A model generated the notes under the pieces. The model did not search any database. It was not told where the DNA came from and was given only the letters and a program-made list of their open reading frames with translations. From the NCBI GenBank assembly GCA_964632315.1, contig CAZWEM010000022.1, positions 1 to 63,108 of the forward strand: a stretch of 63,108 nucleotides of DNA. Direction: 5' to 3'. Position 1 is the first letter of the stretch, and each line of letters begins with the position of its first letter. The translations under genes were made by a program, and so were the position numbers. Source of the stretch: an uncultured archaeon. GTDB lineage: Archaea; Asgardarchaeota; Lokiarchaeia; Sigyniarchaeales; SOKP01. This document shows positions 1 through 63,108 of the stretch, piece after piece.

Positions 1-1411
1 TATCTTCAACCCAAATCTTACCATTGAGCTTTTTGATTATATTGCGAACAACAGATAATCCAAACCCCAAACCCTTTCCTCCCTTTTCTCTTTTATGTCC
101 CTTTTTGAAAATAACTTCTTTTTTATCATCTGGTACCCCAATCCCATTGTCTCTCATCTCAATTCGGACATATTTTCGATTTTCAAGGAAAACATTCGAG
201 AATACAACATCTATCTCTATTGGATCACTGTTGTTATATTTTACAGCATTGGTTAGAAGATTCATGAAAATTTCATCAACTAATTCATTTGATAATGCAT
301 ATACATTCTCTTCTTGAGAGATGACTTGAGCTTCAATAGTTTTATCTTCAAAATCAAATTTGAGGAGCTCGATGGAATCTTCGAGACTTTTTTTAACATT
401 AAGATTTTCAATCGGTAGATCGGTACTCTCAATCTCAGAGAATTTTCTGATATTACGGATCAATTCCTTTCCCTGTTTTAATTGTGTTTCTAAACGAGAA
501 ATCAATTCTTCATTTATGACACTTCCTTCTATTTTTGCCAATTCGACTGTACTGCTAATAATTTGAAAGATGTTGCTTATATCGTGGGTAAACAAATCTT
601 TATAAAAATTAGCATTTAAATAAGCTTCACGATAATTGCTCTCTGACTGCCTAAGTTTCTTATATAAAAGAGTTACGGGATCTCTAAATGCAATTTGAAT
701 TATTGCTTTATAGAATAAAAAGAATGCAACGATCTTGAATATATGTCCGAAAAAATTTTCAATTCCATACACGCTTATATATGAAGTGAAAAAGATTTCT
801 GATATGATTGTCATTATGATAGCACTAATTATAAATTTCAATATTCTGGATGCAAATTGATCTCGAAAACGATATAAGTAATAAATAGAAAGGCCAAGGA
901 TAACTATGATAATATATTCACTAATTCTTTTGAAAGGAGTTAAACCTTGAGATTCAATATAACAAGTTGGGAGGTATTCTAAGAAAATAATTAATATTAA
1001 AATGAATGTTACTACGCTATACAGGAAGAATAGCGTACTATAGTTGAAATGTTTATTTATAAATATTGTTGCGAAAATAAGAGAAAGAGCTTGGACGTAT
1101 CTAGCAGTAATCCATAATTGAGTAGCAAGGTTTGAACCATGCCCCATAAATATCTGCATTCCTTCATATGATAAAGTATGGAATAAATCTATGATTCCAA
1201 TTGAGAAAAAAGAGATGCTTAGAACTATAAAAAAAGAATTCTCAAGGGTTTTTCTTGCATTCAATCCAATTATAAAAATCATAAATGCGATTATTATACT
1301 AAATAGTTCTGCGATAGTGTGAAATATTAAATAACTGTAGAGACTTATTAGATAAGAGTAAAATAGGACTATCCCTAAAATGATATATTGAATTACCGTA
1401 TTAACCTTAAT
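1..1411 (-). CDS. Membrane sensor histidine kinase (MASE3 + HisKA + HATPase_c), 3' end runs off the window
   Basis: Absent from the ORF track; translated by hand. MASE3-like YSYLIFHTIAELFS...IIDLFHTLSYEGM...NLATQLWITARY; H-box FYKDLFTHDISNIFQ; N-box NLLTNAVKY; G1 DNGIG; G2 GKGLGFGL. In-frame TGA at 1417-1415, so the likely start is ATT at 1411 after GGAGG. Confidence 0.88.
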   Translation of the reverse strand, partial: MKVNTVIQYIILGIVLFYSYLISLYSYLIFHTIAELFSIIIAFMIFIIGLNARKTLENSFFIVLSISFFSIGIIDLFHTLSYEGMQIFMGHGSNLATQLWITARYVQALSLIFATIFINKHFNYSTLFFLYSVVTFILILIIFLEYLPTCYIESQGLTPFKRISEYIIIVILGLSIYYLYRFRDQFASRILKFIISAIIMTIISEIFFTSYISVYGIENFFGHIFKIVAFFLFYKAIIQIAFRDPVTLLYKKLRQSESNYREAYLNANFYKDLFTHDISNIFQIISSTVELAKIEGSVINEELISRLETQLKQGKELIRNIRKFSEIESTDLPIENLNVKKSLEDSIELLKFDFEDKTIEAQVISQEENVYALSNELVDEIFMNLLTNAVKYNNSDPIEIDVVFSNVFLENRKYVRIEMRDNGIGVPDDKKEVIFKKGHKREKGGKGLGFGLSVVRNIIKKLNGKIWVED

Positions 1412-1559
1412 TTTTCAAATCCTCCAAACATCAAAATTAGAACTTATATATTATTTTAATTTTATTTGTTTTTAAACATTTAATATATTCTTTTTATCGA
1501 TAATATTTTTTATAAAACTGTAAATAATAAATCTTTTCTATAAACTGTCTTTATAAACT

Positions 1560-2441
1560 ATGAACACGATGATATTAGAGAATTTAGATTTTGAAAAGCA
1601 GCATGGTTTAGGAAATGATTATATCATAATTAACAACTTAAAATGGAATATTCCGGAGGAAAAAATGGGTGATCTTGCTTCCATCTTATGTAAAGTACAT
1701 TACTCTGTAGGAGCAGATGGCTTGTTATTCGCATGTGAGTCCCAAATTTCCGATATAAGGATGAGGATCTTTAATAATGATGGAAGCGAAGCTGAAATGT
1801 GTGGGAATGGTATTCGATGTTTTTCTAAATTTGTCTATGAAAATGATATCTGCAAAAAAGAGAATATCACTATTGAAACGTTAAAAGGGATAATTAAAGC
1901 CGTACTTAAGATTAAAGGTGAGGAAGTTATTTCGGTTAAAATTGATATGGGATCTCCGATTTTGGATTGCGATGACATTCCTGTAGTTCTTGATGGAATG
2001 CAAAATCAGTGCATAAACGAACCAATAATTGCATTGGATAGAATTTATAAATTTACTGCAGTTTCAATGGGAAATCCCCACGCTGTTATTTTTACTGACG
2101 AATTGTTGAGTGATGAGGATCTAAATAAATATGGGAGTACAATTCATTCAAATAAAATTTTTCCGCAGAAAACAAATGTTGAATTTATAAAAGTAGAATC
2201 TTCTCACGAAGCGATTTTAAGAGTCTTTGAAAGAGGTGTCGGCATAACCAACTCTTGTGGAACAGGATCATGTGCTGCTGTTGTAGCTGGAACTATCTTA
2301 GACATTTTCAAGAAAGATGAACCGATTCTAATGCATAATGATGGAGGAGATTTAAAAATTACTTATGATGGAAAAAAAGTGTACATGGAAGGACCAGTTG
2401 AAAAAGTCTTTACTGGAATTATTAAACATATAGAAATTTAA
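1560..2441 (+). CDS. dapF: Diaminopimelate epimerase
   Basis: HGLGND, EAEMCGNGIRC, SMGNPH, ERGVG..SCGTG motifs. Confidence 0.95.
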   Translation: MNTMILENLDFEKQHGLGNDYIIINNLKWNIPEEKMGDLASILCKVHYSVGADGLLFACESQISDIRMRIFNNDGSEAEMCGNGIRCFSKFVYENDICKKENITIETLKGIIKAVLKIKGEEVISVKIDMGSPILDCDDIPVVLDGMQNQCINEPIIALDRIYKFTAVSMGNPHAVIFTDELLSDEDLNKYGSTIHSNKIFPQKTNVEFIKVESSHEAILRVFERGVGITNSCGTGSCAAVVAGTILDIFKKDEPILMHNDGGDLKITYDGKKVYMEGPVEKVFTGIIKHIEI

Positions 2442-2452
2442 GGGTAATACTT

Positions 2453-3760
2453 ATGGATTATGGTCTTTGGTTAGATAGAAAGGGATTAAAATATGAAGAT
2501 AATGAACTTTATTTCACAGGATTAAAATGTAAAGATATAGCGAATAAGTATGGAACACCCCTTTATGTCATGAATGAAGAGATCATAAGGAAAAGATATC
2601 GGGAGTTAAAGGAAACTCTTAATAAAAAATATCAGAAAAATCAAATCCATTTCGCCGTAAAGTCTAATTCCAGTCTTTCTATGTTAAAAATTCTCCAATC
2701 AGAGGGATCATACTTCGACTGCACCTCAACAGGTGAGATTTATATTTGCTTGAAGGTTGGAATTTCCCCTGATCATATTATATATACTGGAAACATGTTC
2801 ACAAACCATGATTTAGAGTTTGCTGTTAAGACGAATGTGCCAATTAATTTAGATAGTATAAGTCAATTGAATCGACTAAATAATATTTATCAGAATTTAA
2901 AAAAAGAAAGAGGGATAATTTCATTTAGAATAAATCCCGAGTTTGGGGCGGGTCATCACGTACATACAATTACAGCTGGAAAAGAGATTAAATTCGGAAT
3001 ACTAGAAGATCAAGTCATTGAAGCATATAATTCAGCAAAAACCATGGGATTTACAAAGTTTGGAATCCACCAGCATATTGGATCGGGAATAATAAATCCC
3101 ATGGATTATAAAAAAGCAGTTGAGAATTTTTTAAGAATTATCGAAAGTTTAGCGACCAAATTAAGTATTAAGTTTGATTTTGTCGATTTCGGAGGAGGTT
3201 TAGGAATACCATATCGACCAAGTGATGATCCTTTAGATCTAAATAAGTATAGTGAGTTTGTAATAGATCCTTTCAGAGAATTATTTGAAAATGGTGATTT
3301 TGGAAAACCCTATCTCAAGATTGAACCTGGGAGATACATTTCAGCAGAATCTAGCATAATTTTAACTGAAGTGAATACAATTAAAGATAATGGATTCAAG
3401 TTATTTGCCGGAGTAGATGCTGGTTTCAATACACTGATACGTCCAGCATTTTATGGCTCATATCATCATATAATTCCTTGTAAACAAAGAATTGGAAAAT
3501 CTATTTATGATGTTGTTGGTCCTATATGTGAATCGGGAGATATTCTGGGAAAACAGAGAGAGATCTCAAAATTGGAGGAAGGGGATATACTAGCTATTTT
3601 AGATGCTGGAGCTTATGGCTATACAATGAGTAGCCCTTACAACAGTCGTCCTAGACCAGCAGAGATTCTTATAAAGAATGGACAGAGTTTTTTAATTCGT
3701 GAAGCTGAAAGTTTTGAGGATCTGACCAGGCTTCAGAATATTCCCAATCATCTCAAATAA
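2453..3760 (+). CDS. lysA: Diaminopimelate decarboxylase
   Basis: FAVKSN (PLP Lys), HIGS, DFGGGLG, EPGRY, GPICESGD, GAYG; follows dapF. Confidence 0.95.
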   Translation: MDYGLWLDRKGLKYEDNELYFTGLKCKDIANKYGTPLYVMNEEIIRKRYRELKETLNKKYQKNQIHFAVKSNSSLSMLKILQSEGSYFDCTSTGEIYICLKVGISPDHIIYTGNMFTNHDLEFAVKTNVPINLDSISQLNRLNNIYQNLKKERGIISFRINPEFGAGHHVHTITAGKEIKFGILEDQVIEAYNSAKTMGFTKFGIHQHIGSGIINPMDYKKAVENFLRIIESLATKLSIKFDFVDFGGGLGIPYRPSDDPLDLNKYSEFVIDPFRELFENGDFGKPYLKIEPGRYISAESSIILTEVNTIKDNGFKLFAGVDAGFNTLIRPAFYGSYHHIIPCKQRIGKSIYDVVGPICESGDILGKQREISKLEEGDILAILDAGAYGYTMSSPYNSRPRPAEILIKNGQSFLIREAESFEDLTRLQNIPNHLK

Positions 3761-3852
3761 TCCAAAAAGATAAAAACGGGTTTTTCATATAAATTATTGA
3801 GATAAAGTTATAAAAAGGGGGATTTTTAAGGCTTGGATACCCTTTAATAATC

Positions 3853-3922
3853 TCGATGAGGAGTTGGCGTAATGAAACCAGCGAGTAAAACTCCGGTTGA
3901 TGATATCACTGATCTGCTCTGA
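3853..3922 (+). ncRNA. Candidate C/D-box guide sRNA
   Basis: C-like TCGATGA 3853-3859, D' ATGA 3872-3875, internal hairpin, C' TGATGA 3898-3903, D CTGA 3919-3922, then a T-tract; TTATAAAA about 45 nt upstream. Confidence 0.55.
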
Positions 3923-3949
3923 TCTTTTTTATAATTTTATCTTATCTAA

Positions 3950-4771
3950 TTATAATCCTAACACGTCGTTTGTATCATAAATTCGTGATTCTGAAACCTT
4001 AACTATGAATTTAATCGCTTTAATTGCTCCTTCAGCAAAACAATTTCTGCTATGGGCTTGATGTTTAAGTTCAATTCTTTCACCTACCCCAGCAAACAAA
4101 ACGGTGTGATCTCCTACAATATCACCGGCTCTTATAGAATGTATCCCTATTTCATTTTTTGCCCCAACTTCTCTCTTATTAAAGCCTTTAGATCGTCCAT
4201 ATTTCAGGATTTCATCAGGGTCACTACCTAATGTATTTGATATTTTTTTTGCTATTGTTAAAGCAGTACCAGAAGGAGAATCTTGTTTTCTGTTATGATG
4301 TGCTTCAATTACCTCAATGTCCCAATCTGATAGGTATTTAGTCAAGAAGGAAGAAACTTTTAAAAATACATTCATTCCGGTTGCCATATTGGAAGAGATG
4401 ACAGCTGGGATCTTATAAATTATTAATTCATCTTTCAGAATTTCTAAGAATGATGAGGAAAGAGCCGTTGTTCCAATCACGCATCTTACCCCATTCCTTA
4501 CGCATATTAGACTATTTACTTCTGTAGCGGAAGCTATTGTAAAATCGACACATACATCCGGTTTTGTATCATTAATTATTTTTTCAAGATTCTTAACATC
4601 TTGTATTTTAACTTTATTCTTATCATTTCCACCAACTACTTGCCCTAATTGTTCTCCAATCCTATTTACGTCGCATGCAGCAACTACATCAATGTCTTCA
4701 TCTTGTAAAGCCATCGATGCAATCAGTTTACTGGTAAACCCAGATGGTCCAAGAATTAGTAATTTTATCAT
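3950..4771 (-). CDS. dapB: 4-hydroxy-tetrahydrodipicolinate reductase
   Basis: VDFT, VIGTT, EAHHNRKQDSPSGTA, RAGDIVGDH. Confidence 0.95.
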   Translation of the reverse strand: MIKLLILGPSGFTSKLIASMALQDEDIDVVAACDVNRIGEQLGQVVGGNDKNKVKIQDVKNLEKIINDTKPDVCVDFTIASATEVNSLICVRNGVRCVIGTTALSSSFLEILKDELIIYKIPAVISSNMATGMNVFLKVSSFLTKYLSDWDIEVIEAHHNRKQDSPSGTALTIAKKISNTLGSDPDEILKYGRSKGFNKREVGAKNEIGIHSIRAGDIVGDHTVLFAGVGERIELKHQAHSRNCFAEGAIKAIKFIVKVSESRIYDTNDVLGL

Positions 4772-4782
4772 ATTATCATCTC

Positions 4783-5682
4783 CTAAATCAGGTTTAAAGA
4801 TTTCAATACATCATCAATTTTCTCCTCATTTTCTTTTAAAGGAGGAGTAAGTGGAAGGCGCATTCTTTTGTCCATTATACCCATTTTTTCTGCAGCATAT
4901 TTCACCGGTCCAGGATTAGTTTCGATAAAGAGAACTTTAAACATATCGTATAGATCGAATTGAATTTCTCTTGCTTTGATCCAATTTCCCTCATTCATTG
5001 TAGTAGTGAATTCCACTAATCGTCTTGGCATTATATTCGAAGCTACACTAATTACACCTTTTCCTCCTAACGCCATAATATGATAGGTAAGAGCATCATC
5101 ACCACTAAAAACAATGAAATCTTCTGGCGTATTTGAGATTAATTTTGTAATTTGATCTATATTTCCACTAGCACACTTCATCCCAATGATATTTTCGTTT
5201 TTGCATACGAGTTTTTCTACTGTAGATGGCTCCAAGTTGGTTCCTGTTCTACTTGGAACATTATATAAAAATATTGGTAAAGAGACTGATTCTGCTATTG
5301 CTGAAAAATGGTCAATAAGAGAATGTTGAGTTGGTTTATTATAATAAGGGACAACTAACAATAAAACGTCAATCCCCACATTTTCAGCATATTTAGAGAG
5401 AGAAATGGACTCTTTTGTTGAATTGCTTCCCGTTCCAGCCATAATGATGCTATTAGATTTATAATTTCGAACTTCATTTACCGCAATATCCATTGCTTGA
5501 TGATGTTCTTCATGTGACATTGTCGCACTTTCTCCAGTTGTACCCATAGTAAGTATATTACACCCATTATCTAATTGAAATCGTATGAATTCTCGATACT
5601 TGGCTTCATCAAGCGTGAGATCTTGTTTAAACGGTGTTATCATTGCTGTTATAACATTTTTAAGGTCTTTAATTTTTGACAT
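4783..5682 (-). CDS. dapA: 4-hydroxy-tetrahydrodipicolinate synthase
   Basis: GTTGES, PYYNKP, YNVPSRTG, Schiff-base Lys in GMKCA, ETNPGPVK. Confidence 0.95.
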   Translation of the reverse strand: MSKIKDLKNVITAMITPFKQDLTLDEAKYREFIRFQLDNGCNILTMGTTGESATMSHEEHHQAMDIAVNEVRNYKSNSIIMAGTGSNSTKESISLSKYAENVGIDVLLLVVPYYNKPTQHSLIDHFSAIAESVSLPIFLYNVPSRTGTNLEPSTVEKLVCKNENIIGMKCASGNIDQITKLISNTPEDFIVFSGDDALTYHIMALGGKGVISVASNIMPRRLVEFTTTMNEGNWIKAREIQFDLYDMFKVLFIETNPGPVKYAAEKMGIMDKRMRLPLTPPLKENEEKIDDVLKSLNLI

Positions 5683-5775
5683 ATCAATTCTTTTAACAAA
5701 TTATTAACTTATTTATTGGATATGATATTATATAAGATTTATTACCAATTTCAATCAATTTTAGTTTATTAAGCT

Positions 5776-6807
5776 ATGAAAAATATAAATTATCTTGATA
5801 AATTCAAGGGAACATTATTTGGTGTAGCTATAGGGGATACGCTTGGCCAACCATTTGAAGGATGGTTGCGAGAAAGAATTACCTCAAGAGTTCATAATTT
5901 TGAGAATTTCTTAAAAACAAATAAAAATATTTTTAAAACTTATACTGATGATACCCAACTCACTCTTCATACTGCTCGTGCATTAATTGAAGGCTCGGGA
6001 TTCGATTTCGATTATTTAATTAAAGAATATGTAAATTGGTTAGATGATCCTCCAATTGGTCCAGGTTATGGATGCCTTAGTTCAATCCAAAAGTTAAAAT
6101 ATGGAATTTCTTGGCAACAGGCAGCCTCTAATTCTGGAGGTAATGGTACAGTAATGAGAGTTGCCCCAATCGGATTATTTTATTGTAAAGACATTTCAGA
6201 ATTGAAAAAAGCAGCATATAATTCGAGCATAATAACTCATTCACACCCTGCTGCTTCTGCAGGTGCAATTGTTATTGCTCGAGCCATATCTTATCTAATC
6301 GAAATTGATCCATCTAATGGTTTTGATACACATGAGTTCATGAAAATTCTTGTAGAATCCATTTCAAATTCAAATGATTCAATTTGGGATGAATTTATTG
6401 AAATATTGAAAAAAGTTGAAAATAGTATTGGTATTTCCCTCGAATCTGGTATTATTAAATTTTCACAAGCAGGAGTAAAATCCCCATATTTCATAGAACA
6501 ATATTTAGGAAAAGCATTCGTTCATCCTTATGCCATGAGTACGGTTGCTTGTGCGTTATTTATCTTTTTAAGAACTCTCCGATCTTTTGAAAAATGTATT
6601 TACGCTTTAGCAGGAGCTGGAGGAGACTCTGATACCGTTGGAGCAGTGGGAGGGAGCCTTACTGGAGCATATTTTGGATTTGAAAACATTTCCAGTGAAT
6701 TAGTGAACCTTGTGAAGAAAAAGTCGAATATTCTGGAAATTGCTCAGGAACTATATTTCAGATTTGAAGAAAAATATTTAAAAAATCATTTTACAGCACT
6801 CAAATAG
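5776..6807 (+). CDS. ADP-ribosylglycohydrolase (DraG/ARH family)
   Basis: GDTLG, YTDDT, GNGTVMR, THSH, GGDSDT motifs. Confidence 0.9.
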   Translation: MKNINYLDKFKGTLFGVAIGDTLGQPFEGWLRERITSRVHNFENFLKTNKNIFKTYTDDTQLTLHTARALIEGSGFDFDYLIKEYVNWLDDPPIGPGYGCLSSIQKLKYGISWQQAASNSGGNGTVMRVAPIGLFYCKDISELKKAAYNSSIITHSHPAASAGAIVIARAISYLIEIDPSNGFDTHEFMKILVESISNSNDSIWDEFIEILKKVENSIGISLESGIIKFSQAGVKSPYFIEQYLGKAFVHPYAMSTVACALFIFLRTLRSFEKCIYALAGAGGDSDTVGAVGGSLTGAYFGFENISSELVNLVKKKSNILEIAQELYFRFEEKYLKNHFTALK

Positions 6808-7364
6808 GTTTCTATCTTTACAGTGCATTTTTCACAAAAAAATGGGGGCTTTTCTTCAATTTTACTAACCGTTGGAGAAAAGTTCATTACACAATGATTT
6901 TTGCAATGTTCATTTATAGATAATCCAAAAGTATGTCCTAATTCATGTAATGCCTCTTTTAGCACCCTTAAGTCGAAAAGTGATTTATCTTCTGTCCGAT
7001 CATAGAGTTTCTCCTTCAGTCTAAAGGTAGAGATTAATGCTACTCCATAAGGTGAATCTTCTAAATATTTTGCACATCCAAAACGAAAATCCACCAGTTT
7101 TGAAAAAATATCCCGGTTAATTACTCCCAAAATACGAAAAAGTTTTTTGGACTCAGCATAGACTTTTAATCGATTTAATATATGATCAACATTATATTGC
7201 TTTTTAAATTGGTTGTATTCTTTGTATAATAATGGCAGTTCATAAGAAAGGATTTTAACATTCAAATCATATTTTCTGAATGCCCATTTCAGACTTTTTT
7301 TTAATTTTAATAATATTGAATCATCAACTGGTCCTATCTTCTGCAGAAATATTATTTTTCTCAT
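6786..7364 (-). CDS. Archaemetzincin (peptidase M54)
   Basis: KEALHELGHTFGL..HC..CVM and FCEKC Cys motifs; start placed at the ATG at 7364. Confidence 0.85.
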   Translation of the reverse strand: MRKIIFLQKIGPVDDSILLKLKKSLKWAFRKYDLNVKILSYELPLLYKEYNQFKKQYNVDHILNRLKVYAESKKLFRILGVINRDIFSKLVDFRFGCAKYLEDSPYGVALISTFRLKEKLYDRTEDKSLFDLRVLKEALHELGHTFGLSINEHCKNHCVMNFSPTVSKIEEKPPFFCEKCTVKIETYLSAVK

Positions 7365-7573
7365 AAAAAATAACAATATAAATAAGGTTTCTTAATATAA
7401 TAGCCTTCAAAATTTTTATTTTTTTAATTAGTGCTTGATTTGCAAAAATTTTTTTAGCTTACTTATTTTTGGTATTTATATCTTTTATAAAATAAAGATA
7501 ATATTTAACCTACGAAGATTTACCAAGCTCTTTAAAAAAGTATAATTTTGTGATATCCCTTTTACGATTCATA

Positions 7574-7647
7574 GGGAGGGTGGTCTAGCTTGGTATGATT
7601 CCTGGTTTGGGACCAGGTGGTCGGGGGTTCAAATCCCTCCCCTCCCA
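7574..7647 (+). tRNA. tRNA-Pro (TGG), intron-less, CCA not encoded
   Basis: Acceptor GGGAGGG/CCCTCCC, anticodon arm CCTGG-TTTGGGA-CCAGG, T-loop GTTCAAATC; TTTAAAAA promoter at about 7531. Confidence 0.95.
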
Positions 7648-7715
7648 TTCTAAAACTATTAATGAAAATATATATTTCTTTAAAATTCAGAGAAAATCGA
7701 GATAATCTGACCAGC

Positions 7716-8006
7716 TTATACTGAATTTAATGCTTCTTCTGATCCTATATTATTTTCTTCATTAAAAAAAATTTCAGGTATTAATTCTAGAAGTGTAGAA
7801 TAAAGTGAGATAATAATTGCAGGATTATCTGAAGTGATTTTAAAGTAAGGTAAAAATCTTCTGATTTTGAATACTTGAATTTGATCTTTAAAGAATTTTA
7901 ATACTTGAAGCATATCTGTTTCGAAGATCTTGTTTCTCTGAATCCAAACAGTAAGCTTATTTTTAACCTTTTTATTACACTTGGATACTCTTAATTTTAA
8001 TTGCAT
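7716..8006 (-). CDS. Hypothetical protein
   Basis: 96 aa ORF with ATG filling an intergenic gap; no motif recognised. Confidence 0.55.
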   Translation of the reverse strand: MQLKLRVSKCNKKVKNKLTVWIQRNKIFETDMLQVLKFFKDQIQVFKIRRFLPYFKITSDNPAIIISLYSTLLELIPEIFFNEENNIGSEEALNSV

Positions 8007-8079
8007 CCTATTTGATTTCCCAGTATATTTAATTATAGTCTTTTCTACCTCAAAATATAAAAACTGAACTGAAATTTCC

Positions 8080-9426
8080 CTAAATATCGACTTTAAATTC
8101 TCTAATTATCCTAATGAGCTTGTTAGAGTTAGGATTAGGTTTTGGTCTTTCAAAATTTATTTCAATTTGAGGGATCACGCAATTTAGTTGTTCAAAAACA
8201 GATTTAATATTCTCTTTAATATTCGAAACGATTTTTTCTTTTTCTAAAATTTCTGATTTCAAGATTATTCTTACTTTAATATCACTAAAACTTTTTTGGA
8301 CTGCTTGATAATCTTCAATGCTTTCTGAGCTCGAAATGATAGCTCTTCTTATAAAATCAGGAAAGATAGTTTGCAAATTTTCAGAACCTTTCATTTTAGC
8401 CCAAAATAAGTCATCAGTTCTTCCTTGTATTGACTCAATTATTCTAAATTGAGAGCCACAGTCACAAGACTCTTCAGAGATAATAATACTATCATCCAAT
8501 TCGTATCTTATGATAGGTTGGGACTTTTTATTTAAATCAGTGACAATCATTTTATGACATGGTTTTCCTGGTCTTGTTGGATTCCCTTTAGAATCAATAG
8601 TTTCAATCCATATTAAATCTTCATTGATATGTAGATTTCCATATTTACAAGGCATCGCAATTGGACCTTCACTACCTTGATAAATTTGAAATACCTTAAT
8701 GTTAAAAATTTCTTCAATTTCCTTTTTAGCTTCTTTTGTTAGTATTTCAGCATATGATACAATACGTTTCGGATTAATATCCAATTTTCCTTCATTAACC
8801 TCTTTTGCCAATTGAATCAATAAAGAAGGGGGAGCAGATAAAATATTTGGTTGGAGATCTTCAAGTTGTTTAATAATATTGTCTAACGAATCAAGCAAGC
8901 TGATATAAGTTAATTTTTGGCCAAATTTTGAAACATTAAACGCTGGGGTTGTGATTCGTAAGATGAAAGCCCATTTTATTTTTAAAACACGCGGGAAAGG
9001 AAATCTAGCGAAAAATGCAGCTTGAAGATATTTCTCTTCTTGCGGACTTGTGATTACAATGCTTTTATTACCACTTGTTCCTGAAGACATTGCTACATTA
9101 TATCCTTGGTATCTCTTGGAAAAGTCTCTATTTTTTTCTACTTCTAAACAAAAATTGATAAGATCTTCTTTTTTAAACCCTAAAGTATTGTATCTTGATA
9201 GATTTTCCATCATAATTCTTTTATTTACTAATGGCAAATTCCAGACATCATTTTTATCATAACCTTCATAATGTTTATTAAAAAAAGGAGAATTCTGAGA
9301 TGCAAATTCAACAATCGAACGGGCTTTCCTTAATTGTAGCAGTTCAATTTTGTTTCTATCCATTTTTTTAAACCGATATTTACAAGCTAAAAAAAAGCGA
9401 ATAAATGAATCTGTTTCATCTTTCAT
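8080..9426 (-). CDS. Adenylate-forming enzyme, F390 synthetase / phenylacetate-CoA ligase-like
   Basis: SSGTSG loop, YQGSEG, PIIRYELDD, CDCG..GRTDD. Confidence 0.85.
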   Translation of the reverse strand: MKDETDSFIRFFLACKYRFKKMDRNKIELLQLRKARSIVEFASQNSPFFNKHYEGYDKNDVWNLPLVNKRIMMENLSRYNTLGFKKEDLINFCLEVEKNRDFSKRYQGYNVAMSSGTSGNKSIVITSPQEEKYLQAAFFARFPFPRVLKIKWAFILRITTPAFNVSKFGQKLTYISLLDSLDNIIKQLEDLQPNILSAPPSLLIQLAKEVNEGKLDINPKRIVSYAEILTKEAKKEIEEIFNIKVFQIYQGSEGPIAMPCKYGNLHINEDLIWIETIDSKGNPTRPGKPCHKMIVTDLNKKSQPIIRYELDDSIIISEESCDCGSQFRIIESIQGRTDDLFWAKMKGSENLQTIFPDFIRRAIISSSESIEDYQAVQKSFSDIKVRIILKSEILEKEKIVSNIKENIKSVFEQLNCVIPQIEINFERPKPNPNSNKLIRIIREFKVDI

Positions 9427-9512
9427 AATTATAGTTATAGATAGCCGATTATTTTATACTTTTTAGGAAAATTATTGCCCTTAAATATAATCTGAGCTTT
9501 TCAAAAAATCAA

Positions 9513-10010
9513 TTAAATCCAATACCCGTAATAATAATTATTAATTGTATTCGCACCTGCGATTATTGGATACAACAAGAATAATACAATTAATACCGCC
9601 AATCCTAAAGATATTCTTCGCATCTTTTTATTAAAAGATTCATCGAGTATAATTGATAACAAACTGATGATTATGAAAATAGACACGCCATATACACCTA
9701 GTTTTGAAATTGTACTAAAAATTGAGATTAGCCATATATTTAGGTACCGATTAAGATCTTGTTGTCTACGAATATCATTATACTCTTCAGAAGTAATCAA
9801 GTCTTGATTATAATTATTAGTTACGAGCTGTTTTTCAGCGTTATACCAATTTTGATTGATAGCAAAAAAGGATTCGCATGTGATAAATAAAGCACCAGCG
9901 ACAAGAGCTAAAATCATCCCAATCTTCAACCGTTTAATTTTGACTTTCTTATTGTAATTGTATCGCTCTTGAACAGAATCTTCATTTTCTCTTGAGAATT
10001 TTTCACCCAT
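9513..10010 (-). CDS. Hypothetical membrane protein (about 3 TM)
   Basis: Three hydrophobic segments; ATG at 10010 follows a GAGGTG RBS. Confidence 0.65.
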   Translation of the reverse strand: MGEKFSRENEDSVQERYNYNKKVKIKRLKIGMILALVAGALFITCESFFAINQNWYNAEKQLVTNNYNQDLITSEEYNDIRRQQDLNRYLNIWLISIFSTISKLGVYGVSIFIIISLLSIILDESFNKKMRRISLGLAVLIVLFLLYPIIAGANTINNYYYGYWI

Positions 10011-10129
10011 TATGATTTTCACCTCGTTTTCATTATATCAACCTCAATTTATAAAATTTGCGTAATAAACTAAAAATAGATTGTTATTTGAGGGAAATTT
10101 CTATAGAATCTAAAAGAAGATCATCAAAT

Positions 10130-11194
10130 TCAAGAAGCTTTTAAATATTTATTCAATTCTTTGGTTATTTTATTCACTTTTTTATCTTTAATCCAATATC
10201 TTATTTTGGAAGAATGTAAGAAATTCTGAATCTTATCATTTAATTCATTTAATTTTTGTCTTTCTTCTTTAGTTAATTGTGGTACCTCTTCCAGTTTCTC
10301 TTCTTTTATTTTCTTTATGTATTCTTCAACAGAAGGAATTTCAAATTGCTCCTTTCCCTCAATTAATGCTTTACGTAGTATTAGCTTTATTTGTTTTACC
10401 CATCCCTGAACCCATGGATAATTACCTTGTTTTTTTGGTTCAGTTATTTTAATATTTTTTCTATTAACCTTTATCAAATCGTCTGGGCAACTATTCTCAC
10501 AAGCACCGCAATAAAAGCACTGATCCTCATTACACGCAATTTTCCCATATTTTACAACATCTTCTGCTGTTTCTGGTATGAAGAAAGACTCAACTGGGCA
10601 AATATTAACGCATGCTTTGCATCCTTGAGGATCACACTTGTAAAGCATATTTTTTTTTATTATTATTTCTCCTTCAATAGGGCTGTTAATATGGAAACAA
10701 CTTGTGGGACACTCTTTCTCAATTTTAAAATAATCCTTAATATTGTTTCTTTCTCTCACTCTTAGGCATAATTGGCACACCTCATTCTTTTCATCCTCAA
10801 TGCACTTGTTCATATCAATTTCGTAAAATTTAGCTATAGAAGGATATTCACTTAAATCGATGTGTCCTTCTGGCTTTAAATTCTCATGAAATGCATCATT
10901 AGGGCAAACTATCGCGCATAACATGCAATAACAACATTTTTCATGATCAATTAAGATTTTAGGATTAGACTCATCTATTATGTTTTGAGCAATCTCTGGA
11001 ATGGGACCAAGCTCTATCGCATCAACTGGGCATACAAGTTGACATAAGCTGCAACCAACGCATTTCTTAATATCATATGTTAATTTTTTATTAACATCTT
11101 TATATTTCCAGTTTAAAACTATCTCGTTGTCCTTAATCTCTAAATCTTTTAAAATTTCTTCTTCCTCTTCTGTAGATTTGGATGCCTTAGAAAT
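10130..11194 (-). CDS. Polyferredoxin (FwdF-like, multiple 4Fe-4S); extends 90 codons upstream of the ORF-track call
   Basis: Upstream frame is open and encodes CVGCSLCQLVCP and CCYCMLCAIVCP; further CxxCxxCxxxCP motifs downstream; likely ATT start at 11194 behind GGGGT. Confidence 0.85.
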   Translation of the reverse strand: MSKASKSTEEEEEILKDLEIKDNEIVLNWKYKDVNKKLTYDIKKCVGCSLCQLVCPVDAIELGPIPEIAQNIIDESNPKILIDHEKCCYCMLCAIVCPNDAFHENLKPEGHIDLSEYPSIAKFYEIDMNKCIEDEKNEVCQLCLRVRERNNIKDYFKIEKECPTSCFHINSPIEGEIIIKKNMLYKCDPQGCKACVNICPVESFFIPETAEDVVKYGKIACNEDQCFYCGACENSCPDDLIKVNRKNIKITEPKKQGNYPWVQGWVKQIKLILRKALIEGKEQFEIPSVEEYIKKIKEEKLEEVPQLTKEERQKLNELNDKIQNFLHSSKIRYWIKDKKVNKITKELNKYLKAS

Positions 11195-11348
11195 TGTGAA
11201 TTACCCCAAACTTGAGTTTATACTAATTATAATATTGAATTATTTTAAAAAATCTTAACCATTATTAGACAAAACTATTAAAGTAAATTTGATTTAATCC
11301 TGTCATTTTCAATTCCATATTTTTCACTCTAAAAATGGAGTATTTAGT

Positions 11349-13406
11349 TTAAATCTTTTCAATATTAACAGGAATTTTTTTTAATGACGGCATCCGAGCT
11401 AATGGATCAAGTGGATAAGTACTGGTTAATTCATTAAAGTCAGTAAATTTAGAGAAGTGAATTGGGGCAAAAATGAATCCCTTAGGAACTCGCATTCCTT
11501 TTAGGATTTTGATGGGTGATGTAATACTCCCATAGGGGGAATTAATTCTAATTAGAGATTTCTCTTCTAAATTTAAAGCATTCGCATCTGACTCATTTAA
11601 GGCAACAAATCCATTTTTCACATTTTTAGAGGTGATCTTACTTCTCAAGGTCATTTCTCCAGTGTTAAATTGCTCATATAATCTATGGGTGACCATCATA
11701 TATGGAAAATCTTTAGTCGTTTTTGTGTAGGTTGAGGGTAGATCAATTGGAAAAAATCTTGCTCTCCCATCTTTAAAAGAAAATCGTTCAAGGTATAAAC
11801 GTCTCGAGCCTTTGTTCGTTTCGTTATAAATTGGCCAAAACAATCCTTGAGAATTTTTTAGATGAGAATAAGATGCCCCTCTAAATATAGGAGCAATTTC
11901 TCTAATTTCATTCCAAATTTCTTCTGTATTCTTGTAATGCCAATTTTGACCCATAGAATTTGCTAAATTTTGAATGATTTGCCAATCTGGTTTTGCATCT
12001 TGAGGAGGATTTACCGCCTTTTCCGTGAATTGGATTCTACGGTGTGCATTTGTCAAGGTTCCTCGTTTTTCACCCAATGCTGCCGCTGGAAATATAACAT
12101 GGGCGAACTTAGCTGTCTCTGTAAGGAATATATCCTGTACGATTAAAAGATCTAAATTTCGAAACATCCACTTAACAAAAGCTGACTGAGGTTCACTGAG
12201 AATAGGATTTTCTCCAATAATGTAGAGTGATTTTACTTTACCATCCAAGATTTTATGAATCATTTCAGTGGCACTTAATCCAGATTTCTTCGGTAAACTA
12301 GTATTCCAAAAGCCTTCAAAATGAGCTTGTACGCCATTATCTGATGTTTCATATCCCCCCGGTAAGGTGAAAGGAGAACACCCCATATCTGAGGCACCTT
12401 GCACGTTATTTTGACCCCTTAGAGGGACAACTCCAGTTCCTTTTTTGCCAACATTTCCAGTTAATAATGCTAAATTACCTACGGATAGAACCGCTTTAGT
12501 TCCATTTGCATGCTGGGTGAGACCCATTCCCCATATAAAGATTGTTCTTTTTTTACTGATTAAATGTGCTATTGATAATAATTGCTCATAAGAAATATTT
12601 GATATTTCTTTAACATATTTATCATTGTATAAATTAATCTTTCGTTTTAACCCTTCAAATCCTATTGTTCTTTCCTCAATAAATTTCTGATCATATAGAT
12701 TATTATCTATTATTATCTTAGATAACCCGTTAAGCCACACTAAATCCGTTCCTGGAGAAGGTTCTATTTTTATATCTGCGTTAGGAAATGTTTCGAAGAC
12801 GTCTGCGACTATCAGAGTTTTTTTAGTCTTTTTTAATTTATTCCAAACCCCTGGATGTGTAAATCTAGTGTTAGCTCCAATTAGAACAATAATTTCAGCT
12901 TCTGCAAAATCATTTAGACATGCTGAAACAGCTCCATAACCGAATTGCATCCTTAAACCAACTTCGCTCGGAGAATGACATAATCTAGCACATTGGTCAA
13001 CATTATGTGTTTTTAATACGGTTCGGGCAAACTTTTGTGCCAAATAGGCTTCTTCATTCAATATTTTGCCAGATGTTAAGACTCCAATAGATTCCGACCC
13101 GTATTTGTTTAAAATTTCTTCCAGTTTTTCAGAAGTCAGTTTTAAAATTTTTTCCCAACTAGCCTCCTTGAATTCATCATCCTCTTTATAAAGTGGCTTT
13201 TTTAACCGTTCGGAGTGATTTAACATATCTGGAACTATAAGGCCTTTAATACAAACGAATTTGTCGTTCAAATCAGGATTACGGCCTTTTACGACTACTT
13301 TAGTTGGTTTACCATTCTTTAATACCAATTCTGTATTACATCCAACCCCACATATTGGACAAACAATTGGTACATTTATTTCATCGGGGGATTTCGAATC
13401 ATTCAT
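11349..13406 (-). CDS. Formate dehydrogenase alpha subunit-like molybdo/tungstopterin oxidoreductase (Cys ligand)
   Basis: CPICGVGC..CIKG Fe-S motif, CARLCH (Cys at the Sec position plus His), LRGQNNVQG, QDIFLTETA. Confidence 0.85.
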   Translation of the reverse strand: MNDSKSPDEINVPIVCPICGVGCNTELVLKNGKPTKVVVKGRNPDLNDKFVCIKGLIVPDMLNHSERLKKPLYKEDDEFKEASWEKILKLTSEKLEEILNKYGSESIGVLTSGKILNEEAYLAQKFARTVLKTHNVDQCARLCHSPSEVGLRMQFGYGAVSACLNDFAEAEIIVLIGANTRFTHPGVWNKLKKTKKTLIVADVFETFPNADIKIEPSPGTDLVWLNGLSKIIIDNNLYDQKFIEERTIGFEGLKRKINLYNDKYVKEISNISYEQLLSIAHLISKKRTIFIWGMGLTQHANGTKAVLSVGNLALLTGNVGKKGTGVVPLRGQNNVQGASDMGCSPFTLPGGYETSDNGVQAHFEGFWNTSLPKKSGLSATEMIHKILDGKVKSLYIIGENPILSEPQSAFVKWMFRNLDLLIVQDIFLTETAKFAHVIFPAAALGEKRGTLTNAHRRIQFTEKAVNPPQDAKPDWQIIQNLANSMGQNWHYKNTEEIWNEIREIAPIFRGASYSHLKNSQGLFWPIYNETNKGSRRLYLERFSFKDGRARFFPIDLPSTYTKTTKDFPYMMVTHRLYEQFNTGEMTLRSKITSKNVKNGFVALNESDANALNLEEKSLIRINSPYGSITSPIKILKGMRVPKGFIFAPIHFSKFTDFNELTSTYPLDPLARMPSLKKIPVNIEKI

Positions 13407-13520
13407 GAATAATTAACTTCCAATTTCATTTTATATTTCTGTAAAAAAAATATAAATCTTTGATATCAAAATTATAAGTAATGACGAATGCTCAAAAAAT
13501 CTAGATAAAGTTCAAATTCT

Positions 13521-14456
13521 TTATTTTAAAAAGATCCAATTTAAAAGAATTTGGTTAAATTGATCTCTATTTTCTAAATTTGATAAATGACCAGCATTTG
13601 AGATTATTTCCAAATTCGCATATTCAGCTGCATTATAGACTCGTTTAGCAATTTCAACAGGAGTTATTGAATCATATTCTCCAACGATTATTAAAATAGG
13701 TATTTTTGCAGTTTTAATGATATTAAAATTATCTTTGCGTCCTGCCATTCCTAATAATGCGTGAATATAGGAGGTTGCTTTTTGTTTTCTCATTAATTGA
13801 AGGATTTTTTCAGCAATCTTCGGATTATTCAATCTTGTATTTTCAGAAGTTATGAGAAAGTATAGACTATTAATATAATCTTTAATCTTATGATCAACTT
13901 TTGTTAATCGTTCTATTCTAATTTCGGTTCTTTCATATTCAGGATATGACTGGAGTGATGAAATAATCAATTTTACTGTATTTTTTCTATTTTCTAGTTG
14001 ATCTTCATTATCAGCAAATGGTTTTGTATCCATTAATATTAAGCCTTCAATGTCATTTGGATATGCAGAAAAATATTCCAATGAGATATATCCTCCCATA
14101 GAGCAGCCACCTAAATAAAATCTCTCGATTTGACATCTATCTACCAATTCTTTGATAGCTTCTACATAAGGTATAAGATTTTTTGGTTTGGATTTAAGTA
14201 TATCACTCTTTCCAAATCCTGGTAAATCAGGGATGAAAATCCTCAACCTTTTATTATTCATAGCGGTTTTATTATATTTATCAATGAACTTTTTCTCATT
14301 AAAATTTGAAATAAACATTTCTGAATCAAAAGGAAAAGCATGAATAAGTATGATATTATAATAATCTTCAGCTTGTTTATTGGACTTTGAAAAAAATTCG
14401 AAATATGAAACCGAAATCAAGAATCCAGCTTTAGTTTTAATTTCTAATTTCTTCAT
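13521..14456 (-). CDS. Alpha/beta hydrolase
   Basis: HAFP, PDLPGFG, GCSMGG nucleophile elbow, GEYD, AGH. Confidence 0.9.
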   Translation of the reverse strand: MKKLEIKTKAGFLISVSYFEFFSKSNKQAEDYYNIILIHAFPFDSEMFISNFNEKKFIDKYNKTAMNNKRLRIFIPDLPGFGKSDILKSKPKNLIPYVEAIKELVDRCQIERFYLGGCSMGGYISLEYFSAYPNDIEGLILMDTKPFADNEDQLENRKNTVKLIISSLQSYPEYERTEIRIERLTKVDHKIKDYINSLYFLITSENTRLNNPKIAEKILQLMRKQKATSYIHALLGMAGRKDNFNIIKTAKIPILIIVGEYDSITPVEIAKRVYNAAEYANLEIISNAGHLSNLENRDQFNQILLNWIFLK

Positions 14457-14626
14457 AATTTTAGCGTATTTGTTATTTCTATTGTATATGAAATCGACTA
14501 TTTATTCAAATGGGTTATAGGATCTAAAATTTTGAAGAAATCGTAAAATTAAATTGAGTTTTATTCAGTATTAATCTCTAAAATTAGTGTTACATTTAGC
14601 AACAAATTTTACTAGTTATTCTCAAT

Positions 14627-15127
14627 TTATGAATAATATTCATAACTTTCCCTATCAAAATCGGGAAGATATTCAATTTTTATACCATCAGGTTTTTGTT
14701 CGGGTGGTAGATATTTTAATTCCATTGTTGGTATATATGAACCAATGCCATTTTTGGCTAAAATAACTGCTGGATGATCGGAGTCTTGGAAGATCTCTTC
14801 TGTTAGTTTTAAGGTTAAAATTCGACATCTACGCTCATCAATTATTCCTAATGAATGAATATATTCATGTAAGAGTATATGATAAGTATAAGCCCATATA
14901 ATTTCATAAGGTTGAGTTTCAATAATAAGTTTTAGAGGACTTACATTCATAATAATATCAGTACCCGGATGAAAATGCAATCCACCTACAAAACCACCTT
15001 GACTCATACCTAAATCCACCAAACCTAGACTTAATCCCGCACGACGTCGATGATAAACCCTTTTTACATCTTTTCTGACTTTTTCAAAAATTGAAGGGAT
15101 TTGAGATTTTAATTTATATAAATCCAT
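14627..15127 (-). CDS. Small HEXXH zinc-metallopeptidase-like protein
   Basis: LLHEYIHSLG motif; AGGTGA RBS; 31 bp downstream of the regulator. Confidence 0.7.
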   Translation of the reverse strand: MDLYKLKSQIPSIFEKVRKDVKRVYHRRRAGLSLGLVDLGMSQGGFVGGLHFHPGTDIIMNVSPLKLIIETQPYEIIWAYTYHILLHEYIHSLGIIDERRCRILTLKLTEEIFQDSDHPAVILAKNGIGSYIPTMELKYLPPEQKPDGIKIEYLPDFDRESYEYYS

Positions 15128-15158
15128 TTCATCACCTATCTTTAACTAAATTATAAAA

Positions 15159-15980
15159 TCAAAAATCAAAAAACCAGTTATCATCATCTTCATAAAGAAA
15201 TCCCATTAAACGTGACATATCTTCCAATAATGACCGAACTGAACCAAATCTTTGATTTCTTTGATGATAATCCATATCTAAGAAAATATCATCCATTAAT
15301 CTATTAATATTAATCTTATTGGAATATTTTTGAGGGTTAAAAAACATTGTAAAAAGGATTTCTTCGGATAAATTATAGATTTCTCGTAAACTCTTCGCTT
15401 TAATGTCTTTATCTTTTTCTTTCATCAACTTTTCAAGTTTTTCCTTATATTGACTATTCATTAATTTTTTAATCTCAAAAAGTAGACATTGCTTACGATT
15501 CAATTGTTCTCTTCTCTCGTCATCTAAATGAGATATGCTTTTTTCAATTTGAACGATCTGATCACCTAAAAATTTAATTTTTTCATCAGCAGACTGAATT
15601 TTTGAATATTGGGGAGCAAAATTCAAATCTTCGAATTGAAGATTACCCATCTCGGTTAAAATTTTTCTTGTATTATACTTAATATTATAATAGTTAGGCG
15701 TAATATCTATCCTTACAGAAATATTGCTATTTATCCTAAACTTTCCACCCCTATAGTCATCAGATTCAATATTTTCTATTATCCCTGCATCTGATAATAA
15801 CTTCAACTGACTATGAATGGCTTGTCTTGATATTCCAATATCATTAGCTAATTCTGGTGGTGAATGAGGGACTTTTGCCAACTTTGACAATATAGCCCTT
15901 CTTGTTGGGTTTCCCAACAACTCTAATAAATTATCCAATCCTATTAATTGTTTTTCTAAATTTTCTTCCTCAATTTCCAT
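15159..15980 (-). CDS. ArsR-type wHTH regulator with coiled coil (HSR1/Phr-like heat-shock regulator)
   Basis: LGNPTRRAIL...ISRQAIHSQLKLL HTH; coiled-coil C-terminus; in operon with hsp20 and cdc48. Confidence 0.8.
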   Translation of the reverse strand: MEIEEENLEKQLIGLDNLLELLGNPTRRAILSKLAKVPHSPPELANDIGISRQAIHSQLKLLSDAGIIENIESDDYRGGKFRINSNISVRIDITPNYYNIKYNTRKILTEMGNLQFEDLNFAPQYSKIQSADEKIKFLGDQIVQIEKSISHLDDERREQLNRKQCLLFEIKKLMNSQYKEKLEKLMKEKDKDIKAKSLREIYNLSEEILFTMFFNPQKYSNKININRLMDDIFLDMDYHQRNQRFGSVRSLLEDMSRLMGFLYEDDDNWFFDF

Positions 15981-16000
15981 TAATTACTACACCCCATTTT

Positions 16001-18364
16001 TTATCTATACATTTCTTCTACACCTTTAGACATGGTATCAAGAACTTTTTTCGCCCTGTCTGCTCCTTTTAATATTTTATCAATTGCTTGGTCTAAATCC
16101 TTTCTCTTAATCTTAACATTCCTTAACATCTCGTCATTTAAATCTTCTACTCTCTGATCTAGAGTTTCTATTTTACTGTTAAGTAACGAGATTTTATCAT
16201 CTTGCTTTAATCTTCTTGCTTCGTTATACTCCTTTCTCAAGTTTTCTATTTGAGAATTTAATTTTGAAATCTCGATCTTTTTTATGTTGACGTCTTCAAT
16301 TGCATTTCTAATAGTTAGTAAGGTAGCTTCTTCGCTTATTGCTTGAATATCGGCTCCTGTATAGCCGTCTAAAAGTTCCGCCATTTGGTTTAGGTTAACA
16401 TCTTTATCCAATGGTTTATTCTTAAGATGAATCTTAAATATTTCTTTTCTAGATTCTAAATCTGGCATCAGAATCTCGATGTGTCGTCCAAATCTACCAG
16501 AACGTAATAATGCTGGATCTAACATATCTACTCTATTTGTTGCTGCCAATAATACAACATCTTTAAGATCTTCAAGGCCATCCATTTCAGTTAGTAATTG
16601 CGATACCACTTGTTCAGTAACTTCTGAACCTGCAAATCTTCCCCTGACACCTGCGATTGCATCTATCTCATCAAAAAAGATTATGCAAGGAGCTGCTGAG
16701 CGTGCTTTCCTAAATGTTTCTCTTACTGCTTTTTCACTTTCTCCAACCCATTTTGAGAGAAATTCGGGTCCTTTAACGGAAATGAAATTAATTTCACTTT
16801 CATGAGCCAATGCTTTTGCTAATAATGTTTTACCTGTACCAGGTGGACCATATAATAAAATTCCACTTGGAGGTTTTGAATATAAATGAGCATATAATTC
16901 TGGATATTTTAAAGGCCATTCGATAACTTCGCGTAATTGTTGTTTTGCATCTTCTAACCCACCAACATCATCCCATGTTTCTTTTGGTTGTTGGATCAAA
17001 ACTTCTCTCAGAGCTGACGGTTCTATGCTTGTTAAAGCATCAAGAAAATCATCATTTGTTATTTCTAAATCATTCAAAATTTCCATAGGAATTGGTTTAT
17101 CTAAGTTGATTTTCGGCAAAATCTTCCTTATAGCTAACATCGCGGCTTCTTTTGCCAAAGCTTCAACATCAGCTCCAACAAATCCATGTGTTCTTTCAGC
17201 AATTGCCCTTAAATCCACGTTATCCTTTATAGGAATACCACGAGTATGAATTAATAAGATTTCATACCTACCATCAGTATCTGGAACGCCGATTTCAATT
17301 TCTCGATCAAATCTTCCTGGTCTTCTAAGAGCAGGATCAATATCATTAACTCGATTAGTAGCACCTATTACAATGATTTCACCTCTTCCTTCTAAACCAT
17401 CCATCAGTGAAAGTAATTGTGCTACAACTCGGCGTTCCACTTCTCCGGTGACTTCTCCTCTTTTGGGAGCAATTGAATCTAATTCATCAATGAATATAAT
17501 TGAGGGCGCTTTTTCTTTTGCCTCATCAAAGATTTTCCTTAGATTTTGTTCACTTTGCCCATAAAACTTACTCATAATTTCTGGACCACTAATTGTTATA
17601 AAGTGAGCATCAGTTTCATAAGCTACGGCACGAGCCAATAAAGTCTTTCCTGTTCCAGGAGGACCATGAAGTAAAACTCCTTTTGGTGGATCTATCCCAA
17701 TTCTCTTAAACAATTCTGGATGTCGTATGGGTAATTCGATCATCTCCCTGATTTTTTGAATCTCTTCTTCTAAACCACCAATATCCTCGTAGGATACTCT
17801 TTGTTTTTCTAATTGAATTAATTCTTGCTGAGTTTTATCACTAATTTGAATTTCAGTATCTAAATGAATCCTCACAGCATCAGCTTTAGGTGAATAATCT
17901 ATTACTATTAAATCAATCCTCTTATTTGTAGGAGGAGCATAAAAACTTAAAATATCTTCCTTGGTAACCACTCTATTTTCTAAAAGCCTTGCCAAATCTT
18001 GTGATTTTTTCGGTATAATTGTTTCTTTAAGACCAGCGAAAGTGATTTGCCTTGCTAATGCAGCATCGATCTTTCGGATTTCGATTACATCATCTAATGA
18101 AGCATTAATGTTTCGTCGTAGAGATGGACCTATACGAATGGTTTCACTTCCTCTATCCTCATTTTTACCCGGATAGAGTAAAGCAGCAGTTCTTTTCTGA
18201 TTAATCGGATGAGAGATTTCTATTACGTCCCCTGTTTTAAATTGTAATGCTTCTACAATGTCAGGATCTATTCTAACAATCCCTCTTCCAACGTCCTCTT
18301 TAAATGCATCCTTTACCTTTAATTTATTCTTATCATCTCTAAAATCTTCTCTCATTTCACTCAT
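16001..18364 (-). CDS. cdc48: Cdc48/VAT/p97 AAA+ ATPase
   Basis: N domain, two AAA modules (GPPGTGKT twice, [16 protein letters not shown]), C-terminal MYR. Confidence 0.97.
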
Positions 18365-18377
18365 ATTATCGAATCCC

Positions 18378-19007
18378 TCAATTTATTTTTATTTTCCTAA
18401 ATATTATTGTAGCAATACCATTATTAACTTCTAAATTATGATCATCTAAGGATGATTTAAAGGGTAATCTAACTTTTTTTTCAAAAGAACGTATTGAATT
18501 TTCAGCAAAAATTTTAGCCTCTTTACCATCTGGACTTAAAGTTAATATAACATGGCCTTTTTCGATTCCAGGAACCTCTAGTAAAATTTCAACATGATCT
18601 TCATATTCGTTTATCTCTGTGCGAGGTTCAATTGGGCATTCTCGATCATCATTGCAAGGTTCTAATGATAGTGAACCAAAATCTATTTCTTTATTTCTCG
18701 AAACTCTTTTAATTCTTCTTTTAATATTCGGAATATTTCTAATGTTCATTCTTTTTAAGTAATCTTTTATCTTATCCTCATCAACATCTCCTTCTATTCG
18801 AATTTCTGGTTCATCCATTCCCTTTTCAAAATGATAGGAGACCTTAAATCCTTTTACATCTGTTTTTCTAGGATCAAAATCTGGATCTCTTATTGATTCG
18901 GGCATAAATAAGAAGTCAATATCGAATATATCTGAGTCTATCTTGAAAAATTTCTTAAATTTCTCAATAAAGTCTTTGTACTCATCATCATCATAATTAT
19001 CTTTCAT
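18378..19007 (-). CDS. hsp20: Small heat-shock protein (Hsp20)
   Basis: EVPGIEK...NNGIATI alpha-crystallin domain; ATG at 19007 behind GGGGG. Confidence 0.8.
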
Positions 19008-19029
19008 TTTAATCCCCCTAGGTTTTTTT

Positions 19030-19076
19030 TGTAAATTTTTTCTTGACAATTAATGAATGATAAAACAACTATAAAT
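19030..19076 (-). promoter_or_regulatory. Heat-shock operon promoter: TATA box plus palindromic operator
   Basis: Minus-strand TTTATAGT at about 19076-19069; imperfect palindrome TGTAAA-N7-TTGACA at 19030-19048 over the expected TSS. Confidence 0.55.
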
Positions 19077-19184
19077 ATCTTTTGGTTATGTGAAATAATT
19101 GTTTACTACCAATTCTTTAGCCTTTTGTTAAAAAATATGACTGAATTTTAATATAAAATCACTTACTTAAAGTACTTAAGTATT

Positions 19185-19976
19185 ATGATATTAAATGTAG
19201 GATATGTTCAAACAAACCCACTTTTTGGTATAAAAGAGTTTAATTTTGATCAAGTTAGAATCTTACTAAAAGATATAAAAGCAGATCTCATTGTGTTACC
19301 AGAACTTTTTGCTACAGGATATGCATTTAAGTCAAAAGAAGAAGTTGCTAAATTAGCCGAAAGTGTAAATGATACAACTAGTAAATTTTTAAAAGAGTTA
19401 TCAAATGATACAGAAGCGGTAATTATTGCTGGTTTTGCTGAGAGAGATCATGATAAATTTTATAACTCGTCTTTGGTCGTATATGATGGTCATGTGATTG
19501 GTACTTATCGAAAAGTACATCTTTATTTCAAAGAAAAGAAGTGGTTTACATCTGGCGATAAAGTGCCTGGAGTATTTGAAATTAATAACATAAAGATCGG
19601 AGTTATGATATGTTTTGATTGGTTTTTTCCCGAGACGATTCGCACGATCGCTCTTCAAGGGGCGAATATAGTTGCTCATCCTTCCAATTTAGTCATGCCA
19701 TATTGTCAGAGAGCCATGCAAACCTCATCATTAGTAAATCGAGTTTATACAATAACATCTAATAGGATAGGAAGAGAAGCTAGAGGAGACGATAACTTTA
19801 TTTTTACTGGAGGGAGTCAAGTCACCTCATACAATGGTGATGTACTCTCGTCAGCTCCAAGTGATGAAATAGGAGTAGATATCATAGAGATTGACATTTC
19901 AAAAACTCAAGATAAGCATCTAAATCCATACAATGACATCTTTAAAGATAGAAGGCCAAATCTCTATAAATTATGA
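19185..19976 (+). CDS. Carbon-nitrogen hydrolase (nitrilase superfamily)
   Basis: LPELF, YRKVHL, ICFDW catalytic E-K-C triad. Confidence 0.92.
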   Translation: MILNVGYVQTNPLFGIKEFNFDQVRILLKDIKADLIVLPELFATGYAFKSKEEVAKLAESVNDTTSKFLKELSNDTEAVIIAGFAERDHDKFYNSSLVVYDGHVIGTYRKVHLYFKEKKWFTSGDKVPGVFEINNIKIGVMICFDWFFPETIRTIALQGANIVAHPSNLVMPYCQRAMQTSSLVNRVYTITSNRIGREARGDDNFIFTGGSQVTSYNGDVLSSAPSDEIGVDIIEIDISKTQDKHLNPYNDIFKDRRPNLYKL

Positions 19977-20722
19977 GAATCTAATAACTTTTCAATTATT
20001 TTGGGAAGATTTTTCATTTTTAATACATAATTGGGGTATTGAGGCTCAAATCTTCCATCAATGCAAGCTTGGATGACATTGGCTCCTACTTTATGAGCGG
20101 ATTCAAGAAATCTTGGATTATCGTCAATTATTATAGCATGTTGGGAATCCAAGTTAAGTTCCTTTAAAATATTTTCATAAAACTCTGCTCCATATTTCCA
20201 AGTATTGATTAAATCTGGCCCATAGAATTCCTTGAAGAGGTGCTTAATTCCCATTCCATCCAAATACATCTTTAATTCTTTAGAGACTTCTCCTGATGCA
20301 GTATAAAGTGAATAACCTCTTTTATATAAGATTTTAATACTTTTTATAATCCCTGGAATTGCTGATCGAACTTTAGGGATAACATAGCCAACGACATCAT
20401 CAAATAATTGTTCAATATCTAAATTAGAAGGAACATTTCTTCCTGCTAATTCAAACATCGCGTTCACCCAATTAATCTTATAATTTGCATAAAAATTTAG
20501 ATAATCATGATATACTTCTTTCCAATCCTTCCAAAAGATATCTATGTATCGAGAGATGACTTGATAATTAATTTCACCCCAGATTTTGGGGTCTCCTCCA
20601 AATCTAGAAGAAAAAAATTCACCACAATATTTTTGCCACTGTTTTCCTCTAATTTCGTTGTCATTTAAGACGCCTCCATCGTCAAAGAAGATGAAAATAT
20701 CTGAATTATTTTGAATTTGCAT
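19964..20722 (-). CDS. HAD-superfamily hydrolase
   Basis: FDDGGVL motif I, ASG, K, IIDD motif IV. Confidence 0.8.
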   Translation of the reverse strand: MQIQNNSDIFIFFDDGGVLNDNEIRGKQWQKYCGEFFSSRFGGDPKIWGEINYQVISRYIDIFWKDWKEVYHDYLNFYANYKINWVNAMFELAGRNVPSNLDIEQLFDDVVGYVIPKVRSAIPGIIKSIKILYKRGYSLYTASGEVSKELKMYLDGMGIKHLFKEFYGPDLINTWKYGAEFYENILKELNLDSQHAIIIDDNPRFLESAHKVGANVIQACIDGRFEPQYPNYVLKMKNLPKIIEKLLDSHNL

Positions 20723-20733
20723 ACTTAAAAATT

Positions 20734-21786
20734 TTATTGGGAATTTTTTACTTCTTTTATGACATTATACGTCCTATACAACAATTCATAGGCTACTTGA
20801 GGTGGATTCCAACCTTTAAGGCCACAATCTGGTCCAACAAATTTTAATCTATCTCCATAATGCTCTATTGCCTTAATTAAATTACTTTTTATAAATTCTT
20901 TTGAATCAATTAAACTCATAGTACCTTGAAAGGTTTTTAAATCGTCATAGTGTGTTCCTGCATCCAGCTTTTCAGCTAGAATGCTATTAATATTCGTTCT
21001 GGTTATACCCACTCTTATGAATTTATCATGAAGATCTAGTTCTTTCTTAGGGATAACGTTGGAGTGATCTGATGCATATTCACAAGTTAAAACATCTATT
21101 TTTTCTGATTGAATAGGTATGTGATATTTAGATAAGGTATGGAGGTGAATTTGTACAATTCCTTTAATATTTTCTACAGTTTTTTCAAAAGTGCTTATTA
21201 GTTCATCATCTTGGATATTAAACATATCCACATATCCAAAAGAGGGTTCATCTATCGAAATAACTTTTGAATTTAAATATTTAGTTTCCTTAATTGAATT
21301 TTTTAGAAAAGAATTCAGTGATTTCGCAAAATTTAAAGCTATGTCAGGATAAATCGTAAAGCCTAACTTTTTGATATATAACTCAATTGGACCAGTTATA
21401 CAGATTTTAATTTCGAGTGGTTTGTGGTATCTTTCATAGTAATCTTTAGAAAAATTCTCTAAAACTAGAAGCTCAGGAATCCAAGCTTTTTTTGGATCGA
21501 TTAAAGAGGTTTGGATTTCATAATCATTTATAGGTTTCAAAAATTGAGTATACATATCCATGTGTTGGGGGTAATTAATTATCTCAACTCCAGCATTTAA
21601 TTTCAGTTGGAATGATTGGAGAAAAGGATGGATAAAAAAATTGTAAATCCCTCTATTTTCAAAAATATTTGCTCCATTTATTACACCCATATATGCATTC
21701 CAATAAAACTGCTTGAATTTTTCTCCATCAATATAGTTAGGGAGTGGAAAACTTCCTACGTCATCAAATTTTGGAAACTCATTCAT
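20734..21786 (-). CDS. Core (single-barrel) cobalamin-independent methionine synthase-like protein
   Basis: DVGSFP, ITGP, IDEP, HLH, CEY, GPDCGL. Confidence 0.75.
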   Translation of the reverse strand: MNEFPKFDDVGSFPLPNYIDGEKFKQFYWNAYMGVINGANIFENRGIYNFFIHPFLQSFQLKLNAGVEIINYPQHMDMYTQFLKPINDYEIQTSLIDPKKAWIPELLVLENFSKDYYERYHKPLEIKICITGPIELYIKKLGFTIYPDIALNFAKSLNSFLKNSIKETKYLNSKVISIDEPSFGYVDMFNIQDDELISTFEKTVENIKGIVQIHLHTLSKYHIPIQSEKIDVLTCEYASDHSNVIPKKELDLHDKFIRVGITRTNINSILAEKLDAGTHYDDLKTFQGTMSLIDSKEFIKSNLIKAIEHYGDRLKFVGPDCGLKGWNPPQVAYELLYRTYNVIKEVKNSQ

Positions 21787-21818
21787 TTCAAATAGATTTA
21801 ATTAAAGATTATATTGGA

Positions 21819-23741
21819 TTAGAAAGTGTAGTATTTCTTAATTAAATAATCTAATTTTTTACCATCAATATCAAAATATTGATAAAATAAATCATCGATA
21901 ATCGAACGGAAATAGTTGATGTCAAATGATTCAATAGCTTTTGAAAATTTATCTCTTTTAATTAACAATATTTCATTAAGCATCTCAAAGATATCATATA
22001 ACTTTTTTTTTGAGTTTAGATTGACAGAATTTGTGTTTAAAACTAACCATTTTGAGATCTTCTCGATTAGTGGCACTATAGAATCTTTTTTTGTAGTTAA
22101 ATCTCCAATTATCATTGGAAGAGGTATTTCTTTCTCCAGTTTTGTTTTGCTTCTTTTTAACGTTAAACTCTTAGATTTGAAAATGAATCTTACGACACTT
22201 GAATTAAGATAGGCCAAAAGGAAGTAGATATTGTAAGTTTCTTTCTGTATAGGCCATAAAAAATACGTATCAGAAGTAGCATAATATTCACCAGCACAAA
22301 ACCCAAATACATTCTCTTGGGAGATGAATTTAAAGATAATTTTCGGGTATGAATCATACAGCTCTTCGAGATCTAACAACTTTTTATGACTTTTTTGTTT
22401 TATATGGCTACCTCTACGTGGATAGTATATATTTTCGGGATTCTCACTTGCGTTTTTCAATATTTCCTTTAATTGGTTGTTATATTGTTCTAGATAACCA
22501 ATTAAGTTGGGATATTCTTGATAGGTTTGTTGATTAATTTTTGTATTATTTTTATTAAAATATATTAATAATCCTTCAAGATCCTCTTCATTATACCCAT
22601 ATGCCTTAATCGCACGGCTTTTATATACTTTTTTTATCCTTTTGATTTCCCTCGAGTTTAACTGCTTAAATTGTCCTCCTAGTTTTATAAATACTCCTTT
22701 TTCATCGAATACGATATCTTTTCTTTCTTTTAGTATGAAAATGTCATCCTTAATCAGGATTAAACCATTCCGGATTAAAAATTTATCTCCTAGATATTGA
22801 ACCCTACCACCTTTGTAACACATGCTTTCTATCTTTAGATTCATTTCTTTGACTATATTTGGATAGAGTATATGCCAATTTTGCTTTAATGCAAGATCGT
22901 TATTACTCAAAGCGGAAGTATACTTTTTGTACGTAACATCTTTTTTATTAGATATCAGTCTTTCTAAGGCTTTCTTATTATATTGTTCATCTGGTAGGTC
23001 TAAAATCGTATTTTTCCCAAAATGAAGGATTTCGATAGGACGATCAATCTTGTTATTTCTTTCATAGGATGTTTTCTTTTGCAATACAAAAATGCAGTTA
23101 TGTTGACCTTGGGCATCTTTAAATATCCGAAGATTTGATAGATCAATATATTGGACCAGATAACATTCTTTAGTGATATGGGGCTTAAGGAATTTTACTC
23201 CTGTTTTTTTAGATTTAGATAACCAATAATTTGTTGTTATAAATGATAGGTAACCTCTAGGTTTTAACTTGAGTATTCCAAGATGAATAAAAAAATAAAA
23301 TAAATCCATGTTTCCAACAAAATATTTAGATAAGGATGAGTAATTCTTTACTATATCATGAAACAGTTCGGCATTATAATTTTGTCCTAAATATGGTGGA
23401 TTACCTATTATAATGTCAAATTTCTCCTCAGGTTGAGATCCAAGAAAGTCTTCAAACTTAAAATTAACATTAGGAAATTTAAGTTCCAAATCTTCTTTTA
23501 ATCCAGAATCTAGTTCATAGGCTGTAATGTTTTTGAAGTTATTTTCAATTAATTTTTCGATAAATATACCTTCGCCCGAAGATGGTTCCAAAATTTTTAG
23601 ATTTTCTATGCTTTGCTCCCTTTCACCAAGGCTAGACCTCATATTGATTAAATTTTTTACCATAAAATCAGCAATATAACTTGGGGTGAAGATTTGGGCT
23701 AGGGTCTTGGAAGATTTAGCATTATTATTTTCTATTACCAT
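21819..23741 (-). CDS. N6-adenine DNA methyltransferase (TaqI/Eco57I-like, gamma class)
   Basis: QIFTP, LEPSSGEG, GNPPY, YLNS target-recognition tail. Confidence 0.88.
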   Translation of the reverse strand: MVIENNNAKSSKTLAQIFTPSYIADFMVKNLINMRSSLGEREQSIENLKILEPSSGEGIFIEKLIENNFKNITAYELDSGLKEDLELKFPNVNFKFEDFLGSQPEEKFDIIIGNPPYLGQNYNAELFHDIVKNYSSLSKYFVGNMDLFYFFIHLGILKLKPRGYLSFITTNYWLSKSKKTGVKFLKPHITKECYLVQYIDLSNLRIFKDAQGQHNCIFVLQKKTSYERNNKIDRPIEILHFGKNTILDLPDEQYNKKALERLISNKKDVTYKKYTSALSNNDLALKQNWHILYPNIVKEMNLKIESMCYKGGRVQYLGDKFLIRNGLILIKDDIFILKERKDIVFDEKGVFIKLGGQFKQLNSREIKRIKKVYKSRAIKAYGYNEEDLEGLLIYFNKNNTKINQQTYQEYPNLIGYLEQYNNQLKEILKNASENPENIYYPRRGSHIKQKSHKKLLDLEELYDSYPKIIFKFISQENVFGFCAGEYYATSDTYFLWPIQKETYNIYFLLAYLNSSVVRFIFKSKSLTLKRSKTKLEKEIPLPMIIGDLTTKKDSIVPLIEKISKWLVLNTNSVNLNSKKKLYDIFEMLNEILLIKRDKFSKAIESFDINYFRSIIDDLFYQYFDIDGKKLDYLIKKYYTF

Positions 23742-23800
23742 CTAAATATAAATTTGGGATGAAAATCTATAAAGTTGTTGTTTAAAAAAAGAATATTAAA

Positions 23801-25324
23801 TTATTCATCGTGATGATGGTGATGATGTCCCGATATGTTAACCGGTTGTAGATTTCCGATTGCCCATCCTACAACTTCATTTAGAGATGGATGGATGACC
23901 ATAGATTTATAAATCGGCATAAACGAACCTGCTTCTGGACACGCCTTTTCCACTGATGGGATATCTACTCTCCCTCTATAATCGGGTAGTTCACATGTAT
24001 ATCCAGAATTCATCAAGTAAACGAATGGTTGTACTAAAATGGCAGCGTTAGGTCCGATCACGTGAGCACCTAAGATTTTATAGGTTTTATCCACCACCAA
24101 CTTCACAAACCCATCATCAGGATCATTCTTTTCATACCCCATAGCGAATCCTTTAGCCACACTCGAATAATTTTTGATCGCAATATAAATTTCATACCCT
24201 TTTTCTAATGCCTCAGCTTGAGTCATCCCAACATGTCCAATTTGGGGATATGAAAAGATTGCCCAAGGTACAGCCGAATAATCAGCTTCCTTTTTCTCAT
24301 CGGGAGGCCCAAACATATTATTTACACATAATTCAGCTTCATAGTTCGCCTTATGGCGAAATTGATAAATTCCATTTGCATCACCAATACACCATATATT
24401 TTCCTTAGATGTTTCCAAATATTGATTAGTTTTTATCCATCCTCTCTTGTCAATTTCTACTCCCGTATTTTCAACTTTTAACAAATCTGCATTTGAACTC
24501 CGTCCGGTAGCTACAAGTATTTCTTCAGCTTGAATCTCAATTTCTTTATCAGTATTCACATTTAGAAGGGTTACAACCTTCATATTTTTCTTAGATTCTA
24601 CTCTAACTGCTTTATGATTGACATAAACTTGCATGTATCTTTTAAAATTTTCCTCTAAAAATTTACTTACTTCAGGCTCCTCGGTTGTTGCCAGACGTGG
24701 AAGCATCTCTACTATTGTTACCTGCGTTCCAGCGGAACTAAATATGTGGGCAAATTCCGAAGCTATGATGCCACCTCCAATTATGATTAGACTTTTCCAC
24801 GGTTTTTCTGGAAATTTATCCCCAAAAAAGTTTTCATTAGTAATGAAATCCACATCTTTCAGCCCTTCAATAGGAGGAATGAATGAACGCGCTCCAGACG
24901 CTAATACGAACTTTTCTCCTTTAAAGTGGCCAATTATGTCTCCCGACTTCACTGATTTTACTTGCATCTCATACTCTCCAATGAATTCCCCAACACCTTT
25001 ATATAAGTCTAAATTTGATACTTCAGAAAGTCCTTCTTCAATATCATTGCTCTCGTTAATTTGAGACCACATCCTGCGAGATATTAGCTTCCAATCAATA
25101 TCCTTTGTTTCAAACTTAATCCCCACTTTAGGAGCATGTTCTGATTCCCGAATTAAATCTGCTGGATATACCAATATTTTAGATGGAATACATCCACGAG
25201 TTAAACAAGTGCCTCCTATCTTAGTATTCTCAACTAGAGCACAGTCAAGTCCCATTTGTAATCCATAATTCAAAATGCTGAGGGCTGATCCCGACCCCAC
25301 GATGACCAGGTCATATTTTTTCAT
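23801..25324 (-). CDS. Pyridine nucleotide-disulfide oxidoreductase (Lpd/mycothione reductase-like)
   Basis: GGTCLTRGCIPSK, GGGIIA, GD, RHKANYEA, HPSLNE. Confidence 0.88.
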   Translation of the reverse strand: MKKYDLVIVGSGSALSILNYGLQMGLDCALVENTKIGGTCLTRGCIPSKILVYPADLIRESEHAPKVGIKFETKDIDWKLISRRMWSQINESNDIEEGLSEVSNLDLYKGVGEFIGEYEMQVKSVKSGDIIGHFKGEKFVLASGARSFIPPIEGLKDVDFITNENFFGDKFPEKPWKSLIIIGGGIIASEFAHIFSSAGTQVTIVEMLPRLATTEEPEVSKFLEENFKRYMQVYVNHKAVRVESKKNMKVVTLLNVNTDKEIEIQAEEILVATGRSSNADLLKVENTGVEIDKRGWIKTNQYLETSKENIWCIGDANGIYQFRHKANYEAELCVNNMFGPPDEKKEADYSAVPWAIFSYPQIGHVGMTQAEALEKGYEIYIAIKNYSSVAKGFAMGYEKNDPDDGFVKLVVDKTYKILGAHVIGPNAAILVQPFVYLMNSGYTCELPDYRGRVDIPSVEKACPEAGSFMPIYKSMVIHPSLNEVVGWAIGNLQPVNISGHHHHHHDE

Positions 25325-25526
25325 AGTTATTCCTTAACGATTCAATCTTGGTTTTAAACATTAAACATATATTTAATTTTTAAATATTTTGTATATAATT
25401 TAATAATCTTCATTGATTTGGAAATCAAAATAACATTCTTTTCTCACTACGATACGAATGAGCATGCATCGCGCTTAACTTAGTGGTGTATGGAATACAC
25501 ACTATATTAGATAATAAGCATCAAGC

Positions 25527-26243
25527 TTAATTACCTAATGTTAGAATACTCAAGTAGAGAAAAATCAGAGATATTACAGCAATTAATATACATAATTGCC
25601 CAACGCCATCAATACCCAATTTGACAGCAAGGGTTTTTTTACCTGTTTTTAAATCTACCTCATAATCTCCGACATCTTGGTATGGCACTAAAGCAAATAC
25701 TAATAGAAAAGCGAATATTACAAAAAAGAGGGTTGAAATTGTGAAGGTCCATCCCTGTGCTAAGAAAACCCATAAAAGTGCCATAGCATATGAAAATGCA
25801 GGGGAAGCTTCGTGTCCTAATGGGATTTTTTCTGAGACGTAATTTGAAAAGATGATTACAGGGATTAAAGGGATAAAGATGTAAATAAGTTGCCATGCGA
25901 AAAAAAGTTGTAACGTAGCAAATCCTAACGCTATAATTGTAAAAATTCTCCCAACAATTTGTAAGGATTTGATTTTTAATATTCCGTCTCGTATTACCCC
26001 CACGCCTCCAGATTCTTTATCATAACCAGCCAACCAGTCTGATGCTTCATCCCGATAATGAACACCAATTCCTGCTGTTATTATGGTGATAAATGAAAAA
26101 ATAAGCGTAAGAACATCAATAATATTCCCAAGATTATTAACACCGATGATTAAACCTCCAATACCTAAAATTACATACGAAACTAAGAACTTTGGTCTGA
26201 TAGCTTTAATCCAGCCTATTACTTGTTGTTTTTTAGTTGTCAT
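25527..26243 (-). CDS. UbiA-family prenyltransferase (MenA/UBIAD1-like)
   Basis: IRPKFL, DEASDWLAGYD and QDVGDYEVDLKTGKKTL Asp-rich motifs, multiple TM. Confidence 0.8.
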   Translation of the reverse strand: MTTKKQQVIGWIKAIRPKFLVSYVILGIGGLIIGVNNLGNIIDVLTLIFSFITIITAGIGVHYRDEASDWLAGYDKESGGVGVIRDGILKIKSLQIVGRIFTIIALGFATLQLFFAWQLIYIFIPLIPVIIFSNYVSEKIPLGHEASPAFSYAMALLWVFLAQGWTFTISTLFFVIFAFLLVFALVPYQDVGDYEVDLKTGKKTLAVKLGIDGVGQLCILIAVISLIFLYLSILTLGN

Positions 26244-26410
26244 GATCTATTCAATTATCCTTAAAAAATATCAATCTGGAATACATGATACCAATTGTAT
26301 TTTTTATTTTACTCCTAATAATTTATAAACATATAATCAAGTAATGTAGTTCTTATATTGCTTCTTAATTATATTATAATAAAAGAGTTTCTTCATATTT
26401 ACATCTTAAA

Positions 26411-27640
26411 ATGAGTCAAAAAGTAATTATTGTTGGGGCTGGGCCAGTAGGATTATTGTTAGCAAATCTTTTAGGTTCAAAAAATATAGAGACTCTGATA
26501 TTAGAAAAGGATCTCACGAGGAACGCTTGGTCAAAGGCGATTGGAATTACGCCTCCTTCAATGGAAATATTGAATAAGCTAAGCTTATCTCAAATTTTTA
26601 TCAAAAATGGAATTATTGGAAAAAGAGCTACATTTTTTGGGAATAAAGTTCGATTAGGATCAATGAAAATTAAAGAAATTAAATCAAAATTTCCATTTGT
26701 TCTCTCTTTGCCCCAATATATTACTGAACAAATCTTAGAAAATAATCTAAAAAAATTTCCTTGTGTTACTTTTTTGCGAGGATATAAAGTAGTTGACATA
26801 AAGAAACTTGAAAATTCCTATTCAATTAGTTGCCATCATATTGCACAATCTAAGGACGTTAGCTTTCAAGCAGAGATTATATGTGCATGCGATGGTGATA
26901 AATCTTTCATCCGAAGTAAATTAAATATAACTTTTTTAGGTTATTATTTCAAGCCTACATTCATTATGGGAGATTATTTTGATACTTTTCCTTTTAATCA
27001 AGATGCTGTATTATGGTTTACTAAAAAAGGAAGTGTAGAGTCTTTTCCATTACCAGAAAAGAAAAGAAGATGGATCATTCAAACATATAAGTTTATTGAA
27101 AACCCAAAAGTAGGATTTTTTGAAAAAATAATTTTCAAGAGAACTAGTTTTGACTTGAATCGAAGAGATAAAATTTCTGAAAATCCTTTTGGCATTCAAA
27201 GATTTTTAGCAAATTCTTATTGGAAAGATAAAGTATTTTTGTGCGGGGATGCAGCTCACACAATGCCTCCGATTGGCGGTCAAGGCATGAATACTGGGTT
27301 TGCTGATGCTGAATTTTTAGCAGTAATAATTTACACTTATCTACGTTATCATGAAGTGAATCTCGAATTTCTTGCAGGTAAATATGAATATTATCGAAAG
27401 ATTGCTGCAAAATCTGCAACTCTAAGAGCTGATTTCGGCATGAGAATTGGGACTGCCCGAAATTCATTATTTTCTTTAATTCGTTCTGCAATTTTAATTA
27501 TATTACTCCATCTACCAATATCACGCTTAGTTATCCCATTTTTTACAATGACGAATATTCCTTACAATAGACTATTTAAAGTTCTAGATAAAGAGAATAT
27601 ATTTAAATTAGCAACCAAGAAAAATGAAAAAAAAGGTTAA
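26411..27640 (+). CDS. FAD-dependent monooxygenase (group A aromatic hydroxylase family)
   Basis: GAGPVG, CDG, GDAAH.MPPIGGQGMNTG. Confidence 0.88.
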   Translation: MSQKVIIVGAGPVGLLLANLLGSKNIETLILEKDLTRNAWSKAIGITPPSMEILNKLSLSQIFIKNGIIGKRATFFGNKVRLGSMKIKEIKSKFPFVLSLPQYITEQILENNLKKFPCVTFLRGYKVVDIKKLENSYSISCHHIAQSKDVSFQAEIICACDGDKSFIRSKLNITFLGYYFKPTFIMGDYFDTFPFNQDAVLWFTKKGSVESFPLPEKKRRWIIQTYKFIENPKVGFFEKIIFKRTSFDLNRRDKISENPFGIQRFLANSYWKDKVFLCGDAAHTMPPIGGQGMNTGFADAEFLAVIIYTYLRYHEVNLEFLAGKYEYYRKIAAKSATLRADFGMRIGTARNSLFSLIRSAILIILLHLPISRLVIPFFTMTNIPYNRLFKVLDKENIFKLATKKNEKKG

Positions 27641-28191
27641 TTTGGAAATGCAATACATTTCAATTTCATTCCGATAAGACCAAGTAGCATTGCACATACT
27701 ACACAGAAAAAGCTAATAATCAGTAAGGGGATCAATATCGTATCGATTGGTAAAAAGAAGCTGATCACTCCTATCGTAATTGCTAGTGCTAAGAAAATCG
27801 AACCGATAATCATTTTTTTTACATGTTGAATTGTTATGTATCTCTTGAATCTTATCTTTCCATCAAGAATTCCAGCCATTAAAGTCATATCAACAAAAAT
27901 TGGAAGCGACACATTAAGTATACCTATGCTATAAAGAATTTGAGTTCTATAGAATGTTGGAAATATCAATGTAAGTATTGTAAGAATAAAGGAAAACGCA
28001 CTGAATCCTACTGCAAAATGGGTCAATATGGGATGAATTTCAAGATCTAAAATCCTTTTCCGTTTTTCTGCGACTTTTTCTTTATATGGTTCAAAAGCAG
28101 TCTTTGGAACACCACAAGCTGGACATTTATCTCCCAATTTACTTTCCTTGATAATGTATCCACAAACCTTGCATCTTAACAATTGTGCCAT
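27637..28191 (-). CDS. Rubredoxin-like domain fused to a 4-TM (DUF2231-like) membrane domain
   Basis: CKVC...CPAC, HPILTHF, four hydrophobic helices. Confidence 0.75.
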   Translation of the reverse strand: MAQLLRCKVCGYIIKESKLGDKCPACGVPKTAFEPYKEKVAEKRKRILDLEIHPILTHFAVGFSAFSFILTILTLIFPTFYRTQILYSIGILNVSLPIFVDMTLMAGILDGKIRFKRYITIQHVKKMIIGSIFLALAITIGVISFFLPIDTILIPLLIISFFCVVCAMLLGLIGMKLKCIAFPN

Positions 28192-28393
28192 AATTAGCTA
28201 TTATACGGTTTCCTTTTATAAAATTATTGCTTTTAAATCTTAGAGTTAATCCTATAACTCAGTTCAAATCTTCTGGAGCATTATTAGTTATCAAAATATT
28301 TATCTTGTTTTTGTTTACCTATATAATTAATTTTAGGGGCCAGAGAAGATTGCAGAAAAAAATTGACATATAATATTAAAAAAATAAAAAATT

Positions 28394-30100
28394 TTAGTTA
28401 TTTACATTATCTTGAGATTCAGATTCTTCCATATCATCATATCCTATAGAATATAATTTCTCTGCCTTTTCAGGATGATGAGCAGTTACTTTAGATGTGA
28501 ACCAAAATACTGCAATAACTGTAAATAAAACAATTCCAAATACTATAAAAATACGATCAATTGCTATAGGAGTGGGATTAGTGCTTGCTCCTGGAACAGG
28601 CAAGATTCCAAATATCGTGTATGGTGCTCTGGCGGATTCTCTCGTATACCCCATTACGACAACAATGAACATTCCCACAACTCCTGCTAGTATCCCAGCA
28701 TATCTCGATATTTTCGAGAGACGTCCCCATTCACCTTCTTTCATCTTTTTTAGCATCTTTATATCAATAGCAACAATTAAAATCCCAATAATCATTAACC
28801 CCAGTAAAGCGATATATTTGATACCCATAATTCCAAGGGGATTAAAAACAGAATTAGACCCAAATTCAAAGACCTCATCTACTGGTGGATTTCCAATGAT
28901 GAACCATGATGGTTGCACCAGAAAAAAAGCACAAATCGCACTAAGGATTAGAAACCAGTTGAATAATTTTTTATATTTCGCATTCTCTTCCCGATTAAGG
29001 ATTTCTTCTTTTCTATCAATGTAGTATACGAGAATAATTAGAAATAGTGCTGATAAAAGAGATACCATGAGTAACATTTCCCATGCTCTAGGACCATGCA
29101 TCATCATCTGAAAAGCAGGATTCACCGAATAAAAAAGTTGATTCAGATACAATAATCCTAATATTGGTTGAAAAACAAGACCGAATAGCCCCCACATCAT
29201 ACCCCATGAACCAACCCAGTCCCAATATTTCTTGGAGGCAATATCTGGACGATCTTTATAATGAAACATTGCTAATAAGACTATTATAAAGCCAAAAACA
29301 GAAATTGCAGCAGCAAAACGATGCCATGTTAAATACCACGTTGTAGGATTAAACCACCATGAAAATAAATCATTTACAGACATTGTAATTAAACCATTAC
29401 TTGTAAATGTTACTGTGGGAGCTCCTGGGGTTAGCATCCCCGCTGCAACCATATTGATAAATAAGACTTGAAAAAATACTGTGACAGCATAGCCGTATCC
29501 AAGAACCTGATGATACTTAGTCTTAATTTTATCCCATGAGAACCAGTATGTATAGAGAAAAAACACTTCCATGAAGAATGTAATTGCTTCGGCGAATAAA
29601 GGCCACCAATAAATGTGAAAAATATTTGTAGCAAGATTAGGAACAAGTACAATGAAGAAGAGTACTCCTGCTGTGGCAAATGTGGTTCCTAAACTAAATA
29701 ACATTACATTAAATAGCGTTATTGATCGAGCTAATCGATTAAATCTACTTGTACCATTTTTAATAAACATGGTTTCAGAGGTTACAGCAACCCAAGATCC
29801 TCCTAAATGGAGATTTGCATATAAAACATGCGAGAGCATTACAAAGGCTATAGCTATCGAACGGCCATAAATACCCAACAATTCCTGAATCGGTAAATTT
29901 GATTCATACTGCCCGGGAAGATTATCAACAGGGGGCATAACTTGAGTTGAAGATATTAATCCTCCTTGAAGGGGAACAAATACAAATGCTAGTATTATAA
30001 TGTATATTGTGAAAGCTAGGATAATGATTAATAATTTTTTTTGATTAATTTTGGAAAGCATATTTTCTTTAATGGATGGTTGTTCAAGTTCGTTTTTCAT
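28394..30100 (-). CDS. Cytochrome bd oxidase subunit I (CydA) superfamily protein
   Basis: SHVLYANL (heme His), FAEAITFFME (two Glu), WHRF (heme His), MGYTRESARAPY (cf. GRQPW); many TM. Confidence 0.8.
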   Translation of the reverse strand: MKNELEQPSIKENMLSKINQKKLLIIILAFTIYIIILAFVFVPLQGGLISSTQVMPPVDNLPGQYESNLPIQELLGIYGRSIAIAFVMLSHVLYANLHLGGSWVAVTSETMFIKNGTSRFNRLARSITLFNVMLFSLGTTFATAGVLFFIVLVPNLATNIFHIYWWPLFAEAITFFMEVFFLYTYWFSWDKIKTKYHQVLGYGYAVTVFFQVLFINMVAAGMLTPGAPTVTFTSNGLITMSVNDLFSWWFNPTTWYLTWHRFAAAISVFGFIIVLLAMFHYKDRPDIASKKYWDWVGSWGMMWGLFGLVFQPILGLLYLNQLFYSVNPAFQMMMHGPRAWEMLLMVSLLSALFLIILVYYIDRKEEILNREENAKYKKLFNWFLILSAICAFFLVQPSWFIIGNPPVDEVFEFGSNSVFNPLGIMGIKYIALLGLMIIGILIVAIDIKMLKKMKEGEWGRLSKISRYAGILAGVVGMFIVVVMGYTRESARAPYTIFGILPVPGASTNPTPIAIDRIFIVFGIVLFTVIAVFWFTSKVTAHHPEKAEKLYSIGYDDMEESESQDNVNN

Positions 30101-30344
30101 ATTGATAACCTCTAAATAATAAAAGATGACATTCTTCTAAATTTAAATCTTTCTGTTAAAATGTCAAAATTCCCCTAATAATTCTTCTATAAATTGGACC
30201 CTTATCTTCTTTAGATATGGATGTTCGTTAATTATCCAATAGATTTATAGTTCTATAATCCAAATCTTTATTATTCTAACAAATCTTTTTAATTCATCAA
30301 TTTACAGCTTAAAGAATATTAAACTAAGAAAGGAAGAAAAAATA

Positions 30345-30950
30345 GTGGTAGAAGCGATAGATACTCTAGATTTAGTATTCGTTAATAGTTTAATGAAACG
30401 GATGATGTTAAAGTATTTTGAAATGATTACATTCAAAAAATTTCTGAAATCCCATGAAATACGTTTAGCAAATAAAACAATTTTGGATGCTGGATGTGGT
30501 TCAGGGTATGGATTGCAATTAATTGAAGAAAATTTCCATCCCTCAAATCTTTATGGCTTCGATATTTTGCCCGAGCAAGTTCTCAGAGCTCAAGAAAGAA
30601 AATTAGAAGCTAAAATATCTACTGGAAACATCACAAATATAAAATTTCCTTCAGAAATGTTTGATGCGGTATTTGTTTTTACTGTTCTTCATCATATTCC
30701 TGATTATCCTCTTGCTTTGAAAGAAATTAGTAGGATTCTAAAACCAGGAGGAGTCCTTTTAATTGATGAACTAAATAAACGGTTAATTGATTTTTTTGAT
30801 AAATTTCTAGGGGTTAAGCATCCAGAAAAATCGAGATTTGAATGGTCAGAATTATTAAGGGCTATGGATGATGCAGATTTGATAATTCTTTCCAAAAAAA
30901 CTCTCTTTATTGGATTTGGTTTATTTTTGTGTCAAAAAGGAAAGATTTAA
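30345..30950 (+). CDS. Class I SAM-dependent methyltransferase (UbiE/MenG-like fold)
   Basis: LDAGCGSG, FDAV, LHH, RILKPGG. Confidence 0.85.
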   Translation: MVEAIDTLDLVFVNSLMKRMMLKYFEMITFKKFLKSHEIRLANKTILDAGCGSGYGLQLIEENFHPSNLYGFDILPEQVLRAQERKLEAKISTGNITNIKFPSEMFDAVFVFTVLHHIPDYPLALKEISRILKPGGVLLIDELNKRLIDFFDKFLGVKHPEKSRFEWSELLRAMDDADLIILSKKTLFIGFGLFLCQKGKI

Positions 30951-31058
30951 AAATTTAATCTTTAAGTTTAATAATGAACATTCTATCAATAATAAATAAA
31001 AAATGAATTAAAAAATATCAAATATTAATTAAATAAAAATTAAAGAGGGATACCATTA

Positions 31059-31304
31059 TTGTTATTTTTTTATGACAAACCCGGTTTTGATGAAGGCTTA
31101 GGAACCTTCTTATTAACTCCTTTTATGATGGGAGTTCTTGTTTTAATCTATTTTGCTATTGGAGTAGTGCTAGCATTATGGGTTTATTCAAACGCTAAAA
31201 AGAGAAACATGAAATCCCGTAATTGGTTAATAGCAACTATATTCAGTGGTTTCATTGGTTTTCTAGTATATTTAACCATCCGAGACCCTATACAACAACA
31301 ATAA
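31059..31304 (+). CDS. Small 2-TM membrane protein (PLD N-terminal-like)
   Basis: WVYSNAKKR...W...G..G..VYL pattern; GAGGGA RBS. Confidence 0.6.
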   Translation: MLFFYDKPGFDEGLGTFLLTPFMMGVLVLIYFAIGVVLALWVYSNAKKRNMKSRNWLIATIFSGFIGFLVYLTIRDPIQQQ

Positions 31305-31389
31305 ATACAAGCATCTAAAACGATGAAATTATGACATTGATAATTAAAAGAAGCAAATTTAAATAAGGGATTTTATAAATCAATGTAAC

Positions 31390-32373
31390 GTGATATTAAT
31401 GGAGAATCGTGGAATCTTTTATACATTTAGAATTTTCTTTATAGGTTTTCTTATAATTAATTTAATAATAATTGCTCCAATCTCAATGAACTTTAAAACG
31501 CGAATTCAAATTTTATCTCCAAAGTCGTCCAATTTTTGGATTATCAATCAACAAATACATATAAATAATAACTGGACAGATAGTGTTGCTTCTTATGGCT
31601 TTATTACTGGAGCAGGCACTTTAAACAACCCCTATACGATTGAGAATGTAACTATTAAAAATAATTTGAGAGGTTATTCTATTGTTATTGAAAACTCGAA
31701 CGATTATTTTATGGTGCGAAATTGCACAATTAAGAATTCTGGTTTTTCAGCTACCGATGTTCAAGTAAAAATTATAAATTCATCTAACGGGATTTTAATT
31801 AATAATACCATCTCTTCCAATGTAGGCTCAGGAATATACTTAATTCGTAGTTATAACAATTCGGTTTTAGATAATGTAATTGTAAACAATACTCATATTG
31901 GCGTTGGATTAAATGAAAGTGATAATAATATTCTTAAAAATAATAAAGTACTATATCATGGCAACGAAACTATAAGTGGATTCGGGATTAGCTTAATACT
32001 AAGCAATAATAATAGCATTTCGAAAAACAAGGCATCATATAATACTGCAATTGGAATCCTTTTATATAATAGTAGTTATAATAATATTACTTCAAATTCG
32101 GCTCATAAAAATTATCAAGGCATTTTATTAAGTCATGGTTCTAATTATAATAATGTAATTGGCAACGATTTAAGCGGCAATGATTACTGTTATAGCGTGG
32201 ATAGCGATTCTAAAGGAAATATGCTCACAGATAATTACTGTGGATCGATAGGATTCGAATATTACTTCTTTATTATCATATTCGGGATAGTTTTTATAGC
32301 TTCGGTGACGGGGCTGATTATTGTTGTAAGAAAACGTAGAAAAATTAAAAAAGAAGAGAAAAAATTAAGATAA
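31390..32373 (+). CDS. Cell-surface right-handed beta-helix (NosD/PbH1) protein with C-terminal TM anchor
   Basis: N-terminal signal, NPYTIEN, repeated GI.L..S.NN, C-terminal TM plus basic tail. Confidence 0.85.
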   Translation: MILMENRGIFYTFRIFFIGFLIINLIIIAPISMNFKTRIQILSPKSSNFWIINQQIHINNNWTDSVASYGFITGAGTLNNPYTIENVTIKNNLRGYSIVIENSNDYFMVRNCTIKNSGFSATDVQVKIINSSNGILINNTISSNVGSGIYLIRSYNNSVLDNVIVNNTHIGVGLNESDNNILKNNKVLYHGNETISGFGISLILSNNNSISKNKASYNTAIGILLYNSSYNNITSNSAHKNYQGILLSHGSNYNNVIGNDLSGNDYCYSVDSDSKGNMLTDNYCGSIGFEYYFFIIIFGIVFIASVTGLIIVVRKRRKIKKEEKKLR

Positions 32374-32411
32374 ATTTTATCTTAATTATAAAATAAATTA
32401 ATTTTTATATT

Positions 32412-33347
32412 CTAATTAGCATTATCGATAACTTCCATGAGCTTTGGGAAGATTCGGGGATAATGAACCGCCATACAATGAATTCCATCAAGTAAATTCT
32501 TCTTTCTGAGCTCAGTAATGAATGGTTTGAAGAATTCATAATTAGCTTGATCATACGCTTCTTTCTGCATCTTCTTATCGGTATAATCTTTTTTAATGGA
32601 TTTCCATCGAGAGAGAATGTCTTTTGGAACACTCACACCTGGAACAAATTCATCGAAACCTTTAGCTATGGCATAGGATTTCATTGGGAATATTCCAAGT
32701 AAGACTGGAACTTTATATTTTTTAATTTCAGTTAAAAATTCAATAGTTTTATCTAAGTCATAAACGACTTGGGTTTGAATAAATTCTGCTCCAGCCTCAG
32801 CTTTTCTTCCAATCTTTAAAATTTCTGATTCTACAGGGTTAGCATTTGGATTTGCTGCACCCCCTACATGTAAGGTTGGAGGGGCTTCTATCTCGTGACC
32901 ATTAATTGATCCTTTATCAACCATCTCTCTTACGAGTTTTATTAATGTTGCTGAATCTAGATCGAAAACGGGTTTAGATTCTGGCATATCACCTAATGCA
33001 GTATGATCTCCCGTTAAAGAAAGTACATTCCGAATACCTAAAGCATGTGCCCCCATCATCATACCTGCTATACCTAACTTATTGACATCTCTAACTGTTA
33101 ACTGCCAAATGCATTCTAAATTAGATTCTTTTTGGATAAGGTGGGTTGCTGCCATACTATTAATAGTAACAATTCCTAATGGACTATCAGTTACATTAGC
33201 CGCTACTACATAAGGAGCCATTTCCCTTGCTTCTTCAATCGTATGGCTGAGGTCCGTCGTCTTTTCAGGCTCAAGTTCTCCCGTTAAAATGAATTCACCA
33301 TTTGCAATTTTTTCCCCTAATTTTGAATATACTTTTTTCACTGCCAT
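32412..33347 (-). CDS. metF: Methylenetetrahydrofolate reductase, copy 1
   Basis: ELEP, NVTD, RDVN, LTGD, KAEAGAEFIQTQ; ATG at 33347 behind GGAGGT. Confidence 0.88.
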   Translation of the reverse strand: MAVKKVYSKLGEKIANGEFILTGELEPEKTTDLSHTIEEAREMAPYVVAANVTDSPLGIVTINSMAATHLIQKESNLECIWQLTVRDVNKLGIAGMMMGAHALGIRNVLSLTGDHTALGDMPESKPVFDLDSATLIKLVREMVDKGSINGHEIEAPPTLHVGGAANPNANPVESEILKIGRKAEAGAEFIQTQVVYDLDKTIEFLTEIKKYKVPVLLGIFPMKSYAIAKGFDEFVPGVSVPKDILSRWKSIKKDYTDKKMQKEAYDQANYEFFKPFITELRKKNLLDGIHCMAVHYPRIFPKLMEVIDNAN

Positions 33348-33354
33348 GATTAAT

Positions 33355-34020
33355 CTACCTCCATACAACTTCTCTTTGATGTCCTGATTCACTCCAATCA
33401 ACAGGATCACGAAGTTTAGAATAAAGATCTAAACGTCCCAATTCTTTCAATCGTTTATATATCAAAACCCAACCGCAATCTCGCTCATAATTCCCAACCT
33501 CGCATTTCCCATCAACCATACCGCCACAAGGGCCATTCATGAGCGATTTCGCACATGTAGTAATTGGACATATTCCACCAGTTTCATTCAAAAGACAATC
33601 CCCACACCCACGACATCGCATGTAAAAACGACCGATCCTTTCAGTCATCCCCATAAATTCTGTATTTGTGCCAATAAAAACAGGAATCTGTGGAAATTTT
33701 TTCGCAAGCACGTCTGTAATGCTCGCTACTCCTAATCCACAACTTAAAGTTAAGATCGCGTCAGTTTGCTCGAGTTCTTCTTCAATTTGTCTAAAATCTT
33801 TTTTCATTACTCTATTATCACATACTTCTTCAGGTACGATTACGGTAGTTATATTAAATCCTTCCGCTTCTAATTTTTCCGCCATTTCTTTAGCTCCTTC
33901 CGTACCCCCCGTTTGGCACATAGCAGCACAACTTGCACAAGAAACGATTGTGATATTCTTAGTATGCTTTATTGCGCTTAAGATTTCCTCAAAAGGCTTT
34001 TTTGTGGTAATTATTGTCAA
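33355..34020 (-). CDS. metV: MetV (MTHFR Fe-S/Zn subunit), copy 1
   Basis: CASCAAMC, CRGCGDC..TGGICP..CAKSLMNGPCGG..CEV..C.W; TTG start behind GAGGT. Confidence 0.88.
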   Translation of the reverse strand: MTIITTKKPFEEILSAIKHTKNITIVSCASCAAMCQTGGTEGAKEMAEKLEAEGFNITTVIVPEEVCDNRVMKKDFRQIEEELEQTDAILTLSCGLGVASITDVLAKKFPQIPVFIGTNTEFMGMTERIGRFYMRCRGCGDCLLNETGGICPITTCAKSLMNGPCGGMVDGKCEVGNYERDCGWVLIYKRLKELGRLDLYSKLRDPVDWSESGHQREVVWR

Positions 34021-34266
34021 GTTTCTTACCTCAATATTGAATTAATCAATGAGACTTATATAGAAAATAAAAATTAAGAACTGCATTAAAAGTTAATTAT
34101 TAATTTTGATAATTCGTATGACAAATTATCTAAATGCAATGACTAATTCAATAATCATTTGTATAATATTCTTCATAATTTTTAGGTTTTTTAAAATAAA
34201 ACTAAAAAAAATCGAATATCTAAAAAAGCTAAAATAAGGATATTTTTAAGTCTTGAACCTTGAAAG

Positions 34267-35889
34267 CTATTTTGAGTCAAAATATTGTTTATAATCCTTA
34301 CTGGTTGCTTTCCTGACTGAGGATGACAATCCACAATTTTCACAATATTTATTTGAATCCGTAAATGATGAGCAATTTTCACAGAAATACTTGTACGTCT
34401 TTTTATAAAGCTTGATTCGTTGTTTAAATTTTTTTTCTACTCTTGATTTAGGTTTAACACGTACATAATAGAAAATGACAATTATTGAGACAAATGCGAT
34501 TAAAGAGATTATAATTATGATGATAATCATATCTGTTGTTAATAAAGGTAATGTTGTTAACCCTTTGGCATAATAAATATCTAATTCATTATTTCTTCCA
34601 TCTGTCCACACCACGTGTGGAATGTTATCTTTATCTAATTGTGTGGCAAAATATTCACCTGGTCGCATAAAGTCACTTGAAGTAAATGAATCTGCTATTA
34701 CAATTTGATCTGAAAAAACTGGTTTATCCCTGCTTGTCCCGTTAAATTGAAGTGTACGATAGTAGGGCCGATAATAACCATTAATTTCGTGGTAATATAC
34801 AAAGTGAAGTTTTCCTTCAGAATCTATTGTTAAATCAGGGTTCCATTGATTCCCTTGGACAGAAGGATTAATCCGAATTCGATTACTCCATGTCTCACCC
34901 CAATCATCAGAATAACGCAAATAAACGTCAAAAGTGTCATAAACTTGATCGTATTTATCCGCCCAGACCAAATAAAGGCGACCAAAAGAGTCAAATTTGA
35001 TTAATGGGAGTGTAACTTTACCTGGAGATTCAATAGCACTGTAATTTCCATCAACATTAATCATTTTTGGTGGTTCAAATGAAATGCCTTTATCAGTGCT
35101 TTTAGAGAAATATATGTTCCCTCCTTCTGGAGGGACCCAACTCCAGGCTACAAAAATATCATTTGAAGCATTCACGTTAATGTAAGGACCCAAGAAATAT
35201 TGATCTGATCCAATTATAGAGAACTCTTCATAAGAATTACCACGATCCAATGAACGAGCAATTTTAACTGTGGCATTTCCATTTTCATCTAAGTCAACAT
35301 CATCGTATGCTAAATAAACGATATTATCTTCCCCCACGACAAATGTTTCCTTATCTGCAAAATACGTATTATTTGTAGCTTTTACTGGCATCCAATTAAC
35401 TCCATTATCATTGCTTTTAGCAACAGTCATTTGACTCAAGTATCCTCCATTCGGGTTGTTGAAATAATTAGCTTCATATTCTAAATAAGCATAATAAAGC
35501 GTATCATTATACCAATATAACCAAGGATCCGATTGACGTGTAAATAATCCACCATACATGGGCATGTCATAGGGAGCACTCCATGATGCTCCATTATCAA
35601 GAGAACGCACAAAACTTACTCTTGCTCCCCCACCGTAATGTGTTTCTGCATTTTTCCAACCCGCAAATAGAACCCCAGTATCCGAAATAGCCATTGATAC
35701 TTCAACATGATGTGCATAATTATTATCATCAGTAGATAGTAATATGTTGTTTGAAAAGCCAAGAATTTTCTTCTCGCTAGCTTCATTTAAGGGGAAACTA
35801 CATGATAGAACTGGATTCAAGGAAACACTCAAAAATGGGACTATAAAAAAAAGACATAAAACTCCATAAAAATAATTTCTCTTACGCAT
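34267..35889 (-). CDS. Secreted BNR/Asp-box (sialidase-like) beta-propeller with TM and cytoplasmic zinc ribbon
   Basis: Signal peptide; Asp-boxes SLDNGASW, SNDNGVNW, SLDRGNSY, STDKGISF, SDDWGETW; TM; CENC...CENC. Confidence 0.85.
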   Translation of the reverse strand: MRKRNYFYGVLCLFFIVPFLSVSLNPVLSCSFPLNEASEKKILGFSNNILLSTDDNNYAHHVEVSMAISDTGVLFAGWKNAETHYGGGARVSFVRSLDNGASWSAPYDMPMYGGLFTRQSDPWLYWYNDTLYYAYLEYEANYFNNPNGGYLSQMTVAKSNDNGVNWMPVKATNNTYFADKETFVVGEDNIVYLAYDDVDLDENGNATVKIARSLDRGNSYEEFSIIGSDQYFLGPYINVNASNDIFVAWSWVPPEGGNIYFSKSTDKGISFEPPKMINVDGNYSAIESPGKVTLPLIKFDSFGRLYLVWADKYDQVYDTFDVYLRYSDDWGETWSNRIRINPSVQGNQWNPDLTIDSEGKLHFVYYHEINGYYRPYYRTLQFNGTSRDKPVFSDQIVIADSFTSSDFMRPGEYFATQLDKDNIPHVVWTDGRNNELDIYYAKGLTTLPLLTTDMIIIIIIISLIAFVSIIVIFYYVRVKPKSRVEKKFKQRIKLYKKTYKYFCENCSSFTDSNKYCENCGLSSSVRKATSKDYKQYFDSK

Positions 35890-36049
35890 TATAATTTAGG
35901 GGTTGTTTTTTCTTAGAAAAACCAAGTAAACTTATATTCTTTATCAACTAATTTTGGTCTTTTTAAGTTTAATTTCAAAAAAAAGAATCTGTTCATCTCA
36001 TTCTTTAGTAACTTTAATGGAAATTCTTGAACAAAGGCAGTTAATATTA

Positions 36050-38074
36050 TTAAAAGATGGTGAACAATAAAAAGCTAAAATTCACTATTCCACCGATAAG
36101 TAAAGCAAGGCTTATTTCTAAGAATGAGATTTGTATAGCGTACTTCCAACTGGTTTGTTTAGCAATAATGATAATTGTAGCAAAACAAGGAATGTATAGC
36201 ATTGTAACTAGACTAAAAGTGATCATTTGGAAGGGATTCAGCAATTGCGTGATGGTCAAGCCAATATTTTCAGCAAAAATTGCTAGTAATACTAATGTAA
36301 GTTCTTTTCTTAAAATTCCATAGATAAGAAATATTCCAGTTACTGCTGGCAAACCTAACCAAAATACTGTAATAGGAGATAAGATGAGATTAACAGGTTC
36401 TAATACACGGAACAAGAATAAAACCTCTAAGATGATCCCAAGGATTATAATAATTGGAAGCGCTCTAAAAATAAATTCTTTGGATCTTACCCAAGTTTGT
36501 TTAAATATTACCTTGTAATTGGGGGTTCGATATGCATGCATTTCCATTATTAGTTCCGTGCAAGCACCAGGCATTGTTTTATTTAGAATTCGTCCCACAA
36601 TCAAAATTGTTCCGAAGTTAATAATAAATAAAACTAATACCCATCCGAGGCCCACATATCTCCCAACTAACCCCATAACGACAGTCATTACAGCTGCACA
36701 TGGAATAAGTGAGGTTAAAGCAATTGAAATCTTCTTTTCTCTTTCAGTCTCCATGATCCTACATCCAGCACAAGCAGGGACATTACAACCAAATCCTAAA
36801 ACCATTGTAATTACCGTTTTACCGTGTACTCCTAATACATGCATTATTTTATCCATCATAAAGGCGGCTCTAGGGAGATATCCTGAATCTTGTAATAATT
36901 CAATAGTAAAGAAAAAAGGTATGACATAGACCAAAACTCCTGATACTGCTCCTATAAATCCCCCCATTGCTCCATCCCATAAAATTTTAACTAAAAGATT
37001 AGTATCAGGAAATAATTCATAAACTTGTGCTGTCCACATTGAATATGAATTATTAAGTAAATCGCCTAAATAATTTCCAATTGTGAACGTGAATAAGTAA
37101 ATCCCCAATAGCACCATAATTAATATAAAATATCCCCAAATAGAATGAGTAGTAAGATGATCAACAATATCAGCAAAGTTCTTCCCTTTTATACCTTCGA
37201 CTTCTTTTTCTATTAATACTTTTTCAGTTACTTTAATTATATTGTTATAGATCTCCGAAGAGATAATAGTATTAATATCCTCTCCATGTAATTCTTCTAA
37301 TTCATTTCTCAGAGATTTTATCTTATTAATTACTGGAAAGTTTAACAGCTTTTCAACATAATTAATCAAATTATCATCATTTTCCAATAATTTTATAGCA
37401 AGAAACCTAGCGGGATACTGAGATTTAGATTCAAAATCAGAGAGATTATTCAATTCTTCAATTATTATATTTATTTTATCCTCAATTTCCTTTCCAAAAG
37501 AGGTCAAATCTGGTGATGGAACACATTTATTCCTATTTTCTACCAAGAATATTGACTCTTCCAGTAGCTTATGAACGCCAACTCCATGGACAGCAACTAT
37601 AGGAACGACTGGACAATCAAAAAATTGTTTTAATTTCTTGAAATCCAGATCCCTTTTTCTTTTTCTTAGTAAATCCATTTGATTGAATGCAATTATTAAG
37701 GGGACTTTCAATTCCAGTAATTGAAGAGTTAAAAATAGGTTCCTTTCCAAGTTGGTGACATCTACTACGTTGATTATGAGATCTACCTCATCAGATACGA
37801 TATATTCTCTAGATACAATTTCTTCTAAGCTAAATGTAGAGAGAGAATATATTCCGGGCAGATCGACTAAGTTAAAATGATAACCTAAGAATTCTAAGTG
37901 CCCTTCCATTCGCTCAACAGTTTTTCCAGGCCAATTTCCCACTGTTTGGGATAAACCCGTAAGTTGGTTAAATATCACAGATTTTCCTACATTAGGATTT
38001 CCAGCAAGAGCGATGTTAATTTCATTATCATATTTAACTTTTGATTTTTTATTAGGTGGAGTGTGACAACTCAT
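36050..38074 (-). CDS. feoB: Ferrous iron transporter B
   Basis: GNPNVGKS, NWPGKTVE, DLPG, GFGCNVP, LYIPC. Confidence 0.95.
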   Translation of the reverse strand: MSCHTPPNKKSKVKYDNEINIALAGNPNVGKSVIFNQLTGLSQTVGNWPGKTVERMEGHLEFLGYHFNLVDLPGIYSLSTFSLEEIVSREYIVSDEVDLIINVVDVTNLERNLFLTLQLLELKVPLIIAFNQMDLLRKRKRDLDFKKLKQFFDCPVVPIVAVHGVGVHKLLEESIFLVENRNKCVPSPDLTSFGKEIEDKINIIIEELNNLSDFESKSQYPARFLAIKLLENDDNLINYVEKLLNFPVINKIKSLRNELEELHGEDINTIISSEIYNNIIKVTEKVLIEKEVEGIKGKNFADIVDHLTTHSIWGYFILIMVLLGIYLFTFTIGNYLGDLLNNSYSMWTAQVYELFPDTNLLVKILWDGAMGGFIGAVSGVLVYVIPFFFTIELLQDSGYLPRAAFMMDKIMHVLGVHGKTVITMVLGFGCNVPACAGCRIMETEREKKISIALTSLIPCAAVMTVVMGLVGRYVGLGWVLVLFIINFGTILIVGRILNKTMPGACTELIMEMHAYRTPNYKVIFKQTWVRSKEFIFRALPIIIILGIILEVLFLFRVLEPVNLILSPITVFWLGLPAVTGIFLIYGILRKELTLVLLAIFAENIGLTITQLLNPFQMITFSLVTMLYIPCFATIIIIAKQTSWKYAIQISFLEISLALLIGGIVNFSFLLFTIF

Positions 38075-38116
38075 TACTATTACCGTTGGGATTTATATAA
38101 ATTAAAAAGATTAAAA

Positions 38117-38422
38117 TTAGCTAATGCAATTATCTTTACAAAGAACCATTATTTTGTTAGCTAAACCACGACCAATAACAAGAGAAGTACCTCTTACGAT
38201 GATTTCTAAGGGCCCATTCCATGGTGCTGATTTTTTTTTAATAATTTTAGTACCTGGAAATACCCCTAGATGGGCTAATCTTTGTTTAGCTCTATATCCA
38301 GCTTGAATCTCTACGACCTCAAGTTGCTCCCCTTTCTCGCAATCAGTCAAACATTTTAAAAGGGGCACGTATTTTTTAGTGTCTTGTTGGATTAACCTAT
38401 GTCTTCTATGTCTACCATGCAT
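38117..38422 (-). CDS. feoA: Ferrous iron transport protein A
   Basis: RLAHLGVFPG..AP..GP..RG..L; directly upstream of feoB. Confidence 0.92.
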   Translation of the reverse strand: MHGRHRRHRLIQQDTKKYVPLLKCLTDCEKGEQLEVVEIQAGYRAKQRLAHLGVFPGTKIIKKKSAPWNGPLEIIVRGTSLVIGRGLANKIMVLCKDNCIS

Positions 38423-38649
38423 TTTTAGGTTACCTTTCTAGTAAAAATATTGATTGAAACCTTTTAAACTTGTTTGTTATGTCTAATAATGATTATTTTA
38501 TCTTCGAGGAAAAGGTCAAATGATCATCCTTTTCTTCAATAATAAGCGGGATTATGTAGTTTAAAATTCTCTTATTATGTTATCATGTAATTATAACGAA
38601 AAAGAAAGATTATTGATAAAAAAGAATAAAAATTTAATTATTCAAAACG

Positions 38650-40137
38650 CTATAATAATAGCATGGATGATAAAATTCTTGCAATCGGAACTGCAAGACC
38701 CCCGAGCAATGAGCCTAATGAGGTTATTTTCTTGAAATAATCCTTAATATTTTTGGTTACTTTGATGGCCCTCGTTTTTCCTTCAATAATAGTACCGTCT
38801 TCTGACATTAAGAATATTTGGATTGTTTGCTCTCCCAATTCTCTTGGCTCTAACGTTAACCATGTAGTATCCCCATTTTCTAGCATATTCGAAAGTACTC
38901 CCGCGATATCATCCCCTTCAGAAGAAATAAGTGGAATTGAACTCCCTGGAATGATAAAAGTTCCGCGACCTTCTACATTGATATCAAGTAATACTTCACT
39001 TGGATCAAAACCGGGAGCAACAACTTTAAGCTTATATTTTTTGTCTTCAGGTGAGTTATTGTATAAAAACACCATTATATTTAGTTCGCTGTTGACGTAA
39101 GTATACTCCTGGGCACTTGAATCCATATATATTGGATCCTTCGCGATTCGTTCAATGTTATCTGCCAACTCTAATTGAAGTCGATCTATTATATTAAAAA
39201 AGCCTGGATTGAATTTTCTGATATAATCAAATAATTTATAGATGTCTTTAGTGGAAAAGTACCAAGAATTTTCAATCATCAATCCTTTTTCTATATCAAA
39301 ATTAATTGAATCTACATTGATTATTTCCTTTAACTCTCGTGTAAATTGTTCAACATTTAAGACATCTTGATAGCGTAAATAATACAAGAAAAGGATCGCC
39401 TCAACAGCAAAAGTTATCGGTAATTCTCCTTCTTCTTGCTTTTTCACCTTTTCGACAAAAAGAGGGGTTAACAAGTTATTTACCCCAGCAAGATATTCAT
39501 CCCATTTCAAATACGTTACAGGATCAAGGTGATCAGCAATAACTTCAGCAAAAAAGTTATCCAAAAAGATTTGGTGGGTTGTGGGCTTATAAAACTCTTG
39601 TAAGCCATTTACGTCGTGAATATTCAAGTTCAAGCTGCGAATTAAAAGTGCCAATCCAAAACCTACTAAAGCAAAACCAATAGCAGCAAATCCCAATTCT
39701 AAAAAACCAGGAACTAACACCATAAGGAGGAATAAAATCAGCGAGACAATGCAAATCAAGCTAATGAATTTTAAGAGATTAGTCACTCTTTTTACACTAT
39801 TAAAAAGTAAATCGAATCCATCCAAGGAATCAATTGGCCTCCCTCTTTGACGCTCAAAATTTAAACGTAGTTTTAAGGATTTTTCAGTCGTGATTGCCCC
39901 ATTGATTAGTATCAATGAATTTATACCATAGATTAAGAGAACCACTATAAATACTATCTGTAAAGTAGCATCTAAAATAGTATATTCCAATATGGTTAGC
40001 ACAGCCATTACTACTAAAACGAGTGGTAGTATATAGAGTAATAACTTACCCCACTTTGTCATATAATTAACTAATTTTCCCTGTCTTCGCTCTTTTTTAA
40101 TCACTCTATGGAATTGCTTTTCTAAATCTCGTTCCAT
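38650..40137 (-). CDS. Hypothetical membrane protein (4 N-terminal TM, soluble domain, C-terminal hydrophobic tail)
   Basis: 495 aa ORF with AGGT RBS; no motif recognised. Confidence 0.7.
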   Translation of the reverse strand: MERDLEKQFHRVIKKERRQGKLVNYMTKWGKLLLYILPLVLVVMAVLTILEYTILDATLQIVFIVVLLIYGINSLILINGAITTEKSLKLRLNFERQRGRPIDSLDGFDLLFNSVKRVTNLLKFISLICIVSLILFLLMVLVPGFLELGFAAIGFALVGFGLALLIRSLNLNIHDVNGLQEFYKPTTHQIFLDNFFAEVIADHLDPVTYLKWDEYLAGVNNLLTPLFVEKVKKQEEGELPITFAVEAILFLYYLRYQDVLNVEQFTRELKEIINVDSINFDIEKGLMIENSWYFSTKDIYKLFDYIRKFNPGFFNIIDRLQLELADNIERIAKDPIYMDSSAQEYTYVNSELNIMVFLYNNSPEDKKYKLKVVAPGFDPSEVLLDINVEGRGTFIIPGSSIPLISSEGDDIAGVLSNMLENGDTTWLTLEPRELGEQTIQIFLMSEDGTIIEGKTRAIKVTKNIKDYFKKITSLGSLLGGLAVPIARILSSMLLL

Positions 40138-40232
40138 GTCAAATTACCTTTTAAAAATATAAATATCGTATAAATTGAAATATAGACTTGATGCTTAAAT
40201 TATTATTGAAAATTTAAAAATTAAATTAGAGA

Positions 40233-41330
40233 TTAATTTGATTTGATCTCTTTTTTTTTATCAAGAATCTTAGTAAAAAGTTCATCTTCATTTTCAGGAG
40301 GGATATAAACATCCAGCTTTTTTATTAGTTGGATGGCTTCTTCCGGACAACTCGCGACACAATTTCCACATCCAATGCATCTTCTTTTATTTACCTTAGA
40401 GATATCATTTTTCATCTTAATTGCTTCAATTTGACACTTTTCTAGGCAAATACCACATCCCACGCAACTATCCTCATCAATTTCTGCAAAATAATTAGTA
40501 GAAAAAAAGTCAATGGGTTTGGGAAACTCTTTCAAATTGGTTAAAATTCCACAACAACATCCACAACAACTGCAGATGAATTTCGGATCTTTGATATTTT
40601 CTGCCTGAAAAACCAATCCCTCCTCTTGATTTTTGCGTAAGGTTTCAAGAGCTTCTTCACGACTCACTTGCCGACCCCATCCTTCACTAACATACATCTC
40701 AGCCATCTCACCCATTCCAAAGCACGTTTCTAAGCGAGATGTTACTTTACACGTTTCTCCTCCCATTTTATGAGCTTTCCGACAAATGCATTCCATTAAA
40801 GCAAAAGGACCATTTGAATTGCTTATAATATTTTCTAATTCTTCATACGAAGGTAACCCATATTCTGGAGAAATACTTGTTTCCACTGGAACTGTTCTGA
40901 ATTGTGAAATTTTTGTTCCAAATAATTCTATTCCAAATTCTTTCCCCGCATACTCACTTATATCTTCTAAAAATTCTGGAGTAAGCCTTTTCAACTGATA
41001 TTCATACATTCCAATAACAAGATAAGCATTTGCATAATGCTTTTCTCCATCAACATTTCTATAATGTATCGCTCCCTTGCTAACCATAATGTCTAATCTT
41101 TCTTTTAACTCTGAAACACTCATCTTCGTTTTGGATTTTTCATATATCTTATCTAATGGTTCAAATTTATCCGTCAAATATGTAGCTATCAAAGCTTCTT
41201 CAGGATCGAATAAATGTTTTAAAATTCGAATATCAGCTCCCGATTTAGATGCAGGAAATCCAATAGGATATTTATCGAGATGTTCACGTAAATTTATATA
41301 CAATTTTTCTGAATTTAATTTAGATTCCAA
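40233..41330 (-). CDS. 4Fe-4S binding protein with N-terminal wHTH-like region and Cys cluster
   Basis: CICR, CSCCGCCC, two CxxCxxCxxxC motifs. Confidence 0.85.
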   Translation of the reverse strand: MESKLNSEKLYINLREHLDKYPIGFPASKSGADIRILKHLFDPEEALIATYLTDKFEPLDKIYEKSKTKMSVSELKERLDIMVSKGAIHYRNVDGEKHYANAYLVIGMYEYQLKRLTPEFLEDISEYAGKEFGIELFGTKISQFRTVPVETSISPEYGLPSYEELENIISNSNGPFALMECICRKAHKMGGETCKVTSRLETCFGMGEMAEMYVSEGWGRQVSREEALETLRKNQEEGLVFQAENIKDPKFICSCCGCCCGILTNLKEFPKPIDFFSTNYFAEIDEDSCVGCGICLEKCQIEAIKMKNDISKVNKRRCIGCGNCVASCPEEAIQLIKKLDVYIPPENEDELFTKILDKKKEIKSN

Positions 41331-41851
41331 AGTATTCTACCCTTCTATTTATTAAAATTGCGAATATTAATTAAGATACCCCAATTTTTAACATTTTTCT
41401 AATTTATGATACTGCAAGTTTATTAAAAATAAATATTTGAAAATTATTTTATTACGAATTCTATAGGATTATCCATTTCAGATAAATTTAATTTTATTAT
41501 TTGTTTAATAACTATAATTTTTTCCGATTTTTTTTCAATTTTGATCATTAAAAAATTAACAAATTTTCGATTATGTTGACTTTTTTCAAATATTTAATTC
41601 TTATTATTTTTATTTTTTAGTCAAAAAAAGTGCAAAAAAAGTCATATTACGAATTCTTCATAAACTCGAAATGATAAATATGGGATTTAATTCCCCGTAT
41701 AATTGAGAAATCCGGAATTCGTCATTTCTTTTCTCAAATGAGTCGACTTTTCAAAATTACGCTTGAAATCGTAGATTCCGTGAAGGAATTTATCCCAATA
41801 CATTTAAATATCAATCTGTTCATTCATAATTTAATAATAAAAAATTAAAGA

Positions 41852-42205
41852 GTGATTAAAAAAATGTCAATATTAAAACTTCAAGAAAAAATTTCTGTAT
41901 TACCAGATGAAAAAGTCCGAGAGGTCTATGCTTCAGCAAGCAAATTAAGTTTAGATACTATAGAAGAATTAGCTCCTTCATTATTGAGAATATGTTTAGC
42001 ATCTGAAGGTAAATTAAAAAATGAATTAGGCAGGGTAATTTTCCATCTTCAAAAGACTGAGAGATTGAATACTCGAATTGGTGTTGAAAAATTGCTCCAT
42101 GGCGCCTTGAAAGTAAATGCAAAAGCAACTTTTAAGCTATTAGAAGATTCTGATGATGATGCCAAAAACCTTTCAAGCGAAATAAAAAACCTTTTACAAG
42201 AATAA
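41852..42205 (+). CDS. Hypothetical helical protein
   Basis: 117 aa ORF; TTTAAATA TATA at about 41803; start may be the ATG at 41864. Confidence 0.65.
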   Translation: MIKKMSILKLQEKISVLPDEKVREVYASASKLSLDTIEELAPSLLRICLASEGKLKNELGRVIFHLQKTERLNTRIGVEKLLHGALKVNAKATFKLLEDSDDDAKNLSSEIKNLLQE

Positions 42206-42297
42206 TTAATTTTTTCTATAATTCTTCCTTTTTTAATTGTTTGCATTTTCGAGATTTATATCTTATAATTTAAGAGATAACATCATAGAACTTGCTT

Positions 42298-43137
42298 TTA
42301 TAACTTTTCTGAACTTGCTAAAATTGCTTTTATGCCATTTCGATGAAATTCAACAAGTTCAGGGAGACTTGATATGATTGCCATCGGGGTTTTGACTGGT
42401 AAAGGTATTTTAAAAAAACTCTTATTATCATCAATTAAAATGATGCCAAAAATTTCATTTAGACGTAATGCAATGCCTTTCAAGATTCTAAAAGAATGAT
42501 CCTCAAACTGATCGGGAGATAATGTATTTTCAATATTTATGAGAACTTGTTTAATAATTTCAAATGCAGGCGTTTTAAGTTTATAAAATGCTATATTATG
42601 TGGTTCTGTAACCTCCATTTCAAGATTTTCGTTAAACAAGATAAATTTAATGTCAATATCCTTACTTCTTTGAGCAAGCAAGGAGAAAATACGCTTATCA
42701 TAATAAATTTGGGGAAAAAAAGAAGTAAAGGATTTTTTAGCAGAATTAATAAGTGTGAAAATGTAATCCTTGAGTTGTTTTTCTCCAGCAACACCCATAA
42801 AGGGAATATCCTCGGCTTCTTCTGTATTATATAATTTATCAATTACTTCCAAGCAATTTTTTGTTTTTTCTTGAACTGATTTAGAATAATCCAATAATAT
42901 TTCTTGTATTGCTTCCTTTGACTTTATCATATATAATTTCTTCTTCCTATGAATTATGTTAATTAATCCCTTTTGATTTAACTTGACAGTAGTTTCATAG
43001 ATCTTAGGTTGAGGGACTCCACTATATTTATGAATTTCCCGAGCACTTAAAACATTATATTTGATTAGTGACTCAAGAATTTGTGCTTCATACTGGGTGA
43101 AATCTAGTTCTTCAAGGAGTTCAAATAAACGATCCAT
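42298..43137 (-). CDS. TrmB-family transcriptional regulator
   Basis: FTQYEA...SGVPQPKIYE...L..KG; divergent from the ABC operon. Confidence 0.88.
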   Translation of the reverse strand: MDRLFELLEELDFTQYEAQILESLIKYNVLSAREIHKYSGVPQPKIYETTVKLNQKGLINIIHRKKKLYMIKSKEAIQEILLDYSKSVQEKTKNCLEVIDKLYNTEEAEDIPFMGVAGEKQLKDYIFTLINSAKKSFTSFFPQIYYDKRIFSLLAQRSKDIDIKFILFNENLEMEVTEPHNIAFYKLKTPAFEIIKQVLINIENTLSPDQFEDHSFRILKGIALRLNEIFGIILIDDNKSFFKIPLPVKTPMAIISSLPELVEFHRNGIKAILASSEKL

Positions 43138-43196
43138 TATTTAATTCATAATCTTTTAATAATACTTACTACTTAAGTAGTATAATATTTTAATTT

Positions 43197-44213
43197 ATGC
43201 GTTATCAAAAAATGATAGAATCAATTTCATCTAACTCAAATAAAAACGATATAATCATCGAATTCAACAAGGTGTTTAAAAAATATCCAAATGTAATGGC
43301 CTTAGAAGATATATCATTCAAGATAAAAAAGGGTGAAATTTTTTGCTTAATTGGTCCTAATGGAGCGGGTAAGTCAACGACGGTTAAATTAATAACTGGA
43401 CAAATTGCAACAACAAATGGAAGAGTATATGTTAATGAAAAAGATCCCATTAAAAATAGAAAAGAACTTCTAGGCATTTTTGGATTAGTACCACAAGAAA
43501 TCGCATTATATACTGAATTAACTGGAAGGGAAAATTTAGAGTTCCATGGATGCTTATATAACCTCTCAAAAGAAATCATGAATCAAAAGATAGATCAATT
43601 GTTAGAATTAGCAGGATTAGCTAACCGTCAAAAAGATCTGGTAAAAACTTATTCCGGTGGGATGAAACGAAGGTTGCAATTAATTCGAGCATTGTTACAT
43701 GAACCGGATATTGTAATTTTGGACGAACCTACATTGGGAGTAGATGTTCAATCGCGGAATGCAATCCATAATTACATACGAGAATTACCATCTAAAGGTA
43801 AAACCGTAGTATTAACTACTAACTATATGGAAGAAGCAGAACGACTTGCTGATAGGGTAGTAATATTGGATGGTAAAATCATTGAAGGTCCTGGAAGGGT
43901 TTTAGAGATTCAGGAATCTGTTTTTCCAAATTCAATAATAGAATTTAAAATACAGCATGATCTGCTAAAAGATGATTTTATCAATAAATTTCTGGTAGAA
44001 AATTTAAGTGGAAACATAATTTCAGAGAAAAATGTAAGCGATACGCATATTTTACTCCAAATTGTTTTTAATACCCCAAAGATTGATTACATTTTTAGTG
44101 AATTTATTTCATATATTAAAGCTCATGGTATAAAAATTGAAGAATTCACGTTAAAAAGACCAAATTTAGAAGATGTATTTTTAAAACTAACAGGAAAAGA
44201 ATTTAGAGAGTGA
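43197..44213 (+). CDS. ABC-2 exporter ATP-binding protein
   Basis: GPNGAGKS, YSGGMKRR, LDEPT, LEDVF. Confidence 0.93.
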   Translation: MRYQKMIESISSNSNKNDIIIEFNKVFKKYPNVMALEDISFKIKKGEIFCLIGPNGAGKSTTVKLITGQIATTNGRVYVNEKDPIKNRKELLGIFGLVPQEIALYTELTGRENLEFHGCLYNLSKEIMNQKIDQLLELAGLANRQKDLVKTYSGGMKRRLQLIRALLHEPDIVILDEPTLGVDVQSRNAIHNYIRELPSKGKTVVLTTNYMEEAERLADRVVILDGKIIEGPGRVLEIQESVFPNSIIEFKIQHDLLKDDFINKFLVENLSGNIISEKNVSDTHILLQIVFNTPKIDYIFSEFISYIKAHGIKIEEFTLKRPNLEDVFLKLTGKEFRE

Positions 44214-45391
44214 AATCAATGAGAGATCGTATGCGCAACCAAATTAAGGTTTGGCTTTCTAATTTTGCTGCAATCATCAGAAAAGATCTAATCTCTACAA
44301 AAAGAGTGAAAAAATACTTTTTCTCTGCCGTTATTCCTCCTCTTGTCATACTAATCATGTTTACAGCATTCTTACAGGTTAGTAATCCGGAGACATATAC
44401 TGTAATGGTTGTAGATGAAGACAACACGCACTTATCTGGAGTTATGAAAGGTTATCTCGGAAATATTACCAGTGAATTTGCACCGTGGTTTGAAGTGGTA
44501 AATGTACGTTCCTATAACGAATCGCTAAAATTACTACAAGATTATAGATATTTGGGCCTAATTTACATACCGGCAGGTTTTCAAAGTAATATAACATCAG
44601 GTATACCAGGTTTAAAAGGAACAATTTTTCTAATTGTTCAAAATATCAATAATGATTATGTTAAAAATTATATGCAAAGATTAGATGAAGCAGTGCTGAC
44701 TTTTAATCAAAATTTACATTTATCCCCTGGTTCTGTAGATGATTTCAAAATTAATCTTGATTTACATTATGCTATCGATCAACCAGTAAGTAGTCTGAAA
44801 ATGATAACTTTAGGGGTTTTATCGATATATGGAATCATATGTGGAATGCTTTTTGGAGCCTTAAACATTGCAAAAGAATTTGAAGATCTTACCATAATTG
44901 AAATTGCTAATAGCCCCGTAAGTCGAACAGCATTTCTCGCTTCAAAACAGTTAATTGCGGTGTTACTTGGGGGAATAATTTTTTTAATTTTTGCTATATT
45001 GATGTTTATATTAACTCAGATTCAATTTCGGGGGAGCTTCTTAATTATAGCTCTCGCTTTTACCTTATCTACATTGATTCATTCTGGTATTGGTTGTTTA
45101 ATCGGATTAAAGTTAAAAAAAACAATGCCAGTTATCTTAACATGCATTATAACTTCAATGTTATTATGGTTTTTTTCTGGGGGATTTGCACCATTAAAAA
45201 TTTTAGGTGATACCGTGGTTTTTGTTTCTCGGTTTTTCCCTTCAACATATTGGACAGAAATTCTAGTTAGTGAGACTTTGTTTCCAATAACCTCCTACTT
45301 ACTTCCACGCATTACAATTTTAATAATTCTTTGCATAGCTATCACATTAATCTCATGGTACATCATCTCAAAGGAGGGATTTAAACAATGA
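44210..45391 (+). CDS. ABC-2 exporter permease
   Basis: N-terminal TM, extracellular loop, five TM, SGGFAP. Confidence 0.85.
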   Translation: MKSMRDRMRNQIKVWLSNFAAIIRKDLISTKRVKKYFFSAVIPPLVILIMFTAFLQVSNPETYTVMVVDEDNTHLSGVMKGYLGNITSEFAPWFEVVNVRSYNESLKLLQDYRYLGLIYIPAGFQSNITSGIPGLKGTIFLIVQNINNDYVKNYMQRLDEAVLTFNQNLHLSPGSVDDFKINLDLHYAIDQPVSSLKMITLGVLSIYGIICGMLFGALNIAKEFEDLTIIEIANSPVSRTAFLASKQLIAVLLGGIIFLIFAILMFILTQIQFRGSFLIIALAFTLSTLIHSGIGCLIGLKLKKTMPVILTCIITSMLLWFFSGGFAPLKILGDTVVFVSRFFPSTYWTEILVSETLFPITSYLLPRITILIILCIAITLISWYIISKEGFKQ

Positions 45392-46611
45392 GCAGATTCA
45401 AAAAACTTTCGATCAGCTTAATTGCTAAAGAAATAATGAAAAATCTCAAAATTATGATTCGGGGTCCTTCACGTACAATTCTCATTACTTGTTTAGTTTT
45501 TCCTTTAATTTATCTCACGTTCATGACGTTAATCTTTGGAAGCATAAATTTCAATTTCCCAATTGCTGTTGTTCTCCCAAATTTCAACACAGATGCTGAA
45601 GTTCAAGACGCCTTAAATTCAAACTCAATTCCCAATACGCAAGAATTTCTGAATTATTTAAATAATAATAGCTATGTCGGTGACACAATTGTGAAGAGTC
45701 ACGTAGTAGCAATAGGATCCTCTTTACATGAATATGAGGATAAATTGAAAACGCAAGAAATTTCCTTAATCGTGAGATTACCTTCAGGATTTGAAAATTC
45801 AATTGCCCAACTTAAAAATGGTACCTGGTCAAATGGTCAAGTAAACATCGAATTATGGATTTTAAACATACATGAAGATTACCAAAAGAATATTTATTTT
45901 GGATTCGAAAGGAAATTAAAAGCATACTATGATAATATTTTAACTAATGAAACAGAAATTTCTTATATTTATAGAGATGCAGTGTCAGATCGCAATACTT
46001 TTCCGCGAATGTGGACTATCGGTTCTGGAGGATTAGTATATTTATGTTTATCAACTTCAATGATTATTGGAGCTTCCTTTATTTTTAATGAAAAAAATGA
46101 GCTCATGAGACAAGAATTAGCTATTGCTTCGATTAAAAATCAAGCGTTAACTTACACTGGAAAAATTTTTGCAACTTTACTTTTGACTATAGCCATCAAC
46201 TTTACAATAGGGAGTATTGTTATATTTTTCTGGGTAGGATTGCCAATGCCTGCTGATTTTTTAGGTTTTATTCTGATCACCATTGCAACAGTTTCAATTG
46301 GAGCACTTTTCGGATCTCTTTTAGGAGCTCTAATCCCCGAACAAGTTTTTACAGTTCCAATTGCTGCGTTCATCGGTTTAGCCACATTATTTCTATGTGG
46401 CGGATTTACAGACATCGAGTTATTTGATCCTACATTAAGAATGATTGTACAATGGATTCCATTTACTTATTCATATAGTATCTTCAAGAGTAGCATATTA
46501 ACAGGGGCATTTCCACCGATATTCTATATAATTAGTCTAATAGCATATATCATAATCTTTGCTTTCTCAGGATGGTATTTCTATAAAAGGTTTGTCATCA
46601 AATCTAAATAA
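45388..46611 (+). CDS. ABC-2 exporter permease
   Basis: Same topology; ATGA overlap with the previous gene. Confidence 0.85.
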   Translation: MSRFKKLSISLIAKEIMKNLKIMIRGPSRTILITCLVFPLIYLTFMTLIFGSINFNFPIAVVLPNFNTDAEVQDALNSNSIPNTQEFLNYLNNNSYVGDTIVKSHVVAIGSSLHEYEDKLKTQEISLIVRLPSGFENSIAQLKNGTWSNGQVNIELWILNIHEDYQKNIYFGFERKLKAYYDNILTNETEISYIYRDAVSDRNTFPRMWTIGSGGLVYLCLSTSMIIGASFIFNEKNELMRQELAIASIKNQALTYTGKIFATLLLTIAINFTIGSIVIFFWVGLPMPADFLGFILITIATVSIGALFGSLLGALIPEQVFTVPIAAFIGLATLFLCGGFTDIELFDPTLRMIVQWIPFTYSYSIFKSSILTGAFPPIFYIISLIAYIIIFAFSGWYFYKRFVIKSK

Positions 46612-46781
46612 ATTCCTTACTTTTTATTTTCTATATGTTCTTTTAGTTATTCTACTCTACCCAATTTTAACATTAACTAAACCATACCTGGTTAATTGTT
46701 TCTTAAATCAATTAGCTTTAAATAAATACTTCATGCGATATAAGAATAAACTATATTATAATTGAATCACGTTGATTTATT

Positions 46782-47072
46782 ATGGAGGAGAAAGATAAAT
46801 CTTCATCTGATGATCTTGAAAAAGCGTGGACCTATTACGAGAAGATTCGAGAATCTCTAACAGGCTTATATGAAATTCTCAGTATGAGTATGGATGAAAA
46901 TAACATCTTTTATCAGTGTGCAGTAGATAATTTAGAGAATCTAAAAGATACAATATTGGATTTGCTAAAACAAGATTATAATCCCAAAGAAATCCAAAAA
47001 AAGTTAAGAGATTTGGAGTTTAATATTAAGAAAAGTTTATTTTTTGAAAAAGACAAAGAAGGGTTAGAATAA
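46782..47072 (+). CDS. Hypothetical helical protein
   Basis: 96 aa ORF with ATG. Confidence 0.65.
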   Translation: MEEKDKSSSDDLEKAWTYYEKIRESLTGLYEILSMSMDENNIFYQCAVDNLENLKDTILDLLKQDYNPKEIQKKLRDLEFNIKKSLFFEKDKEGLE

Positions 47073-47334
47073 TCCTAAAGTGGAGATTTAGAAAAAAAAT
47101 CATTCTATTACCATTTGGATTGAAATCTTTTTATAATTTTGGTTCATTGGAATAATTAACCCACCAAGATTTCATAATTATATTCATAAAAGCCGGTTAC
47201 TAAGCAAATTTTTTGTCTATTTACAATTAATAAAATAACTGATTTTGAAATACATTCGGACAAGAATTAGTGCAAAATAATAAAATAAAAATCATTTTAT
47301 TCCTTTTCTAATAATAGGAAAGTGGGGATTAAAG

Positions 47335-48360
47335 TTGACAAAATTCAAGTATGAGACGAATGTAATAGAAAACATCATGCAAATTAAAATTGATGTTCCT
47401 TACAATGTGAAATTCGTGTGTTTATATTTGTTTGAATTGAACGGCAAAAGGATATTAATTGATTCCGGAATGAACTTACAAAATTGGGATCAATCATTTT
47501 ATTCGAGTTTAGATCAGTTAGGAATTAGTGTAAATGAAATTGACTACTGTATAATCACGCATATTCATACAGATCACATCGGAATGATTAAAAAACTTAA
47601 AGAGAAAAATGGGAATTTGAAAATTTTAATGCATGATGTTGCATATCGCATCCTTAAATGGGAAAAAGATGAAGCAAATCAAGAACAATTCAAAAAGGAA
47701 GCTCAAGATGCTGCGAATCTTATGATTAAATATGGGATATCTAAAGAACAAGGAAAACTGGTTTATAATTTCTTTACTCTGTGGCCTCGATATATAGAAT
47801 ATCAAGAACCTGATCAAATAATTCACGATGGCGATATTTTCTTAGATAATTTAGAGGTAATTTGGACACCGGGCCATAGTTTTGGCCATATCTGTATTTT
47901 TAATAAGGAAAATAAGTATTTATTTTCAGGAGATCATATTCTTTCCCGAATCAGCCCCCATATCGGGGCATATGTAATGAATCCAGACTTAAGACGAGAA
48001 TATGAAGGATCTCATTTTGATAATATCTTAGCTCATTATATAAATTCATTAGACAAAATAGACAAGTTAAATCCTAAAATCATCTTTCCGGCTCATCAAG
48101 AAATAATATATAATCCACATGAAAGAATACAGGAAATTAAAGCACATCACGAAAATAGACTTAGCGAAATTTTAGAAACGATAAAATCAAACGAGTTAAC
48201 AGCTTTTGAAATATCTCAAATTCATTTTGGTAAAAACCTGGATCAGATAAACTCATATCTCGCTTTAAGTGAAGTACTTAGTCATCTCATTTATTTGGAG
48301 CAGAATGGTAAAGTCATAAAATCTGAAAAGGATGGAATATATTATTTTAAAGCAATCTAA
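47335..48360 (+). CDS. Metallo-beta-lactamase-fold hydrolase with C-terminal wHTH
   Basis: THIHTDH, TPGHS.GH, SGDH, PAH. Confidence 0.9.
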   Translation: MTKFKYETNVIENIMQIKIDVPYNVKFVCLYLFELNGKRILIDSGMNLQNWDQSFYSSLDQLGISVNEIDYCIITHIHTDHIGMIKKLKEKNGNLKILMHDVAYRILKWEKDEANQEQFKKEAQDAANLMIKYGISKEQGKLVYNFFTLWPRYIEYQEPDQIIHDGDIFLDNLEVIWTPGHSFGHICIFNKENKYLFSGDHILSRISPHIGAYVMNPDLRREYEGSHFDNILAHYINSLDKIDKLNPKIIFPAHQEIIYNPHERIQEIKAHHENRLSEILETIKSNELTAFEISQIHFGKNLDQINSYLALSEVLSHLIYLEQNGKVIKSEKDGIYYFKAI

Positions 48361-48902
48361 TTAATATTCATTTTTCTCGACGAAGAATTTTTTATTTTAT
48401 ATACTATTCCGATTAATGAAATAATAGCACCTACCATCCCGCCTAATAAAAAAGTAAATAGGTCAGACCAAATAAACGTCTTATAGAACATAGTTATTCC
48501 CAGAATGATAAATCCAATTAAGATTCTAAGGAGATATTTTTTATCAACTATGAATAAATAATGTATCAAATAGAAAAAGAGAATTATTGCATGACCGCTG
48601 AAAGGTATCAGTAAAGTATAACGAGTGAGAGCGATCAATCCAACTAGTATGCATTGAATTAAGAGTAAATATGACTTTTTTCTCTCTTTCTTTATCCAAA
48701 GCCAGCAAATTTCACCTAACAATATTCCATAAGTAAAAAATACAGGGATCATATAAATGGGGGGCGTTCGGAGATTTAGAGTTTCAATTGTTGTATTGAC
48801 GAGAGGATATCCAATAATTGTGAAATATAGGAGTGCAAGTAAAGTTAGAATGAGTCCTGAACCGTAAATCACTAACCATTCGTTTGTTTTCATAATATTC
48901 AT
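48357..48902 (-). CDS. Hypothetical membrane protein
   Basis: About 6 TM; SGHA motif; coupled to the ABC permease. Confidence 0.65.
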   Translation of the reverse strand: MNIMKTNEWLVIYGSGLILTLLALLYFTIIGYPLVNTTIETLNLRTPPIYMIPVFFTYGILLGEICWLWIKKERKKSYLLLIQCILVGLIALTRYTLLIPFSGHAIILFFYLIHYLFIVDKKYLLRILIGFIILGITMFYKTFIWSDLFTFLLGGMVGAIISLIGIVYKIKNSSSRKMNIN

Positions 48903-49711
48903 ACCATTGTAATTAACTTTTCTGGATCTAATAGTCTATTACCTAAATATATGAAAAAAAGCCATAATAAGGAAATCAATAAGGTTAGAAACGATATAGA
49001 AACAGCATTTATGAAGGAGGGGTTAAAGATTTGGATTATTATTATTCCTAAAACAGGCGTGATTAATGCACCGCTAATGCTTTGAGCACTCTTCATATCC
49101 TTGGCACGAGAGCTTATGATCACGCTAATTTGGATATTTAATAATGCCCAGAATGGGGCTAATAAAAATCCAGTAAGCAAGATTGAAGGGTCCGTAAAAA
49201 AAAGGATATTTCCCTCTAAATATGGAACTATCATAACGTTAATAATAATTCCTAACGTGATAAAACACGCAAAGCTAATAAGTATTGAAGGGACAAATGA
49301 TGCTAACACTTTTCCTAATATTAATTCTGTTTTATTTATCGGTAAAAGTAAAACGCTTTCCATAGTTTTCCTCTCTTTTTCACCAGCAAATGAATCGGAT
49401 GAGATAATTATTGGCATCATCCCTGGGATGAATAAAAATAATGGAAGCACCAACATTTTTATAACCATTATCGCTCCTGCTAATGCATCATTATACTGAG
49501 GAGGAATATTGTATAATCCTCTAAGAGTAGCAGGATCCCCAAACTCACTTATAAAGCCACTTGGATCGACGATAATTCCAATTAACATAAAAATTGGAAG
49601 CAAAACCGTAAAAATTATCGGAAAGACACTCATAATTGCTAAGATTTCCTTCCTTTTAACAGAAGTTTTCCAGTCTTTCTTCATTATTCTGATGCTGTTT
49701 TTTAATTCCAT
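48899..49711 (-). CDS. ABC-2 exporter permease
   Basis: SFAGEKERKTMESVLLLP..ELILGK; ATG at 49711 behind GGAGTG. Confidence 0.88.
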   Translation of the reverse strand: MELKNSIRIMKKDWKTSVKRKEILAIMSVFPIIFTVLLPIFMLIGIIVDPSGFISEFGDPATLRGLYNIPPQYNDALAGAIMVIKMLVLPLFLFIPGMMPIIISSDSFAGEKERKTMESVLLLPINKTELILGKVLASFVPSILISFACFITLGIIINVMIVPYLEGNILFFTDPSILLTGFLLAPFWALLNIQISVIISSRAKDMKSAQSISGALITPVLGIIIIQIFNPSFINAVSISFLTLLISLLWLFFIYLGNRLLDPEKLITMV

Positions 49712-49716
49712 GTAAA

Positions 49717-50748
49717 TCACTCCTTACCTTCACCCATTAATTTTAAATATATATCTTCAAGGGAATGGACAGTTCGTTTAATTTCTAAAATATTTGCATT
49801 CTGCAATACTAATTCTTTCACAATTTTCGGTGTGACTTCATTAACATCATCAGAATAAAAGTAGATTACATTATCATCAATTCGAAAACGCTTAACATAA
49901 TTCATATTTGTCAAAATTTCATCTAAATTATTTGGTAGGGGTTCTTTAAGAGTACATATCATTTCTTGAGTTTCCCAAAGTTCTTTTCCTAAGTCACTTG
50001 GTTTTCCAATTCGCTTTATTTTTCCAGAATCAAGGATCGCAACTCGGTCACATACTTTCTGGACCTCTTCTAAGTTATGGCTATTGATGAATATAGTTCT
50101 ATCTTCACTTTTAAGTCCTAAAATTAGATTTCTAACTTGTACCGAAGCAGCAGGATCAAGTCCGGCTGTAGGCTCGTCGAAGAATAGTATTTCAGGTTCG
50201 TGTAAAATTGTCCTAGCAATCGCTAATCTCTGTTTTTGCCCTTTAGAGAGTTTTCCAGCTTTCATGTTCTTTCGTTCTTTTAATCCCATTTCTTCTAATA
50301 CCGTATCAATTCTATTATTTAAATCAGTAAGATTGAAAAAACTTCCATAAAATTGCAAATTCTCGTATAAGGTGAGATTTTCATAATTCCCATGATTTTC
50401 AGTCAAAAATCCTAAGTTTTTTCTTATTTGATGAGCGTCTGAACTAGTCACCTCTCTATTTTTGATTACTATTCTGCCAGTATTTGGTCTTAAAACGCCA
50501 GCAATACAACGTATGGCAGTTGTCTTTCCAGCACCATTAGGACCTAATAATCCAAATATCTCGCCTTTCGTAACCTTTAAAGATATACCTCCTAAAGCCC
50601 AAATTTCTCTATTATCTTCAGCATGTTTCCACTTTTTATTGAAAAATACTTTAGATACATTTTCTAATTGTATGACTGATTCCATGAGCATAAGTTCTTC
50701 ATTGATTAGATCTAATCTAAATAAGAGTTCGTTTATTATAAATTGCAT
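49717..50748 (-). CDS. ABC exporter ATP-binding protein (true start probably about 50685)
   Basis: GPNGAGKT, LSKGQKQR, FDEPT, SH. Confidence 0.92.
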   Translation of the reverse strand: MQFIINELLFRLDLINEELMLMESVIQLENVSKVFFNKKWKHAEDNREIWALGGISLKVTKGEIFGLLGPNGAGKTTAIRCIAGVLRPNTGRIVIKNREVTSSDAHQIRKNLGFLTENHGNYENLTLYENLQFYGSFFNLTDLNNRIDTVLEEMGLKERKNMKAGKLSKGQKQRLAIARTILHEPEILFFDEPTAGLDPAASVQVRNLILGLKSEDRTIFINSHNLEEVQKVCDRVAILDSGKIKRIGKPSDLGKELWETQEMICTLKEPLPNNLDEILTNMNYVKRFRIDDNVIYFYSDDVNEVTPKIVKELVLQNANILEIKRTVHSLEDIYLKLMGEGKE

Positions 50749-50870
50749 CTAAATTGTATCTGACACATCATTTGAATCTTATTAATGAAAAATAATATAG
50801 CTCTATTGCCTAAAACGTGAATAGTTGTAAAAGAAGGTTTCAAATTTATAAAAATAAATAAAGGTACCTA

Positions 50871-51317
50871 TTAGCCTTTAACCGGGCCTTTAATTGGCTT
50901 CAGAACAACACACACCCTTTCCACGGATTTCACATCGCTCCGTCCGCGAAAATTTTCAACCAGAGCATCCAGTTCGGTGATCTCTGGTACATTAACTTTT
51001 ATTAAAACGCCGCATTGCCCCGCTAAGAAATAAACTTCCTCGCATTGGGGAATGATTTGAGTTTCTCTTAGTAATTCTTTAATTTCAGATTCATTTCGAG
51101 GAATTAGTGTAATGAATGCATAAATACAGCGCTCTTCCTCTCTACAAATTTTAATCGTGAATTTTTCAATGACTCCCTCTCTTTGAAGTTTGTCAACCCT
51201 TTTTCTCACCGTGGATTCAGATAAATCAACGTGTGCAGAAATGCTTCCGTACGTTCTCCTCGAATCTTCGATGAGTAATTCTAATATTTTTTTATCTTTC
51301 TCATCCAAATTTTTCAT
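50871..51317 (-). CDS. Lrp/AsnC family regulator
   Basis: LDEKDKKIL..L.EDSR...LSESTVRKRV..L...GVI.KF. Confidence 0.92.
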   Translation of the reverse strand: MKNLDEKDKKILELLIEDSRRTYGSISAHVDLSESTVRKRVDKLQREGVIEKFTIKICREEERCIYAFITLIPRNESEIKELLRETQIIPQCEEVYFLAGQCGVLIKVNVPEITELDALVENFRGRSDVKSVERVCVVLKPIKGPVKG

Positions 51318-51410
51318 TTTGGCTCGTACTCTCCTTTCTTATTAATCATATTAAAAAAAATTTTAATTTTTAAAAACAAAAAAAATTATTTTATTGATGG
51401 CATTTTAATT

Positions 51411-52373
51411 TCAAGTCACTTTTTCGACGTATTTTGGATAATCTTTCAGTAGAGGGTCGAATAATCTTTCATATTCTACAGCCATACAATGTATACCTGC
51501 TGCTTTCGTAGTCTTCCTGATTTCCTTGATAAATGGTTCGAAAAATTCTATATTAATTTTATCTAAGGCTGCATACTTTCCTTGCTTGTTTCCCTTGTTA
51601 TCCTTTTCTGCTTTTTTAAGCGCCTTTAGTAGATCTTTTGGAACGCTAACACCGGGAATATAATTATCGAAATACCAAGCGATTCCATGGGATTTTAATG
51701 GAAAAACCCCGAGAAGCACTGGAACATTGAATTGTTCTAAATCTTTTAAGAAATCTTTGGCTTGATCAATATCAAACGCAGTTTGGGTTTGAATGAAATC
51801 AACCCCTTGTTCTACTTTTCTTCCAACCTTAAGGATTTCTGGTTCACGTGGATTGCTATTTGGATTGGCTACACATCCGAAGTTCATCTCTATCTTGCCA
51901 CCTAGAAGTTCATTGCCTTCATAATCTGTTCCCTCATCAATCATGATCGAAAGCATTTCGCAGAACTGAGTACTATCGATATCGTACACAGGACGCCCCT
52001 TTTTGTGGTCCCCAAGAGCTGTATGATCACCAGTTAGAGTTAGGATGTTTTTCAAACCCAAAACGGCTCCAGCGACAACATCTCCAAAAAGAGCTACGCG
52101 ATTCCTATCTCTAACAGTGACTTGCCACACCGCTTCAATACCCACTTTATCTTGAATAAGATAACTAGGGGCTAATGATGACATGTATGCATCTCCTTGA
52201 GGACCATCGGTCACGTTAGCAGCAACGATTTTACCCGTTTTCTTCATTTCTTCTGCTGAGTGAAATATCTCACCAAGATCGAGTATTTTTTTCGGCTCTA
52301 GCTCCCCTGTGAAGACGAAATGTCCCGCTTCAATTGCTTTACATAATTTACTAAAAGCTGGTCTTTTTGCCAT
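51411..52373 (-). CDS. metF: Methylenetetrahydrofolate reductase, copy 2
   Basis: ELEP, NVTD, RDRNR, LTGD, FIQTQ; ATG at 52373 behind GAGGAGG. Confidence 0.88.
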   Translation of the reverse strand: MAKRPAFSKLCKAIEAGHFVFTGELEPKKILDLGEIFHSAEEMKKTGKIVAANVTDGPQGDAYMSSLAPSYLIQDKVGIEAVWQVTVRDRNRVALFGDVVAGAVLGLKNILTLTGDHTALGDHKKGRPVYDIDSTQFCEMLSIMIDEGTDYEGNELLGGKIEMNFGCVANPNSNPREPEILKVGRKVEQGVDFIQTQTAFDIDQAKDFLKDLEQFNVPVLLGVFPLKSHGIAWYFDNYIPGVSVPKDLLKALKKAEKDNKGNKQGKYAALDKINIEFFEPFIKEIRKTTKAAGIHCMAVEYERLFDPLLKDYPKYVEKVT

Positions 52374-52374
52374 T

Positions 52375-53070
52375 TTAATCTTTCGCCTCCTCAACTTCTT
52401 TTTCGTTAGTATATTCTTTATAAATTGGAATATAACCAGGACTCGTAGAAGTACGATAATCCCTAGGACCTCTATACTTCTTGAAAAGATCTAACCTATC
52501 AAATTCTTTTAATCGTTTCCAAATATTAACCCACGCACAGGGAATAGTGTATCCTCCGACCTCACACATTCCATCAACCATTCCTCCGCAAGGGCCATTA
52601 CTTAAATGTTTAGCACATCCAGCTCGGGGACAAACGCCACCAGTTTCACCTATCACGCAATCCCCACATTCTTCACAATACTCTATGAAGTAGTTCTCAC
52701 CATTGTTTTGAACTCCTCCAAAATGGCTATTTTGAGCCGGAAATGTCAAAATTTTGGGTAGGACTTTGTTTAACATCACCACTCCTAAACCACAAGCCAG
52801 AGAGATGATGGCATTGTATTTCTCTACATGAGGGCCAACCGTAGTTGCTGCGATCCTATCATCGCATTGCCGTAAAACGGTTATTGCCTTCCAAGTTAAA
52901 TCCTTTCCTTGAGTTCTTGCTTTTAATTCGAGAAGTTGCCCAAGAACTTTCGCTTCGTTAAGAGATCGTGGCGGTTGCACGCATCCATCACAGCCCGCGA
53001 TTAAAATTCTATCGTAGTCTTTTACCATCTCATAAATTTCATCAATATCTTTCAATTGAGTTATAATCAT
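52375..53070 (-). CDS. metV: MetV, copy 2
   Basis: CDGC, RQC, CEECGDC..TGGVCP..CAK.L.NGPCGG..CEV..CAW. Confidence 0.88.
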   Translation of the reverse strand: MIITQLKDIDEIYEMVKDYDRILIAGCDGCVQPPRSLNEAKVLGQLLELKARTQGKDLTWKAITVLRQCDDRIAATTVGPHVEKYNAIISLACGLGVVMLNKVLPKILTFPAQNSHFGGVQNNGENYFIEYCEECGDCVIGETGGVCPRAGCAKHLSNGPCGGMVDGMCEVGGYTIPCAWVNIWKRLKEFDRLDLFKKYRGPRDYRTSTSPGYIPIYKEYTNEKEVEEAKD

Positions 53071-53138
53071 ATTACTTTAACTCCATTTTCCTTTTTTTCT
53101 CAAATTTCATTTTAATTTATTTCACTAAAAAATCTAAT

Positions 53139-54020
53139 TTAGGTTGTTAATTTCTCAATTAACTTTTTTGGTTTCACACTTCTATTAGTTAAACTTAAAT
53201 CTTCTAACTCTACTCCTAGTGCAATTGCCATTATTTCCGCTAAATAAAGAACAGGAATGTCTAACTCTTTATTTTTATTTCGTGCGATTATCTTTTCTTT
53301 TCTATCGTATTGAGTTGTACAAGCAGGACAAACTGCGATTAACGCATCCACTTCTTCTTCAAGTTCGCAAAGCTCAGTCATTTTTTGTTCTACTAAATTT
53401 TCCCCGATTTCTTCCTGAAGTCGAGCACAATAACCGCAACATTCAAGCTTCGTAGCAAAATCAATTGTTTTCGCTCCAAGAGCTTTTAAGATTCGATCAA
53501 TAGTCTCTGGACGTTCTGGATGATCAAATTGCATAATCTTGCTCGGTCTTATAAGATGACAGCCATAATGAACCGCTAGATTTAGGTCATCAAGGGGTCT
53601 TACCGTTAAACTTTTTAATTTATCTAGCCATTCAGGTTGGCTGAAAAGCTCTACAAAATGGAAAACTTTTGTCTTACCAGTATAATGATAGTCGATTTTT
53701 TTTAAAATTCCGTTTATCTTATTAAGATATTCCTTATCCTCTGCCAGTAACACGCTAACCGTTTTTAAGGTTTCATAACATCCCGAACAAATCGTTAGGA
53801 TATTTAAACCCATTTTCTCAGCAATAGCTAGATTTCGGGCTCCTAAGGTGACCCAAGTATCCATGTTTAAGGATTGCAATGATACAGGTTCTGGACAACA
53901 ACTTACACCTTCCATTTCCTTAAGTTTAACATCCAAGATTCCTGCGACATCTCTAAAAGCTTTCTCCAAATGAGGAAGTTTCAGAGGTATTGTACAGCCT
54001 AAAAATAATGCATATTCCAT
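53139..54020 (-). CDS. hdrB: Heterodisulfide reductase subunit B
   Basis: FLGC, CCP, CSGC, HYGCH, CCG, CPAC (CCG domains). Confidence 0.92.
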   Translation of the reverse strand: MEYALFLGCTIPLKLPHLEKAFRDVAGILDVKLKEMEGVSCCPEPVSLQSLNMDTWVTLGARNLAIAEKMGLNILTICSGCYETLKTVSVLLAEDKEYLNKINGILKKIDYHYTGKTKVFHFVELFSQPEWLDKLKSLTVRPLDDLNLAVHYGCHLIRPSKIMQFDHPERPETIDRILKALGAKTIDFATKLECCGYCARLQEEIGENLVEQKMTELCELEEEVDALIAVCPACTTQYDRKEKIIARNKNKELDIPVLYLAEIMAIALGVELEDLSLTNRSVKPKKLIEKLTT

Positions 54021-54022
54021 TT

Positions 54023-54553
54023 TTACTTATCCTCCTTTTTTTTTGCTAGACCACCTAGTCCTGTTTCATCAATTATAAACCTAATTTCATCAAGATTTGG
54101 AGGAACTAGCTCGGGTAAGCCCATTCTTGTTCTCCTTCTGTCGATGTTTGTTTTTAAACCCCCAGTATAAGGTACAACATATCCATTTTCATAGATAGTA
54201 ACGACTGTACCAGAATATTCTTTTGGAATTTTACCCTCTTTAACAGCTAAATTTCTTAGGAGGGCTAAAATAAAGGAATAATCTACATTCTTTGGACATC
54301 TTTCGGTACATCTATGACATAATGAACATGTCCATATGGCGTTACTATTGAGAACTTCTTTTCTGAGCCCTAATAAGCAAGAAGCAACCACTCTGTGAGG
54401 CTGTAAATCGACATATTCGGTTACGGTACAACCTGAACTACAAACACCACATTGAATGCATTTCAATAAGGATTTAGCACCTACTTTCTGGCTAATTTCG
54501 TATCTAAAAGCATGATCTAACTCACTGGCATTTTTCTTTACCATTTCTGTCAT
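54023..54553 (-). CDS. hdrC: Heterodisulfide reductase subunit C
   Basis: CIQCGVCSSGC, WTCSLCHRCTERCP. Confidence 0.92.
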   Translation of the reverse strand: MTEMVKKNASELDHAFRYEISQKVGAKSLLKCIQCGVCSSGCTVTEYVDLQPHRVVASCLLGLRKEVLNSNAIWTCSLCHRCTERCPKNVDYSFILALLRNLAVKEGKIPKEYSGTVVTIYENGYVVPYTGGLKTNIDRRRTRMGLPELVPPNLDEIRFIIDETGLGGLAKKKEDK

Positions 54554-54556
54554 ATT

Positions 54557-57500
54557 TTAGGCACCCTCCACTGCTTTTTCTTTCTTTTTTTCAATTTTAT
54601 CACCAGTTTTGGCTAATGGCCCAAGTTTTTTGACTTGTTCTACAAATTCAGTAACCACTTGAGAAAATCGCTTTCCTTCACTTGCTGAAATCCATTCAAG
54701 TCGATATCTATCGGGATTAATACCAACTTTATCCAATAGTTCATGAATTTCATTAAATCTTCTTTGCATATCATAATTCCCTTCAAGATAATGACAATCC
54801 CCAATATGGCACCCTCCTATCAAAACTCCATCTGCACCTTCTAAAAATGCTTGTAAAATGAAATGTTTGGGAATTCTTCCAGTGCACATCACCCGAATTG
54901 GTCTAATATTTGTTGGATATTGAAATCTACTTACTCCACATGTATCTGCTCCTGCATAACTGCACCAATTGCATAAAAATGCAACAATTCGAGGTCGCTC
55001 ATCAACAAAATCTCCCTTAACCGCTTCTCTTATCATGGGATCTATTTGCTCATCCGCAAAATGACTCATTGTTATAGCCCCAGCAGGACAAGCTGCGGAA
55101 CAATCTCCACATCCCTTGCATAATAATGGATTAGATTCTGATACTAATATATCATTATCAAAGTTGACCCCAATAGCACCAAAATTGCAAACTTCTTCAC
55201 ATTTCTGACAACCGATGCATAAGGCAGGATTCACTACAGAAACTAAAGGTTCATTTTCAACTTCACCCGAAATTAGAGGAATTAATGCGTGAGCTGCTGC
55301 ACCACGCCCTTGCGAAATTGAATCCGCAATTCCCTTCGGTCCGTGACATGTTCCAGCTAAATAAATCCCATCGGTTGCAAAATCAACAGGTCTTAACTTA
55401 ACATGGGCTTCCAAGAAGTAACCATTTTGATCACGCGCGCATTTAATTTGCTCTCCTAGCTTCTGGGTATCAAAAGGTATTAAAGGAGTTGAAAGAACCA
55501 CTTTATCTGCTGGTATTGTGAGATCTATTTGAGTTAATATGTCTTTAACGTTAATATTTAATTTTCCATCAACTACTTCTAAATCTGGATATTCATTAAA
55601 TCTAATGTAATTAACATCTTCACGAGCTTTCCAATAAAATTGTTCTTCATCGGTTCCTACCCTGATATCCCGATATAATACGTAGATTATCGAATTAGGA
55701 TAATTTTCTCTAACATATAGAGCATGTCGAATAGATTCTGAACAACAAATTAAAGAACAATAGGTTACACCATTTCCTCCTTCTGGTTGTCTGGAACCAA
55801 CGCAATGTATGAAAACAAGGGTTTCACCATCTTTTAAATCATTGTTTCTTAATTTTTCTGAAAGCTCTAACTGTGTCATTACATTTTCATTCTTTCCATA
55901 CTGATACCAACCTTCTGGTTTATACTCATAAGCACCCGTAGCAGTAATAATCACTCCCACGTTTAGGTTTCCAATTTTATCATCTTTATTGTTCCTTACA
56001 GTAACCTTAAAATCGCCAATAGAACCCTTAATATCATCAATTTCAGAATTTAAATAAGTAGATATATTTTTATAACTACTATATTCTTTCAATTTCTCTC
56101 CTAAAAATTGATTAGCATCGATCCTATCGAAGTTAATTTTATAGATTTGATTTAATTGGCCTCCAAGTTTATCTTCTTTTTCTACAAGGTGCACTTTAAA
56201 ACCTTTTTTAGCAATTTCGATGGCAGAGCTCATTCCTGCTATCCCACCACCAACAACTAGTGCTTCGGGAATTACATCTCCTTTAATCTTGAATTCTGGC
56301 TTTTGAGCGGCTACTCTAGCTACACCCATTCTAATCAAATCCTTCGCTTTATCAGTCGCACGTGGATTATCATGCATGTGTACCCAAGAATCTAACTCTC
56401 GAATACTCACAAAATTAAAAAGATATTCATTTAAACCAGCTTCTCTAATTGTCTTCTGGAATAATGGTTCGTGAGTTCTTGGAGTGCAAGCAGCAACTAC
56501 AACCCGATTGAGATTTAACTCTTCAATTTTTTCCTTGATGATATCTTGAGTCAATTGCGAACAACTATACTTGTTTTCCATTGAAAAAACTACATTTGGA
56601 AGGGTTTTCGAATATTTAACTAAGTCTGGTACATCCAAATATCCTGCTATGTTTATTCCACATCGACAAATGAATACACCAATTCGTGGTTGCTCAGTAG
56701 ACTTTATTTCTTTAAGGGGAGGCAATTCCACTTTAGTCTCTTCAGCACTCAAAGGAACTGCGTGAGAAGCGGCTAAGGCAGCAGCACCTCCCGCTTTCGC
56801 GACTGAATTTGCTATGTCATCAGGAGATTGACAAGACCCGGTAACATAGATACCCTCCTTAGTCGATCTTAAATCTTCTGTTGAATCGATAGTTTTAAAA
56901 AAACCTAATTCATTTCTTTGAATTCCCAAGAGTTTTGCTAAACTTTCAGAATCAACACGAGGAGTAACAGCATTCGCTAGTACTACTAAATCGAATTCCT
57001 TAGTTTCCACTTCACCTGTATCAAGGTTTGCTGCTTTGACATATAGATTATGATTTTCAGGATTTTCGCGGACATCACCCGGTATTCCATGATGATAATG
57101 AAGATTATATTCATTTTGAGCCCTTACTATGAATTCTTCTTGATTTTTCCCTATAACTCGAATATCATTATAAAAGATACTTACATTCGTATCAGGGGCA
57201 TGCTCTCTCGTTACTACTCCCTCTTTTGCCATATACATACAGCAAAATTTAGAACAGTAAGCGCATAAATCTTCATTTCGCGATCCCACGCAAGCAACAA
57301 AAGCAATCTCGTGAGCATGCTTTTTATCTGATGGTTTCAGTAATTCTCCTCCAGTTGGTCCAGATGCACTTAATAATCGTTCATATTGCATTGCAGTTAT
57401 GACATTTGGATACTCTCCATAATGATATCGATCCAACACAGAAGGATCTAATAGATCAATTCCAGTTGCAACGACAATCGATGCAACATTGTATTCAGTA

Positions 57501-58045
57501 ATTTCATCCTTGTCATCCCAATTTATAGCTCCTGCCTCACACTCCTTTTCACATAATTGACAAGCTCCCTTTGTGAGATAAAGGCATTTTTCTGAATCAA
57601 TTACCGCTTTCCTTGGCACAGCCTGTGGAAAAGGAATGTAGATTGCCGTACGATTTCCCATCCCTTCCTCAAATTCAGAAGGGATTTTTTTCATAGGACA
57701 CTTTTCTGAGCAAGCTCCACATCCCGTACAAGCATCCCAATTGACATACCTCGCTTTCTTTTTCACTTTTACCTTGAAATTTCCTGCCTTACCACTTACA
57801 CTTTCTACTTCTGAGTAAGCAAGAAGTTCGATATTAGGATGTCTGGAAGACTCAACCATCTTTGGAGCCAATATGCATATGCTACAATCAAGAGTTGGGA
57901 ATGTTTTATCAAGTTGTGCCATTCTCCCTCCGACTGATGATGTTTTTTCAACTAAAATCACTTTATATCCTTGATCAGCTAACGTTAACGAAGTTTCTAT
58001 ACCTGATATACCTGCTCCTATTACCATAATATTACTATTTGGCAT
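54557..58045 (-). CDS. hdrA: Large HdrA (two FAD modules) fused to C-terminal MvhD
   Basis: GAGISG...GGRMAQLDKTFPTLDC; inserted ferredoxin; internal IGVFICRCG; second GGGIAG module; ferredoxin; MvhD FLCNWCSY..RVMCTGR..GCHIGDCHY. Confidence 0.92.
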   Translation of the reverse strand: MPNSNIMVIGAGISGIETSLTLADQGYKVILVEKTSSVGGRMAQLDKTFPTLDCSICILAPKMVESSRHPNIELLAYSEVESVSGKAGNFKVKVKKKARYVNWDACTGCGACSEKCPMKKIPSEFEEGMGNRTAIYIPFPQAVPRKAVIDSEKCLYLTKGACQLCEKECEAGAINWDDKDEITEYNVASIVVATGIDLLDPSVLDRYHYGEYPNVITAMQYERLLSASGPTGGELLKPSDKKHAHEIAFVACVGSRNEDLCAYCSKFCCMYMAKEGVVTREHAPDTNVSIFYNDIRVIGKNQEEFIVRAQNEYNLHYHHGIPGDVRENPENHNLYVKAANLDTGEVETKEFDLVVLANAVTPRVDSESLAKLLGIQRNELGFFKTIDSTEDLRSTKEGIYVTGSCQSPDDIANSVAKAGGAAALAASHAVPLSAEETKVELPPLKEIKSTEQPRIGVFICRCGINIAGYLDVPDLVKYSKTLPNVVFSMENKYSCSQLTQDIIKEKIEELNLNRVVVAACTPRTHEPLFQKTIREAGLNEYLFNFVSIRELDSWVHMHDNPRATDKAKDLIRMGVARVAAQKPEFKIKGDVIPEALVVGGGIAGMSSAIEIAKKGFKVHLVEKEDKLGGQLNQIYKINFDRIDANQFLGEKLKEYSSYKNISTYLNSEIDDIKGSIGDFKVTVRNNKDDKIGNLNVGVIITATGAYEYKPEGWYQYGKNENVMTQLELSEKLRNNDLKDGETLVFIHCVGSRQPEGGNGVTYCSLICCSESIRHALYVRENYPNSIIYVLYRDIRVGTDEEQFYWKAREDVNYIRFNEYPDLEVVDGKLNINVKDILTQIDLTIPADKVVLSTPLIPFDTQKLGEQIKCARDQNGYFLEAHVKLRPVDFATDGIYLAGTCHGPKGIADSISQGRGAAAHALIPLISGEVENEPLVSVVNPALCIGCQKCEEVCNFGAIGVNFDNDILVSESNPLLCKGCGDCSAACPAGAITMSHFADEQIDPMIREAVKGDFVDERPRIVAFLCNWCSYAGADTCGVSRFQYPTNIRPIRVMCTGRIPKHFILQAFLEGADGVLIGGCHIGDCHYLEGNYDMQRRFNEIHELLDKVGINPDRYRLEWISASEGKRFSQVVTEFVEQVKKLGPLAKTGDKIEKKKEKAVEGA

Positions 58046-58781
58046 TTTTCTTCAGATTTTATTTTTCTAATTGATTTTTAAAATAAATTTTTGGTTATTT
58101 ATGCAATTATTTTATAATTTAGGGGATGGCTCAGAAATCGAAACAATAATGATCCATTTCCCCCAAAAACCAAATATTTATTATAGTTGTGTAAAAAACA
58201 TTTATAAAATTTTCTCTTAATGACGATTTGTGAAAATTTATGATCAAAAAAATCAAGTTTTAGTCAAACAATGATCTTAATTAAGAAGAAAATGTTATTT
58301 TTGGACAATAAAAGTATTGATCCTTTGAATCGGCAATCGATGAATGTTTTGGGATTTAAGGTGCTAAAAATATTGGATATTGTTTCAATCACTTTAAACG
58401 TGTTTTAAATCATTTATAGCTATTTCCTTTTTTCACCGTGAAAAACAGTTAAAATAGTTCAATTTGTTCGCGCGAAAACGTGACCGCATCAAGATCCAGT
58501 CAAGATTTAAAAGCATGTATTAATATTTATTATATACTAAAGCGTGGAAATACAGTTTAGTCTTAGGAAACCCTTATTAATACGGGTTATAGGGTTATTT
58601 TTGTATCACCTTGGACAGTATTAGCAAAGCTATTTTACGGGGAATAAAAACGATTCATATTATATGGATATTAAATGAATTCTAAAATGAAAGAAGGCAA
58701 TAAAATCATAACCAATAAATAATTCTCTTAGATCTCGACAAAATTGTATTTGAAAACAAGTACTTTGAGAGTGAAATTATC

Positions 58782-59462
58782 GTGAAGATATGTGTATGTG
58801 GTCCTTTAAAATGTGGAAAATCCAGTTTCATTAATTACTTTGATGATAAAGCATTAAATGTTGAAGCACGAGCACGAGACAATAATTATTATACCATTGG
58901 GATGGATCTTGGAATAGTAAAGTTAAATGGATTTGACGTGTTCCTTTTCGGCACTCCAGGTTTGTTGAGGTTTAATGTCATGAGAGATGTGATTGTTCAA
59001 GGAACAGACGGAATTATCTTCATTTTCGATGCTGCTCATCCTGAGAAAGATGAAGATGGCATTGTAATATTAAACGCCATAAGAAAGTCATTATTTCCAG
59101 AAACACCTATAGTTTATTTAGCAAATAAACAAGATGTAGCTGGAGCTCGACATCCAGAGGTTGTACGTTCACAAAATTATTTACACCAAGATGCAGTCAT
59201 GTTTGCTACAAGTACTCGCACGGGGGAAAACTTGGATGAGGCATTAAAATATATAGTAAATCAGATCTATGATAATTATTCAGCGCTTTTAAAAATCTTA
59301 AGCCAATATGAAGAAGACATTGAAGGTTTGGCTGAAGAATTGCAGAAAGATAAAATAGAGATGAGAGATCTCTTGAACAATCTTGAAATTAAAAGGTTTA
59401 TTGATATTGATCGGTTTAACAAGACTTATAAGGTTCGTGAAGGTATGAAAATGATAATGTAA
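58782..59462 (+). CDS. Small GTPase (Ras-like/MglA-like) with C-terminal wHTH-like extension
   Basis: GPLKCGKS (G1), TIGMD (G2), GTPG (G3), NKQD (G4), ST (G5). Confidence 0.85.
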   Translation: MKICVCGPLKCGKSSFINYFDDKALNVEARARDNNYYTIGMDLGIVKLNGFDVFLFGTPGLLRFNVMRDVIVQGTDGIIFIFDAAHPEKDEDGIVILNAIRKSLFPETPIVYLANKQDVAGARHPEVVRSQNYLHQDAVMFATSTRTGENLDEALKYIVNQIYDNYSALLKILSQYEEDIEGLAEELQKDKIEMRDLLNNLEIKRFIDIDRFNKTYKVREGMKMIM

Positions 59463-59472
59463 TTTGAGATAT

Positions 59473-61383
59473 TCAGTGGATTTTTGAGAATTCTTCTGGA
59501 TTAACTATATTTTTATTAAAAATCTTCAATAATTGTTTCAATTCTGATCTTTGATGATATAAGATATTCCAAAAGAACTCTGGAATGTTTTTTTCAGTTT
59601 TGTACAATTTTTCCATCCGATCTAATTTATTTAGTAAATTATCCACTCGTAAAGAAAATTGTTCTAAATAATCGTTTTTATTATAATCTTTTCCTAATTC
59701 AGTTTTAAATAATTCTTTTAAATCTTTAAAGAGTGGTATATAACCTATTGGAGTTTTGATTGCATGATATTCATTACGTGTTCGTCCCTCTGCCCAGATT
59801 AACCAAATTTTTTTGTCTAAAATCCCGTTCAAATATTTTCCTTTTTTATTTTTTAGAAAGTAATTTGTTGCAAATACTATAGGACAATGAGTCAGTCGAT
59901 CTCCAAACTTCTTATGATTTAGGAGATATTTTCCTAATGGAATTACTAAAAAATCTAAATTAGCCATTGGGTTAGCTTTTCTTACTCCTACAGTTCCTAA
60001 TGTCGCAGAAGTTGTTTCTGATTCAATAGTTGCCCCTAAAAAGATTCCATGCTCCCAATTTAAACTTTCTACAACTGGGGGCATAGTATCAGAATCTCTA
60101 CCCCCATAAAATATTCCATGTAACGGAACACCTTTGGGATCCTCTAACTTTGGGTCGACATTAGCTAATTCACTTAAGCGAATAGTATATCGAGCATTTG
60201 TGTGAGCATGTGGTATTAGGTTTCCAGCGTCATCAGTTTTACCCAAAAACCAGTCTCCAGAATGATTAGATCCTTTGGTGGGTAAATCCTTACCCATTCC
60301 TAACCAATATGGTTCATTATCATTGATTAAAACGTTTGAAAAAATAGTTTCTCTTGGAGTAGTGAGGGCTTCATATATTACTGGATCATCCTTGGGATTC
60401 ACGTCTTTAATTATCCCAAAGATTCCTTTTTCTATATTAGCAGCATGGGCATATCCATCCTCAAAAGCTCGTAGATAGGCAATATCATCACCAACAATCA
60501 ATTGTCCTGGTAACATAGCCGTAGATGTTTTACCACAAGCACTTGGATAAGCCCCCGCGAAATAAGTTATCCGATTTTTGCCTTGTGGACATGCTCCCAT
60601 AATGAAATAATGTTCGGTTAGCCAATCTTCATTATTTGCTTTATGAATGGCAAGTCTCAAGGCTAACTTCTTAAGACCTAATGAATTTCCAGCATATTGA
60701 TTATTAACAGATAATACACGATTTTCTTTTAAATCTATATAAATCCTTCTATTCTTAACATTTTTCGAAACGGGCGGATCACCATAAAGTTCTCCAGCAG
60801 AATGAATAAAGTAAAAGAAATCATTTGAACCTTTAAGGTTTATAAATTCTTGATAACCTGTTCTATACAACAGATCCTCTGAATGAGCTACATAAAAAGA
60901 ATCTGTTAGTTGAAGGGCACAAATAGTAAACTCTGAATTTTTAGGACCTAAACAAAAAAACCTTACCAGGCATTCTTTTCCTTCCATACAACCATTCATA
61001 ATTTCAAGGATCTCATTGAGTCCTTTTTTACGATCAAGAGTGTTGATCCAAGGACTAGCATACTCACCTTCAGTTATTAATAATTGAGTATTTTCTTTAT
61101 CCCTCGCTTGATCATAGAAGCCATCAAAATGAATTGTATGGCCTTTCAGCTTTAATTCTGTTTCTTCATTAAGTTCAATAGCCTTTCTCCGCACATATTC
61201 TATGTCTTCATTTTCGTCAGAAATTACTGTTAATTTGTCCGGTTTGCATAACTTAGTAAAAGTATATATAATTTCAAATAGCTGATTATTATCAAGTTTC
61301 CCTAGTTTTTCGAAATCAGACTTAGTAAGAATTTTGTCATCAATGAAATGTTCAATTTCTTGTAAATAATTCATTAAAACCAA
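59473..61383 (-). CDS. pckG: Phosphoenolpyruvate carboxykinase (GTP)
   Basis: YAGNSLG.KK, WLTEH, PSACGKTS, GDDIA, H.NARY, GGRD. Confidence 0.93.
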   Translation of the reverse strand: MVLMNYLQEIEHFIDDKILTKSDFEKLGKLDNNQLFEIIYTFTKLCKPDKLTVISDENEDIEYVRRKAIELNEETELKLKGHTIHFDGFYDQARDKENTQLLITEGEYASPWINTLDRKKGLNEILEIMNGCMEGKECLVRFFCLGPKNSEFTICALQLTDSFYVAHSEDLLYRTGYQEFINLKGSNDFFYFIHSAGELYGDPPVSKNVKNRRIYIDLKENRVLSVNNQYAGNSLGLKKLALRLAIHKANNEDWLTEHYFIMGACPQGKNRITYFAGAYPSACGKTSTAMLPGQLIVGDDIAYLRAFEDGYAHAANIEKGIFGIIKDVNPKDDPVIYEALTTPRETIFSNVLINDNEPYWLGMGKDLPTKGSNHSGDWFLGKTDDAGNLIPHAHTNARYTIRLSELANVDPKLEDPKGVPLHGIFYGGRDSDTMPPVVESLNWEHGIFLGATIESETTSATLGTVGVRKANPMANLDFLVIPLGKYLLNHKKFGDRLTHCPIVFATNYFLKNKKGKYLNGILDKKIWLIWAEGRTRNEYHAIKTPIGYIPLFKDLKELFKTELGKDYNKNDYLEQFSLRVDNLLNKLDRMEKLYKTEKNIPEFFWNILYHQRSELKQLLKIFNKNIVNPEEFSKIH

Positions 61384-61548
61384 TTTTATTATTTTTAAGG
61401 CATGAAAAGATAAGTGTAAGAAGGAACTATTAATTTTTAAAACTTCCGAGGGGATAAAATTGGGAAAACTCAGATAACGTTTAGTAATTAGCTGTTAATA
61501 AAAATAAAATTCAAAAATAAAAGAGAAAAATTAATTTATGTTCTAAAT

Positions 61549-63108
61549 CTAATCTGATCTTGAACGGCCTTTAGCATTGATTATTCTATCTACTCTTAAG
61601 ATTAGGTTTGCTAATTCGCTTCCAGATTTAATAATATGATTCACTAAAGCAGCAGGTTCTACTATTCCTTTTTCGAAATTATTTCCAATTGTATTTGAAA
61701 GTGTATCGATTCCTACCCATTTATCGTCATCTGTTTTATGAGCGGCTTTTAGAGCTGTCATTTGTTCAATCTCATCTAAACCCGCATTTTTAATCAGAGT
61801 CTTAGGAATTTCCTCTAGTGCTAAGGCAAATGCGTTAACGGCTAATTGTTCTTTTCCACTAATTTGATTTGCATATTCTCTGAGTCGTTTTGCAAGTTCT
61901 ATGTAGATAGCACCACCACCTGCAACTACTTTTTTTGTGTCAATAAGCTTAGCAATTACGGAAAGAACGTCATTAAGTGTAATCTCAGCCGTGCTTAGAA
62001 TCTTTTCTAGACCTCCCTTAAGTAAGATTGAAACGGATTTCGGATTTTTACAGCCTAAAAATAGTGTATAGTCATCGGTAGCTAGTTTTTGGAATTTAAC
62101 ACTGTCAGCATAACCCAAATCGTCTTCAGTTAAAGACTTCAAGTCATCAACTCTTTTTGCCCCTGTAGCTTTTGTTACTGCTTTAATGTCATCGTCGCTT
62201 AAACTTTTAATTGCAGCAATACCTTCCCTTGCCAAAAAAGCACCAAATTTATCTGATATATCTTGGCTATTAACAATGAAGTTAACTCCTAAGTCCTTGA
62301 AGACTTGTAAGAAACTTAGTAAAGTATCCTCTTCTTGATCTAGGAATTTCTGTATATCTGCTGGGTTTGAAATCCTAATTTGAGCATCAAATTCAGTTTT
62401 AGAAATGTCTAATTTCTTTCGTATAACCGCTATTTTCGCATTTTTAATTACATCTGGCATACTTGAACTTACTTTTTCTTTTTTAATATATACGCCATTA
62501 ATTAACTCGGAATCATTGAGAGACTTTCCAGGAGCTTTAACGATTTTTACGTTTGCAACCTTCGAAAAAGTATCTCCATCCTCTCCTCTAATTGCATTAA
62601 CTGCTCTAAGTGCCAAGTCTGAGAAAAAGTCTTTTAACCCAACAACATCTTTTGAGTTCATAGCTGTTACTGCGGCATTTTTAAGTATTTGGTTATCTCC
62701 TTCGGAGATTTCTTCTGCAATCTCATTAATAATAGCAAGTGCTTTATTGGCGGCAAGTCTATATCCGTGAGTAATTGGTTTTGGATGAATATTTTGTTCT
62801 ATTAGTTCTAAAGCGTTAGCTAAAAGTTGAGCCGAGAAAATAACTGCAGAAGTGGTTCCATCACCAATTTCCTCGTCTATGGATTTCGCGATGTTTACCA
62901 TCATATTTGCTGCAACATTCTCGATATCTAAATTTTTTAAGATTTCTGCTCCATCATTAGTAATTGTTATATCGCCCATACCATCAACTAGCATTTTATT
63001 CATTCCCATAGGTCCTAAAGTTGATCTCACGGTTTCGGTTATTGCCATCATCGCGTTAATATTTTGCATCCTAGCTTCTTTTTCTTTTGTTTCTTCAGTT
63101 CCTTCCTT
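61549..63108 (-). CDS. Thermosome / group II chaperonin subunit, 5' end outside the window
   Basis: Frame open to the edge (KEGTEETKEKEARM); STLGP.G, TNDG, GDGTTS, GGGA, NAG. Confidence 0.95.
   Translation of the reverse strand, partial: KEGTEETKEKEARMQNINAMMAITETVRSTLGPMGMNKMLVDGMGDITITNDGAEILKNLDIENVAANMMVNIAKSIDEEIGDGTTSAVIFSAQLLANALELIEQNIHPKPITHGYRLAANKALAIINEIAEEISEGDNQILKNAAVTAMNSKDVVGLKDFFSDLALRAVNAIRGEDGDTFSKVANVKIVKAPGKSLNDSELINGVYIKKEKVSSSMPDVIKNAKIAVIRKKLDISKTEFDAQIRISNPADIQKFLDQEEDTLLSFLQVFKDLGVNFIVNSQDISDKFGAFLAREGIAAIKSLSDDDIKAVTKATGAKRVDDLKSLTEDDLGYADSVKFQKLATDDYTLFLGCKNPKSVSILLKGGLEKILSTAEITLNDVLSVIAKLIDTKKVVAGGGAIYIELAKRLREYANQISGKEQLAVNAFALALEEIPKTLIKNAGLDEIEQMTALKAAHKTDDDKWVGIDTLSNTIGNNFEKGIVEPAALVNHIIKSGSELANLILRVDRIINAKGRSRSD

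Follow-up and report, generated by a model that had tools for sequence, protein, structure and literature searches.

Gene content of the locus

The window, i.e. the whole stretch of DNA analysed (63,108 nt), belonged to a Lokiarchaeial (Asgard) genome from salt-marsh sediment. Between positions 50871 and 58045, it possessed six minus-strand genes in the order hdrA::mvhD-hdrC-hdrB-metV-metF-lrp, separated by gaps of 3, 2, 68, 1 and 93 nt. Open reading frames and family profile matches both agreed with the gene families, shared orientation and gaps given in a preliminary description of this DNA. The features of the cluster, and those of a further MetV-MetF pair elsewhere in the window, were as follows:

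54557-58045, minus strand: hdrA::mvhD, 1162 aa, two HdrA cores and a PF02662 MvhD
56711-58045, minus strand: HdrA module A, residues 1-445, aligning to 5odc_A 146-518
56276-56695, minus strand: HdrA N-terminal cluster domain, residues 451-590, between the modules, aligning to 5odc_A 2-162
55022-56263, minus strand: HdrA module B, residues 595-1008, second FAD core, with a C-terminal stretch aligning to 5odc_A 513-645
54602-54997, minus strand: MvhD domain, residues 1017-1148, [2Fe-2S], PF02662 (E = 2.7e-53)
54023-54553, minus strand: hdrC, 176 aa, TIGR03290 (E = 5.9e-28), two CxxCxxCxxxC motifs
53139-54020, minus strand: hdrB, 293 aa, two CCG domains, PF02754 in two stretches, TIGR03288 (E = 5.1e-80)
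53071-53138, minus strand: hdrB-metV spacer, 68 nt, with a T6 run ~10 nt past the hdrB stop
52375-53070, minus strand: metV (MetV1), 231 aa, PF12225 (E = 2.4e-28)
51411-52373, minus strand: metF (MetF1), 320 aa, PF02219 (E = 1.8e-24)
51318-51410, minus strand: metF-lrp spacer, 93 nt, AT-rich, with T8 runs followed by the TATA-like AATATGATT
50871-51317, minus strand: lrp (Lrp/AsnC family), 148 aa, PF13412, PF13404 and PF01037
32412-34020, minus strand: MetV2-MetF2 pair (MetV2, 34020..33355; MetF2, 33347..32412)

The start of metF was placed at the ATG at 52373, just downstream of a GAGGAGG, the TTG at 52394 of the open reading frame list being an upstream alternative. The host had been called Asgard-like, in agreement with its close homologues, all from Promethearchaeota/Lokiarchaeota MAGs, and with a Ras/Arf GTPase gene nearby in the window (58782-59462). 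The reported absence of a linked mvhAG hydrogenase was confirmed in the genome, where [NiFe]-hydrogenase large subunits were encoded only on contigs C11 and C7 and none on contig C22, which carries the Hdr genes. The MetV2-MetF2 pair was absent from the preliminary description and had no adjoining Hdr gene; MetF1 and MetF2 were 46% identical, and MetV1 and MetV2 40% identical.

Domain architecture and conserved residues

In the hdrA::mvhD product, two HdrA units formed a pseudo-dimer on a single chain, to which MvhD was fused. Its best PDB relative for HdrA was 5odc_A, in three matching stretches, and the MvhD part matched 8rvu_F and 5odc_D. Module A consisted of a FAD/TrxR-like core with an inserted 2x[4Fe-4S] ferredoxin domain and retained the DCSIC motif (Cys54/57, equivalent to Cys197), without an N-terminal domain or a C-terminal ferredoxin domain. 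Module B, 31% identical to module A in an internal comparison and carrying a second GxGxxG at residue 599, had a C-terminal 2x[4Fe-4S] ferredoxin domain and lacked the inserted ferredoxin domain as well as an equivalent of Cys197 (KINFDRIDANQ). The two halves had lost complementary parts: the Cys197 equivalent and inserted ferredoxin domain remained in A, the N- and C-terminal cluster domains in B. All HdrA cluster ligands were invariant across 16 orthologues with identities down to 47%, including C54, C57, C106-C116, C154-C169 and C252-C269 in module A, C460, C462, C495 and C520 in the N-terminal cluster domain, and C1025, C1028, C1054, C1079 and C1084 in MvhD. No dinucleotide motif beyond the two FAD sites was found in HdrA by a motif scan, which cannot exclude NAD(P)H binding.

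Assignment to HdrA2B2C2, the F420H2-dependent enzyme of Methanosarcina, was rejected: the HdrA2 model NF040770 scored 1178.6 bits (cut-off 1100), yet only in three stretches, and its 777 positions gave no end-to-end single-core match to the 1162-aa double HdrA.

HdrB possessed all ten cysteines (C9, C41, C42, C78, C81; C154, C194, C195, C231, C234), and MetV1 had 12 invariant cysteines (alignments A2 and A3). Sequence searches of the PDB returned no relative of MetV and only distant MTHFRs for MetF. In a quick tree, MetF1 was placed in an archaeal MetF clade (Asgard/Bathyarchaeia), outside the bacterial clades; both this tree and that of HdrA were quick searches with SH-aLRT support only and contained long branches. 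Long MetF homologues included MetF-CdhD, MetV-MetF, MetF-receiver and homocysteine methyltransferase-MetF fusions, and no MetF-HdrA fusion was present among them.

As MetF2-type genes were the widespread ones and MetF1, with only 46% identity to MetF2, was a paralogue restricted to the family, MetF1 might have drifted to another substrate or role, with MetVF2 carrying out the C1 step. Such drift appears highly improbable against the strong constraint on MetF1, which was 87-94% identical to more than 120 Loki protein clusters and kept every family-wide conserved residue (28 of 28 alignment columns with a conservation of 90% or more across 103 homologues of MetF).

Conserved linkage and predicted MetV-HdrA contact

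MetF lay within 2.5 kb of a double HdrA::MvhD in at least 48 of the 68 genomes sampled from the window's Lokiarchaeial family. The gene order of the window (type A) occurred in at least 33 of these 68 genomes, and type B, in which metV follows hdrA::mvhD after a gap of about 30-40 nt, in at least 15. A third order, MetV-MetF-HdrA-HdrC-HdrB, was observed in another Asgard family, and a fourth form without MetF, MetV-HdrA-HdrC-HdrB, in a further one. Overall, three gene orders linked MetV(F) with a double HdrA::MvhD, and the linkage was kept in at least four Asgard families, in Bathyarchaeia, in Halobacteriota and in many bacteria. The HdrAs of type A and of the families with the third order and the fourth form made up one clade (SH-aLRT 95). 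Among 48 bacterial MetV loci, 24 encoded a double HdrA in identical domain order and 40 an MvhD. The synteny check proposed in the preliminary description brought no refutation. The order cannot be attributed to chance: it recurred identically in every type A locus fetched.

Co-folding of MetV with HdrA residues 930-1162 gave a score of 0.68 (best control, 0.00) and placed MetV on the C-terminal ferredoxin/MvhD part of HdrA, with MvhD in the predicted interface. The runs shared at least 92% of contacts, with a partner pLDDT of at least 86. Of 80 solved complexes, 58 attained a score of 0.68, as did 2 of 110 mismatched pairs, counts that are only rough because the co-fold used separately made alignments. 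This multimer prediction, another check that had been suggested, supports binding of MetV to the HdrA C-terminus/MvhD.

Spacers and the lrp neighbour

A T6-T8 run was found past the hdrB stop, at the same position, in seven of the nine loci compared (this window counted), and T-runs were conserved in hdrB-metV spacers of 35-103 nt. T7-T11 runs also followed the metF stop in most orthologous loci. Both sets of runs look like archaeal terminators and could break the cluster into separate transcripts: the T6 run between hdrB and metV is a possible internal terminator or attenuator, and the metF-lrp spacer probably combines a terminator with the lrp promoter. All type A and type B loci had an Lrp orthologue (52-85% identical) on the downstream side of metF. 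The lrp gene is probably a conserved regulator neighbour that is transcribed separately; its association with the cluster, as first described, was confirmed, and a single operon including it is doubtful in view of both sets of T-runs. The 20 sequencing runs carrying the locus were all DNA, mostly salt-marsh or marsh metagenomes, with no RNA run listed. A sigma-70/hairpin-terminator scan, whose bacterial models are not applicable to archaea, returned no excess of sites over shuffled sequence, with promoter-like sites slightly above the shuffle mean and terminator-like sites below it.

The conserved T-runs between hdrB and metV would also suit two unconnected units, hdrACB being a generic Asgard Hdr module and metVF an independent ferredoxin-dependent type II reductase downstream. 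In the same direction, double HdrA::MvhD-HdrCB modules without MetV were common in Asgard genomes, this genome possessed 12 MvhD copies, and the MetVF2 pair stood alone. However, the linkage across gene orders and lineages, the separate clade of MetV-adjacent HdrAs, the co-fold that passed its controls and the short hdrA::mvhD-metV distance in type B loci make it unlikely that the two units work without forming a complex.

Pathway context and C1 carrier

The genome possessed genes for Ftr, Mch, Mtd, an archaeal CODH/ACS (CdhC), RFA-P synthase and F420 synthesis (CofG). Mer was not found in it (best TIGR03555 match of 39 bits, cut-off 348.7), nor in any of the 68 genomes of the window's family, and many other Asgard families have Mer. 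As the H4MPT pathway lacks only Mer in this family, the complex would most likely take its place. The MetVF2 pair could also be the real Mer substitute. McrA and ComA were not found in the genome, the absence of ComA being weak evidence since it was also absent from the Methanosarcina control.

A strict Mer-or-MetF split across Asgard genomes was rejected, as many families have both; MetVF is therefore not simply the replacement of Mer everywhere. In Baldr-, Atabey- and Jordarchaeia, Bathyarchaeia and one Halobacteriota MAG, MetVF lay 1-4 kb from Mer.

Fhs was not found in the genome, which is 99.5% complete. FolD (352 bits; NF010783, 334.8 against a cut-off of 333) and a DHPS equivalog (207 bits, cut-off 162.6) were present, for which reason folate is a candidate carrier. 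Methylene-H4MPT appears likelier because the H4MPT branch is whole but for Mer, Fhs is missing, and MetVF stands beside Mer elsewhere. The same observations, together with the archaeal clade of MetF1, speak against the bacterial-type folate C1 step proposed in the preliminary description.

A folate enzyme would bifurcate electrons to ferredoxin and to methylene-H4F (about -200 mV), the high-potential acceptor, in the way proposed for Moorella, and its role would lie in a hybrid pathway or in a C1 branch based on folate (serine/glycine, methionine). MetF belongs to a folate-type family, FolD and the DHPS equivalog are encoded, cultivated Lokiarchaeia use fhs, folD and metF (PMC12222021), and methylene-H4F is thermodynamically suited to bifurcation (PMC5861303). 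Set against the archaeal Cdh type of the CODH/ACS, an HdrA without a visible third dinucleotide-binding motif for NAD(P)H, and the gene content, Mer adjacency and MetF1 placement given above, this folate function is rather doubtful.

Proposed enzyme and electron wiring

With a probability only slightly better than even (about 0.55), the cluster codes for a methylene-pterin reductase of an archaeal Hdr type (type IV-like) that replaces Mer on methylene-/methyl-H4MPT. In this H4MPT enzyme, for which we infer the carrier, physical association, stoichiometry and direction, MetF would be the flavin enzyme converting the C1 carrier between its methylene and methyl states, and MetV its iron-sulfur adaptor, docking at MvhD and at the C-terminal ferredoxin end of the single-chain HdrA pseudo-dimer. 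In methanogens, this docking position is held by the MvhAG hydrogenase. From the HdrA flavin, electrons would take two branches, one reaching ferredoxin by way of the inserted ferredoxin domain that only module A has, the other reaching the disulfide site of HdrB, which is intact, by way of HdrC. Since it would combine these two branches with the MetF step, the complex would couple three redox partners, methyl/methylene-pterin, ferredoxin and a putative thiol/disulfide, within a Wood-Ljungdahl pathway able to run in both directions.

The H4MPT couple has an E0' of about -320 mV and therefore cannot serve as an exergonic pull. That role has been proposed in Moorella for methylene-H4F, at -200 mV (PMC5861303). 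The H4MPT enzyme may, tentatively, be reversibly bifurcating/confurcating, the H4MPT couple lying at mid-potential between ferredoxin and a putative Asgard disulfide at HdrB. If so, the F420-dependent Mer would have been replaced in the ancestor of this Lokiarchaeial family, the site of energy saving or spending in the Wood-Ljungdahl pathway would have shifted, the MetV-dedicated HdrA lineage of at least three Asgard families would mark an enzyme class, and the Lrp neighbour would link its expression to an amino-acid signal.

No closer relatives of eukaryotes are known than Asgard archaea, and models of their metabolism rest on a Wood-Ljungdahl pathway that has no assigned methylene-to-methyl step wherever Mer is missing; the conserved Hdr-wired MetVF is a candidate for that step. 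It also offers a site of energy coupling that can be tested. As the HdrB site is intact and no NAD(P)H module is visible, the cluster could help settle the second redox partner of Hdr-type methylene reductases, a question dating from 2014.

Comparison with known systems

Mer, the proposed counterpart at the same pathway step, has an unrelated luciferase-like fold and no Hdr coupling. The methanogen MvhADG-HdrABC complex (5odc, 8rvu) shares the HdrA, HdrB, HdrC and MvhD folds and cluster ligands with the Loki proteins, whereas the latter lack MvhAG, have a single-chain asymmetric HdrA instead of a homodimer, come without CoM/CoB markers found, and would carry MetVF in the donor or acceptor position.

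MetF-for-Mer replacement has already been proposed for ANME-1, Syntrophoarchaeum and Bathyarchaeia, with MetFV-HdrA-MvhD clusters described in Ca. Syntrophoarchaeum and the replacement in ANME-1 (PMC9012536; PMC10322722). Syntrophoarchaeum and ANME-1 resemble the Loki genome in having MetVF of the same clade, no Mer, and adjacent HdrA and MvhD, as also seen in the Syntrophoarchaeum locus L073. In Syntrophoarchaeum, however, MetVF is followed by two MvhD genes and by four single HdrA genes that are separate from one another, and neither HdrB nor HdrC was seen within the about 10 kb of L073 downstream of MetV or, with the query used, 10 kb upstream, whereas the Loki cluster has a fused chain and HdrCB.

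The type IV (Hdr-type) methylene-THF reductase MetFV-HdrCBA-MvhD is known from Moorella thermoacetica (Mock et al. 2014; accounts in PMC8760232, PMC5861303 and PMC9012536). There, HdrA has two flavin units and has been described as a fusion of two HdrAs that complement each other in the loss of Cys197 and of the N-terminal domain (PMC5861303, PMC9012536). An explicit description of the Loki cluster was not found in the literature searched, which did not extend to subscription papers such as Spang 2019, Sousa 2016 and Mock 2014. In a comparison resting on these accounts of Moorella and on 48 other bacterial loci, the Loki cluster was alike in its six protein functions, in having no attached hydrogenase and in MetV as adaptor. 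A MetF family member, metV 1 nt from metF, clustered HdrA/B/C and MvhD, and two fused HdrA units were all present, the Loki HdrA fitting the pseudo-heterodimer pattern of fused HdrAs (PMC9012536). The likeness to Moorella MetFV-HdrABC-MvhD noted earlier is sustained, as that of an archaeal counterpart, by family content and conserved order. In Loki, however, HdrC and HdrB lie between HdrA and MetV, a NAD(P)H motif was not seen, MetF falls in the archaeal clade, and H4MPT is the probable carrier.

The layout of double HdrA, MvhD, MetV and MetF is widespread in bacteria, with 24 relatives whose double HdrA shares the Loki domain order and precedes MvhD, MetV and MetF. Many bacterial HdrAs were 1470-1526 aa long, the extra roughly 350-500 aa being absent from the Loki HdrA. 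MvhD was fused to the double HdrA in 1 of 24 bacterial but 10 of 10 archaeal cases, and none of the 48 bacterial loci had Lrp or Mer as neighbours, in contrast to the archaeal loci with Lrp and, elsewhere, Mer. Bacteria are known to have this enzyme type, of which the cluster is an archaeal variant marked by the fused MvhD and the Lrp/Mer neighbours.

Gene content and host of the cluster

Both the existence of the hdr-met cluster and its conservation were confirmed. The cluster represents an archaeal version of the Hdr-type methylene reductase, and likely stands in for Mer, the F420-dependent methylene-H4MPT reductase, in this Lokiarchaeial family. ORF calls confirmed six minus-strand genes with the gaps previously noted (3, 2, 68, 1 and about 93 bp), and family scans assigned them as follows:

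50871-58045, minus strand: whole cluster
HdrA, minus strand: 1162 aa, MvhD domain at the C-terminus (HdrA::MvhD)
HdrC, minus strand
HdrB, minus strand: two CCG domains
MetV, minus strand: PF12225
MetF, minus strand: PF02219
Lrp/AsnC regulator, minus strand

MetF started at the ATG at 52373, preceded by GAGGAGG and one base away from the metV stop. A search for [NiFe] hydrogenase across the source genome returned none on the window's contig (C22), bearing out the description of the cluster as hydrogenase-free. The proposed Asgard-like host was equally borne out by a Ras/Arf GTPase gene adjoining the cluster and by the names of all near-identical homologues, which pointed to Promethearchaeota (Lokiarchaeia). 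The genome bin was 99.5% complete with 8.6% contamination, and the contig itself was syntenic with other Loki MAGs. Metagenomes carrying this DNA were mostly from salt marsh and marsh.

Conservation and phylogeny

MetF1, the MetF of the cluster, was 87-94% identical across more than 120 Loki protein clusters. Among 301 sampled Asgard genomes, 68 of them from the window's family, the order HdrA-HdrC-HdrB-MetV-MetF-Lrp (type A) lay on one contig in at least 33 of the 68 family genomes, and a second order (type B), with the same MetV-MetF-Lrp behind another double HdrA::MvhD (48% identical), was present in at least 15 genomes; the remaining genomes were mostly interrupted by contig ends. Another Asgard family possessed MetV-MetF-HdrA::MvhD-HdrC-HdrB followed by two Mer genes, and a further one MetV-HdrA::MvhD-HdrC-HdrB with MetF located elsewhere. 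The synteny check suggested in the preliminary description therefore revealed a conserved linkage, in several gene orders.

Type B loci (L012, L013, L015, L023, L057-L060; L014 was truncated by its contig end) occurred in the window's own family, even under the same genus code. Upstream they carried HdrCB, two single HdrA genes and an MvhD protein, in the order HdrC-HdrB-HdrA (431 aa)-HdrA (555 aa)-MvhD protein (256 aa)-double HdrA::MvhD-MetV-MetF-Lrp. Their Hdr genes belonged to another lineage than those of type A, whereas MetV-MetF-Lrp was orthologous between the two types. At two loci of one Asgard family (L027:1183-6824 and L028:5286-10931), MetV was directly upstream of HdrA::MvhD-HdrC-HdrB with no adjacent MetF, a divergent Lrp gene preceded MetV in L028, and MetF and a second MetV were on a separate contig in this family. 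The locus with tandem Mer genes (L016:8441-17838) had a cofilin/ADF gene close by.

In the HdrA tree (quick search), one clade (SH-aLRT 95) united type A with two other MetV-linked Asgard families, separate from the numerous MetV-less double HdrAs, and type B HdrA was placed elsewhere. The MetF1 clade (support 100) had type B MetF nested within it. MetF1, its paralogue MetF2 and other Hdr-linked Asgard MetF formed a clade (98) within an archaeal MetF group that included Bathyarchaeia.

HdrA architecture and predicted contact with MetV

Comparison with the solved methanogen HdrA (5odc_A) and internal comparison showed that the single chain holds two HdrA units:

Residues 1-445: FAD core, inserted double-cluster ferredoxin domain and DCSIC motif (Cys197 position), without the N-terminal domain or the C-terminal ferredoxin domain
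Residues 451-590: N-terminal cluster domain of HdrA
Residues 595-1008: second FAD core and C-terminal ferredoxin domain, without the inserted domain and the Cys197 equivalent
Residues 1017-1148: MvhD

Such complementary loss has been read as a built-in heterodimer and is reported for the MetFV-linked HdrA of Moorella (PMC9012536), for which 2 FAD are listed (PMC5861303). The model predicts that Cys54/57 of the first unit helps to ligate the cluster of the N-terminal domain. The motif scan found only two dinucleotide motifs in HdrA. All HdrA cluster ligands were invariant across 16 orthologues with identity down to 47%, and ten cysteines were retained in HdrB and eight in HdrC.

Structure prediction, also proposed beforehand, gave a score of 0.68 for MetV co-folded with HdrA residues 930-1162, against 0.00 for the best control; solved complexes reached this mark in 58 of 80 cases and mismatched pairs in 2 of 110 (rough counts, using our own alignments). 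Runs shared at least 92% of contacts, with partner pLDDT of at least 86. In the predicted contact, the N-terminal stretch of MetV that bears cysteines lay against the C-terminal ferredoxin domain, at its cluster loops, and against MvhD; the residues involved were MetV 28-55 and HdrA 942-951, 986-989, 1059-1068 and 1103-1109. No MetV structure was found in the PDB, so the co-fold is unlikely to recall a solved complex. The model supports MetV as a candidate binding partner of the C-terminal/MvhD part of HdrA.

Transcription and the Lrp gene

T-runs often act as terminators in archaea, and in most orthologous loci such runs followed the hdrB stop (T6-T8) and the metF stop (T7-T11). From these sequence signals, lrp is probably transcribed from a promoter of its own, and the transcription of metVF may be partly independent of that of hdrACB. 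The Lrp neighbour was kept at each locus of types A and B (52-85% identity), but with T-runs behind the metF stop its place in one operon is doubtful.

C1 carrier

The coupling of a methylene reductase to an Hdr module was supported as an archaeal variant, but not with folate as its preferred carrier: H4MPT was favoured roughly 2:1. On the folate side, the genome possessed FolD and a DHPS equivalog, but Fhs was not found in it. On the H4MPT side, Ftr, Mtd and Mch were near one another on contig C1, and CdhC, RFA-P synthase and CofG were also present, without Mer (best match in this genome 39 bits). Mer was found in none of the 68 family genomes, yet it occurred in many other Asgard families. 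Where Mer is present, MetVF genes of the window's type were often only 1-4 kb away from it, as in Baldrarchaeum, Atabeyarchaeia, Jordarchaeia-like genomes, Bathyarchaeia and a Halobacteriota MAG, a neighbourhood that ties MetVF to H4MPT metabolism. The presence of Mer and MetVF together in other lineages, including Ca. Alkanophaga, where both are also transcribed (PMC10322722), argues against a plain either/or relation.

Elsewhere in this genome, RFA-P synthase, a second pterin-binding protein and CofG/CofH lay within 10 kb (C29:987-10351), in what looks like a methanopterin/F420 cofactor synthesis neighbourhood. The paralogous MetV2-MetF2 pair (32412-34020, minus strand; MetF2 46% identical to MetF1) had no adjacent Hdr gene and feoAB nearby, and was of the MetVF type that occurs widely among Asgard genomes and adjoins Mer in other lineages. 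A very divergent 280-aa MTHFR-like gene (L018:6387-7229, L119:6341; 20-25% identical to the window's MetF) was directly upstream of Mer-MetV-MetF in Jordarchaeia-like genomes.

Proposed mechanism

By analogy with Mvh-Hdr, MvhD would be the docking port for a partner enzyme, here MetVF. The methylene-/methyl-H4MPT couple lies at about -320 mV. With H4MPT, the potential of the pterin couple would fall halfway between that of ferredoxin and that of a disulfide like CoM-S-S-CoB (-140 mV; PMC5861303), and the reaction would be reversible and close to equilibrium. If the carrier were folate (-200 mV), the pterin would act as the exergonic acceptor, as proposed for Moorella (PMC5861303). Neither McrA nor ComA was found in this genome, the absence of ComA being weak evidence.

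The genome contained 12 MvhD-domain matches, four of which had one or two in-frame TGA codons and are likely VhuD-like selenocysteine forms:

C52:12033-12401
C2:100197-100565
C9:43246-43593
C2:29731-30096

Distribution of related loci

Scanning species-representative genomes with a MetV alignment yielded 80 named loci (48 bacterial, 32 archaeal). Bacterial loci possessed HdrA-like genes (34/48), a double HdrA with the same domain order (24/48) and MvhD (40/48), with neither Mer nor Lrp nearby at any of the 48. MvhD was unfused at 23 of the 24 bacterial double-HdrA loci, whereas it was fused at all 10 archaeal ones (10/32). Archaeal loci had Mer nearby in 7 and an Lrp-family gene in 17 of 32 cases. 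In a Bathyarchaeia locus, a MetV-MetF fusion came after HdrA::MvhD. The enzyme type is thus widespread, with the Loki cluster as a lineage-specific variant. No description of the latter was found in the searchable literature, where the bacterial enzyme, the idea of MetF replacing Mer and a Syntrophoarchaeum cluster, with which our Syntrophoarchaeum locus agreed (PMC9012536), were already present.

On a contig labelled Pirellulales (L091), two archaeal-type MetVF pairs accompanied an HdrA::MvhD fusion of archaeal style, 46-54% identical to that of the window, reflecting either a binning error or transfer. Single-chain MetV-MetF fusions were found in Bathyarchaeia (L061-L063), and metagenomic MetF homologues (P0145, P0186, P0129 group) included fusions to CdhD, the CODH/ACS corrinoid protein subunit, one with TPR repeats between MetF and CdhD.
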